Part shown: positions 1 through 64,000 of the stretch, piece after piece
Layout: each line of letters opens with the position of its first letter
Numbering within the stretch: the first letter of the stretch is position 1
From: Phaeosaccion multiseriatum
Lineage: Eukaryota; Protista; Ochrophyta, other classes
DNA length: 64,000 nucleotides
Direction of reading: 5' to 3'
Assembly (NCBI GenBank): GCA_965112735.1
Contig: OZ218951.1
Location: 5,766,001-5,830,000 of the forward strand
Position numbers and translations under genes: made by a program
The notes under the pieces: generated by a model
The model's database searches: none
Told to the model about the DNA's origin: nothing
The model's input: only the letters and a program-made list of their open reading frames with translations

Positions 1-527
1 TCCGCAGAGCGGGGCAGCGAGAGGAGGGGGGGGGGTGGCGCTGGCAATGATGGCCGCGGTGCTCGGTGCCGCTGCGCTGAGTGCGGGGCCCCGTGTGGTG
101 TGAGGGAAGGGACGGATGGATGGACGGACGGACGGTTGTCGTTGCCGCAGTGCTGCTCAGACGAGAGCGCCGCAACTCATTTTTGGTTTTCGTTTCAGTG
201 CCTTGGTACAGTTACCAGCAGTTTTGGCTCATTTTCACTTGATACAATATTATGTACATGATGTGGTGTGTTACAAGTCTCCCTTTTTCCCAGTTAATGG
301 AGAAAAGAGAGGAAAAGTTTCCCGGGGGGAGGGCATCTTTTTTTTGAGCCACGGAGAGCAGAAGAGACGATTTTGGAGACCGCTGAAGCCGTAGAGCAAG
401 AGGGAAGAAGACTGCCGGTCGCGCTCGCTTAGCAGCGGTAGTCAGGAGGAGCGGCAGCGAAAGCCTTGGCTTGCTTCGAGTCCCGACCGCGAAGCAACTA
501 AACCAAACTGCCTCTTCCTATATAGCA

Positions 528-2759
528 ATGAGCTCATTGCTGAAGGTTGCGCTGCTCCTCGCCGCGGTGGGAGGCGCGCGTGTCGCTGGCAGTACACCTC
601 CGGCCTCGAACGACACCAGCCCCGCCAATGAATGCTTGGATTTGCAACTCCCTTGGGGTGAGTGCGATGGGAGAGGCGCTTATGTCCGCTCCTCCTTCCC
701 CTCGCCCGCCCCCCCCGCTCGTCTGCCGCATCGACGCATCAACGCATCAACGAACGACTGATTTTACACTCTAACTTACATGTCTAACATCCTAACACGA
801 CAGCCGACTACCAACACGGGATGCTCCTGACGCGGGACGAGAACTGCCCCTCCAAGACGGACGACCCCGAGACCCGCGCCGAGAAGCTTTCTAATGCGTC
901 CAATGACGTTACGTGGTGCAATGTGCAGGGCCACGAGCTTTGTCGCTACTGCCTCTACGACCCGAACCTCTTCGATGCGGCCTTTCCCAACGCCACTCGA
1001 ATCGGGGACAGCCCTCCCGACCTGCCTTCGCTTCTCAACTCGACGGAGGAGATCGAAGAGCCCGGGAGCCCGACCGCTGTCAATGCGACTGAGCCAATCG
1101 TCACGCCCCGGGCCTGCACCTGTGCTGAGGCGCGAGCGGCGTACGTAGAGATGGAAGGCTGCCGTCCCTTGTCCGAGGAAGGCAGGCCCGAGCCGGAGTT
1201 CACAGGAGAAGGTGCGTATTTGGTTGCCCTCGTTTGCTGCCATTCCTCACCCCGCCGTCACCCTCGCCCTCGCCGCCTCCGCCTCGAGTCCATTTGAGTA
1301 TTTAAACGATTCCCTCCACTCACTCGACCATCCTCCCCCACTCCTCCCGCAGACTTTGGTCTTGCTGCGGACGCGCCTTTCCAGTGCATGCTTCCTAGCG
1401 TGGATGTGCCCCCCTGGAACGAGACGGACTATATCACCGTCCTCCCCAACGTGTACATCGACGACCCGTTGCCCATCGTTCGGTGCGTGGAGCTCATGGA
1501 CGTCGGACCCATGGCGATCGGCCTCGGTGAGTGGAGTGGAATGGGCGCGTGGCTGGCTGGGCGGGGGCTCTTCCTTCCCTCCCCTCCTCTCCCCCGGCCC
1601 GTCCCCACTGAACGCTCTCCGCCCTCCTTTGCTGCTTCCCCATTCCCTCGCTCTCGTTTAGTGACACCGCCTCTTGCCCTTGCCCCTTGTCCCCCCCCCC
1701 CCCCCCTCGTTCTTCCCCCCTTTGCCTCTGCAGGCATTGAGTTCGACCCTCGCTGCCCCACCGACCCCTCCACCGTGGCGGAGCTTCTCGGGGGCTGCGG
1801 CGCCACGTTCCGCCCCCTGTGCCGCGACTGCTTGCTCGACAGGGACCTCTATGTAGAGCATCTGGAGAGCGTCACTCCAGAGGGAGAGCTGTCACCTGTC
1901 AACGTGCCGGGGCTGCAGCGTGAGTGGCGGAGAGAGGGGAGGAGAGTGGCTTGTTGCTTAGCTATACCTACCTGCTTCGAGGAGCGAATACTGGTTTGCT
2001 TGTCCTCTCCTAGCGATAACTACAGAGTAGTGCGTCTTGGCTTCTTGGAGTCTTGCTTGCGTCGGTCCTCCTACTATCACTGCCTCACACTGCCTCACTG
2101 CCTCACTGCCTCAATGCTTCACTGCCTGCCCCCCCCTCCTGCCTGTCGCTCTCGCCCCCCCCTGCCCTCCTGCCCCCCCTCATTGTCCCATCGCAGCTTG
2201 CTCCTGCTGCACCCGCCTGATGGCCAGCCTGTTGTGGCCCGAAGGCGTGGAGGCCGGCAGCTGCACCAAAGACATTCCCGAGAAGTACTTGTCCTTCCTC
2301 ACCAACCCCCCTGCTCCATCCCCCTCTGAGGAGACGGCGGCGCCCCTCACTGGCGGGCTAGAGACTGCTGCCCCAGCAATGCTGGACGGCATGGAGACCG
2401 CTGCGCCCGCGGTGGGAACGACGGGCGGCACCATCTCGGCCGACAGCGTTTACGACGACGTCCCATGGGCGGGGGAAGATGACGACAACGACAAGGCCTC
2501 GGACGATGACGCTGCTTCAGACAGCGGCGATGAGGGTGGAGAGGGTGGAGAGGATGGAGAGGATGGAGAGGATGGAGAGAGCGACGACGAGGACGAACAA
2601 ACCCGGGCGGCGTCGAGCGGAGCCTTGGCCATGGCAGCGCTGCTGACAGTGTCCGATGCACGCTTCGTGCTGCTCGGGCACGTCATCCTCGCGGCGGCGG
2701 TAGCGTGGGCCGCTGCGGCCCTCGGGACGTCATTCTCGAGCTTCACGAGCGCGCCCTGA
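528..2759 (+). CDS. Secreted/cell-surface Cys-rich protein with two internal Cys repeats, acidic linker and C-terminal hydrophobic anchor (5 exons)
   Basis: ATG 528 with signal peptide MSSLLKVALLLAAVGGARVAG. GT-AG introns at about 658-803, 1212-1352, 1528-1733 and 1920-2196 join the ORF pieces. Repeats DENCP..WCNVQGHELCRYCLYD and DPRCP..GCGATFRPLCRDCLLD; D/E-rich stretch, then a hydrophobic tail (TM or GPI signal). Confidence 0.7.
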
Positions 2760-3453
2760 TGACTGATGACCCGCCGCAAGAGGAGAGGCGAATGATCGAA
2801 GGACCGAAGGAGCGAGCCTCGCACACAGTGGTTATAACAGTGGTTGAGGGATGGAGGGAAGGACGGACAGGCGTGTGGTATTTGCCATCCGCTTCACCCT
2901 TGCTTTGTTGCTTCTTTTACGTGATTGCAACTGCTCGGGGAGAGAGAAGACGGGAGCTCCCGATACATACATGACGATACATGATTGCCGAATCCCGCGC
3001 CGAGGAAGAAGAGGGAAGAGGGAAGAGGGAAGAGGCAGAGGGACGAACGATTTGCTGAGTTGCAGCCAGCATCGCTCTTCGATAATGCTTAGACTACGAT
3101 AGATACACATCGATTGTAGATAGATTAGACGCTCCACAGAAATTTGAAAAGAAAGGGCTCTACAACGAATGCGGCCCTCCTCTCGTCTTCTCCTTTATCC
3201 AATACAGCGGCCAACCAACTGCCGGCAACCATCCCACACACGCGCACACGCGCGCGCGCCCACGCCACACAAGAGATGTCACCAGCCACCCCCTGACCCT
3301 CGGGGAACACTCAATCAACAAAGCTGGGCACAGTGGGGATTTTATCTGTTTTTTATTACCGATTTACACAGACAAGCGTGTTCCTCCTTGGCAAAGAAGG
3401 GCCCTCGTGCAACACGCTGGTGTGGTTGGTGCTCTGCTCTGTCAACTGTGAGC

Positions 3454-3921
3454 CTAGTCGTCCCCGCGAGCCACGGCCCCTGCGATGCGGTCGAGGTCCT
3501 GCTGCCCCACGCGGGACACGACGCGCCCACCGTTGTCGCTCCTCTCCACCACCTGATCAAACGCCGACAAATAAAACAAACAGATGGACAGATAGACACG
3601 TAGACAGGTAGCAGGGAAGTCGTAATAGAGAGAAGCAGGCAGACAGGGGGACGTCAGAGCAGTGCAGATGGAGAGGCACGGGGGAGGGGAAGTCTATTTT
3701 TCCCTCCCTCTTCGGCCAGGGGAGCATGGAGGGAGTGAGGCCGTCCCCGTCTGTCGCGGTAGGGTAGCATGGAAGGAGAGCGAAGGCAGCTGTCTCTCTC
3801 TCTCTCTCCACATCAGCGGAAGGAGAGCGATAGCCTCTATCTGTCTCTCCACGTCTGCGGTCGGTCCTTCACTGAGCCACTGCCAATCGACGCGACGCTG
3901 CTCGCCAGGGGGGGGGGCTGG

Positions 3922-3979
<58 letters not shown>

Positions 3980-5515
3980 ATTCTTCCTCTCTTTCTGTGT
4001 GCCCTCTGCCAGCACGACGTATCCACAACTGCCATCCTCCTCCTCCTCCTTCTGACGCGCAAAGTGCCCAGGTGCCGGCTCCCCAACACGCACGGCTTGG
4101 GCACGGCTGACGAAGGCAAAGCAAGGCCTGCTCCTCGCCCGCCGACGCCCCTCCCTCCTTCAGTTGCGCGAGAGGAAAGCACAGGCGGACAAGGCTCTGT
4201 GACCAGGCTCGGTGGCCGTCTGTCCTCATCAAAAGCAGCGCTCTGACGCCCCCCCTTCTCGCCTTCTCCTTCTCGGTCTCACACAAACCACACCGGCCGC
4301 ATGCCCATACACCTTGGTCTCCTCCTCCACATACTCGCCCCTTTCTTGTCTGGCGCTGTGCAACTCCTACACGCATCTGCCTCTCTCCCCCTTCCCCGCG
4401 GCGGCCAGACGGGCATCCCCCAGCGCCCCACAGAAACCAAGCCCGTCCACCGCGATGCAGCCTACCCTACCCTCGCCTGGCCTCCGCGCTGAAGAACCAA
4501 CTCTCCACGATGCACACTCTGAAGCAACTGAAGGAGGGGCCTCACTTGTGCTGCTGCTGGTGGGGCGTACGGGCCATACTCTACTTCCTCTCAATCCACA
4601 CATCCCCCCTCTTCCACAACGGGGCAAGTCGGACGAAGTGACACCCTCGTTCGTCCCACCCCCGTCCCACCTCCCCTGTCACTTCGTCCTTCCCCCCTCC
4701 CCTCACACACCGCTCACCCACCCCCAAAACACTGCACCACCGCTCCAGACGGGATGATCTCTCTGAGAAAAGGAGGTCAACTCCCTTCCCGTCGCTTCCT
4801 CCGTCGTTCGGATAGGCGCGGCCCCCACCAGCACCTCCTCTTCCGCCCGAAAGACACTGCCCCTCCCTCCGCCGGGGTCTTGCGACGCCACAACACACAC
4901 ATGTGTCCATGTGTCTGTCTGCCCTTACTCATCGTATCGTGTGCCCATATGCCTGTCTGCCACTACCTCACCTTGAGCTCCTCCAGCTGCTGCAGCACGT
5001 GTCGGATAATGCCTCCCGACGACTTGGCGTGCACGTTGGTGCATGCTCCGCGCCTGTTCTGCGAGCCGAACGCCTTCCTCAGGCCCCCCACACCGCGGTT
5101 GGGGCGGAGGTAGATCTTCCGTGCCACAGCCGCTGCAGGGATAGGGAGAGGGGTTCGCTACTTGGTTAGGGGACTCTGTAGTCCAAGCTTCCGTCCCCTC
5201 CCACCCCTTTCGTGTTGCTGGTACTGCTGCTTCAACGACGAAACTATGGAACCCCTCACTATTCTCGGCCTCCTCACCCCCCCCAAGCACACCCCTCCGA
5301 GGCTCACCTGCTCGGATGTAGTACCAGTCCGGGTCGTAGGGTGCAAGCTCCTTCTGTGTGCCCGTCTTGACGAGATCAGTCCACACGGGCAGCTCGAATC
5401 GCCCTGTGTTCTTCAGGTGCTCGGCGTAAGCCTTGATGAAAGCAGCAGGGGCCACATCACGCACGGTGATGCCGCGGGCCTCCTGCACGTACTCCTCCTG
5501 TGCTTCATCCGCCAT
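3454..5515 (-). CDS. RPS19: 40S ribosomal protein S19 (eS19), 3 exons
   Basis: Exons 5515-5308, 5132-4972 and 3552-3454 splice in frame: [19 protein letters not shown]...[35 protein letters not shown]...[39 protein letters not shown], the canonical eS19 signature. Confidence 0.96.
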
Positions 5516-6024
5516 GATTCACAGTGGGCTGAACAACAAAAGGTACGGGAGGGGTGGGGGACGGGTAGAGGGAGGATTAATGAACTGAGGCAGAACAAAG
5601 GGAAGGCGTGAATGGAAGACGACCTTCTTTTTCCGGAAGCTTTTCCCTACTTTTACTACGGTGGCTGCCGCTCGTCCGATATCACTGCCTCCCTTCCCTG
5701 GCCTGGCCCTCTCTCTCTTTCCTCCTTCCCACTCTTCCCGGCCTCCTTCCACTCTCGGGCCGCCGCCCCCTGCAGCGCAAGGCGCTCTCTTCTCCCTCGG
5801 CCTCACCGCCTCTCTCCTCTCTCCTTTTTCTCCCCTCGCCCTGCTCTCCTCCCTCACCTCTGTGTTTACGGTGTGAGGGCCAATCGCATGGCCGACACAC
5901 CCCGGGGTAGTATCCGGTGCCAGTGTCATGGACAGACATATGTCAGCAAAATCCAAAACGCCAAAATTCTCTTCTCCGCCGCGCTCCCCGGCTCCAGCCC
6001 AGGAGCCTCTGTATTAGCTCTAGG

Positions 6025-7547
6025 ATGTCGGGCTATGGGGATATCTGTTTGGCAAATTCTCCTCGCTCTCTCACCTCTGTGCACTCGGCGGACGGAGAGG
6101 AGGAGAGATGCCGGGCCCGCCTCGCTCTCCGAGAAAAGGCTTTGGGGGTGCCGGCCGTCACGCCGCCGAGCCTTCAGCAGCAGCGGCTGCCACAAGGACA
6201 GGAACTTGAGGACTTGCTCGCCGACGAGGGCTTGGGCCACCGTATTCGTCGAGACAGCAGGGGAGGGGAGTATGATGCAAGTTGGCGGCGGCATATGCGG
6301 AGGGAGAGCAATTTCATAGTCGACAATACTTTCGGTTCAAGCTCTGACCTCCAGGACAGCAGTGTGCAGCAGCAGCATCAGCAGGTGAACGAGGGTGCGG
6401 GGAGCGGGGGAAGAGGTGGTGCCCGTCGCGATCTGATCCGGCCCCGCCGCAGCATCGGAGCCGGAGCAACAGCGGCACCAGCGGCACCAGCAGCGCCAGC
6501 AGCAGGGGCAGGGAGCTTGACGGGCACACCCTCACTGACCACGGGTACGGGAAGCACTACCCTGTACTCTTCCTCCATTCCCACCACTGGAAGCACTTCC
6601 GTCGCGCTCTCCCTCCGATCGGGCGTGGACCTGCTTGCCTCTCCTTGGAAGGACGTGGAGAGCATGGCTCGTTTGCTCTGTAGCAGCAAGTCTTCCCCCA
6701 ACCTCATGTCCGCGACTATGAAGGACATGCCCAAGCTCGTGGCTGAAGAGTACAAGGAGATGCAGAGCATCAGCCATCTCTCCCCCACTCTCCAGAGAGC
6801 CTACAAACCCACTCATTCCATCCTGAGCACCGTTCCCTCCTGCTTCCAAAGCGAGGTGCCTAGCCTAGAGCTTCACTCCCAATCGCAGCGCCACTTTGTG
6901 CAGAGGAGCCAGGTCCTCGGGGCCTTCGCTCGCTTCGCCCATGAGCTGCCATCCAGGGGGGAGGCGCTACGCGGGGGCGGCACCAACACCTCCTTCCACA
7001 ACACAACGTACACGCACGACGTACTCACGCACGCGCACGCGGGGAATGAGGGGAGGGCGAGCAGCAGCAAAAGTAGGACCCGGCCGGGGAAGCAGCAGCA
7101 GCAAGCCGAGAACAGGAGTCCCACGCACAGCCCTCCTCGTGCGGAGATCGCAAATGTCAGTGCGACGACGAAGACGACGACGACGACGACAGGCACCGGC
7201 AGAGGCTTCCTCTACACACACGACCTTCCCCGGGCCGTGCGGCTTGTGGAGCCCCGCGTGTCGGAGAGGGCGGTGGAGGAATGGATGCTGCAACACGGCT
7301 ACTTGCTCAGGGGGCAGCAGGTTGATGGTGGTGGTGGTGGTGGTGATGATGATGATTACGGTGGACCAGCGCAGGACGAGGAGGGCGGGGAGGAGCGGCG
7401 GCAAGTACCCCGGTGGCAAGCCCTCGGTTTTGTGGAGTTCGAGGTGGTGGTGAACAGTCTCTGCAAGGCCGCCGCAGACAAGGAGAAGCACGGGGGAGGG
7501 GGAGGGCAGAGGAGGGGCGAGGGCACGGCTGAAGGAGAACAAAAGAC

Positions 7548-7622
<75 letters not shown>

Positions 7623-10474
7623 GCGGCGGCGGCGGCGGAGGCTGCCCCTAGAGGAGGCCCCCTCCTTCGGCTTTTGGGCCGCTCCCAAGTCGCCGCTCCC
7701 GTCGCCGCACTCGCCCGAGAGAGGACTGAATCGGACCATGAGCGCGGCCCTGTTGGGGAGGGAGACGGCGCCCCGGGGGGGGGCTCCGAGCGCCAGTCAA
7801 GCAGAAGGGTTTTCGAGTCGAGAAGGATGGAAAGGCAAGGCCGCAGAGGCGGTGGGGGAGACAGCGGACATGCTCCGCGAGACGAGCCCTGCCTACCTCA
7901 TCCTCCTAAGGCAGCAGCAAGGGGCGTCCCTTGTGCCCGCTCCTGAGGCCATCGCGGATGGCACTGGAGGGACGCAGAACAGCGGCGGCCTGGAGGATGT
8001 GAAGATCGAGCCCGATATGCTGGTTCGACACCTTCGAAACATGGCGCGAATGGAGAGGGAGCAGGATGAGGCCCAGCGAGCCCGCGCTGTAGACCAGCAC
8101 AAGCAGCAGCAGCAGAAGGAGGGGGGGGAGCAGCCGCCGCCCCCGGGAGGGTCCATCTTCGATCGCCTGAGTAAGACGCAGCTGCAGCAGGCCGCAGTGA
8201 GTGACGCCGCCCACCCGCGAGACTCCGACCCGCACGAGAAGGTGCGTGGGTACAAGTTGGTACAAGTCACCCTTTGCATCCTTTTGCCATTCGATCTGCT
8301 GTTGTCTGTCTGTGCTTCAAGCCATCCCTTTGCCCCAACCAATACCTTGCATCTGCTGACGAACCAACATGTGAATATGTGAATATGTGAACAACTGTCA
8401 TGTAACTGCAACTGTAACTGCCAGGTGCTGCTGCGGAGGGTGCGGGGCTCGAAGCGCAAGGCCCGGAAGGACGCAGACGACAAGGTGGTGCAGCAGGTAC
8501 GTGGGTACATACGTAGTATATGGACACGGAGCAGGCCATATTCAGATGATTCGACCCCCAAACCATTTTTTCTTCCAGGCATGTCATGTCGACTTTGAGC
8601 CCGATGTTGCGGATCGATGTTGGATCATTGGATCGAACTGAACTGAACTGAGCCCATAGCCCACAGCTCAGCCGTCAGTCGCCGCAGTCATTCTCTGATG
8701 ACTTTGTTGCCTGACTCGCTCACCTAACTTCCGTTAGCCTACTAGCTCCCTTGCTCACTCACTCATTGCCTCGCTTGATTGCTTGCTCACTCACCCTCGC
8801 TGCCTTGCTTGCTCTCTTGCCTGCTCTGCCCTTGCTGCTTGCTTGTGCTTGCTTGCTCTGCTTGCAGATCTGCCGACAAGCAAGCCGAGTGACGCGCAGC
8901 CTCATCCAGGCACACCGCGCTGCTGAGGGCAAGGCCAGACGACAGGAGAGGACCCACTTCGTCGCCGTGCGGAGTATAGAGGACCGCTGCAGACAGATGG
9001 GCATTCGGGAGGAGGCCGCTTTGAGGCAGCAGAGCAAGAAGCTAGACAGGTGAGCAAAGGCAAGACTGGTGTGAGTGTGGGTGGGCGGCCAAGTTGTGAA
9101 GTCAAGAGGGAGGCCGGGAGTGAACTGATTGTGAGAGTGACTGACACGCCCCCATGAATGGTTCGACTAAACCCCTCCCCCCTATGGACGTCCCTCGCCC
9201 CTGCCGACATGCCTATGTGTGCCCCTGCCCGTATCCCTCTACATGTCCGCCTCCAGGGGGCGCATGCGGCACTCTCTGGAGCGCCAGAGAGGCTTGGAGC
9301 GGCTCCGAGCCGAGACGGAGCTGCAGTACAGGCAGAGCTACGCGAGCAGTCAGAGACTCGGCCAGGGGCAAGGGGCCCTGGCCTGCGTGTTCAACTCCAC
9401 AGTGCACCAGAGATTGCTCCACGACCAGCAGCAGCAGGAGCAGCAGCAGCTACTGGTGGCACAGCCACCGCCGCCAGACTGCTCGGGCAGCCCTACTGAG
9501 ATGAGCGCCTCAGGCACAAGCAAGAGGAGCTGCAGCGGCGAGCACAACAACGCCGCCGGAGCAGGAGCCATGGCACCCCCCGGGCGACAGCTGGCGGCTC
9601 AGGGTCAGGGTCAGGGTCACAGTCAGAGTCAGGGGCAGGGGCAGGGGCAGGGTGCGTCTGCCTTGCCCGTGAGCATTCTCCGCTCTTCCTGCCCGGCCTC
9701 CACAGCGGCTTCGGTAGCGACTGACGTAAGGGAGAGAGACGCCGCCACTGCCACTGAGGGAAGAAGCGACCCCAGGGAGCAGTGGGCCCCCGGGGGGGAG
9801 GGGAGTCTGGATAGCGGTACTGACGCTGCTTCGCTTGCCTCGGGATCGGTCACAGTCGTGCACACGTCGCAGGGGCAGTCTTATGGGCAGGCGTATGGGC
9901 AGGGGCAGGGTCGGGGGCAGGGGAGAAGCGAGGAGGATCAGTGGCGTTTTGAAAGCGGTGAAGGGGCGGAGGGACCGCAGGGGATGGCAGTGGATGGGGA
10001 GGAGCCGCTGACGCCGTGCTCGTCCCAGGCTCACACCAGCAGCCTTATGCGCTCGGGGCAGCCGGGGATGGCAGTGGACGGGGAGGAGAAGCAGAGGATG
10101 GCAGCGGATGGCTACCACAACGCCTCCGCCAACGCCTCCCTCAACGCGTCTCTAAACCCCACGCCGAGGCCCATGGGACAGGAGGGGATGGCAGCTGATG
10201 GGCAGGGGGGGGCAGCGGCAGATGGGACGGGAGGGGCGGGGGCGGCAGCGGCGGCGATACTGAGGCGCGAGGAAGTGGTGAGGGGCTCGGCCATCCTCGG
10301 CCGACAGAAGGAGCCAACAACAACAGCAGTAGCAGCAGCAAGTGTAGGGGGTGGGGGAGGAGGAGGAGGAGGAGGAGGAGGAGGAGGAGGAGGAGGAGGA
10401 GGAGGAGGAGGAGGAGGAGGAGGAGGAGGAGGAGGAGGAGGAGGAGGAGGAGCAGGAGGAGGAGGAGGAGGAGG

Positions 10475-10516
<42 letters not shown>

Positions 10517-11651
10517 AGGAGGAGGAGGAGGAGGAGGAGGAGGAGGAGGAGGAGGAGGAGGAGGAGGAGGAGGGGGGGGGGTGGGCGCGGCGAGAAAAAG
10601 AGAGACGTCGTCCCTCTCCCTCACCACCGGCGGGGCTGGTGGAGTGAGCGTGCCCCCCTGCTCCCTCAGGCTCAGGCCGGAGTCTCCTCTTCTCACTCGA
10701 GCGAGACTGCGCCGCGCCATGAGAGACGCCTTTGATGGAGAAGCGAGTCAGCGGCTGCAAGCACATGTGTGTCACGATTGCATCAAGGGAAAGTGCAATG
10801 TGCATCTGCTGTGGCCGCAGACCCGGGGGGACTCCGTCGCTCCTTGGGCATCCTCGACGCCCAATGGAACAGCAGGAGGAGGACGGGGAGGGGGGGAAGG
10901 AGGAGGTGGAGAAGAAGAAGAAGAAGAAGAAGAAGGAGGAGGAGGAGGAGGAGGAGGAGGAGGAGGAGGAGGAGGAGGAGGAGGAGGAGGAGGAGGAGGA
11001 GGAGGAGGAGGAGGAGGAGGAGGAGGAGGAGGAGGAGGAGGAGGAGGAGGAGGAGGAGGAAGAGGAGGAGGAGGAGGTGGTGGTGGTGGTGGTGGTGGAG
11101 GAGAAGGAGGAGAGGTGGTGGTGGCGGGAGGAGGAGCAGGAGGAGCAGGAGGAGAGGGCGGAAGAACAGGAGGAGGAGCAGGACGAGGGGGAGGAGTAAA
11201 CAGCAACAGTGGACCTTGGCACAGGAGCGGCGCCGTGAGCAGCACCACTGGAGGCCCGAGGAGCCCCCCCCTCGGGCTCATGCTCCCCTTTGACGGTTAC
11301 GACGGTTTCGCGACCGCGGCAAGCACCCCGGCGGGGATGCTCCACAGCAGGCCCAGGACGACGGGCAGCAGCCGGGGATCCCCGGGAGGAGGGATGCTCT
11401 CCCCCCCGGGGAACGGCGGTAGGCTTCAGGAGCAGGGGGGGGGAGGCAGGGCGGGGAGCGCGGGAGGGCTGAACCCGATGAACACGTCGTCGTTCTCTCT
11501 GCAGCAGCCCAGCGTCAGCGGGAGTGCGTGCGTGGCCATACGGAATGTAACGCTCCGAAGCCCCCTCGGGTCCAGGACGACGACGAGGACACCCCCCCTG
11601 GGTCTCGTCAGCCCCCCCCCATCCGCCCCACCCAACAGGACGAGAGGCTGA
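6025..11651 (+). CDS. Large low-complexity protein of unknown function (poly-Q, poly-G, coiled-coil middle; about 4 exons)
   Basis: Long ORFs 5917-8382 and 9219-11651 are linked by phase-compatible exons 8425-8496 and 8868-9049 with canonical splice sites. No recognisable domain. Confidence 0.55.
7549..7620 (+). repeat. (CAG)n microsatellite encoding poly-Gln
   Basis: About 24 consecutive CAG in frame. Confidence 0.95.
10356..11076 (+). repeat. Two long (GGA)n tracts encoding poly-Gly
   Basis: GGA runs at about 10356-10573 and 10935-11076 within the ORF. Confidence 0.9.
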
Positions 11652-12588
11652 GAGAGAGGCATATACATTGGCCGGGCCATATAGTCCTGAAATTCAAACT
11701 CAATCCCACACTCAAACTCAAATTCATCATGTCTGGCACGTTGTCCGACTGGCTCTCTCTCACGGGAAGCGTTGCTTTGAGTTGTGTGCAAACCGCACCG
11801 CACTGCACCTGCTGCGTTGCGTTGCCTTACATTGTTACTTTGCATTGTACTGCATGAGTCAAGGCCAGGCCCAGGCCCAATCGGAGGCGAGAGAGGAGTC
11901 TCTTCCTACATGTGTGGCAAGTGGCAAGTCTCCACCTCTATGGAAAGTCCTTCGGGCGCTGCGCAAGGCAAAGCCCTCTCCGGCCTCAATATACGCCGGC
12001 GTCGCCCCCTCTGGTGCGTGCGAGCTCGAGCTCTCTATCTCTCTCTCACACACACGCACCCGCATCATCACCATCACCGGTGCGGGTGAAGAGCGGAAGA
12101 GGGCCATGGAACTCTTTGGCTCAATGGAGCCTCTGTCTGTCCGCCTACACCCACGCGCACGCCCTCCCGTCAAGGGCCCGTCGTCTGTTCTCCTCCCTTG
12201 GAGTCCCTTGGAGGGCACTGGGGCAAGGGGAAGGCAAGGGAAGCTTAACCACGTGCGTAACCACCTAGCGGCACGTAGCAACACGTATAGAGGTGCAAGT
12301 CGACGTCACCCCATCGCCCAGTCAGACAGCCCACAGTCAGTACGTGCTGTCAGTTTGTACTTGATCAGCAGCCACAGCAGCCTGTACTTGGGTTGTCAGC
12401 CAACCCGTCAGCCCGTCAGCTCGCGGCCCCGGGAAGGAGGGAAGGCACGAGCACTCAGGCACTCAGACGCAGCCCCCTGAGGCGCACGCCCAGCCAGTCA
12501 GTCAACACAGTCAGTTAACCAGTGCTTGGTGTCAGTCCCCAGCCAACAGCCCGCCATTCAGTGACTCAGTGCTTGGCGTCCGTCAGCC

Positions 12589-14103
12589 TCAGCCCTCGGT
12601 GGCGAGTCTATTAACGTCTAGCCGGAGCCCCTTGAGGCGCGTGCCGAGGGCGTCCAGTGCCATCCCCTGCCTCTCGCAGCGCTCGCTCTCCACACGCACG
12701 AAGCGGCTGTAGGGCCCAATCTGCACCAAGATGTGCTCGCGGACCTGGAAGAGAGAGAGAGAGAGTGTGTGTGTGTGTGTGTGCATGTGAGAGTGCACCG
12801 AATGATGGATAGAGAGACAAGCGAGAGAGAGGCAGAGAAATGCCTGACTTCCCTCCCCTTCCCCATCCAGTGCCATCCCTCCATCTCACCTTGTGCAGCT
12901 CCCTGTCGAGGTGTGCCGCGAGGCTTTTGTCGAGCTGCCCTTGCACCTTCTTCACACTCACCTGTAGCACCGCACAGCCAGGCATATGGGCAGGCAGGCA
13001 GGCATACAGGCACAGAGAAGCACGTGATCATCATCAGCAGCAGCGGCACAAGGAGGAAGACCACCCACCGATTGTGAATCTCTCTCCTCCCGTCCTCCCA
13101 ACCCCTGCCGCGAGCAATGGTCACAGCCGGTGAGGCAAGGCAAGGCCATTGGAGTGAAGCTCTGAGGGAAGGGGATATCCACCCACCATACATATGGATA
13201 AGATACCCACCCACCCACGCACCCACTCACACATGCACCCACGCACCCACGCACGCACGCACCCACTTACCTGGAAAGCCTTCTTGAGCCTCAGCCTCTG
13301 CAGCGGCAGCCATAGGACGCCCCCCAGGGCCATGCTTCCGGCGGCAATGGCTCCACCGGTGGGGTCTAGGAGGTGTGCAGCTGCCAGCCCGCCCGTGAAG
13401 CCGGCACCCAAGTTCAGTGCTGCGGCCTGTGGAGAGGGTGGAAGGAGGAGGAGGAGGAGGAGGAGGAGGAGGAGGAGGAGGAGGAGGAGGAGGAGGAGGA
13501 GGGGGGGGGGAAGGATGGGCGTAAGGGGTGGAACCAGACACGTCAGAAGCACCCCCGGCTGCAGCGGGGAGAAACACGTACACAACAGGGAGAGGAGGTC
13601 AGTTTCTCTCTCTCTCGCCCTTACGGCTCCACTCTCCCGTGTTTGCCCATACGCCTTCTGTCTGTACGCACCTGCACGACGGACGCGTGCACCCCCTGGG
13701 CCAGGCTGGAGACATCCCTCTGCTGCTGCGAGGCCGCCATCACGTTTGAGACAGAGCGGCCAAGCTTGGACAAGAGGTTCTGACGCACGCCCTCTGGGCA
13801 TTTGGAAGTAGAGGCGTATGGGTTAGGTACACAGGGTAGAGTTTTCTGGGCAGAGCGGATGGCGGGGGGGCGGGGAGGGTAGTTTGCGCTTCCTTTGCTT
13901 CTTTCTTCCCCTCCTTCTAAGATGAAATAACATCTTCCGTCCCGTCCGCCCGTCCTTCTTCTCTAAGTTATGAGAACTTGTACAGGCGTGAAAGAGTGTG
14001 CTTACTTATGCTTACTTACCGAAATGGCTGTCGTGCACTCTGTTGGTGTCCACAATCGGCCGACGCACATCCTCCCCCCCCTCCCCTCCAGCACCATCCT
14101 GTC

Positions 14104-14142
<39 letters not shown>

Positions 14143-16395
14143 TCCTCTCCACGAAGTCGAGCACCGCCAGCGACTGATTCCTTGCCCTGCTCGCAACAAG
14201 GTCACTGAGATCAAGCAATACAGCCTCTACTTCTGCAGTGAGTGTGCCCACCACCTCGTGCCGAAACGCCTTCTGAAACGCATCTCCATCGAGCATCTGG
14301 CGGATTTTGGCAACTCCGAAGGACACGTTCGCCTCGAGGAAGTCGTCGGCTCTTGAGCTCATGTCTGCTTAGCGAGAGACAAGAGAGGCAAGGAGGGGGG
14401 GGGGGTAGGAAGAGAGGGAGGGAGGGAGGGAGGGAGGGAGGGAGGGAGGGAGGGACAACGGAATTGGTTTGATCGGTTTTGCTGGCTCAGTGGAGGGGGG
14501 GGAGAGGAGGCGAGGAGGAGGAGGAGGAGCGAATAATCACCCACCCCCATCCCACCAGCCCCATCAGCAACCATCAGCAACCATCCCAACCATCAGCAAC
14601 CATCAGCAACCATCAGCAACCATCCCAACCATCAGCAACCATCAGCAACCATCCCAACCATCAGCAACCATCAGCAACCATCCCAACCATCAGCAAACCA
14701 TCAGTAACCATCAGCAACCATCCCAACTTCGCAACCCACCTGAAAACACCTTCTCCACTGCGAGCCTCTCGTATCTCACATCCCTGCCCATGTCCCCCAT
14801 GAAGGCGTCCATTTGCTCCCCGATTAGCCTCAGCGTCACCTCGTCCCCCCTCAACGCCGCCCGCCGCTGCCTCACACCCCCCTGGGCCAGTGTCAGGACC
14901 TCGTCGGCGACCCCGAGGGGGTTGAGCAGCTTAGATCGGATGCGCTCCTCCCTACCGAGCAAGAGCCTCACGTGCTCCTCAAGGGCTGCGAAGTGTGACT
15001 CCTCCCATTGGTGCGCACCGGGGCCTGTGGGATTGTGGGGGGTGGGTGGGTGGGTGGAAGGGAGGGAGGGAGGGAGGGAGGGAGGGAGGGAGGGAGGGAG
15101 GGAGGGAGGGGAGGGAGGGAGGGAGGGAGGGAGGGAGGGAGGGAGGGAGGGAGGGAGGGAGGGAGGGAGGGAGGGAGGGAGGGAGGGAGGGAGGGAGGGA
15201 GGGAGGGAGGGAGGGAGGGAGGGAGGGAGGGAGGGAGGGAGGGAGGGAGGGAGGGAGGGAGGGAGGGAGGGAGGGAGGGAGGGAGGGAGGAGCGGAGGGA
15301 GGGCAGGGTCAGAGTTAGACGCAGGGAGGGAGGGTGGGAGGGAGGGAAGGAGGGAGGAAGGGGTGGAGGTACACTGACGACGGGCATACGTAAGAAAAGA
15401 TAAGGCGTGATACCTTTGGAGGGGTCGAGCTTGGGCTTGGCGTAGAGCTTGGCGTCCAGGGCAAGGCGGGAGGACACGCTGAACACTGTGGGGGCCGCCT
15501 GGACGCGCACACGTACACACACACGCACGTACACACACACACGCAGAGACAGAAAGAGAGAGAAAGAGAGAGAGTGAATAAATGTGAAAAAGCGCGGAAG
15601 GGAACAGGGGGACAGACCGAGAGAAGAGAAACAGGGGCAGAGAGAGAGACCGAGGCGGGCGTACATCAGACGTGACCCCTTACGTAAATCTAAGGCAAAG
15701 CTTACGTACGTACCCCTAGGAGGTGCTCCCCATTGGTCCTGACGAACTGCTCGACCTGCTGGGCCTCTTTCTTGTCGAGGATGTCGACTTTGTTCACCAC
15801 TAGCACGATCTTCTTGTGCCAGCGGCTGATGCGCTCCATGAAGCCCCTAAGGACAACGGAATGAAAAGGGCAGGGCAGGGCAGGGTAGGTCAGAGGGAGG
15901 AGTGCAGAGGCGATCAGGTAGGGCGGGAGGGAAGGGAGGGAGGGTACATGTAGGGAGGGAAGGCGAGCAGGCCGGGGGTGTCATGGTTAGGGTGGTGTGA
16001 TAGTTGCTTGCTTAGCGAAGGTGACTCCCCAACCCGTCTGGGCGTTTGAGGCCTGAGGCACACGGAGCAGTGGAGAGATGGGGGGAGGAAGGAAGGAAGG
16101 AAGGAAGGAACGTTCGCCGGGCACGCACCCACACACGCACGCACACACCTCTCGCTCTCCGAAAAGGGTCTGTCTGCGCTGGTGAGGAAGACGACGACGT
16201 CTGCGCGTGGGATGATGCGACGCGTGAGCTTCTCGTGCTCCAGGACTACGGCATTCGTGCCCGGCGTGTCCACGAGGGCCACTTGCTGCAGCCACGGGAC
16301 GGGCAGACGCACCTCCTCCACTAAGCACATACAGATGGACAGACAGACGGACGGGGGTGGGGCAGAGAGTGAGAGGGAGGGTTGAGAAAAAGACT

Positions 16396-16449
<54 letters not shown>

Positions 16450-17664
16450 TAAACAGAGAGAGAGACAGAGAGGCGAGCCTGGGCGACTGTGACAAAGAGC
16501 CTTACGAGGAGGCGTACGTGAGTCTACGTACCGTCCGGCAGGTGCCTCCCCGTGGGGTCCACGTAGGGTTTCCGCTTCAGCTCTTCTCCGTGGCGCAGAA
16601 CGGCGATCTTGTCCGTGGTGGGCAGCACCCTACGGCAGGGAGAGAGGGAGGGAGGCATATGGGCAGGAGAGGGAAGAGGAGAAAAAGTTCTGCACTTTAG
16701 AGAAGTAGCCCACACACGCACGCACACGCGTCTGCACGCACCCGTCCTTAAGCCACTTGTCACCCAGCAGGGCATTGAGAAAGGTGCTCTTTCCCGCGTT
16801 CCACTCGCCGCACACGCAGATCATGAAGCTCTCGTCCAGCTTAGTGTACACACAGGTACAGAGCGAGATTTTGGTGGAGGGGAGGGGAGGGGAGGATGAT
16901 TACATGCATGCACTTGGGAAGAAAGTGTGAAATGCGATCCTCAGGGAGGGCGGCTTTGGGGCTAACGCACGTCTGAACTGTCTGAACCGTCTGAACCGGG
17001 ACATCGGGAGGGGTGGGTACAAAAATGATTACAAGTTGCATGCGTTTAAGGTGCACCCCAAGCGGCTAGCACGCATCTCCCAGCTCTTTAAATATACCTG
17101 TGCAATGGTCTCCCGTAGAATGGCGAGATGCTGCTGCCCCCCTTCTGCCTCTTCTCCTTCTCTCCCTCCTCCTGTGACTGGCGCTGGGGCCACACTGTCC
17201 TGCCCGTAGCCCACCCCGTGCTGCTCGGCCTCAACAAGTTGGTCGTACAGATCGAGGAGACACGCCTTCTCTTGCGCCAGAAGCTGCCGCTGCTCCTCTG
17301 TCAGGAGGTTGCTGAAGGAGGTGGAATCGGTGCTGCTGCTGTTAACCCCCTCTTCCTCCCTCCCCTCTCCTCTCCCCTTCTCTTCCCCTGTTTCTTTGTG
17401 AGAGCTGCTTCCAAAGCTCCGGCCACTGCCTCCACTGCGACTGCCACTCCTCTCTTCTAATCCTCTCCACTGCCTCCTGTGATGCACCACTCCTGCCGTC
17501 AATACCCGTCTATCAAAGGTGGGGCGATTGGCGACTCTATCGAAGGTGGAGAAGGCGATTCTTTCCTGAGCCGCCCTCCCCTTGCAAAACACACTCGGCC
17601 TGCTCCTCTTGACGCACCCATGCCACCTCCCGTTGCCCCTCGCTGTTGCTGCGGCCCTCCACAT
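12589..17664 (-). CDS. Dynamin-family GTPase, FZL/bacterial dynamin-like (mitofusin-related), multi-exon
   Basis: Spliced exons give G1 ICVCGEWNAGKSTFLNALLG, G2 GVLPTTDKI, G3 LVDTPGTN, RADVVVFLTSADRPFSESER and G4 LVVNKVDILD, followed by helical regions and a C-terminal hydrophobic hairpin (GFTGGLAAAHLL...LGGVLWLP). ATG 17664 with an Arg-rich presequence. Confidence 0.85.
14563..14727. repeat. Intronic minisatellite (CATCAGCAAC/CATCCCAAC units)
   Basis: Interleaved 9-10-bp tandem units. Confidence 0.9.
15061..15290. repeat. Intronic (GGGA)n microsatellite
   Basis: About 230 bp of GGGA; source of spurious EGGR/PPSL ORFs. Confidence 0.95.
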
Positions 17665-17958
17665 TTCTGCGCGCCAAGGCAAAGCCCGACCCAAGTTCAA
17701 ACTTTTTTGAGGGGAAGGAAGAAGGGAAAGGCAACAATTGGGGTTCCACAAACTTAAATTTTTGCAAATTTCCACTCACGCACACGACTGCCCAAAACTA
17801 CTTTCGAGAGAGAGAGAAAACGCGAGGTGCTTTCCTATACCCCACGGGTCTCGTCCTTGTTTTCGGGGTGAAGTGCTTCCCCCCTCGTTTCTCAGCATAG
17901 TCTTGTTGCTCTGGGTTTCACCGAAAAAACCGCCTCCCCTTGGAGTTCCGTCCCCCAA

Positions 17959-20775
<2,817 letters not shown>

Positions 20776-20822
20776 GCTGGGGGGAAGGCATCTATTTGCC
20801 CCAGCCGCAAGATAAACTGTCG

Positions 20823-20860
<38 letters not shown>

Positions 20861-21991
20861 AAGTGTGTACGGCCCTCTGTTCTTCCTGCCTGTTTGATTG
20901 GCTGGCTGATTGGCTGGCTGCCTGGCGCGGCGCAGAACGAAGGCCATGTGGGACGAGCGAAGGGCGCAAGCGAGAAGGGGTTAGTGTTAATGGGAAGCGT
21001 ACGGGGCAAGGGAGTGGGATAAGTCAGTGGGTGTAGCCTGGAGGAGGGAGACGGGAGGGTAGTGGGTAGCGAGAGCATCACAGCGGGCAAGACTCAAGTG
21101 AGGGTTACGTAATTACGGGGATGTTCATAGCAAGTATTAGGTACGAGTACTGTAAGTCAAAAGAGAAAAGAAGAAAAAACGAAACCGAAAAAACCCGTGC
21201 GCTTCTTGACTTCCATCGTCGTACAGGTTTAGGTGTCAATACCAATGGCTGGCAAGCTTGCTGAGTGAGCAAGTGAGCAAGCGCTCTGCTTCCTTGCTGC
21301 CGCTCTACCGCTCTGGCAGACGGGACGGGTGGGGGAGCACGATGACGTTTCATGATGTCGTTTCGGGCGTTTCGGCCCTCCCCTCCGACTGCTTCGGTGT
21401 GCAGAGAAGCAAAGGTGGCCGGAGACAGCGGAGACAGCGGAAACCGCCGTCTTGCCCATCCCTCTTTGACTCTCATCGGATAGCGCAGGGAGGTGTGAGG
21501 TGCGAAAGTGCGGCCCTTTCCACACGATGTAATGTAATGAAATGTATCCACGTTTCTTGATAACCCCCCCCCCTAATAAAAATATGTATGTATACTCCAT
21601 TCCTTGCTCACTCTCTGTCTGTACACTGCTGAGCATCTCCCCTGAGTGGGTCGTCACACCTCTTCTCACCCCCACTACAACAAAAAAAATAAAACCGTAA
21701 CCGTAAAGCTATACATGTACAATCCAAAAACCAAAGACAACCGAGAGACTCCTCCTCTCCGCCCCCCTTGCCGGCTTGCCCCTCTCCCCCTCCCTCCCTG
21801 AAGCCCCTGAGAAAAGGTCAGGGCCGATGAAGAGAAGCAGGCTTTGCTTTGCTTTGCCCCTGCCCCGGTCCTTGCCCTATGCAAGAGGAAGACCACGGGA
21901 GAGCAACGCCACACCCAGACCACGGAAACGTAGACCGCCGGGTGCCATCCCGATGCCCATCTGCATCGTCGGGTGCCATCCACATTGAGGC

Positions 21992-23995
21992 CTACACCAG
22001 CGCGCCGTCCGTCACAGCCGATCTATCGTCGCTCCCCGCCGACCACGAGCGGTAGTCCCGACGCAGAAACCTGGCGAACTGCGGGACCCCCACGTCCAGC
22101 ACCCTCTGCAGCACAAAGCAGCCCCCCCGGGTGAGCACCCTGGTGGGCAGCCACGACTCCTGCGGAACAAGCACTTCGATGAACATTGACACTTCGCTCG
22201 TGATGAGGCGCTTGCCGGGCTCGCCGGGCACATCAGAACTGGATACCACGTTGGTGCACTCCACTGCTCGGTACAGAGGGTGGAGGAGAGGAGGAGAGGA
22301 GGAGAGGAGGGAGAGGCGTGAGGGTACATTGGCAAAGGAGGCGGGAGAGAGAGAGGAGCGGGCGTACGGTCAGACACGGAAGAGGGGGAGGGGGGGGTCC
22401 ACGGTCAGGGGCCAGCACGGGTACCTTTCTCTCTCTCTCTCTCCGCCACACAATCAGTCCGTCTCTCACGCTGCCATCGCTCTTGGCTTGTACTTGGGCT
22501 CTGCACCAGCCTCGCAACGGCATGGCCTTGGACCATGTGGCTCCTCCCCTGACCCTGACATGTCTGACCCTGACCTCTGACCCTGTCTACTCCCTGTCTA
22601 CTCCCTGTCTCCTCCCTGTCTCCTCCCTGTCTACTCCCTGTCTACTCCCTGTCTCCTCCCTGTCTCCTCCCTGTCTACTCCCTGTCTACTCCCTGTCTCC
22701 TCCCTGTCTACTCCCTGTGTACTCCCTGTCTACTCCCTGTCTACTCCCTGTCTACTCCCTGTCTACTCCCTGTCTACTCCCTGTCTACTCCCTGTCTACT
22801 CCCTGTCTCCTCCCTGTCTCCTCCCTGTCTACTCCCTGTCTACTCCCTGTCTACTCCCTGTCTACTCCCTGTCTACTCCCTGTCTACTCCCTGTCTCCTC
22901 CCTGTCTCCTCCCTGTCTCCTCCCTGTCTCCTCCCTGTCTCCTCCCTGTCTACTCCCTGTCTACTCCCTGTCTACTCCCTGTTTACTCTCGCCTCACCTT
23001 GGATGGTGTTTGTCGCCTTGCGCATGAGCTCGCTGCCTTGCAGCTCCACGGAGGTGACCTTTATGTTGGCTACTGCGTTCTCCTGGTCCACCACCACCTT
23101 CAGGAACACCACGGGGATTACCTTGTTGCCGAAGAAGCTCATCTCCGTCGGGACGAATCTTAAAAGAGGGGGGGGGGGGGGGGTTGAGGAGGAGCGAGGA
23201 GTAATGGGGAGCGGAGGAGTCAAAAAGCTGCAGAGTCTGAAGAGTAGCCCAACTGACGGCCAAGGCGAGGAGGCGGGTACCATCGTGAGAGGGGGTGGTG
23301 GCCAGCGGGGGGGGGGGATCGTGCGGTTTGCACTGCAATGGAGAGGGAAAAGGAGAAGGCTTCTGCAGCCGGGAGAACAGGCAGAGGGGATTTAAAGGGC
23401 AAAGGGAGGAGGCTCAGAGCACCTACCTGAAGCTGTCTTCGCTAATGCGCTCGATCTGGTTCTCGCTGAGCAGGCTGTACTCGCTCGGGGGCAGCCGAAG
23501 GTAGTCCATAAGGCTGCGCCCGCCCTCCTCCACCTTCTTGGACGCCTTCTTCGCGGCTCTCCACTCGCATCTCCGGCCATTCTCAAAGTCGTATGTGTAG
23601 TCGTCGTCCTGCTTCCCTCCCTTCCCATCCACCTCCAATTTAACCTCCTGTGGTATCGCAGCTGTGGACATCAAGGGGGGAGAGGCAGGTAGAAGGGTGG
23701 ATCTCGTGCCCCGAGGAGGCACGGGATGCGTGGGCTGCTGCAGCTTCTGCTTCTGTTGGTGACCCTCCGGCTGCTGCTGCTGCTCAAGTAGCTCAACCTT
23801 CCCTTCCCTGCCCCCCCTCGCACCAGCTCGGCCCTTGAGGTTTAGCCAAAGGTTCAAGTGCACTGGCGTCAACGACACCCACCCTGAGCATCTCTGCACA
23901 GAGCAGCACAGCACCAGCAGCACGAGCCCCCAGCTGCTGCTTGTGCTTCGGCTCCTCCTCCGCCCTCCCTGCTGGAGCCTGGGGGCGGGCAGCAT
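21992..23995 (-). CDS. DUF1997 (SRPBCC-like) family protein, probably plastid-targeted, 3 exons
   Basis: Exons 23995-23427, 23158-22998 and 22263-21992 splice in frame: LMDYLRLPPSEYSLLSENQIERISEDSFR...VLQRVLDVGVPQFARFLRRDYRSWSAG. N-terminal hydrophobic stretch ending CSG-W. Confidence 0.75.
22581..22982. repeat. Intronic 11-bp minisatellite (CCCTGTCTACT/CCCTGTCTCCT)
   Basis: About 36 tandem units inside the DUF1997 intron. Confidence 0.95.
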
Positions 23996-24902
23996 TCTTT
24001 CGGGCCTTGTCGTTCCCTGCCGCCGACGTGGCGTCCTCGGAAGAAGGGGACAGTCTCGCTTCAAGATGTCAAACAAGGGGTTTGCGCTGGCCACAGAGCA
24101 GAGCAAGAGCAGGGATTATTTATGGGTTTATTAAGGGGGGTGGGCGGGGCTGATGTGGTTAGAGATAGCCGGCTCCAATCCAAATTCATTACGTAGAAAT
24201 TACGTAAGGAGGAGTAGGCCCCCCACTCCTCGGCTCCCCGGGCTTCTCTGCCCCCCCCCCCCGATAAGCAAACGCCTGAGGCAGCCTGCGCCGAAAGCAA
24301 CAAGCCCGGGGCTGACCTGCGGCCAGAAGCCTGCATAATCTCCCTCCCCCCCCCCCTGAGCCCCCCTGAAGCCCAGACCGCTGGCCTGCGGCGCAGAAGC
24401 CCGAAGCCTGGAAGGGGCTGTGGCCCAGAAGCCCGGAGCCCGAGAAGCCCTGCGGGGAGCCGAGACTCCCCCACCCCCTTCCCTGGCTCCCACATAATCA
24501 AGTCCAGGCCCGACGTCCCAGGCCCGACGTCCCAGGCCAGTCAGGACGGAGCCACAGAGAGGCGCTCGCTCCGGTGGTTCTTGCTTGGTGAAGCGTGAAA
24601 AGCGTGGAAGAAGGGGGAGGCAAGCAAGAGGCTGTGAGGGGAAAGAGAGGGGATGGGAGGGAGTGCACTCCCGACCCGTTCGTCTGTCCCATGTGTGGTG
24701 TCGAGGTTTCAAGCATGCTGAGGGTGGGCAGGCACCGGCTTCTCTCCTCGCGCTCCGCCTTGCTCTCCCCTTGCGGCGCGTATCGAGCGGCTCCGTCAGT
24801 GGTCTTCTCTCTCTCTTTCCTCGACCCGGCTGATTGGTGCAGCCCACGATGAATGCGCAACTCTTACACCCCGCGGCCATGCACAGAAACAGAGCCTGCA
24901 AG

Positions 24903-25545
24903 TCCCTCTCTCACTGGCCATTGGCGCCATTGCTTCCCCCTCTCTAATTGGCCATTGGCGCCATTGCTTCCCTCTCTCTCATTGGCCATTGGCGCCATCG
25001 CTTCCCTCTCTCTCATTGGCCATTGGCGCCATTGCTTCCCTCTCTCTCATTGGCCATTGGCGGCCGTCGCTTCCCTCTCTCTCATTGGCCATTGGCGGCC
25101 ATCGCTTCCCTCTCTCTCATTGGCCATTGGCGCCATTGCTTCCCTCTCTCTCATTGGCCATTGGCGCCATTGCTTCCCTCTCTCTCATTGGCCATTGGCG
25201 GCCATCGCTTCCCTCTCTCTCATTGGCCATTGGCGCCATCGCTTCCCTCTCTCTCATTGGCCATTCGCGCCATTGCTTCCTTCTCTCTCATTGGCCATTG
25301 GCGGCCGTCGCTTCCCCCTCTCTAATTGGCCATTTGCGTCATTGCTTCCCTCTCTCTCACTGGCCATTGGCACCGTCGCTTCCCTCTCTCTCATTGGCCA
25401 TTGGAAACATCGCTTCTCTCTCTTTGGCCATTGGTTGCCATCGCTTCCGTCTCTCTCATTAGCCATTGGCTTCCCTCTCTCTTTCAATGGCCATTGGCGC
25501 CATCGCTTCCCTCTCTCGCATTCGACATTGGCGGCCGTCGCTCCC
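24903..25545. repeat. 34/35-bp minisatellite array (TTCCCTCTCTCTCATTGGCCATTGGCGCCATTGC)
   Basis: About 18 head-to-tail units without unique spacers, degenerating at the right end. Confidence 0.92.
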
Positions 25546-25823
25546 CTGCCCGACACGACAAGACATGCACGTGAGCATCTGAGAGCAGTGGAGCGACACG
25601 GGATGGGCATGGGTAGAACAAGACCCCCACACTCGCCAGGAGGGGGGTGCGCTCGGGCTTCAGCGCTTCACTTCACAGAGACACGGCCTGTGCTTCGCTT
25701 CACAGAGACAGTGCACGGCCTGTGCCCATGCGCCTGTCCAGCTGAGCTCATAACGCCCTCCCCGCCCCCCCCCCCTCCTCCTTCAAGTCGGAGAGCGTCA
25801 CTCCCGGAGGGCCTGCCCCGGCC

Positions 25824-26906
25824 TCACTGGCCAGTCGATACCTCACACCCCAGTTCCTCGTACACAGCGTCCCAACCGCGCACTGAAGCAAGCACTCCGA
25901 ACTTGGGGTCCGGCGCCGCCCAATTGTGCAGGGCGTGCCCAAAGGCCTCCACTTGCTTGAAGCGGGCGGGGTTCTGGGCCTCCGCTGCCCTCATGTAGTG
26001 AGCGTCGATGTTCCTCCACCAGCCGCCGGCCGGGTTCATAATGTGCTTCTTGAGGAGGCTTGTGTCGTGTTGAAGGTAGTAGGTCTGCATGTGCTCCCAC
26101 ACCTCCTTCCCCATCTGTTCTACAACGCCAAACAAATCAAGCATCCAGGCGATGCACTGGCACGGAGCGCTGACGAGGGCGTGGTAGGAGATTCGTACGA
26201 TGTTTCCACAGTCACTCGCCTCGAAGGTGTCCATCGCTCCCGCGGCTTGCTGAAACTGCGACACGAAGTAGGCCCCCGGGCTCATGGCTTGTATGCTCTT
26301 CCGCTGTTTTTCAAAGGGCTCAAAGCTCGGGTCATGCTTAGGCGGCGCCACGTGCGTAAAGCCGTAGGAGAAATACTGCGATATCAACACGTCCCTCGGG
26401 TCCCGGGCCCACATGATAAACAGGCTTTTCTGCAGCTCGCTGCCGGGAGGCTGACACACCGCAGTGATTTGCTCTGTGGTGAACTCCCTAACAGACCCAG
26501 TGATGCCCCAAGAGTCTTGCAGATCCTCCAGCTTGGTGGACTGCACAACGTCGTTGTAGTGCGGCTGCTTGTGCGTGGGTAGTCCGCCCTGGGCCTCACC
26601 GAAAGTCTCGAGGGTTCGCAACAACTCTTCTGCGAACGTAGACGCTGTCTTATGCGGCACAAGGAGGATAACGTTCTGCACCTCGTTTCGCTGTTTCTCC
26701 TTCCGCTCCTTCTGCAGCACCGGCTCAAACCTCTGCGGCTCTTCCTCGGTCAGAATCTCAATTTCTCTTTGAGTCTGTTCCTTGTCCTCCAGTTTTCGGC
26801 CGTGGTCGGATAATTGCCTCTCGTGCTGGAAGAAGACAAGTAGGAACGCGAAAAGATAGACGCACAGGGCAACGGGGAGTAAGCCCCGCACTACGAGAAG
26901 CCACAT
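25824..26906 (-). CDS. Membrane-anchored (type II) sulfotransferase-fold protein, intronless
   Basis: N-terminal TM helix and stem; 5'-PSB-like motif LVPHKTASTF and 3'-PB motif ARDPRDVLISQYFS. Confidence 0.75.
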   Translation of the reverse strand: MWLLVVRGLLPVALCVYLFAFLLVFFQHERQLSDHGRKLEDKEQTQREIEILTEEEPQRFEPVLQKERKEKQRNEVQNVILLVPHKTASTFAEELLRTLETFGEAQGGLPTHKQPHYNDVVQSTKLEDLQDSWGITGSVREFTTEQITAVCQPPGSELQKSLFIMWARDPRDVLISQYFSYGFTHVAPPKHDPSFEPFEKQRKSIQAMSPGAYFVSQFQQAAGAMDTFEASDCGNIVRISYHALVSAPCQCIAWMLDLFGVVEQMGKEVWEHMQTYYLQHDTSLLKKHIMNPAGGWWRNIDAHYMRAAEAQNPARFKQVEAFGHALHNWAAPDPKFGVLASVRGWDAVYEELGCEVSTGQ

Positions 26907-27100
26907 TTAAGGGGAAAGGGAGGAGGGCCGGTCACAGATGGTAACGTGGATTTGAAGACGAGAACCTCGGGGGCAAAGTTCCTTTCGATATAATATAATG
27001 CAATTCGGTGGCTCTTACGTGCGGGGCTTACTCGGCTGACGCCGGCGGTAGCAGGTAGCACGTCAGGGGTCGATGTAAAATCTATTTGTAACAAATCTAA

Positions 27101-27153
27101 TCTGGGACTGGTCTGGGACTGGTCTGGGACTGGTCCGGGACTGGTCCGGGACT
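27101..27153. repeat. Short 11-bp tandem repeat (TCTGGGACTGG)x5
   Basis: Visible directly; abuts the stop codon of the neighbouring minus-strand gene. Confidence 0.85.
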
Positions 27154-30100
27154 CAGAAGATGCGAGGCGTGCGGTGGGAGGAGCCGGTCCTGACACCGGT
27201 ACCTGGCCTGGAGCCGGTGCCGGCGGCTATCGGTTCCGCCCCGCCCCCTCCCACCCCTCCGCCATGCTCCCTGTCTGCAACCCAAGACTCTGGCCCCGCT
27301 ACGCCCGCCACACCTGCCGCCGGTGCCGACAACAGCGCAGCAGCCCCTCCGATCCCTGCCCCTGCCCCTCTCCCTCCTGTGCTCAGCGCCCCCACCGTGG
27401 TCATGGGCACGACGGCGCCTGAGCCTCCTGAGCCTGTTGTCACACCTCGTCTCGGAAGCCCTCCTCTGTGACTTGCTCCTCTCCCCAGGCTGTGCGCGGA
27501 ACACTGACCCCTTTTGTTGTTGACCATCCAAGGCAGCGCGTCTCTCTCCCCTCCGCCCCGTCCGCCCTGTTCGTCAACTGCCATCGCAGCAGGACCGCCC
27601 GTGTTCAGTCCACTGAAGCCCTCCCTGGCATGTTGCTGCTCCTTGTCCTTGGTGAGCCTGGCCCAGTGCGAGTCTCTGGGCGGCTCGACTCCGTCTCTCG
27701 CCATCCGTTGCCTTCTCCTGCTGACGAGGAAACTGCCCACGCTTCTGCTGGCCCCGAGTGGAGCCGGATGCTGCCTTTGACTGCCTTCCCTCGGTCCGTA
27801 GCAGCCCTCCGCGCCAGCCACACTCGAAGCACTCGAGGAGCGAGCCAACGATATACCCCCCCCTGGGGCACCTGTCCTGCCACTGCGCTTGGAGCGCTTG
27901 GCCTTGGCTTTGAGCCTCACCGCCCCCGGGGGACCGTGTCTCTTTCCCCCCGGGGACGCGCGTTTTCTCGCCCCGCCGACCGCAGGGACTCCTCCTCCAG
28001 TGTTCGCCAAATGATGATGATGATGATGATGAGGACCCTTCTGCTCCTTTCTCCGTACCGTGGCAAGACCCACTCCCTGCTTCGTCCGTCTCCAAGAAGA
28101 GGAGGACGCGGATACAAGGGAGGAGGATGACAGGGAGGAGGACAGCCGCGGCATCACCAGCCCCCTCCACCTCGAGGAAGACGAGCAACAAGACGACGCG
28201 GCCGACGACGCTGCTGCGGACGAAGCCTGCCTTCTCCCCGCCTCATAAGCCTCTGCCTCAGCGCCCCTCTTGCCCGTCCATGTGCGCCGCTCTGGAGCCG
28301 TTCGCCGCACAAGCTGCTCACTCCCCGGGGGAGGAGGGGGCTCTTCCTCCCCCTGACTCACGTTGTGCCTTTGCTTCCGGAGCTGGGCAGCCTTGTTGTA
28401 ACGGCTGGCGGTTGCGGTGGCAAGCCGACGCATACTCGCCAACTGCTGCCGCTGCATAGCCGACAGCTGCTGCCCTGACTGTCCTCCTCTTGCTCCTCCT
28501 CCTCCTCCTCCTCCTCCTCCTCGTCCTCCCCCTCGTCGACTACCTGCGGTAAAGCCGCTGCTCGTCCAGGCGCCGCTTCCTCTGACAGGCGACTCGCCAG
28601 CTGTGAGCAAGCTGTTGCCAGCTGTGAGCAAGCTGTTGCCAGCGGTGAGCAAGCTGTCGCCGTCGAAGTTGGCACCACCTCCTGAAGCACCAACTGCTTC
28701 CCCTGCCCACAAGTTCCCCTGCTCGGGAGGAGTGCAAGCAGGGTCGCCATCTGCATCAGCGCCCCCCCCCCCCCCATCACCACCACCAGCACCAACAGCA
28801 CCGGCACTAGCGTCCTCCTCCCCCACCCCTTCCTCCAGGCCCGTGAGGAAGAACGACGACGACGACGGCACAGAGGAGGACCAACATGATCCCCCCCCCC
28901 CCCAGCCCCAGCCCTGTGGCCCGGTCAGCCTTGAGCCCCGCCTGCCAGGCTTGCTCGTCCAGCCTCCTCTGCCTACGAGCGGTGGCGGGGTCTGCGGAGA
29001 TTGCCCAGCCCAAATCACTCTTCATGCTGCTCGCACGCATCACACGTCGTGTGCGTGTGCGTGTGCGTGTGCGTGTGCGTGTGCGTGTGCATGGGCGAGT
29101 GTCCGTGTGTGCGTGAGTGCCGCCCTTGCTCCTACCGTTTTCGTTCCCCCTGCTTCTGCCCAAGCTTGAGCCCGTGCTCCTGCCGTCCCTGCTTCTCCTG
29201 CCCATGCTGCTCTTGCTCTCCTCATGGAACACCCCCCCCCTTGGCTGGCCTTGCTGCTGCTGTTGCCGTTGCTCATCCTCGTTCTCTAGAAGCTCTCTTG
29301 CCCTCCCCTTCCTTGCCCTGCTCCCCCCCTCCCCCAGGCTCACTGTGCTCCTCGCTCGTGCCCCTGGCCCGGCACTTCGGTCGCCGTGGCACCCCCCCAG
29401 ACCTAAACTGTCACTGCTGACGCTGGTGGTCCAGGCTCGCAGCGAGGTGGTGTGTTGCTTGGCCAGCGCCGCCGAATCGAAGTCCGCCGTCTCGTCCTGC
29501 TTGCTTCTCAACCAGGCCTCCGAGCCCGGACCAAGCTTCGTCTCGCCTCCCCCTCCGCCTCGGCTCCAGACTGATTGGCTGTACCCCCCCGCCAGCCCGT
29601 CGCCCACTTCATGCCACTGCTTCCCCCCCCCCCCCCACTCCTCCTCCTCGTCGTCCTCCTCCTCCGCCTCCTCCTCCTCCTCCTCCTCCCTCTGCTGGAG
29701 CTGTCTTGCGAGGAGGAGGGCCCTGTGGCTCCTCTCCGTCTCTCTGCGCCTTGCCGCTTGTCGGAGGGTATCCCGCTTGGCCTCCCACTTCTTCGCCTCC
29801 TTCAGCATGGTTCGGAGCTCCCCTCGTCGCTCGGCATGCCCACTTGGCGGACCCACGGGATGGACCGCGCTCCACTTGGAAGAATCCGTCTTGGGGCGGC
29901 GAGGGGCCGCGCCGGAGGGAGGCCTGTTGAGCACTGGCGTGGCTTTCTTCCCCTCCTGATCCCTCTCTCCATCCTCCCCCTTCTCCGCCTCCGCCTCCTC
30001 CTCTCTCTTCTCCTCCTTTTCCTCCTCCCCCCACCCCTCCTCCTCCTCCTCCTCCTCCTCCTCCTCCTCCTCCTCCTCCTCCTCCTCCTCCTCCTCCTCC

Positions 30101-31053
30101 TCCTCCTCCTCCTCCTCCTCCTCCTCCTCCTTTTCCAGGGAGTAGCTGCCGGAGATGGGGGCCATCCTTGCCCTACCATGGGCCCTACCCAACACCTCTC
30201 GCGTGAGGGCGAGAGGCGACACGTCCCCGAGTGCTTCCTCCTTGTCGCGTTGACTCAGGTGACCCATGTACTGGTGCAACACCGGACCGTTGCCAACGTG
30301 CAACTCGAGCGACTTGGTATCCACTCGGCCCCTGCCGGCGGATGTAGGGAGCAAGTCCACCAGCCCCCCTCCCTCCTTCTCGACGCTGCCGCTGCTGCTG
30401 ATGCTTCTGCTGTCCCCCTCTCCTCCATCTTGCTCCTGCGCTAGTCGAGCACCACTCATGTCCACGATCTTCCCACTACTGCTCCGGGTGGGTTTGGTCA
30501 GCCTCTCCAGCGCCGAGAGCGGGTCGGCGAGCCTTGCCAGCGTCCCTCTCTTGACCTTCCCCACTGGCCGCGGTTCTGTGCTGTACCGGTCCTTCAGGGC
30601 GGACATGTGCGCCTGCCCATTGCGACAGGCCAGCGGAAGTCTCGGAGAAGTAGAATACCCGCTCTCCTCTCCTGGATGCTGCTGCGGCTTCGGACGCCTC
30701 TGCGTGGTCCAGGCTTCACTCGACTTGCCCACAGTACTGCCGGTGCTGGTCTCGTCCACGTCCATCCACTGTCCCAAGCCGTCCTGTGTGAGTTTCGAAC
30801 CGTAGCTTTTGTTGTCCTGGTCCTCAGGCGCTCGGCCCTGAGCCTTGCCATTGTAGAGCAGGTCCAGAAGTGTCTCCTCCTGCGCCGCTCCCTTCCGCGG
30901 CGTGCGATTCCTCTGCTGTGGGCCGTCTTTTTTCTCCTCCTCCCCCCGCCGCTGCCTGGCGAGCTGTACATTCTCCTCCACGACAGTGCCGCACACGGGG
31001 CAGCTCTCTTGGTCAGTCACAAAGGTGCACAGCCCGCACGCTGTCCCCTTCAT
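27153..31053 (-). CDS. Large low-complexity protein with N-terminal CxxC-CxxC (RanBP2-like) Zn finger; apparent frameshift at a poly-C run
   Basis: MKGTACGLCTFVTDQESCPVCG start. ORFs 28807-31053 and 27153-29018 overlap across the C homopolymer at about 28890-28902; possible small intron around 29030-29135. Confidence 0.5.
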
Positions 31054-31169
31054 GGAGTTGTACTACGGGAAAAAAAGAGAAACATGGACCTCTGTTTGTA
31101 ACCCTCAGCCGCCGCCGGACTTCAGCAGCCAGGGAGCTGTAGATCCTTTATCAATTCGCCACAGCGCGC

Positions 31170-34364
<3,195 letters not shown>

Positions 34365-34709
34365 AGTGTGATGGTGGTGGTGAGTGACGGCCTGCTTGCC
34401 CTGTACTGAAATTGAAATTGGTCGATTGAAATACAAAATACAATTAATTACGCGCGACAATTGCCCGCGGGGAGGGCATTCAGCTCCCCTCCGGAAGCAG
34501 GCAGAATGAAAAGTACTGCCCGAAAGAGAAGACACTACTTGGGGCGTATCACTGTGCGAGAGATGAAATCTGCTTGGACCATGAGCCTCGAATGAGCCGT
34601 GAGGGGGTGGTGCCTGCCATTCTGTGGTGCCTGCCATTCTACTCTGGATGGGGACGGGTCAGTGTGTGCGTAGCTTCGCTTCCTGCTGGCTTGGAGGCAG
34701 CAGGTGGGG

Positions 34710-35963
34710 CTACACTACGCAGGCTGCTGCTGCTGCTGCTGCTGCTGCTTCTTCCAGCCCACTCCCTCCCCCCCCAGCGTGCTTTCTTTGGTCCCCAAAC
34801 CGCTGCTGCCCCAGCCGCTGCCCCCGGCCTCGCCCCCCCCCCCCCTGCTGCTGCTGCTGCTGCTGAGTCGAAGATGCGTTGCTGGGCAGCATGCCCGTGC
34901 TGCCCGTGGCCACCCCCGCCTCGATCTCGCGAAGGTCCGAGATGCGTTCGTAAATGAGCGTGAGGCACCTTCCCAGGGCCTGCAAACGGTGCTCGTCCTT
35001 GGTGTGCGTGAGTGTGCGCTTGGTACGCATGGTGCGAGTGCAGCGCGTGTGCAGGTTCTGAATGGCGAGCACCACCTGCCCGCACTCGCGCGTGATGCCC
35101 TTGACCCGCTCGGCCTCCTTCTCGCTCTCGTGGTTGGCGCGGATGACAGCGCTGCGGATCTGCTCCAACTCTCGCTGCCGCTCGTTGAGCTCCGAGTTGC
35201 GCACGAGCAGCTCGTTCTGGCCGCTCCTCCGATACTGCTGCATCTCGGACCGCTTGCGCTCAATGTCGTCGTCGCTGTTCCTGCACAGCGCCACAAGGTC
35301 TCTGTTGGCATCCTTTAGTGTCTGGAAGCGATTCACGAGGTCCCCCACCTCGTCCCACTCCTGCTCCGAGCACGTAATGGTGTCCAGCAGGTAGTCCTGG
35401 AAGCACTTGAGGCGGTCTGTCCGCTCCTTCAGCGCCTCCTCCTCATCCCTGGCCTTGTGCAGCTCCTGCTTGAGCCGACTCAGCTCCGCGTCCTTCTGCT
35501 CGAGCAGCCGCCTCTCCTGCTTTGCCTTGGCCTCTGCGCGGGCCCGCTTGCCGTCATTCTCCTGAATAAACTTTTCGAAGCGCAGAACCTGGTCCTTCAT
35601 GTCCTTCTGGCGCATCTCGAACTCCCTCTGGCGCTGCTCGCACTTCTCCAGCCTGCCCTTGTACTCCTGTTTCATCAAGTCCAGGGCGTCGTCCACTTCC
35701 CGCATCTCCTTCCTCTTCTTGAGCAGCAGCGTGGATTGCGTGGTCTGGCATACACCCGCTACCATAGTCGCCAGCTCCTCCTCCCCGCCTAAGAAGGCGT
35801 CCCCTTGATCCTCCTCCTCCTCTTGCTGCGGCTGCCTCTGCGACTGCCCATACCTACTCGGCCTAGTGGAGGGACTCTGCGCTCCGTCCTGGGTAACGAA
35901 GACCCCTTGCCCTTCCGCTCCATTCCCTGCCCCTCTTCGTGCGTCCTCGTTGTATGAAGTCAT
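34710..35963 (-). CDS. Cilia/flagella-associated coiled-coil protein CFAP73/CCDC42 family (DUF4200), intronless
   Basis: TLLLKKRKEMREVDDAL...VLRFEKFIQENDGKRARA...LVNRFQTLKDAN...GQVVLAIQNL matches the CCDC42/CFAP73 pattern. Confidence 0.85.
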   Translation of the reverse strand: MTSYNEDARRGAGNGAEGQGVFVTQDGAQSPSTRPSRYGQSQRQPQQEEEEDQGDAFLGGEEELATMVAGVCQTTQSTLLLKKRKEMREVDDALDLMKQEYKGRLEKCEQRQREFEMRQKDMKDQVLRFEKFIQENDGKRARAEAKAKQERRLLEQKDAELSRLKQELHKARDEEEALKERTDRLKCFQDYLLDTITCSEQEWDEVGDLVNRFQTLKDANRDLVALCRNSDDDIERKRSEMQQYRRSGQNELLVRNSELNERQRELEQIRSAVIRANHESEKEAERVKGITRECGQVVLAIQNLHTRCTRTMRTKRTLTHTKDEHRLQALGRCLTLIYERISDLREIEAGVATGSTGMLPSNASSTQQQQQQQGGGGRGRGQRLGQQRFGDQRKHAGGGGSGLEEAAAAAAAAACVV

Positions 35964-36439
35964 TGCGCCTCCGCGACCCAGCCAATCTCCTACCCTTCTC
36001 CCCTCCTCCCCTTCTCCCAAACCCTTCTCCCTCTTGTTGCCTTCAACTCACTTCAGCCCAATGGCACGACGAAAGGACAAATTCCATCCATGTCTTGCAG
36101 CACCCTTCGCGGTGGTGTGACTCTGCGATTAGGATAGAATGATGCTGCAAAACCTGGGGGAAGTTCGGCCACCAGGCAACAATCGATCATCATACGGTTT
36201 CGTTTCGTCGTCGGAAAAAAAAAAGGTTTGTTTGTTTGTGAGAAAGACACGCACAAATCTCTCCACCCCTCGCTACAGAAGTACAGAAGGGGCAACTCGC
36301 TGCTATTAGCGGGGCCTGCAGGAGGAGGCTGCGGCAGGTGGCAGATCGTCTAGAGGAAGAGGAAGAGGAGAGCTGTGAGGAGGACGCCCCGGAGATAATA
36401 GACGAAATAACGCAGCAGCGCAGCACGGTGAGATTGATC

Positions 36440-38617
36440 ATGACGCGGCGGAGACAGCGACCCGGCGCTGCCGCTGCAGCAGCCCTAGTACAGACTTGCC
36501 TGGCGCTGGTACTCTCCGCTGTCGGAGCTGCGCCGCTGCGGGAGGACTCCTCTGTGGGGCTCCACTCGCCCTGGACTGGAGCAGCTGGAGCAGCAGATGC
36601 ACCCTGGAAGGCTGTGGAGGTACCCGCCGAGGTGAGAAGATATAGGCCTGGCGGTGAAAGAGTGCATCGCTGGAGTCTCTGCACTCCTCCCAGCAGCTAT
36701 CTCCTCCCTCCTCCCTCATCCCTCCCCTCCTCTCGCACCGCACCGCACTCTCGCGTCTAGAATCAAGCCGTCATGATCAAAACAGGCTCCAACCAGTCGA
36801 GGATAGTGGAATAAGCCCATCCACACGTGCACCCCCCCCTCCCCTCCTCTTTCCCTCACTATTCTCTCTGCCCACTGAAGTGTCTCTCCTGTCGCACCCC
36901 CCTACCTCCCCTGGCAGTCACCCGAGCCGGAGGAGCTTGCAGGGGAGGCCTCTAGCACGAAGAACCGCCTCCGTGGGGCTACCAGCGGTCGGAGAACTCT
37001 TCTGGCCGACACTCCCGCGCCTACACCGGCCCCCACACCGGCCCCCACACCGGCCCCCACCCCGGCGCCCACCGATGCTCCTACGGCTGCACCAACAGCC
37101 GCTCCTGTGGCGCCGGACGCACTCGGCAGCTGCTGCGACGAGAGCTTGTTCACTGCGAACAACCAGGCCTACTTGGACAGTAACGGCAAGGAGCTGTACT
37201 GCGAGTCTGCGTGCCTCACCGAGAGCCCTATGTGAGTCGGGCTTCGTCATTCATGTAGTTGTGCAGGCAGATGGGAGCGAAGGGAGGGGCAATGGCGAAG
37301 GAAGGAAGGCAGTCACGAGGCCGCCCTTCCCTGTGTGCTGTCCTCTCACTCCTGTCCGTGTCCTCTTTTCCCCTTCCTTCCTATCAGTAACTGCGACATG
37401 TTCGGCATTGGGCAGGAGTGCAGGGGCTGCTTCACGGTCCAAGGCGCCGCAGAGGCCCTTGCCACGGGCACCTTCCCCGCTGAAGAGATCAACATTTGCC
37501 CTGGGACAGCGACAGCCGACGCAACAGCAGCTCCAACAGCTGCCCAAACAACAGCTCCGACAGCAGCTCCGACAGCAGCTCCGACAGCAGCTCCGACAGC
37601 ATCACCAACACTAGCCCCAACAGCCGCTCCGACAGCATCGCCAACCGTGGCCCCAACTCTAGGCGAGTGCACGACTGCCAGCGACTGCTCCGTCCTGGCC
37701 TCTCCTCTGGTCCTGCAGGAGCTCGGCGTGTATGGGAAGGAACTGACCTGCGACCCGACTTGCTCCGACAACAACCCAACCTATGGGGGCATGTAAGTCA
37801 AGGGAAAAGCGCGGCCTGACACCTCGTACTAAGCGGTCTGACTCGAGTGCCATCGACGTTGTTAAGTCTGTTTCAATCGGTAGTTACCTTAGTTACCTAC
37901 CTCCCTACCTCCCTGCCAACCTCCTTCCCACTTACCTGGCTCTGACTGCGCTCTTCCCTTCTTGCCTTGCCTCCCCATCTCCACTGCCACCCGCCCCCCC
38001 CCCCCCACCCTCGCAGCCTGTGCAACTACGCCGGTCTGGGCCAGAACTGCCGCGCCTGTCTCACTGCGAAAGGCCTCCGCCTCCACCTCGCCCTCAACCC
38101 GACTCACTCGGCCGACAGCCTGCCTCTGTGCGAGGAGGAGGATGCAGAGGATGGCAGCGGGGAGGAGGAGGAGGAGGAGGAGGAGGAGAGCAGTGGAGGG
38201 GAGGCGGGGGAAGAGAGCAGTGGAGGGGAGGAGGGGCAGGGGGATGAGGAGAGTGGGACAGGAGCTCCGTCGAATGGCGACGCTTCGAATTCGACGCCGA
38301 CGCCCGCCCCCTCCTCTCACGAGGCCGACGACCAGTCTGCCACGCACGCCCCCGCCCAAGTAGAGGAGGAGGAGAGCGACGCTCAGGGCGAGGAGGACTC
38401 AACAGGAGAGGCGGAGGGCGGGGGGGCGACGCGAGCAGTGTCGCCTTTCTCTCCCTCGTCTTCCTCTTCCTCCTCTTCCTCTAGCCTCCCAGCGATGGCA
38501 GCTGGAGGGGTGGCAGGGGTGGCAGCGGTGGCGGTGGTGGGCTTCCTTGCGATACGGAGGAGGTCGCGTGGCAGAGGAACTACGCCAGGGGCGGTACTGG
38601 ACGAGCTCGGCCTTTGA
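36440..38617 (+). CDS. Type I membrane Cys-rich protein with two Cys repeats, TPAP/TAAP mucin-like linkers and acidic stalk
   Basis: Signal peptide LVQTCLALVLSAVGA. Exons from about 36918, 37388 and 38018 splice in frame. Repeats GKELYCESAC..INCDMFGIGQECRGCF and GKELTCDPTC..ILCNYAGLGQNCRACL; TM AGGVAGVAAVAVVGFLAI-RRR. Confidence 0.75.
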
Positions 38618-39523
38618 TCTCTCGACAGGGACGTCGCGGGTCTCCGAGGCGAAGTGCCGAGGTGGAAGAGGGGAGGGGTGCATCAGAAAATGAAGCATAG
38701 TCCAGTTGAGTGTAGAGTGTGGCCTAAAAGGAAAGCGTTGGGATCGTAGTAGGTAATGCCACCACCCAATCACACCACTTCACACTTCGCCACTCTGCTG
38801 AGAGGATGGACAAGTCATTCGTGCATAGCGTTTGTAGGATTAGCAAGGATTCTTCGCGATTTATTAATTTTATTACTTCAATTTCTCTTTTGTTCTTTCT
38901 TGACCGCCGTAACTGACCAGCTGCCTTACGACATACCTTACTGTACCTCCCTCCTACTGCCTACCCTGCGCTGCCTGCCTTCTACCGCCTGCCTTTTCAC
39001 GGCCTGAAGGATTTGGTTCAGCCCCACGCCTTTCGGATCTTCCGGGTTGTCTAAAGTCGTCGACAAGCTACTTGCTGATGGCCAAGCTAAAGCAGAGCAC
39101 AGCTGATGTAAGTCGCTAGGCATGGCAGACGACAGGGACTTCCTGCTGAGGCCTGATGCCTAATCCTTTTCGATAGAGCTGGAGTTATGACGTTCTACTC
39201 TAGTGTGCTCTCTTCCGACTTGGAGGAACCCGCTAGCTGTGGATTGTCGCGTTGCGATATCCTCCTGTGGAAGCAGTGACGAGCTAAAGTTGTGTTTTTT
39301 AAATTAAAACGACTGATACTCTGCAGTTCTAAGCAAAGAGGAAAAGAAAGACGGAAGGAAGGAAGGAAGGAAGGAAGGGAGGGAGGGGCAGGCGTAACGA
39401 GCCCATCAACTCTGAAACCTCGACATTGATGTCGGTCACCTCGACATCGGCCTCGATATTTCATTGTGTCGATGTCTATAGCAACACAACCTCTCTACTG
39501 CGTCTCCTTTCCATGAAGCAATC

Positions 39524-42500
39524 TCACTCGGAGGATGGCGTCTCGGTCTCCCAGGCGCTGTCCAAACGGGCCACAAAGTCCGTTCCCCAGGGCCCGTCCA
39601 CGACGTAGTCTTCATCCTTGGAGGAGGACAGGATCAGGTCACGATCTCTCATAATGGGTTGGCCTTCGGTGTCCAGCCTCAGGCTCTGAGTCTCTCCCAT
39701 AACCCCGCTCCAGCGCTCAACTCCAATGTCATTCGGCCTGTTTATGAAGCCAACGTCGAGCACGTGCGCGGAGCACCGCTCAATCTCCTGGCGGTAATCC
39801 ACCATGAAGGAGTAAGTCTCTGTGAGAACAAGGACGCTCGCCCACGACCCGGGCGAGGTGAAGAGGTCTCTCTCGATGCGCTTTGCCGCGATCCACTCCT
39901 CACAGAGAGCTCTGTCCTCCGCCTTGTACAGCAGGGCCTCCACGGCCAGCAGAGCCGCAAGGTCGTCATCCACTGCCATCTCCGAAAGACGGCGACGAGG
40001 AGTGTTGTCGGACCTCTGGGCCTCCTCAAGCTCGTCCATCATTTGGAGGTCGCGCTTAACCTGGCAAGGGCCGTAAGCGTTGAAGGCCATGACAGTGACG
40101 CCGTTGGCCATGCGGTAAAGCCCCGGCTTGGTGACTTGTTTCTCCTCCATGACGACTTGCAGGGAGCCGTAGCCCAGGATTTGCTCGGCGCGTGGGCTGA
40201 ATTCCTCCCCTTCAATGTAGTCAGGGTTGTATTTCTCCACGTCGATAACCTCTACCAGCACTCTGGACGAGCTCCTGTCGTCCCCGTCGCGGGGAGTGAA
40301 CGTAAAGGCCGATGCGGTGATGTACGTCTGCGTGCGTGCGTACGTTGGGTGGGCGCGTGTGTGCAAAGGCAAGCCAGGGGATACAGGGCTCACGTGTCAA
40401 ACATGGACAAGAGAGAAAACACACACACTGGTCCAGAAGGGCACGACCATCCAAAGGCCACACAATTCTTCATTTCGCATGACTAGCTAGCAACCAGCAC
40501 GTCAGGCTTGCGAGAGACGAACAGACGTCCACGCGCAGCAGCAGCCTCGCAACGTGGGCTCACTCCACCCCCCTTCGTTATCTGTCAGTGTCTTTGGTAG
40601 TACAGTTGGTCAGATTTGAACTCTCCCCATCCCGCATATCTTGTCTTCTCTCACCGGCTGCGCGCCGTTCTCACAGGTGGGGAAGACTGCGAGTCTCCAG
40701 TTCCACTGCAGGTGCCTCTCCGCCAAGGCAGCGTACCAGGCGTTGTGGGCTCCCTTGAAGAGGAAGATTTGCTGCTTGAAGCCGAACACCATGGGGTCTC
40801 CTTGCACCAGACCATCTTAACACACCAGACACCGTCCATCGAGGCAGAGAATCAGGGAGAGAGAGAGAAGAGGGAGAGAGAGAAAATGCACACACACCAG
40901 ATGAGAGAGGGAGGGAGCAAGTGAGTAGCAGCGTGAGAGCGCGCTTAAAACTCTTGGTGGCGGGGCGCACGGCATGGAAGCCCTCGGAGAGAGGGCAGCG
41001 ATCAGACAGACAGACCCCAACAAGGAGCCCCTCGTGCAGCAGCAGCCGCAGCAGTAGCAGCAGCAGTTGGTGATGCACAGCAACCACTGGCTGGCAGAGC
41101 TTTCCACGACATGGCCGACGCCAAGCGGTACAAGTGGAACAAAGAGGTGGGACTTCAAATCGGGGGCGAGCAACCAAGGACTGTGGAGAGGGTGGGGCTC
41201 CCTCCCCCACGTGGCCTCCCCGTTTCCCGAGCGGCTGGATTACTCTCTGCGTCCAATCTTGCTCCCATCCACCCTCCCACTCGTTCACGCACCTGCGACC
41301 AACGACAGACCAAGGGTGGAGGTACCAGCCTGCAACCGTCGCCCAGCACCAGAAACTTCGGAAAGGGTCACTCGAATTATGTACACCTCGCCCGTGGTGA
41401 CACGCAAGTTTGATACCCGCTGTCCCCCCATGCACGAGGCATCGCCACCACTCTCGGCCACACCGGGCATGCAAGAGCGGCTGCCATCCTCAGACACACT
41501 GAAGACAGCGAGTTGAGTGTTGCCACCGGTACTATCACAGGTGTCCGCAGTGAGCGCTCCCACGACGGGGGCAGTGAAACGGTAAGTCAGTGTAGGTTGG
41601 TTCTGGCCGCCGCTTGCAGGAACACACGCATCATTATCCGAGCGGGGCGCACTGGCAAAGCTTCCGTCCACTGTCCTTGTATAATCACCGTCAGTGAGCA
41701 ACAGCTCTACGTCATACACTACAGAGAGGAAGGCCCAGAGAGAAGAGAGAGAAGAGGAGCACACAGGAGCAGGAGGAGGAGGTGGAGGGTTGCTTGTGAG
41801 AATGGGTGATGCTATGACAGGCACGTGCCCCGCCCATCCCTTACCATCATCACAAGCATCTCCTTCTCCGTCTTCATCCGAGTCTTCTTGTCCCGCGTTG
41901 GCATCCGAGCGGCAACTGTACGGAGCACACGGAGGGAGGCAACACAGGGCAGGCAGTCGTGGTCGAAACGCAAGGCACAGCCATCAGTTTCGTCTCGAGT
42001 GGCTGGAGAAGCGGGTACGATGGCTGTCTGTGTCAAAAACGAATCAAAAGGCTACGAAGGTGGAGTCGCACATTCATCTCACGGGAGCATTGGCTGCGCA
42101 CAACAGAGAACGAGAGGCGCTAAGAGGCAGCGCACGCAAGCACGCACAAACGTAATGAGCAGGGGCTGAGACAGACGAGACAACGAGATGTGCGCTGCAC
42201 TGACACACAGAGATGAAACAAGAAGCGCTCAGGCCCCCCTCCAGTCGGTCCATACTTTCTATACAGTGTATCACTCACTTGTCAACATTGTCCACAATGC
42301 CGTCCCCGTCAGCGTCTGCCTCAGGAGGGTCGCCACCGCCGCACGAGACGCAAGGGTAGGAGGGGTTGGGAGAAGCATATAGTCAGAAAGAAAGGCAAGT
42401 GAGTGGACAGTGACGACAAGAGAATCCGAGGTCCTGCTCATTGGCTGTGTGATGAAAAGGCAGCGAGTCGAATGCCGGGGAGCGACGAGATGACGAGAAG

Positions 42501-45270
42501 CTCAAGTCAACCTCTGTTCCTCCATCGTCTCATCACGATTCATGACCCTCGTTCCTACCTCTACATTTTCTGACGGTTGATCCGTCATCGTTGGACGTGG
42601 GGCTGATGGTGTTGTAATATCGCACGACCGGGATTCATGGAAAACGAGAGTACATCGTACAGCAATACGTGAGCACCAACGCAAACAGAGAGGCACGAGG
42701 GAGGGGGGGGGGGGTGAGCGAGAGACTGCGGGAGGCGGAGAGAAAAGCAGGCATGTCATGCGACGCACTCCTCGACATGTTGGCCGGCCAACACTCGCAC
42801 ACGCCGGGGAGGAAAGGCACCTGCCAAGTGCGGTGCTTTGCTTGCGGCCACTCACCAAGAGTCCCCAAAGCAGCATGATGTGCCAGTTGTTCCTAGTGTC
42901 TGTTCGCCACAGCCGGGAGTGATAGAGCGTGCAAAGGAGGTGATGATCGGTCAGTCATCACATCACATCGCATGGCTGGCTGGGGCGTGCACGTATGTCT
43001 CCTTTACTCCCCCTGGCATGGGCTGGTCCAGTGCCTGCCCTGGCCGCTCGTCACCCTCTCGTTTACACACACACATCTAGACTAGTGCAGACAAATCAGC
43101 GCAGACATACACATACACACACACCTCTAGACTAGTGCAGGCGTCCTGACTCTCGCACAAAGCGACGGAATCCTCCTCAAAGTCGGCGCTCTGTGCGGAG
43201 CAGGGTGGACGTTGACGAAACAAGCAAGAGGGCACGAGGTCAGCACAGAGAGGAGGAGTCAAGGGACGGGAAAGACTTCAGGTGTGGGCAGTGTAGCGGT
43301 ACGATAGTAGCAAGGCACTCAATCGGCCAGATGACATTGAGAGCGGAGTTGGGCCGCCCGATAACTCACCCTACAGGCGTCACTCGCACTGCAGGCCGCG
43401 GTGGAGGTGCCGTCGAAATTGGCACCCTGAGATTGAAGGGGAACATGGTGAGCGTTACGAGAAAAAGAGTGCAGGAGGTCACCAAGAGGGACACACGGGG
43501 GAAGGTCAGGAGAGGGGGAAAGCTTGAGGTGTAGGCCGTGTAGCGGTAGCTACGACAGGAGCAAGGCACGATCGGCCAGATGACATTGAGAGCGCGCATG
43601 GGCCGCCCATTTACTCACAAAACAGGAGAAGGACACAGAGCAGGCCGCGCTGGAGGTGCCGGAGAAATTGGCCTCCTGTAATACAAAGGATTCATGGTGG
43701 GTGTAGACGAGACAAGAGGGCGGGAGGTCAGCAGAGGGACACAGGGGGCAGGACAGGAGAGGGGGAAAGCTTGAGGTGTGGCTGGGCCGTGTAGCGGTAG
43801 CTACGACAGGAGCAAGACACAATCGGGCAGATGACACCGAGAGCGCACATGGGCTGCCCGATACCTCACCTCACAAGAGCCCGCCACATTGCAGGCTGCG
43901 CTGGAGGTGCCAGAAAAAGAGGCCCCCTGTGATTGAAGGGGAACATGGAGTGTGTAGACGAGAAAAGAGGGCAGGAGGTGAGCAGAGGGACAGGGGGGAG
44001 GCCAGGAGAGGGGGGAAGCTTTAGGTGTAGGCCGTGTAGCGGTAGCTACGACAGGAGCAAGACATACACATCGGCCAGATGACAGCGAGAGCGTACATGG
44101 GCCGCCCATTTACTCACAAAACAAGATCTTCCAACGCCGCAGACTACGGTGGAGGTGCCGGAGAAAGTGACATCCTGTAATACAAAGGATTCATGGTGGG
44201 TGTAGACGAGACAAAAGGGCGGGAGGTCAGCAGAGGGACACAGGGGGGCAGGTCAGGAGAGGGGAGAAGCAAGCTTGAGGTGTGGGCCGCGTAGCGGTAC
44301 GACAGGAGCAAGATACTTCATCGGCGAGATGACAACGAGAGCGGAGGTTGGTTGGGTGACTCCTCACACAACGACGGGACATGAGGTTAGCCGCGACCAC
44401 AACATGGAGGAGTTGAATGAACACGAGCGACGGCTTCCATGACCGTGTGGGGAGGAGGGGGTGCACAGGGGACAGTTGGGGGGGGGGCAGCAGCTGCACA
44501 AACTCCTTACTCACGCTACAGCTACCGTCTTTCTCGCACATAACGGAGCAGTTCTTCATAACGGGTGAGCGGAGGCGAGGTGGGCCCAAGGGGTGGAACC
44601 GAGCAGCCGTATACGATGGTAGAGAGGAGCAAACGACGACAAAGGGCAGCAGGAGGGCGTTAGCTAGGATGGGTATTTGTGTGTGTTGGGGGGGGGGGGG
44701 GGGCTGCTTTAGCTCAAGATGCGCGCAAGCTAAACGCAAATGGCACGAGGACGAGGGTGTATTGAAGGACAATGCAACACCACGGCCGACACTTGAAGCC
44801 CACTCGGGAACTTACCTCAAACGTCGTCAGCTGGCGAGACGAGGAAGAGATGCGTACCAACGGTCAAGGACATCGTCCGATCCCCGTGCGCGATATCCAC
44901 CCAACACGAGGATATGCGCCGCGCAGCAGGTGCCAGGGGGAGAGGCAGAGGAACCCACGTGAGGAGGCGAAATGGGGTGTCAGAAGGGCTCACTACCTCA
45001 CATACAGTTGGGAAGACTCAAAGACAGCACTTGCACAGAGCACAAATCACCAAGACAATTCGAGGGTCCGCATAGAGGAGCCAAAACGCCAGCGAGGGGC
45101 GGCTTGCGGGGCCCATCCATCGCGGGTGAGACGGCGGGGGGCATCTACGTGCACACGCACCCGGCAATTCGAGTCTGTACAGACCACCGCTTGATCATCA
45201 GGAGAGTCGCACGTGCATGTGCTTGCGAAGGCGGTGACAGTGTATGCCGCCGTGCACACAGTCGTCCAGT
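39524..45270 (-). CDS. Modular secreted protein: exon-encoded 19-aa Cys repeats + thrombospondin type-3 repeat + beta-sandwich + root-cap/VWD-like domain (13 or more exons; 5' end unresolved)
   Basis: Phase-consistent exons 44553-44515, 44174-44118, 43926-43870, 43675-43619, 43426-43370, 43190-43125, 42899-42856, 42602-42559, 42315-42279, 41915-41845, 41718-41293, 40815-40655 and 40327-39524. These give DADGDGIVDNVDNCRSDANAGQEDSDEDGEGDACD (TSP3) and QGDPMVFGFKQQIFLFKGAHNAWY (GDP..G..F.F.G motif), plus RRL motifs. Confidence 0.75.
43125..44370 (-). repeat. Tandem array of ~250-bp exon+intron cassettes (5 intron copies, 4 intact 57-nt exons plus a terminal 66-nt exon)
   Basis: Recurrent intronic blocks such as GTAGCGGTAGCTACGACAGGAGCAAG...GGCCAGATGACA with a period of 248-251 bp. 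Confidence 0.88.
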
Positions 45271-45996
45271 CTGGGCGTGGGCCGGGCGATGCATGCGAAC
45301 GGAAGACACAACAAAGAAGAACACGGTATCAGCAAAGAGACGCCGCGAGCAGGGGATAGACTAGGGAAGGTGCAGAGTCCAATTCCCAGAAAGCAAGAAG
45401 TGAGTACTGCGGGGCAGCACCGGCCGCTGCTGCCCGTTCACTTCTTGGGTACCAATAAGCCTGGGGAGAGGCAGAAGCTTCTCAAGTACAAGAGGACATC
45501 TGCCCGCTGCCAACCTGTTTGGCCTCGGACCGGTTGAAGATGGTGTTGTAGAGTGAGAATTAGAAAGAGCCCCGCCCTCCTCCTCCAAGATGACCTCGGC
45601 TTGTTCAGCAAGGGCCGGAGAAGGGCCGGAGAGGTGAAAGGCAGAAGGACGAAGGTAGGGGGCGGTGTTGGCACGGGAAGCAAGAGAGGGAGTCAGCTCT
45701 GCCACAGAGCGAGAGACTAATAAAGGTCGCTCAGCAGCTAGCGCCATCAGCCAGCCAGAGAGTGCCATGGTGGCGTGGCTGCCGCTTCGAGGGCTCGTCC
45801 TCCCCACCTACATAGGCAGGCAGCCATCTCCGTCCCTCCCCTTCTGCCTTCCATGCTCATGTACCACACCTAAAAGGCCTCATGGAAACAGGCAGGATGA
45901 GAAAGCCACAAAACGCCAAGAAATCAAGAAATGATAAGAGTAGATACCTTATGCCCGTCGTGCATGGCAGCAGTCCCAAGAGGGATAAGCGTCTCC

Positions 45997-46033
<37 letters not shown>

Positions 46034-46356
46034 CCTCTTTCTCTCTCTCTATAAAAATGGGTGTATGCGAAAAAAGTGGGAGAAAATGAAAAAATGAAAA
46101 AATGGCGGAAAATGGAAAATCGGAAAAACCGCGAAAAAACGGGTCTATAGAGCTGAAACGTAAATTGCACGATACCTCGATCTCAGAATTTTTCTCCTTT
46201 CTTATTTGTTGCTTTGCTGCTGCTGCTGAAGCGAGGAGACTTGCGAGGAAGACGTGGCACAGTCCCCAATACTCCACGGAGACTCGTTGCTGAGGTGTAA
46301 GGCTCAGTCAGCAGAGGGAAGAAGGTGCTGCTGCGTCAGGAGGAGAGCTTTGAAAC

Positions 46357-47940
46357 ATGATACACGATTTGCCACTGCTGCTCCTCATGGCAGTGGTGCT
46401 GGGGGTGCTGGTGCTGCAGTGGAGAGAGTCTATGTCCACTCTGGAGGACACACTCCTGCGCCACCCAGACGTGGCCGTCATTCGAAAGCTTCAATTTTTC
46501 GGATCTACCAGAAGCTCCAGCACAAGCTACTTCGCCCCCCCCCCCACCACCACCACCACCACCACCACCACCACCAGCAGCAGCAGCAGAATCAGCAGCA
46601 GCACTATCCCTGTAGTAACCTACGGTGTGAGCTCGAGCACCGTTATCTACTATGATGACGACGGCGGCTACGACGACGACGACTTTTATTCCGGAGCATC
46701 GAGTCTTCGACACTTATCCAGAGGCGGGGGGTTGTCTGCTGTGGTCGCCTTATTCGTGATCCTTTTGCTCTCGCTGGACCTGCTGCAGGTTGGGACTGCG
46801 TTCTCCCCAAGCTGCGCCACCACCTCAACCACCAGGGTAGCAGCGAGGGGGCTCAGGGCCAGAGGAACCAGCACCAAGGGGCGCGCTGGCTTTGGGTATG
46901 CAGCAACCTCGACGGCCAGGAGAGCCCCTGGGAGAGCCCAGCGGGGCATGCGCCGGCATATATCGGTGTGGGGGAGGAAGGAGGGAGTCGATGGGGAGGA
47001 GAATCTTGACGATGGTGAGGGCCTTGGCCGCAATGAGGACGACCGGGGGGGGGCAGCGGAGTCTGAGGACACAAAAAGTGAGTTGCCATCCACGCCCCGA
47101 AAGGGCAAATACTATATCCGTGCCGACGGGGAGATTGCACAGTATGGTATGGAGGGGGGAGAGGGGGGGGGTGAAGGCAGCGGGCAGCAGGCTGATCGCG
47201 GAGAAGGGTGGCTGGAAAGAGAAAAGGCAAAGCTGAAGAAGGCAATGGAAATGAGCGAGGAGAAGGAAGGGGAGGGGGACGGGGAGGGGGAGGGAGGGAG
47301 TGCCAAGGGGGAGGTGATGGAAGAAGAGACGGAGGAAAACATCCCCTTAGTCAGGGAAGACCCCTTCATCACCAAGCGTAGGGAACTTTATGCCGAGTCG
47401 GCCTATTATGACGAGCCTTTGCCCGAACGACCAAGGTGAGGTGACGGCACGCAGCGTCTCATAGCGCCATACCATCACGTGGATAAAGCATGGTGCCGCT
47501 CAACCCCTGAGAGCGAGAGAGAGGAAGAGTCCCGAGGGTGGGGTGCAGGGAGGGGAGGGGAGGGGAAGCACCACGGGGAAGCACAGGGAAGATGCTCCAT
47601 GCACCTCTCGGTCGGCTAACCCTCATCCTGCCCTACCTCCCTCCCTCCATCACCCTGCCCTCCCTCCCTCTCCCTCTCCTCCCCTTCCCCCCTCCCTCCC
47701 TCCCCTCTCCTCCTCTCTCTGTCTCTCTCTCTCTCTCTGTCCTCCTCAAGGTGGGGCCCCGGTGGCATCTTCCCTGTGGACGTGAGCGCCACGGGATCCT
47801 TCCTGACGCTCGTGCCCTTCGCGCTCATTGCCGTGGTGGGCCTGGCCACCCTCGGGGCCGTGAATCTCGAGAGCGCCAAGCAGGACAGCATCTCTGTCCA
47901 GCGGGTGCAAGACGTCAGCGGGGACGACTTCTGGCAGTAG
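46357..47940 (+). CDS. Unknown protein, probably plastid membrane (signal + TAF-SP motif, C-terminal TM), 2 exons; start uncertain
   Basis: VVALFVILLLSLDLLQVGTAFSP followed by an R/T/A-rich transit-like segment. Intron about 47436-47749 joins to WGPGGIFP...FALIAVVGLATLG...FWQ*. Confidence 0.5.
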
Positions 47941-48314
47941 TAGCACGAGCAGTATATTTTTCTTTTCTTTTAGCACTAGTAGTAACTGTAGAAGGGGGGG
48001 GGGGAGAAAAATGTTATAGGAGAATACGTAGTTACTTGTTTTTGCTATATTCCTTCTCCATCGACTCCACTTTGGTGTGTAAGGTCACATGAACTGAAAA
48101 CCCAAACCTGAAAATCCCTTCTTGATTGAAATATGTCCACGTACCAAAAGTGTATGCAAGCTCCCTCTCGACAGAAAAGAGAAAGGAGGGTAAAGATAAT
48201 ACCCCGTGAGGACATGCTGCACCAAGGGCTCGAAGCCGAATGCTTTGCTATGCTCTATTGCTTACATGTACACTATGAGAGGCCTCCTCTAACCCCAGAG
48301 CTCTCCTGCCGCCT

Positions 48315-51300
48315 TCACTCGAAGTCGTCGCTGTCGTCGTCCTCCTCCTCCGCCTCCTCTTCCTCCGCCTCCTCCTCCTCCTCCTCCTCCTCCTCCTCCT
48401 CCTCCTCCTCCTCCTCCTCCTCCCCCCTAACTCCATCCTCCTCCTCTTGCCCCCCCCCCTTGGTCTCCTCCACTCCTTCCTGCCCCCCCTCCCCCTCCCC
48501 CTCCCCCGGCTCTTGGCTCAGCCTGCTCATCTTAGCGGGCCTCTCTGGCGAAGCAGTCACTGTGGGTGCGTGTGTGGCTGTGGGCGCGTGTATGGCCGTG
48601 GTCCGCTTGGAGCCGCACACTTGACACTTCTTGCGGCGCCCCCCATTGTTGAAGGTGCACGTCGCACAGCTCCACTGAGAGGGGGAGGACTGCTTGGGCT
48701 TGGGCTGGGGCCTGCTGGCCCGGCCGTGATCTGCTGTATCACCAACTGCTGTTGCTGGTGCTGCTTCTGCTGCTGCTATTGTTGGTTCGGGTGGGAATGC
48801 GAGGGGCGGGAAAAGAGATGGAGAGACAAGAGATGAGAAAAGGCAAGAGAAGAGATCGAGAGGCGGATGGAGAGCCGAAGCTGTGGAGGGGGAGGAGAAG
48901 GAGGAAGAAAATCGATACGCACACTGGGAGGGCACCCTCTCCACTAACCTGATGGAGGACTATGGGCAGGTGAGGCTCTCGCCCGCGCCGTCTCCTTCGC
49001 TCCGATATCGACAATTTCCACTGCAGAGTGCAAGCCAAGTGAAAAGACAGCTGCGCGTCAAGGCAAGAGCTTACGCGAACGAGGAGCGACAAAAAGCTGG
49101 GACAGCGAGCGGCAAAGAGGAAGTGGAACCGATACACACGCACACACACGCACACGCACACACACACACAATTGCCATCCCCTCCTCCGCACCCACCGTC
49201 GCTGTCTCGACCGCTGTCAAGGTCGCTGTCGCCACTGCTGTGTCCATAGTCGCCGCCCTCCTGCCTGCCCTTGCTCTTGCCCCTGCCCCTGCCCTCACCC
49301 TCTCCCCCGGCCTTGGACAGGAGGCGGCGCTTCTTGCCCTTGCTCTGGCGAGGACTCGTTGGCGGACCTTCCACCGCCCCAGCTCCATCAGCTGCCATCC
49401 CTTCCTCGTCGCCGTCGCTCTCACTCCCACTCCCCCTCCCACCACCATCATCATCATCGTCATCACTCTCCTCGTCTTCGTCGCTCTCGCTCATGTCCCC
49501 CCCCGCCGCCCTCCTCGCGGCCTTGTCCGCCTCCCGCTGCGCGTCCTCCTCCTCCTTCCTCTCCTTCGCCACCCGCTCCACCTCTGCATCCACTGCCATC
49601 CTCTTCTCGATGAGGCCCCAGGTCACCTCGAGCCCGAACACGAAGCTGATGAGGGAGTCCCCCGTGCCCGCCAGTGCGGTCCGCAGCACGACGTCGTCAA
49701 CTGTGTCGACGGTGTAGTGGTGGCTCCAGCTGTTGAGGTCCTCCTCGGACGGCATGCCCATCTGAGGCTTGTAGCGGTTATTCGACCCCGCCGTCCCTCC
49801 CTCTCCCTCCTCCCCCCCATCCTCCCCCCCCCCCTCCCCATCAGCTGCCATCCCCCTCTCCTCCTTCTCCCTCCTCGCCCTCTCTGCCCGCACCTCCTCC
49901 ATCGCCTCAGCCTTGGCCACCATGAGCCTTGGAGCAAGCCCCGCCCACTCCTCCTCGAACAGCGGCTGGATCAGCTCCACCGCCTTGACGGCAGGGTGCG
50001 CCTCCCCTCCCTCCATGAGCCCCCACTGTTCCCACGTTTTGCGCACCGTGGAGAAGAGGAGGTTCATATCCTTGGCGAAGGCAGGCACGCTGCAGTACAC
50101 CTCCCCCCCGCCGTCCGCTGCCATCTCCTCCTCTACTCCAAGCTTGTTCCACACGGAGGTCAGGTCCATCTCCAGTCCCGACGCGCACGGCGGGGACGCA
50201 GGAGGAGAGCAGCTCCCCCCTATTGTATCACCAACTGCCGCCCCTCCACATCCACTGCCATCCTTACCCCCCTCCGGAGGCGGGGTGTTCTCGTCCCCTT
50301 CCGCGGGCTGCTGTTGCTGTAGCTGCTGCTGTACCACCAACTGCTGTGCCTGTGGGTCTAAAGGCTTCTTGCTCCGAACAAGGCACTGGGCCTCAGGCAT
50401 GGCCATGATCTGCTGGAGGAGCGCCGCACACATTTCAAGCTGACGTGGGATGGCCAGGGTTTCCGCCTCCTCCGCATCGTCCTAGAAAGAGCCGGAGGGT
50501 ATGAGAGGGTATGAGAGGCATGAAGCATGAAGAAGAGGCCACGAGCAGAGCTACGCACCGAGTCTGCCTGCTCCCCCGTACCCATACACCTCTAACCAAC
50601 CCCATGCCCATATTATTCTAACCCACCCATGCCCCGTACCCCTCCACCAAACACCCACCTTGGCAGCCTTGACGGCCTCAGCAATGTCGCACCGCTTGCA
50701 GTTGAGCTTGCTGTGCGTGTCCGACGGCGTGTTCTCCGTCAGCCGGAAAAGGTTCTTGAGGTCCTTCGAGGACAGGCTGTTCACCTGCATCAGGCATCAG
50801 GGGGAGGACGGGGATGGCAGCGGATGATGGGCGGGGGTCATTTTGGGGGGGTAGACGAAGAGGACAGAGGGAATTGATCTACAATGCCGACACTTGTGGA
50901 CGACTTTCCCCAGGACGGGTCCAACAACGACAGCAGTTGGTGATACGATACAGACGCAGCAGTTGTTGGTATACCTCCTGCTTGTCGTCGACGATGTTCT
51001 GCAGGCCCTCCTTGCTGAGCTGGCGTTGGAAGATCTTCTCCTCGATGGTGCCCGTGGACAGGAAGCGGTACACAAAGCACCTGAGGGCGCATGAGTAGCG
51101 TAGGAGGAGGAGGAGGAGGAGGAGGAGGAGGAGGAGGGGTAGTAGAAGTAGTAAATTGTAGTCGGGCGTACGGGCATATGGGCATACTATGGTAAGCGGC
51201 AAGCTGGCAAAGCGGGCAAAGCAGGCACGCAGGGGAAGAGAGGGCGAGAGCAGAGACGGACGGGTTCCTTACAAAACATGTCCACCTCTTACCTCTTCTT

Positions 51301-52899
51301 CTGGCCGTCCCACCCCACATGTCCACCTCTTACCTCTTCTTCTGGCCGTCCCTCCACACGCGTGCGGCGGCTTGCTTGTCGATGGCGGGGTTCCAATCGG
51401 GGTCGAAGAGCACAAGTCTATTGGCCCCGATGAGGTTCAGACCGCACCCGCCGGCCTTGCTGGAGAGCAGAAAGGCGAAGGCGTTGGCATTCGGGTCGTT
51501 AAAAGCATCCACAAGCTTCTGGCGCTTCCCCACAGAGGTGCTTCCATCGAGGCGCACGAAGGGCCATGTGCTCTGTCTGCAGAGGGAGCCGATGAGGTCC
51601 AGTGTGTTGGTGTAGTTTGATACCACCACGATGCGGTCGTTGCCAAGGGTACGCATGCTCCTAGTTGGTGGTGGGGAGGGAGGGAGGGAGAGAGGGAGGG
51701 GGGGAGGGAGGGAGGGACAGAGGGAGTGCAGTTGGTCACTGCCCTTCTCCACAGCGGTCTCCCTGACCAGAGCTCACGCCCTTTGCACATCCGCACACAC
51801 ACACCCTTCCCGACACCTCTTCCTTCCCTTCCCTTCCCTTCCCTTGCTACTCTACTGCCTGCATGCCGTGACAGACGAAACTGACGTAACTGACGTAACT
51901 GACCTCATGAGGCGGAAGAGCGTTTCCATCTTGCCTGACCACTCGGGATGCACCTCCTGCGAGCGGTGGTGCCTTCCCCCCCCCTTTTGCGCCTCCACAG
52001 GCAGCAGAGATAGCACCTCCTCCATGCCCTGCCACGCACGCACGCACGCACGCACACACAAGCACCCACTTGAATCGATAATACTCCGCCTTGAGCGAAC
52101 ATGCAAAGGGAAGAGACATAGTAGAGGCATACGCTAGAGGCATAGTACACTTTCTCCCTTTCTCTCTCCCTCTCCCTCTCTCTCTCTCTCTCTCACGCAC
52201 CTTGCCCCCCTCTAGGATCTTGGGGTGGTTGCAGAGCTTCTGCATGGCCCCGATGCAGCTGAGGATGTTGCTCTGCTTGCCATTGAGGATGTGCCTGATC
52301 TCCTTGCCGTTGAGTAAGTGGCGGTACATGCGCACCTGCAGGTCCGTCAGACGGCAGGCCACCACCTGAGGGAGGGTTGCAGTTGGAGTTGGCCATAGAA
52401 GGGAAGCCCTCGGTACCTCCCTAGTTGTCCAGTATTGGATGGATCATTTCCACTAAACTGCAACTTGCACTGCAACAGCTCAACAGTTCTCGTCAAATAC
52501 CGCACTGAACGAACTGACTTGCTTTCTGACTGACTGACTGACTGACTGACCTGCACGAGCTTTGGCGGGAGGTGCTTGGCGTTGAGCGTGTTGGTTCTCC
52601 GCAAGATGAACTCGTTCACAACTGAAGACATGGAGTTCTGCACCTTCTGCGCCTTGGCCACCTCCCCCTCTGTGGCGTGAGGCTCGCGGGCGATGAGAAT
52701 GGGCCGCATGACGGTCTAAGGCCAGTAGAGATGGCAGGGGACGGCAAGGATTGCAGTCGATGGGAGGTCAGAAGCAGCAACGATGGCAGTGGATGGCAGT
52801 GGCTGGGAAGGGGCAGAGGGGAGGATGGGGAGGAGAGGTGGAGGGAGGGAGAGACGCGGAAGGAGGAACAAGGACAAAGAGACCAAGCACAACAACAGC

Positions 52900-52939
<40 letters not shown>

Positions 52940-54952
52940 CTTCCCCCATCCACTGCCATCCTCCTCACTCCTCACGACCCCCGCCCCTCACCCGATTGAA
53001 GTGCGCAGGGCTGCCGAGGACTCCGGGGTTGGTGAAGTCCACCATAGCGAAGAACTCCGACAGGTCGTTCTGCATGGGGGTGCCCGACAGGAGCACGCGG
53101 CGCCGGCACTTGAGACTCGCGAGGGAACGCGTCGTGGCGGTCTCGCTGTTCTTCAGGCGGTGCGCCTGAGGGGAGGAGAGGAGAGGAGGAGGAGGGGGGG
53201 GGGGATCAGGAGAGAGGTAACACGACATGTGTGCTTTTGGGCACTCTTTCTGCCCCTCCTTGGGCCCCTCCCCGCGCCGCCCCCCAACAAGCCACACCTC
53301 GTCGCAGATGAGCAGGTCGCAGCACTCGTCCTTTTTGGCCTGGAAGAGCTTAACGTGTATGCGGTACGTCTCGTAGGAGATGATGAGCACGCGGTAAAGG
53401 TTGGAACTGAGGAACAGTTTGATGCTGCTGATCACCTGTTCCGAGAGGGATGGGGCAGCGCCACGTGCGTTGAGCAAGGGAAGGGAAGGGGGGTTCAGGG
53501 GATGTATGCATCATGATTCGCACACACACTGTTACACACACACACACACACACTGATACACACACACGTGCGCGTGCTTACCTGGTCCCTGGAAGTCTCG
53601 CTGAGGGCGAGGCACTTGCACTTGCCGCTGAGCCACTTGTCGATCTCCGCCTCCCAGTTCTTCACCAGAGAGGTGGGGCACACCACCAGGCACCTGCACG
53701 CCGTCCAGTGCCATCCAGGGCCATCCATGCGGTGCATACGTGGGGTAGGTGTAACATGCGGTAGGCACATCAGCGAGGGATGAGGGAGGGATGGGGAGGC
53801 CACAGTCAAGGCCCAATGGAATCTCCCGCTCAGAAGTTCCTCCTTATTACTCTCCGCTCCCCCGTGAAGTACCTCTTCAGTAACTCCCCCCCCCAAGCCT
53901 GCAAAGCTGCCAAGGAATACCTCTTCCTCTCCCCTGTCCCCACTTTCAATTCAGCGCAGTGCCCGCCCACCCCAGCAGCACCCCTTGGGACCTTCGGGCC
54001 GTACGGACCACCCATACAATGTCTCCCTCCCTCCCTCCCTCTCCCTCCCTCTCTCACCTGTTGACGGCGGGCTCCCCCTTCTTGAACCCCTGCTTGAGCA
54101 AGGTCCATAGGATTGTGATGCTCTGCAGCGTCTTGCCCAGGCCCATGTCATCAGCAAGAATACAGCCACTGCCCGCGAACTTGTCAGCCCGGAGGCCCAT
54201 GAGGCACTCAAACATGAACTGCACCCCCTCCCTCTGGTGCGGCCGCAGCCACTTGCACAGGATAGGGTCCACCTGGATCATGTGGTGCGTCGTCTCCTCG
54301 GCTCCGTCAACTGCCATCCCGGCCTCCCCTTCTTTTGGAGGAGACTCTGGCTCCTCCTCAGCCGCCGCCGCCGCCGCCACCGGCCCTCCGTTCCTGCCTT
54401 CCCAGAGCACGAGCGGCTCGAAGGAGTCCTTCTCCTTGTCTGCCCCTCCCTCTTCCTCCTCCCCTTCCCCATCCCCGTCCTCCTCCCCCAGCTCCACTGC
54501 CTCCTCCCCTGACTGTGGCGAGATCTGTGGTGCCTTGAAGCCCTTGGAGGGCGCCATGAAAGACACGGTCCTGCGTACCCCGAGAGACTTCCTCCTCAGC
54601 AACGCGTCGCTCTGCCCCGAGCGCTTGCTTCCCTGCGGCTGCTTGAAGGGCCGCCGCACCAGGGGAACGCTCAGACACTCAAGCAAAGGGGCCCGTACCA
54701 CCTCCCCCCCCCCGCTGCACAATGAACTTGCCCCTCGAGGCTTGCCGATGCTGCTGTCACCCCCACCGCCGCTGCTGCTGCTGTTGCTGCTGCTGTTGCT
54801 GCTGCCGCTACTGCTACCAACCAGGCCTCCGCCGGCACGCACGCCGAGCGGCCTCATCAGACCCCTCTTGCTGCCGCCCAGCGCTAACCCTGCCCCTGCC
54901 CCGCCCAGACACACTCTCACCCCTCCACCCCCCACACCACCACCACCACCAC

Positions 54953-54993
<41 letters not shown>

Positions 54994-55136
54994 CTTGCAC
55001 TAGTGCCGGCCGGCCGCAGCGGTTTCGCCGCTCCAGAAGTAGCCGCCTCCCCCGGTGTCGCCCCCGGCGTCGCCCCCCCCGGCGCTGCCCCCCCCGGGGC
55101 TCTGGGCTTCTTGAACGGGGCGTGCGAGCGCCTCAT
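48315..55136 (-). CDS. RAD54: DNA repair/recombination SNF2 helicase RAD54 with C-terminal bromodomain-like region and RanBP2-type Zn finger (multi-exon)
   Basis: Start MRRSHAP; [47 protein letters not shown]|[28 protein letters not shown]-like, [62 protein letters not shown] and SDTHSKLNC. Confidence 0.93.
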
Positions 55137-55322
55137 GTCTCCTCTGCTGCTGCTCGAGCTGCTGCTCCACCTGCCGCCGCTCCTTGCGGGCCTCTATGCG
55201 CTGCTGCCGCTCCTCGTCGTCACGCAGACCGGCAATAAGGCCCTCTTTCCAGGCTGTGGCTCGCGCTGCTGCCCCCGCTACTGCCGCGGCGGTTTGCGCG
55301 GCCGCCCCGCTGCTGCTGGTGT

Positions 55323-55353
<31 letters not shown>

Positions 55354-56292
55354 CGGGCCCGAGAGCTTGGACGCCGCCGATGCCGAGTCCCTCGCCGCGT
55401 CGAGCTGTGCCACTGCCGGCGATATGATCGCCGAGGGCCTAGCACCCGTGTCGCTGGCCGGAGAGGCGCCAAATATGCCCCTTCCCCACCGCCCCGCGCT
55501 GTCACCCTCCTCCTCCCCTCCAAACCCACCCGCGCCGCGCTGATCCCACAGGAAGCGGCCAATCTCTTTGCTTGTTTGTCTCGCTTTGAAGGACACGAAT
55601 ATAAAAAAGAGGAATTCCGGGTCTATGAGCATTGGTCTAGACGACGAAGAACAAAAGCGACGATGGTGCCCGCCCGCCCAATCCCCGCAGACTCCACCAC
55701 CGAAAGGTCTTTGGGGAGTCCCGTCCCGATTTGCTCGTCCCGATTTGCTCTTGCTTTCCCTGCTGTCTCTGCTTCCACTGCTCCCACTGCTGCTGCAATC
55801 CCCTCTCCTCCTGGGACCTTCCGTGCCTCGTCAGCTCCGTCGCACAAAGGCACCTTCCGGTCTACGTGTATCAATTCACTCTTCAACCGTCGCCTCCGTT
55901 CCCTTCTACCCCTCCTGTTGCCACTGCTCCTGCTCCTGCGTCTCTTTTGGTGCACTTCTACTGTCGAAGCTTCGACCTCTACTCCCCACACCAAAGCAAA
56001 TACAGACACTTGGGGTGGATGACAGAGATGACGCCACACTGCTAAGAGCGGAGAGTGAGGAGCGGGGGGAACGTTTCGGCAAAGGTCCTGCTTGGGCGGG
56101 ATTCCCTTGGTGATCCTGGGATGGCAGGTAAAGTACAACAGGGCGTGTCTATGGGAGGTGTGTTGTCTGCGTGAGGCGTTGTTTGTTTGCTACTTATATA
56201 CTGAAAGGAGACTTAGACAAGTTCAAAGGGGGCTGAAGAGCTCAAATTGCCCCGGGGGGTGCTCCCAGCCCATACACTGCCAAATGAAATAT

Positions 56293-56911
56293 TTTGGCGC
56301 GGGACCAATTACAAAATCCTCGCCGCCAAGAGACGCCTTCCATAGGACAGAGAGAGCAAAGGAGGAGGAGCAGCGACGACACACACGTGCAGGGAAAGGA
56401 GGGAAAGGACTTGGAGGACGCATTCCTAAGGAGAAGCAAGAGGTAAGGACTTGGAGCACGGAGGACGGCCGGGGGGGGGGATGAAGAACCGTTGGGGATG
56501 GGGTGCCCCACAACCAAGACGGAGAGGGGCGCCGAGAGGAGGAAGGGGCAGAGAGGGTGAGGACGCCGACCTCTTCCTCTTTCCTCCCTACTGGTGCCTG
56601 CGCCTCGCCCTTGTGTGCTTTGTCCCTGCCCGGTTTGTCCGGCCTTTGTGGTGTCCGCATTCAAACGATCTCAGACTTTCAAAAGAGATTAGCAAAGAGT
56701 TACAGGATAGGCACGAGTAGGAGTGCTCTATGGTCTTTGTATACCTCCCTCTCTGCTATGTTGGGTTGTCTGATGCGCAGCCTGCGCAGCGGCCTCGGCC
56801 GGTGAAGTTCCCTGTTTTGTGTTTTGTTGTGTTTTCGAGTGGGAGGTAGGGGGAGCTGTGGGCGTTGCTCTGCCCTCTCTGTTGTTGGGCACGTTCCCCT
56901 CACTTTCCCGC
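56293..56911. promoter_or_regulatory. Candidate E2F sites (TTTGGCGC at 56293; TTTCCCGC at 56904) in the divergent RAD54/RNR1 intergenic region
   Basis: Both match the consensus TTTSSCGC and lie between two S-phase/repair genes. Confidence 0.35.
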
Positions 56912-57377
56912 TGTCTCTCGGAGCTGTACTAGGCAGCTCAAGGGCGGCGTGGATGCGGTGATGAAGGCACGAGTCCTACTCGTGTCTTGCGGTGTGGTGG
57001 TGGGGCACATGCAAATCCTTCCTTCCTACCTCACCTCCCTGCCCCTCACTGTATATGGGTCGGTCCCTCGACCCGGCCCTTAGTCTGTCCTGGTAGCCGC
57101 AATGACCATGATCGCCGCAGAGGGCAAGCCGGTGGAAGTCGTGGTCGGCCTTTGCCCTTTTTGAAACTTTGTTCTGTCTCGGGTGGTGCCGAGTTTGGAA
57201 GATAAGAGGGAGCGAGGGAGGGGAAGCCTGAGGGCAATCGCAGCAGCACTACAGACAGAAGGCTATCGGTAGTAAACATAGCAGACCGTCCAACAAAGGC
57301 GGCCCATCCACTGATAGCCCCCTGCCTGCGCCCCGCACCCTCCCCCCTCACACCTCACTCAGAAGGAAGGACACACC

Positions 57378-57621
57378 ATGATGTTCGTGGTGAAGCGCGA
57401 TGGGCGGACTGAAAGCGTGCAGTTCGACAAGATCACGTCGCGCATCAACAAGCTGTGCTACGGCCTGCACAAGAGCGTTGACGCCGCCATGATCAGCCAG
57501 AAGGTAAGGGGGGGGGCAACACAGAAGCATAACGGCATGCAACATGGCAGGGGCGGGAGGGGGGGGGGGGCGGACAACGAGAACGAACGGGGAGTGCACC
57601 GCCAAGGCCAAACCATAGGCT

Positions 57622-57655
<34 letters not shown>

Positions 57656-59229
57656 GCTGCTGCTTCTATATGCTACTGGGCCCGAACTGAACCCTTGCCC
57701 TATTGCGTCATGTTAATTGCATCGTTGCCCATTCCATGGCAACAGGTGGTGCTTGGGGTGTACCCCGGGGTGACGACAGTGGAGCTTGACGAACTGGCAG
57801 CGCAGACGGCGGCCTATCTCGCAACACAGCACCCCGACTTCTCCCTGCTGGCCGCCAGGATCAGCGTTAGCAACCTGCACAAGCAGACCAACAAGGTCAG
57901 GGGAGATAGTAGGCGGAGGTGGTGGAGAAGGGAGGAGGAGGGGAAGGGGGTGAGGGAGGGACGGGTGGAAGGGGGGCTTGTTGCAAGGTCTCTGTGAGGC
58001 CCTCCTCTGCTGCTGTGCCCGCCCCGAACGCCTCTACTTTTTTCTCTCATGAGCCCCCCCCCCCAGTCCTATTAAGTCAATAAAGTCCCCCCCCCCCCCA
58101 GTCCCTGTACAGAGATGAGATGCTCAACCCCTCTCTCTTCTCTCTCCTCTCTCCTCTCTCCTCTGCCCATGCATAGGTGTTCAGCGATGTGGTGGAGCAA
58201 TTGAAGACTTGCATCCACCCCAAGACGGGCGAGCACGCGCCACTCATCTCGGACAAGTGCTACGACATCATCATGGCCAACAGGGAGAGGCTCAACAGCG
58301 CAGTCATCATGGACAGGGACTTCAGCTACGACTACTTCGGGTGCGTGTTGGTGGTACAGCGACTGGCGACGACTGACCTGGGGGCGGGGCGGGAGGTGGC
58401 TGTGTAGTCATCGATCTAGAGTTGTTCGATGATAGCGTTTTGTTCTGTTTTGTTGAAGTGTACCCCGTTCGCTCTTGTCCCCCCCCCCCTTATCATGCAT
58501 TCGCTTCTCGCCATTGTAAACAACTAACCCTAACCCTGTGGATGTGGATACCTGTGGTAAACAACTAACCCTAACCCTGTGGATGTGGATGCCCTGTGCC
58601 CTCCTGCGCCCCCCTCTCAGCTTCAAGACGCTGGAGCGCTCTTACCTGCTCAAGGTGGACGGAAAGGTCGTGGAGAGGCCTCAGCACATGCTCATGCGCG
58701 TCGCCGTCGGAATTCACATGGTCAGTCTGTCAGCCAGTCACTCAGTCACTCAGTCACTCAGTCACTCAGTCACTCAGTCACACTCAGTCACTCAGTCACT
58801 CAGTCAGTCCATCACTCAGTCACTCAGTCACTCAGTCAGGGGCAGGGCTCAAGTGGCTGAGGGGTCAGTTGTCGAAGCTTCTGTGCCTACTCCAATGAAG
58901 CAGCATCTGAAGACGGAGTAGGGGCGGTGACACCCCACGCCTCTATTTTTCTCCTTCTTTTTCATCTCTATCCCCCACCTGACCCACAGCCCCCCCCGCC
59001 ACTTCTCTCTCTGTCTCTCTCCCGCACCGCCTGCATGTCAGGAGGACATCGACGGGGCCATCGAGACGTACGACCTCATGTCCCAGCGCTTCTTCACGCA
59101 CGCCACGCCCACCCTGTTCAACGCCGGCACGCCCAAGCCGCAGATGAGCTCGTGCTTTCTCCTCGCCATGAAGGACGACTCCATCTCGGGTGAGTTACGA
59201 GGGGGGGGGGGGGGTGCACGCACACGCGC

Positions 59230-59276
<47 letters not shown>

Positions 59277-61113
59277 CATGGAGAGAGATGGAGAGAGCAC
59301 ACACATGCACACACACACAATGCCTTGGATCATCCATCGCCTCTTTCACCTTTTGCGGCCTCTGATTTCGTCGTATTTATTCCGCTCACCGCTCGCCGCC
59401 CCTCCACCTCCACTGCCCCCATCATATGCCATCCACTGCCATATCACACACATACACACACGCACACACACCCAGGCATCTACGACACACTGAAGCAGTG
59501 TGCGCAGATCTCCAAGCACGCGGGGGGCATCGGGCTATCCATCCATAACGTTCGTGCGTCCGAGTCGTACATCAAGGGCACCAACGGCACCTCCAACGGC
59601 ATCGTCCCCATGCTGCGAGTGTTCAACAACACGGCTCGCTATGTGGACCAGGGCGGGGGCAAGCGCAAGGGGAGCATTGCGGTATATCTGGAGCCCTGGC
59701 ACGCAGACGTGTTCGCCTTCCTGGAGCTGCGCAAGAACCACGGCAATGAGTTGGAGAGGGCGAGGGACCTCTTCTACGCCATGTGGTGAGAGGACGGGAG
59801 GGAAGGAAGGAACAGGGGGAGGGAGGGGGGGGGGAGTAAGAGAGAGAAGGAAGGAAGGAAGGAAGTGCGCGGGTTCGTGCGTGTGTGCGTGCGTGCTCCT
59901 GTGTCCTGACTATCCCTCCCCCTGCCCCCTCGCAGGATCCCTGACCTGTTCATGCGTCGTGTGGAGTCCAACGGAGACTGGTCCCTGTTCTGCCCCAACG
60001 AGGCCCCCGGGCTTGCCGACTGCCACGGAAAGGCGTTCGAGGAGCTCTTTGTGCGATATGAGAGGGAGGGGCGCCAGAGGAAGACGGTCAAGGCGCAGGC
60101 ACTGTGGTTTGCCATCCTGGAGAGCCAGGTGAGTGGGGGTGGGTGGGTGGGTGCGTGTTTCTGGGTGTGTGTGTGCATGTGTGTGTATGTCATGTCTGTG
60201 TGCGTGTGTGTGGCCGTTGTTACGCCTCTTACCCCCCCGGTCCGTCCACTGCCATCCCCCCGTCCCAGGTGGAGACGGGCACCCCCTACGTGCTGTACAA
60301 GGACCACTGCAACAACAAGTCCAATCAGAAGAACCTCGGCACCATCAAGAGCTCCAACCTCTGCACCGAGATCCTCGAGTACACGAGCCCTGACGAGGTG
60401 GCCGTGTGCAACCTCGGTAGCATCAATCTCAGCGCCTTTGTGATTGAGGGAGGGGAGGGGGGTGGCGGCTTGAGGTACGACTTTGATGCGCTCTGCAACA
60501 TCTCCAGGGTGCTCTGCCGCAACCTCAACAAGGTAAGACAGATATGGCGACAGATATGCACTGGGGGTGAGTGGGTGAATGCGGGATGTTATGAGTGAGT
60601 GGGTGTGTCTTGTGCCAGGGCGTCTGCTTGAGGAAGCCACACCTTCTTCGAAAGTCGCCCCCACCTCACCTCGCCGCCCCTCTTCCCTCTCCTGCCCCAC
60701 CCACCCCCCCCCTCCCTCCCACTCACAGGTGATCGACGTGAACTACTACCCCATCAAGGAGGCGCGCAACTCCAACCTGCGGCACCGCCCCATCGGCATC
60801 GGCGTACAGGGCCTCGCTGACACCTTCATGCGTCTGCGCCTTCCCTTCGAGTCGGAGGAGGCGAGGGAGCTCAATAGACTCATCTTTGAGACCATCTACT
60901 TTGGGGCGTGTGATGCCTCGTGCGAGCTCGCCATCAAGGACGGTCCCTATGAAACGTTCGAGGGTAGCCCGGCCAGCGAGGGGTTGCTGCAGTTCGACCT
61001 TTGGGGAGTCACCCCGTCCGACAGGTTTGTAGGGTTTGGACTTGAGGCAACTAGTCTAGTCAGGCGCGTAACCAGACGAAGGGAGTTGAAACGGACGTTT
61101 GCTCTTCCTGCCG

Positions 61114-61144
<31 letters not shown>

Positions 61145-61842
61145 CTCTCAATCAGGTGGGACTGGGCTTCCCTCAAGCTGCGCATCCAGGAGCACGGGCT
61201 GCGCAACTCCCTCCTCGTGGCCCCCATGCCCACCGCCTCCACGGCTCAGATCCTCGGCAACAACGAGAGCACCGAGCCCTTCACCTCCAACATGTACAAC
61301 AGGCGGGTGCTGGCAGGGGAGTTTGCGTGTGTCAACAAGCACTTGCTGAGGGACCTGGTGGAGAGAGAGCTGTGGACCACAGAGGTGCGCAATCAGATCA
61401 TGGCGGACCAGGGCAGCGTGCAGAACGTTCCGCAGATCCCCGAGGACATCAAGGCGCTGTACAAGACGGTGTGGGAGATTAAGCAGCGGTGCATCATCGA
61501 CCAGGCGGCCGACAGAGGGGCGTACGTGTGTCAGAGCCAGAGCATGAACGTGCATCTCGCCGAGCCTTCCATCGGCAAGTTGACTTCCATGCACTTCTAC
61601 GCCTGGAAGAAGGGCCTCAAGACTGGTATGTACTACCTGCGCACAAGGCCCAAGGCCGACGCCATCCAGTTCACCGTGGACCAGGTCAGTCAGTCAGTGA
61701 GGGAGGGAGGGAGGGAGGACGGATGGTAGTAGATGGGCAGTAGGGCACTTCGACGGCATTGGAGAGAGGGAGGCAGGGCAGATGGCAGTGGGTGTTTGGC
61801 CCTCTACCTCTCCCCGCTGATCCCTGACATCACCTATCCCCA

Positions 61843-61878
<36 letters not shown>

Positions 61879-62015
61879 ACAACAAACAGTCGTCGCTGGC
61901 CAAGCAAGTCAAGCAGAACGCGGAGATGATGAAGGCCGCCAAGGAGGACAAGGAAAACGGCAAGCCGCAGCAGATGGAAGAGGAGGAGGGGGAGTGCCTC
62001 TCGTGTGGAGCCTAG
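57378..62015 (+). CDS. RNR1: Ribonucleoside-diphosphate reductase large subunit (class Ia), multi-exon
   Basis: ATP cone [22 protein letters not shown]; [75 protein letters not shown] and C-terminal CLSCGA*. Confidence 0.97.
58735..58838. repeat. Intronic (CAGTCACT)n repeat
   Basis: Tandem 8-mer at the 5' end of an RNR1 intron. Confidence 0.85.
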
Positions 62016-63289
62016 CGGAGCACACCGGCAAGAGGGGACGGACGGACGGACGGACGGACAGCGCAAAGAAGATACACAAGAGGAGGAGGAGCTTCTCTCC
62101 TTTGCCCTCCTGCCCTCCCTCCGGCGCCGCAGTGTGACCGCCTTTGATGCATTGGGCATCACTTGTCGGTTACAAATAGACCCAACTCCTGGCTCTCGTA
62201 TTCTTGCACATGGCCTTGCCGGGCCATTTGTGTAAGAGGGAGGAGTGGGCGTCGCCCCCTTCCCCCCTCGCCGATCGGGGGTGGGGCGAATTGGGCCTCT
62301 GGACCCAAGCTGTACCACATGACCATGTAGATAGGCAGAGGGGTGCCCTCCCATCGGGGTCGGAGGGGCTCTCCTCCGCCCACACGGGACTCCCTCCCAT
62401 GGGAGGAGACAAAAGCGACAAAAGCTTTTTAATATTACAATACGTAACCACCGAAATACTAAGCATGCGCAAGACAAACATGCCGTACATGTGCAGAGAG
62501 GGCAGCGCATCGCGACAATCCTTTCCCCTTTTTCCTTGTGTAAGCCTCGCTGACCATCGTGAAACAAGAGATTACTATCATTTCATCAATTCATAATAAT
62601 GAGGGCGTTCACGTGTGCCCCCTTGCCACACCCCTGCGGCCCTGCTGCCCTGCTGCCTTCCACTGCCTTCCCCTGCCGTCCCCTGTATACAAAGCGCTGA
62701 CCATCCTCTAGTCCTTTAGCTCCTCCTTGCCCTTCTGACCATCCTTTAGTCCTTTAGCTCCTCCTTGTGCCCTTCAAGTCGGGCCACTGGTGGTGTACTC
62801 TGTGGCCTGTTGTCTTGTCGCCCAGCCCCCCCCCCCCTTCCTCGACCGGCCTTCTCGACAAGAGATGCGATCATGCAAGACCCAGCAGCAGAGCAGCGGC
62901 AGAAGGGGGGGAGGGCGAAGGGCGTTACACCACCCTCACCCCAACCCTTTCCTCCTTCTGCTGCTGCCGCTACCGCTGACGCTGGGCCATGCGTGTTTGA
63001 AAGATCAGAGGGCCTCGGAGAGGGAACAGTCTGCACTTCAAGTGCACGGACGCTGCTTTGCTTGTCCTGCTTGGGCATTCGTGCCCACCCACTTGTTTGC
63101 TTGCTTGAGAAGGAAACAAGCGGTGCTTGCCAAGAGAGGACAGGCCGTTACACTGGTCCCCCATGGGGTGTCCTCCCTTCCCATCCCTTCCCGCTGCTCC
63201 GACGGCAGGTATCACCAACTGCCGTGTCGCCAACTGCGGTGCAGCATCACCAACTGCTGTATCGCACCACCAAATTGCTGCATCACCAA

Positions 63290-64000
63290 CTAGGACTGCT
63301 GGAAGTAGATGCCCTGGTCCGCCACCCACGTGAGCAGAGCCTTATCCTGCCCCTGTGTCTTTGTGAAGCACGCCACCTCCTGCTGACCCACAATGGGGCA
63401 GCGAGGGCAGTTCTGATTGTTGAACATGTGCTTGGCGTCAGTGCCGAGTGCCCTTTGCGTGTCCTTGCTGGTGAGGTGCACGGGTGTGTCAATGACCCAC
63501 TCGTCGCCCTCTTCCTCCGCCCCTGCGCAGAGAGAGAGAGAGGAGAGGTGGTGAGGAAAGAGAAAGGGATAGAGGAAGAGGCGGATGACAGTACACCTCA
63601 CACCTCACATATTGCCCACCTTGCCCACCTTACCTTCGCAGCCGACGATCCAATCGTCCCCCCCGTCCCCGTCTCCCCCCTCTCCGAAGGCGGACACCTC
63701 CTGGTGCCTGGTGAGGGGGCTCTTGAAGAGGTGTGTGTGCAGGTTCTTGCCGGTGCTTGCGTGCTCAAGCCTCACTACAGACCCGCACTTCACGGGCTCG
63801 CCCTGGGAAGGGGGGGATACACGTAAATTTAGGCAGGAAGATGGGTTGGCAAGGGCCGTAGTCGGACGGGTGTGGTATACAAAGGGTGTCAAGAGGAGGG
63901 AGGAGGGAAGGGAGACTGGGATCGGCGGCCGCAAGAGGCCACATGAGCACATCCGCAATGGACGCACTCACTCACTCACCACCTCGCAGGGGAACGCTGC
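63290..64000 (-). CDS. SDF2: SDF2-like MIR-domain ER protein, 3' part (continues beyond the window)
   Basis: GEPVKCGSVVRLEHASTGKNLHTHLFKSPLTRHQEVSAFGEGGDGDGGDDWIV and CPIVGQQEVA...WVADQGIYF*. Confidence 0.85.

Follow-up and report, generated by a model that had tools for sequence, protein, structure and literature searches.

Tandem duplication of 57-nt repeat exons and probable selection on a few surface codons in a predicted extracellular protein gene of Phaeosaccion multiseriatum

The window analysed here is a 64,000-nt stretch of the genome of the ochrophyte Phaeosaccion multiseriatum (contig OZ218951.1, positions 5,766,001 to 5,830,000). It carries on its minus strand a gene for which a phase-consistent model of 15 exons and 676 codons was built, with zero internal stops and all splice sites intact (Table 1). 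The model encodes, in order, a cap, six repeats, a TSP3 pair, a domain of about 141 residues and a weakly VWD-like tail. The cap exon is homologous to the module that precedes the repeats in paralogs L011 and L027, where the acceptor position and the phase are alike. On the other side of the repeats, the two tentative C-cap exons give, when joined by eye, the pattern CC-x4-C-x5-C, which is the spacing seen in the second exon of paralog L011. A start codon or signal-peptide exon was searched for upstream of the cap and was not found; a clear signal peptide is present only in the first exon of one distant paralog. The protein is probably secreted.

Table 1. Exons of the gene model, with the intron that contains a unit-intron copy, listed in the direction of the gene (window positions).
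Feature	Position	Strand	Length and phase	Encoded sequence and remarks
Cap exon	45161..45270	-	110 nt, enters phase 1	WTTVCTAAYTVTAFASTCTCDSPDDQAVVCTDSNCR; GTGCGT donor
R0, first part (micro-exon)	44816..44830	-	15 nt	LTTFE; ccag before, gtaagt after
R0, second part	44515..44553	-	39 nt	NCSVMCEKDGSCS
Intron I0	44175..44514	-	340 nt	last ~190 nt a complete unit-intron copy
Repeat exon R1	44118..44174	-	57 nt, phase 0-0	DVTFSGTSTVVCGVGRSCF
Repeat exon R2	43870..43926	-	57 nt	GASFSGTSSAACNVAGSCE
Repeat exon R3	43619..43675	-	57 nt	EANFSGTSSAACSVSFSCF
Repeat exon R4	43370..43426	-	57 nt	GANFDGTSTAACSASDACR
Repeat exon R5 (terminal)	43125..43190	-	66 nt	SADFEEDSVALCESQDACTSLE; weaker GTGTGT donor
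C-cap exon 1 (tentative)	42856..42899	-	44 nt, phase 0 to 2	TLGTTGTSCCFGDS; assigned by phase and Cys spacing alone
C-cap exon 2 (tentative)	42769..42793	-	25 nt, phase 2 to 0	(C)VGRPTCRG; GTGCGT donor; assigned by phase and Cys spacing alone
TSP3 exon a	42279..42319	-		ADADGDGIVDNVD + 2 nt; alternative acceptor 4 nt downstream
TSP3 exon b	41845..41915	-		(N)CRSDANAGQEDSDEDGEGDACDD
Exon of the ~141-aa domain	41293..41718	-	426 nt	labelled PPC-like in the preliminary description
Tail-domain start exon	40655..40815	-		GDPMVFGF motif; 70-86% identical to paralogs
Last exon, tail domain	39524..40327	-	267 codons + stop	tail domain

Tandem Repeats Finder delimited an array at 43268-44343 with a period of 251, 4.3 copies and 78% matches. 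This agrees with the minus-strand tandem units of about 250 bp proposed in the preliminary description, whose four exact 57-nt phase-0 exons were recovered with canonical AG/GTGAG sites. All six exons listed there translate exactly as given; AG stands before and GT after each of them, and their lengths are multiples of three. The two outer exons are indeed related to the repeats; NCSVMCEKDGSCS, however, is not a whole repeat but the second half of one that is split by the LTTFE micro-exon, and the joined halves match the unsplit paralog repeat IKTFENCNVICSGEDSCHL. The repeat exons are 61-72% identical (four 57-nt units) and follow the 19-residue consensus x-A-x-F-x-G-T-S-x-A-A-C-x-x-x-x-S-C-x, in which the scaffold Cys, Phe and Ser are invariant. 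Variation had been placed between the two cysteines, but it is spread over positions 1, 3, 5, 13, 15, 16 and 19. The unit introns I1-I4, 179-194 nt long, likewise turned out not to be near-copies, with pairwise identities of 74-89%. The unit-intron copy in I0 retains a relic GTGAGG donor near 44367-44362; similarity of the head of I0 to the unit did not rise above shuffle level and no relic exon was detectable there. We found no spare or antisense repeat exon on either strand of 42001-46000, the repeat exons all lying on the minus strand, and an Rfam scan of the array detected no RNA family in the introns.

The splice-site contexts alternate along the array. R1 and R3 (E1/E3) have tttgtattacag / gtgagtaaatgg in common, and R2 and R4 (E2/E4) share cttcaatc.cag / gtgag.tatcgg. 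The intron tree groups I1 with I3 and the tail of I0 with I2; together with the alternating contexts, these clades identify the array as a duplicated two-unit block. All introns of the window array fall into a single clade whose sister is the array at C3:5.09 Mb, and this points to local duplication as the origin of the window array. Exchange of exons between loci, as in the shuffling idea first put forward for this locus, is therefore unsupported.

Downstream of the repeats, the junction between the two TSP3 exons restores, when read by eye, a canonical ..VDN/C.. motif, in keeping with the TSP3-like protein of the preliminary description, and Pfam TSP_3 (PF02412) scored 14.8 bits on the 23-aa exon b alone, against a cut-off of 25 bits. 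Apart from this sub-threshold match, Pfam searches with each large open frame of the gene gave nothing, and neither a GTPase nor an NB-ARC domain was detected. The domain of the 426-nt exon has no Pfam match and is kept in paralogs (46% identity, E = 3e-32). The tail had been called VWD-like. Its best structural matches are indeed VWD domains, since VIA-align placed the VWD regions of MUC5B, VWF, FCGBP and MUC2 at the top (Z 5.3-3.7, 80-98 residues aligned), but the resemblance is weak (Z 5.3-4.1 for the best) and no sequence match was found among Pfam VWD and PDB chains. The model used, with a pLDDT of 60, does not include the first strands, which are encoded by the preceding exon; Foldseek returned no match with it. 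The dN/dS of the tail exon against six paralogs is 0.18-0.29. Sequence comparison thus portrays the array gene as a real gene under constraint.

Sister arrays, whose existence elsewhere in the genome had been suspected, are present: no fewer than 84 sister exons are spread over 12 further loci, including C3:5.09 Mb, C3:5.33 Mb, C7:1.53 Mb, C9:1.29-1.33 Mb and C5:1.14-1.16 Mb. They share with the window the 57-nt exon, the scaffold (F4, S8, A10, C12, S17, C18) and homologous introns (66-85% identity), and in several the same tail domain lies downstream. The order of array then tail, 3-5 kb apart, recurs at C7, C9, C14, C5 and C16, and the genome holds about 30 tail paralogs, several of them with in-frame stops. 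The window array belongs to this family of 19-residue two-Cys repeats by exon length, scaffold and intron. With 4 + 2 repeats it is a short array, and it has diverged further than, for example, the C3:5.09 Mb array, where at least 33 exons form a higher-order repeat. An introner or other mobile element was rejected as the source of the conserved intron because the intron by itself matches only arrays of the two-Cys repeat family. Functional constraint on the introns is not needed either, since the dS of 0.5-0.8 between paralog tails fits the 66-78% intron identity between loci.

Public protein data contain hardly any relatives of the repeat. A natural paralog exon with three contiguous repeats had no Pfam match up to E = 10. 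HMMER with the paralog exon against 1.84 billion representative proteins gave two weak matches. One of them (P0001, a bacterial Cys-rich protein) was rejected as a relative, its repeat period being different; the other, P0002, a 128-aa ENA singleton, shares the 19-residue register and is the one distant relative among the 1.84 billion. P0002 was also the only match in word-based protein searches with the tail exon, a paralog first exon and a profile, and the ESM Atlas gave no usable match. The protein databases searched contain no product of the window's genome. The paralog exon, the only natural piece that could be folded, gave an AlphaFold model with a pLDDT of 46 and no confident repeat fold, which leaves the beta-solenoid proposed in the preliminary description unsupported.

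Comparison of exon and intron divergence, suggested in the preliminary description, gave the outcome expected for a binding surface, in that defined codons outpace the introns. With the array shifted by two units, 37 of 114 exon columns differed against 55 of 378 intron columns (Fisher p = 5e-5). We then considered positions 1, 3, 15, 16 and 19, which were chosen solely from other loci, where they are hypervariable. Within the four 57-nt units, and with the small counts that these provide, 13 of their 15 columns are variable at 1.33 steps/site, compared to 59 of 173 columns and 0.387 steps/site for the introns (p = 9e-5). Scaffold codons, at 0.43 steps/site, evolve at the intron rate (p = 0.72). 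Third positions where the amino acid is invariant show 1 change in 6 sites, and the GGC ACC TCC, TGC and TGT codons are identical in 4/4 units. These rates support diversifying selection on what would be five to seven surface codons per repeat.

On this basis, we favour an origin of the array by germline tandem duplication, followed by selection for new surface residues at a few codons, and we give this reading a probability of about 0.62. An exon-plus-intron unit was duplicated in tandem in the germline, inside a gene with 15 or more exons, and a block of two units, some 500 bp long, was then copied once more to yield four 57-nt phase-0 exons, placed between an older split repeat and the 66-nt terminal repeat. 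Every exon would contribute one 19-residue repeat to a Cys-rich rod with N- and C-caps, downstream of which would follow the calcium-binding TSP3 pair, the ~141-aa domain and the weakly VWD-like tail. After duplication the scaffold codons remained as alike as the introns, and five to seven codons per repeat, chiefly at positions 1, 3, 15, 16 and 19, gained about three times the intron changes. The exon structure, duplication history, rate contrast and family context established above frame this scenario; we further infer that the repeat exons are spliced constitutively and that the protein is secreted and acts in extracellular binding or adhesion.

Gene conversion is frequent in tandem repeats, and the exon/intron contrast could be inflated if the introns underwent it. 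In its full form, the corresponding explanation would make the exons old and the introns recently converted, leaving the contrast without adaptive meaning. It draws on the conversion-prone nature of tandem repeats and on a comparison of R1 with R3: the two exons differ at 18/57 positions, yet their flanks, some 100 nt on the upstream and 22 nt on the downstream side, are nearly the same. However, the scaffold codons inside the exons match the introns in similarity and the synonymous sites of conserved codons are nearly unchanged, so that any conversion tract would need to leave out single codons. The fast positions also coincide with those that vary at unrelated loci. We regard homogenisation of the introns without positive selection as improbable.

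It is equally unlikely that the cell includes, skips or chooses among repeat exons to make several isoforms. Mixing of the repeat exons is conceivable because all are phase 0-0, and Ectocarpus transcripts with differing combinations of LRR exons have been reported (Teng et al. 2024, PMC11378527). Yet the symmetry of all six is expected anyway, as it follows automatically from duplication of a complete repeat, and in each repeat exon the acceptor is a pyrimidine-rich CAG and the donor a strong, canonical GTGAG (for the R5 donor, see Table 1). Only three inverted pairs occur in 42800-45300, scattered and none recurring per unit; as no single site could pair with every unit through an inverted repeat, docking/selector complementarity of the Dscam type is absent. 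Combinatorial splicing is thus not supported by the sequence. Dscam arrays resemble the window array in that each of the tandemly duplicated exons supplies a variable unit to an extracellular recognition protein (predicted here), but their exons are used one at a time, whereas the window units, as repeats of a single rod, can be expected to be used jointly.

A closer likeness is found in brown algae. In their ROCO LRR and NB-ARC-TPR genes (PMC3341825, PMC11378527), as in the window, there is one repeat per exon, of uniform length and symmetric phase; in both families paralog copy number varies and a few defined repeat positions are, here by our rate estimates, positively selected. The window exon, in phase 0, measures 57 nt against 72 nt in the brown-algal genes, its repeat is a two-Cys 19-mer without Pfam match instead of LRR or TPR, and its partners are extracellular-type modules (TSP3, VWD-like tail) instead of ROC-COR or NB-ARC. 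Spare, inactivated or antisense repeat exons in introns and exchange between loci, which characterise the brown-algal genes, were not seen at the window array. Zambounis et al. (2012, PMC3341825) found exon shuffling in Ectocarpus to be overwhelmingly limited to loci with LRR or TPR repeats, and a genome-wide screen in brown algae showed the design to be nearly restricted to these two types. The exon-per-repeat design with fast surface codons, published for intracellular LRR/TPR receptor candidates, occurs here on a different, cysteine-braced module, in a gene family that has multiplied within the genome and whose protein consists of extracellular-type parts. If expressed at the cell surface, its members would be candidates for adhesion or for recognition of partners, prey or pathogens. 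A broader reading takes the roughly 12-30 genes with array and TSP3/VWD-like tail as an ochrophyte extracellular recognition repertoire, diversified also by regulated exon inclusion or skipping or by intron recombination, besides germline duplication and selection. This we consider decidedly unlikely; if true, it would make the family a secreted counterpart of the brown-algal intracellular LRR/TPR cassette receptors. With its small size and clear duplication history, the window array is a convenient site to gauge the speed of surface change.

Very unlikely, in our view, is a decaying or unexpressed copy, that is, a pseudogene of a birth-and-death family whose variable codons are merely unconstrained. 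The missing start or signal-peptide exon, the stops in several tail paralogs and the relic unit intron in I0, which lacks a preceding exon, would fit such a decay, but the 676 stop-free codons, the intact splice sites, the low dN/dS of the tail and the invariant Cys, Phe and Ser scaffold oppose it, and variable codons freed from constraint should change at the intron rate and not threefold above it. Somatic shuffling, in which recombination between alike introns would rearrange cassettes within an individual, was proposed as speculation for Ectocarpus LRR genes (Zambounis et al., PMC3341825) and could use the alike introns as substrates, but is scarcely credible here, where opposite-strand copies and detectable spare exons in the introns are lacking and repeat units cluster by locus, somatic change not being visible from one assembly.

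Two known assemblies invite comparison for the remaining domains. The GDP-containing beta-sandwich predicted for the tail recalls mucin and VWF D assemblies, at a weak fold match of Z 5.3 or less. The predicted calcium-binding motif D-x-D-x-D-G-x-x-D-x-x-D-N-C of the window gene is like that of thrombospondin/COMP type-3 repeats, but unlike in those proteins it belongs to a single TSP3 pair.

The window's array, in eukaryotic DNA of 58-65% GC with short GT-AG introns, is a real tandem exon array. Tandem Repeats Finder gave a period of 251 bp over 43268-44343 (4.3 copies, 78% matches), and each of the four repeat exons (E1-E4) is exactly 57 nt long, preceded by a pyrimidine tract and CAG and followed by GTGAG on the minus strand. 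Their lengths and translations agreed with the preliminary description, their AG/GT splice sites were intact and the two related flanking exons were also recovered. The introns following them (I1-I4, 179-194 nt) had been called near-copies of each other, which overstates a pairwise identity of 74-89%; they are nonetheless more alike than the exons (61-72%).

In a two-unit block alignment, 37 of 114 exon columns differed against 55 of 378 intron columns (odds ratio 2.8, p=5e-5); E1 and E3 differed at 18 of 57 bases between almost identical introns. In order to avoid post hoc selection, hypervariable positions were chosen solely on 60 distinct repeat peptides from outside the window's locus, and an entropy above 2.8 bits designated positions 1, 3, 15, 16 and 19. 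In the window's four exons these codons had 13 of 15 variable columns and 1.33 parsimony steps per site, compared to 59 of 173 columns and 0.387 steps per site for introns I1-I4, the reference class (Fisher p=9e-5), so that the exon-intron divergence raised in the preliminary description was borne out there; the other 14 codons (16/42 columns, 0.43 steps per site) gave p=0.72 against the introns. Old exons lying between freshly converted introns would also produce an exon/intron contrast, but codons 6-8, 12 and 18 are identical across all four units, synonymous sites included. This favours selection for change at a few codons, with about five codons per repeat probably under diversifying pressure.

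The array grew locally through copying of a two-unit block of ~500 bp: splice-site contexts alternate (one common to E1 and E3, another to E2 and E4), and a tree built on 47 introns (13 loci) pairs I1 with I3 and joins I2 to the tail of I0, the 340-nt intron before E1. All window introns fall in a single clade of this tree, whose sister is the large C3:5.09 Mb array, and nothing pointed to exons brought in from another locus. I0 ends in a complete unit-intron copy that includes a relic GTGAGG donor; the sequence ahead of the copy is not recognisable as exon. This suggests that an exon formerly stood there and has since been lost. At the other end of the array, the last 18 nt of repeat R5 and its GT-rich donor (ctgcactagtctaga.gtgtgtgtgt) recur 50 nt downstream, possibly as an alternative donor or a replication-slippage scar.

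A profile built from the window's five repeats matched 76 places in the 67-Mb, 22-contig genome, in which the window is C2:5766001-5830000. Direct scanning of 12 fetched loci yielded 84 motif-bearing exons of exactly 57 nt, encoding 64 distinct peptides, in which F4, S8, A10, C12, S17 and C18 are nearly invariant. The expected sister arrays were found with the unit intron alone, which matched only arrays of this family (70-86% identity); a mobile origin, for instance as an introner, was therefore rejected. How far the loci have diverged agrees with paralog dS, so no special intron constraint is needed. The window's array is a short, comparatively diverged member. Its closest sister (L019, G000:C3:5089000-5098999) holds at least 33 exons of 57 nt; five to six of them make up one period of a higher-order repeat, and many of the encoded peptides recur unchanged.

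Combinatorial splicing of the exons, for which alternative transcripts of one-LRR-per-exon genes in Ectocarpus offer a precedent (Teng et al. 2024, PMC11378527), is unsupported here: every repeat exon is bounded by strong consensus splice sites, no inverted repeat links one site with each unit, so that there is no Dscam-style selector system, and symmetric phase is no evidence for cassette use because copying a whole repeat with its intron produces it automatically. Rfam returned no family for the introns. Somatic shuffling was not supported either. The array shares its architecture with brown-algal LRR/TPR exon arrays, as well as selection acting on defined positions, but differs in repeat type, exon length, associated domains and apparent cellular location. 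Exon shuffling in Ectocarpus is overwhelmingly limited to LRR and TPR loci (Zambounis et al., PMC3341825), and our literature search found no description of a Cys-repeat version of exon-per-repeat arrays.

The gene model comprises 15 exons with compatible phases throughout, 676 codons and no internal stops. It was guided by a paralog exon (L011:340-768) whose single open frame encodes a signal peptide followed by a cap module and three adjoining repeats. Seven such first exons, 74-95% identical and intronless, occur at L011, L012 and L014 (C5:3.96 Mb, C5:4.08-4.10 Mb, C6:3.06 Mb); no other natural open frame with several repeats was found. The cap exon is entered in phase 1, as in L027 (G000:C7:1532000-1541000), where at locus positions ~560-1220 it comes after a TSP3 exon pair in the same phase; with two arrays (4 and 5 exons) in the L027 gene, the module TSP3 pair-cap-array is itself iterated. 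As no convincing start or signal-peptide exon was found in 45300-46000, we infer from the module types and the paralog signal peptide that the product would be secreted.

Features of the array-bearing gene (window positions)
Feature	Position	Strand	Remarks
Cap module exon	45270-45161	-	match to L011 paralog exon
LTTFE micro-exon, 15 nt	44830-44816	-	start of R0; good acceptor, GTAAGT donor; paralog encodes the repeat without intron
R0, second half	44553-44515	-	NCSVMCEKDGSCS, by comparison with L011 paralog exon
Unit-intron copy in I0	44175-44365	-	
Relic donor	44362-44367	-	
E1	44174-44118	-	
E2	43926-43870	-	
E3	43675-43619	-	
E4	43426-43370	-	
R5	43190-43125	-	
R5-end/donor repeat	43065-43140	-	
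Two short exons, tentative	42899-42856, 42793-42769	-	reproduce L011's post-repeat Cys spacing CC-x4-C-x5-C
TSP3 exons	42319-42279 + 41915-41845	-	join gives canonical TSP3 motif ..DGDGIVDNVDN|CRSDANAGQEDSDEDGEGDACDD
Three further exons, to stop codon	39526-39524 (stop)	-	last exon (tail) 40327-39524

The repeat had no Pfam match. When 1.84 billion representative proteins were searched in full with HMMER, two weak matches emerged, P0001 and P0002, and a profile search found nothing beyond them. P0001, a bacterial Cys-rich protein, was rejected as a relative owing to its different repeat period. In P0002, a Lys- and Asn-rich singleton of 128 aa found in an unrelated ENA assembly, four to five repeats keep the 19-residue two-Cys register, and all Cys align. 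The repeat's absence from databases is weaker than it appears, because this genome's products are not deposited there and repeats on 57-nt exons escape prokaryote-style gene calling. The proposed beta-solenoid fold drew no evidence from an AlphaFold model of the three-repeat paralog exon (pLDDT 46, two short strands per repeat).

The preliminary description of a TSP3/VWD-like protein held for the TSP3 motif, found across an exon junction, and weakly for the tail, the domain of the last exon. The tail had no sequence match in Pfam or PDB, and its model, built from 17 paralogs (pLDDT 60, pTM 0.63), none in Foldseek; the top VIA-align rows were mostly VWD regions of MUC5B, VWF, FCGBP and MUC2 (Z 5.3-3.7), making a VWD-like tail plausible, if weakly supported. 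The tail exon has ~30 paralogs in the genome, and against six of them dN/dS was 0.18-0.29 (dS 0.5-0.8); the array-bearing gene is probably functional. For many of the tail paralogs (C7:1.54, C9:1.34, C14:0.74, C5:1.14, C16:1.85 and C7:1.61 Mb) a sister array is located 3-5 kb upstream, so the order of array, TSP3 and tail is conserved.

A stretch of (GA)n and A+T-rich sequence (45990-46130) lies between the gene and a divergent plus-strand open frame of 360 aa (46357-47439) and is probably a promoter region common to both. The 360-aa frame contains Gly/Glu-rich tracts and a hydrophobic segment. Downstream, 37335-38617 (plus strand) holds two open frames: one contains a Pro/Thr/Ala repeat of the PT type, which scores below threshold for Pfam PT, and the other is acidic with a C-terminal hydrophobic anchor.
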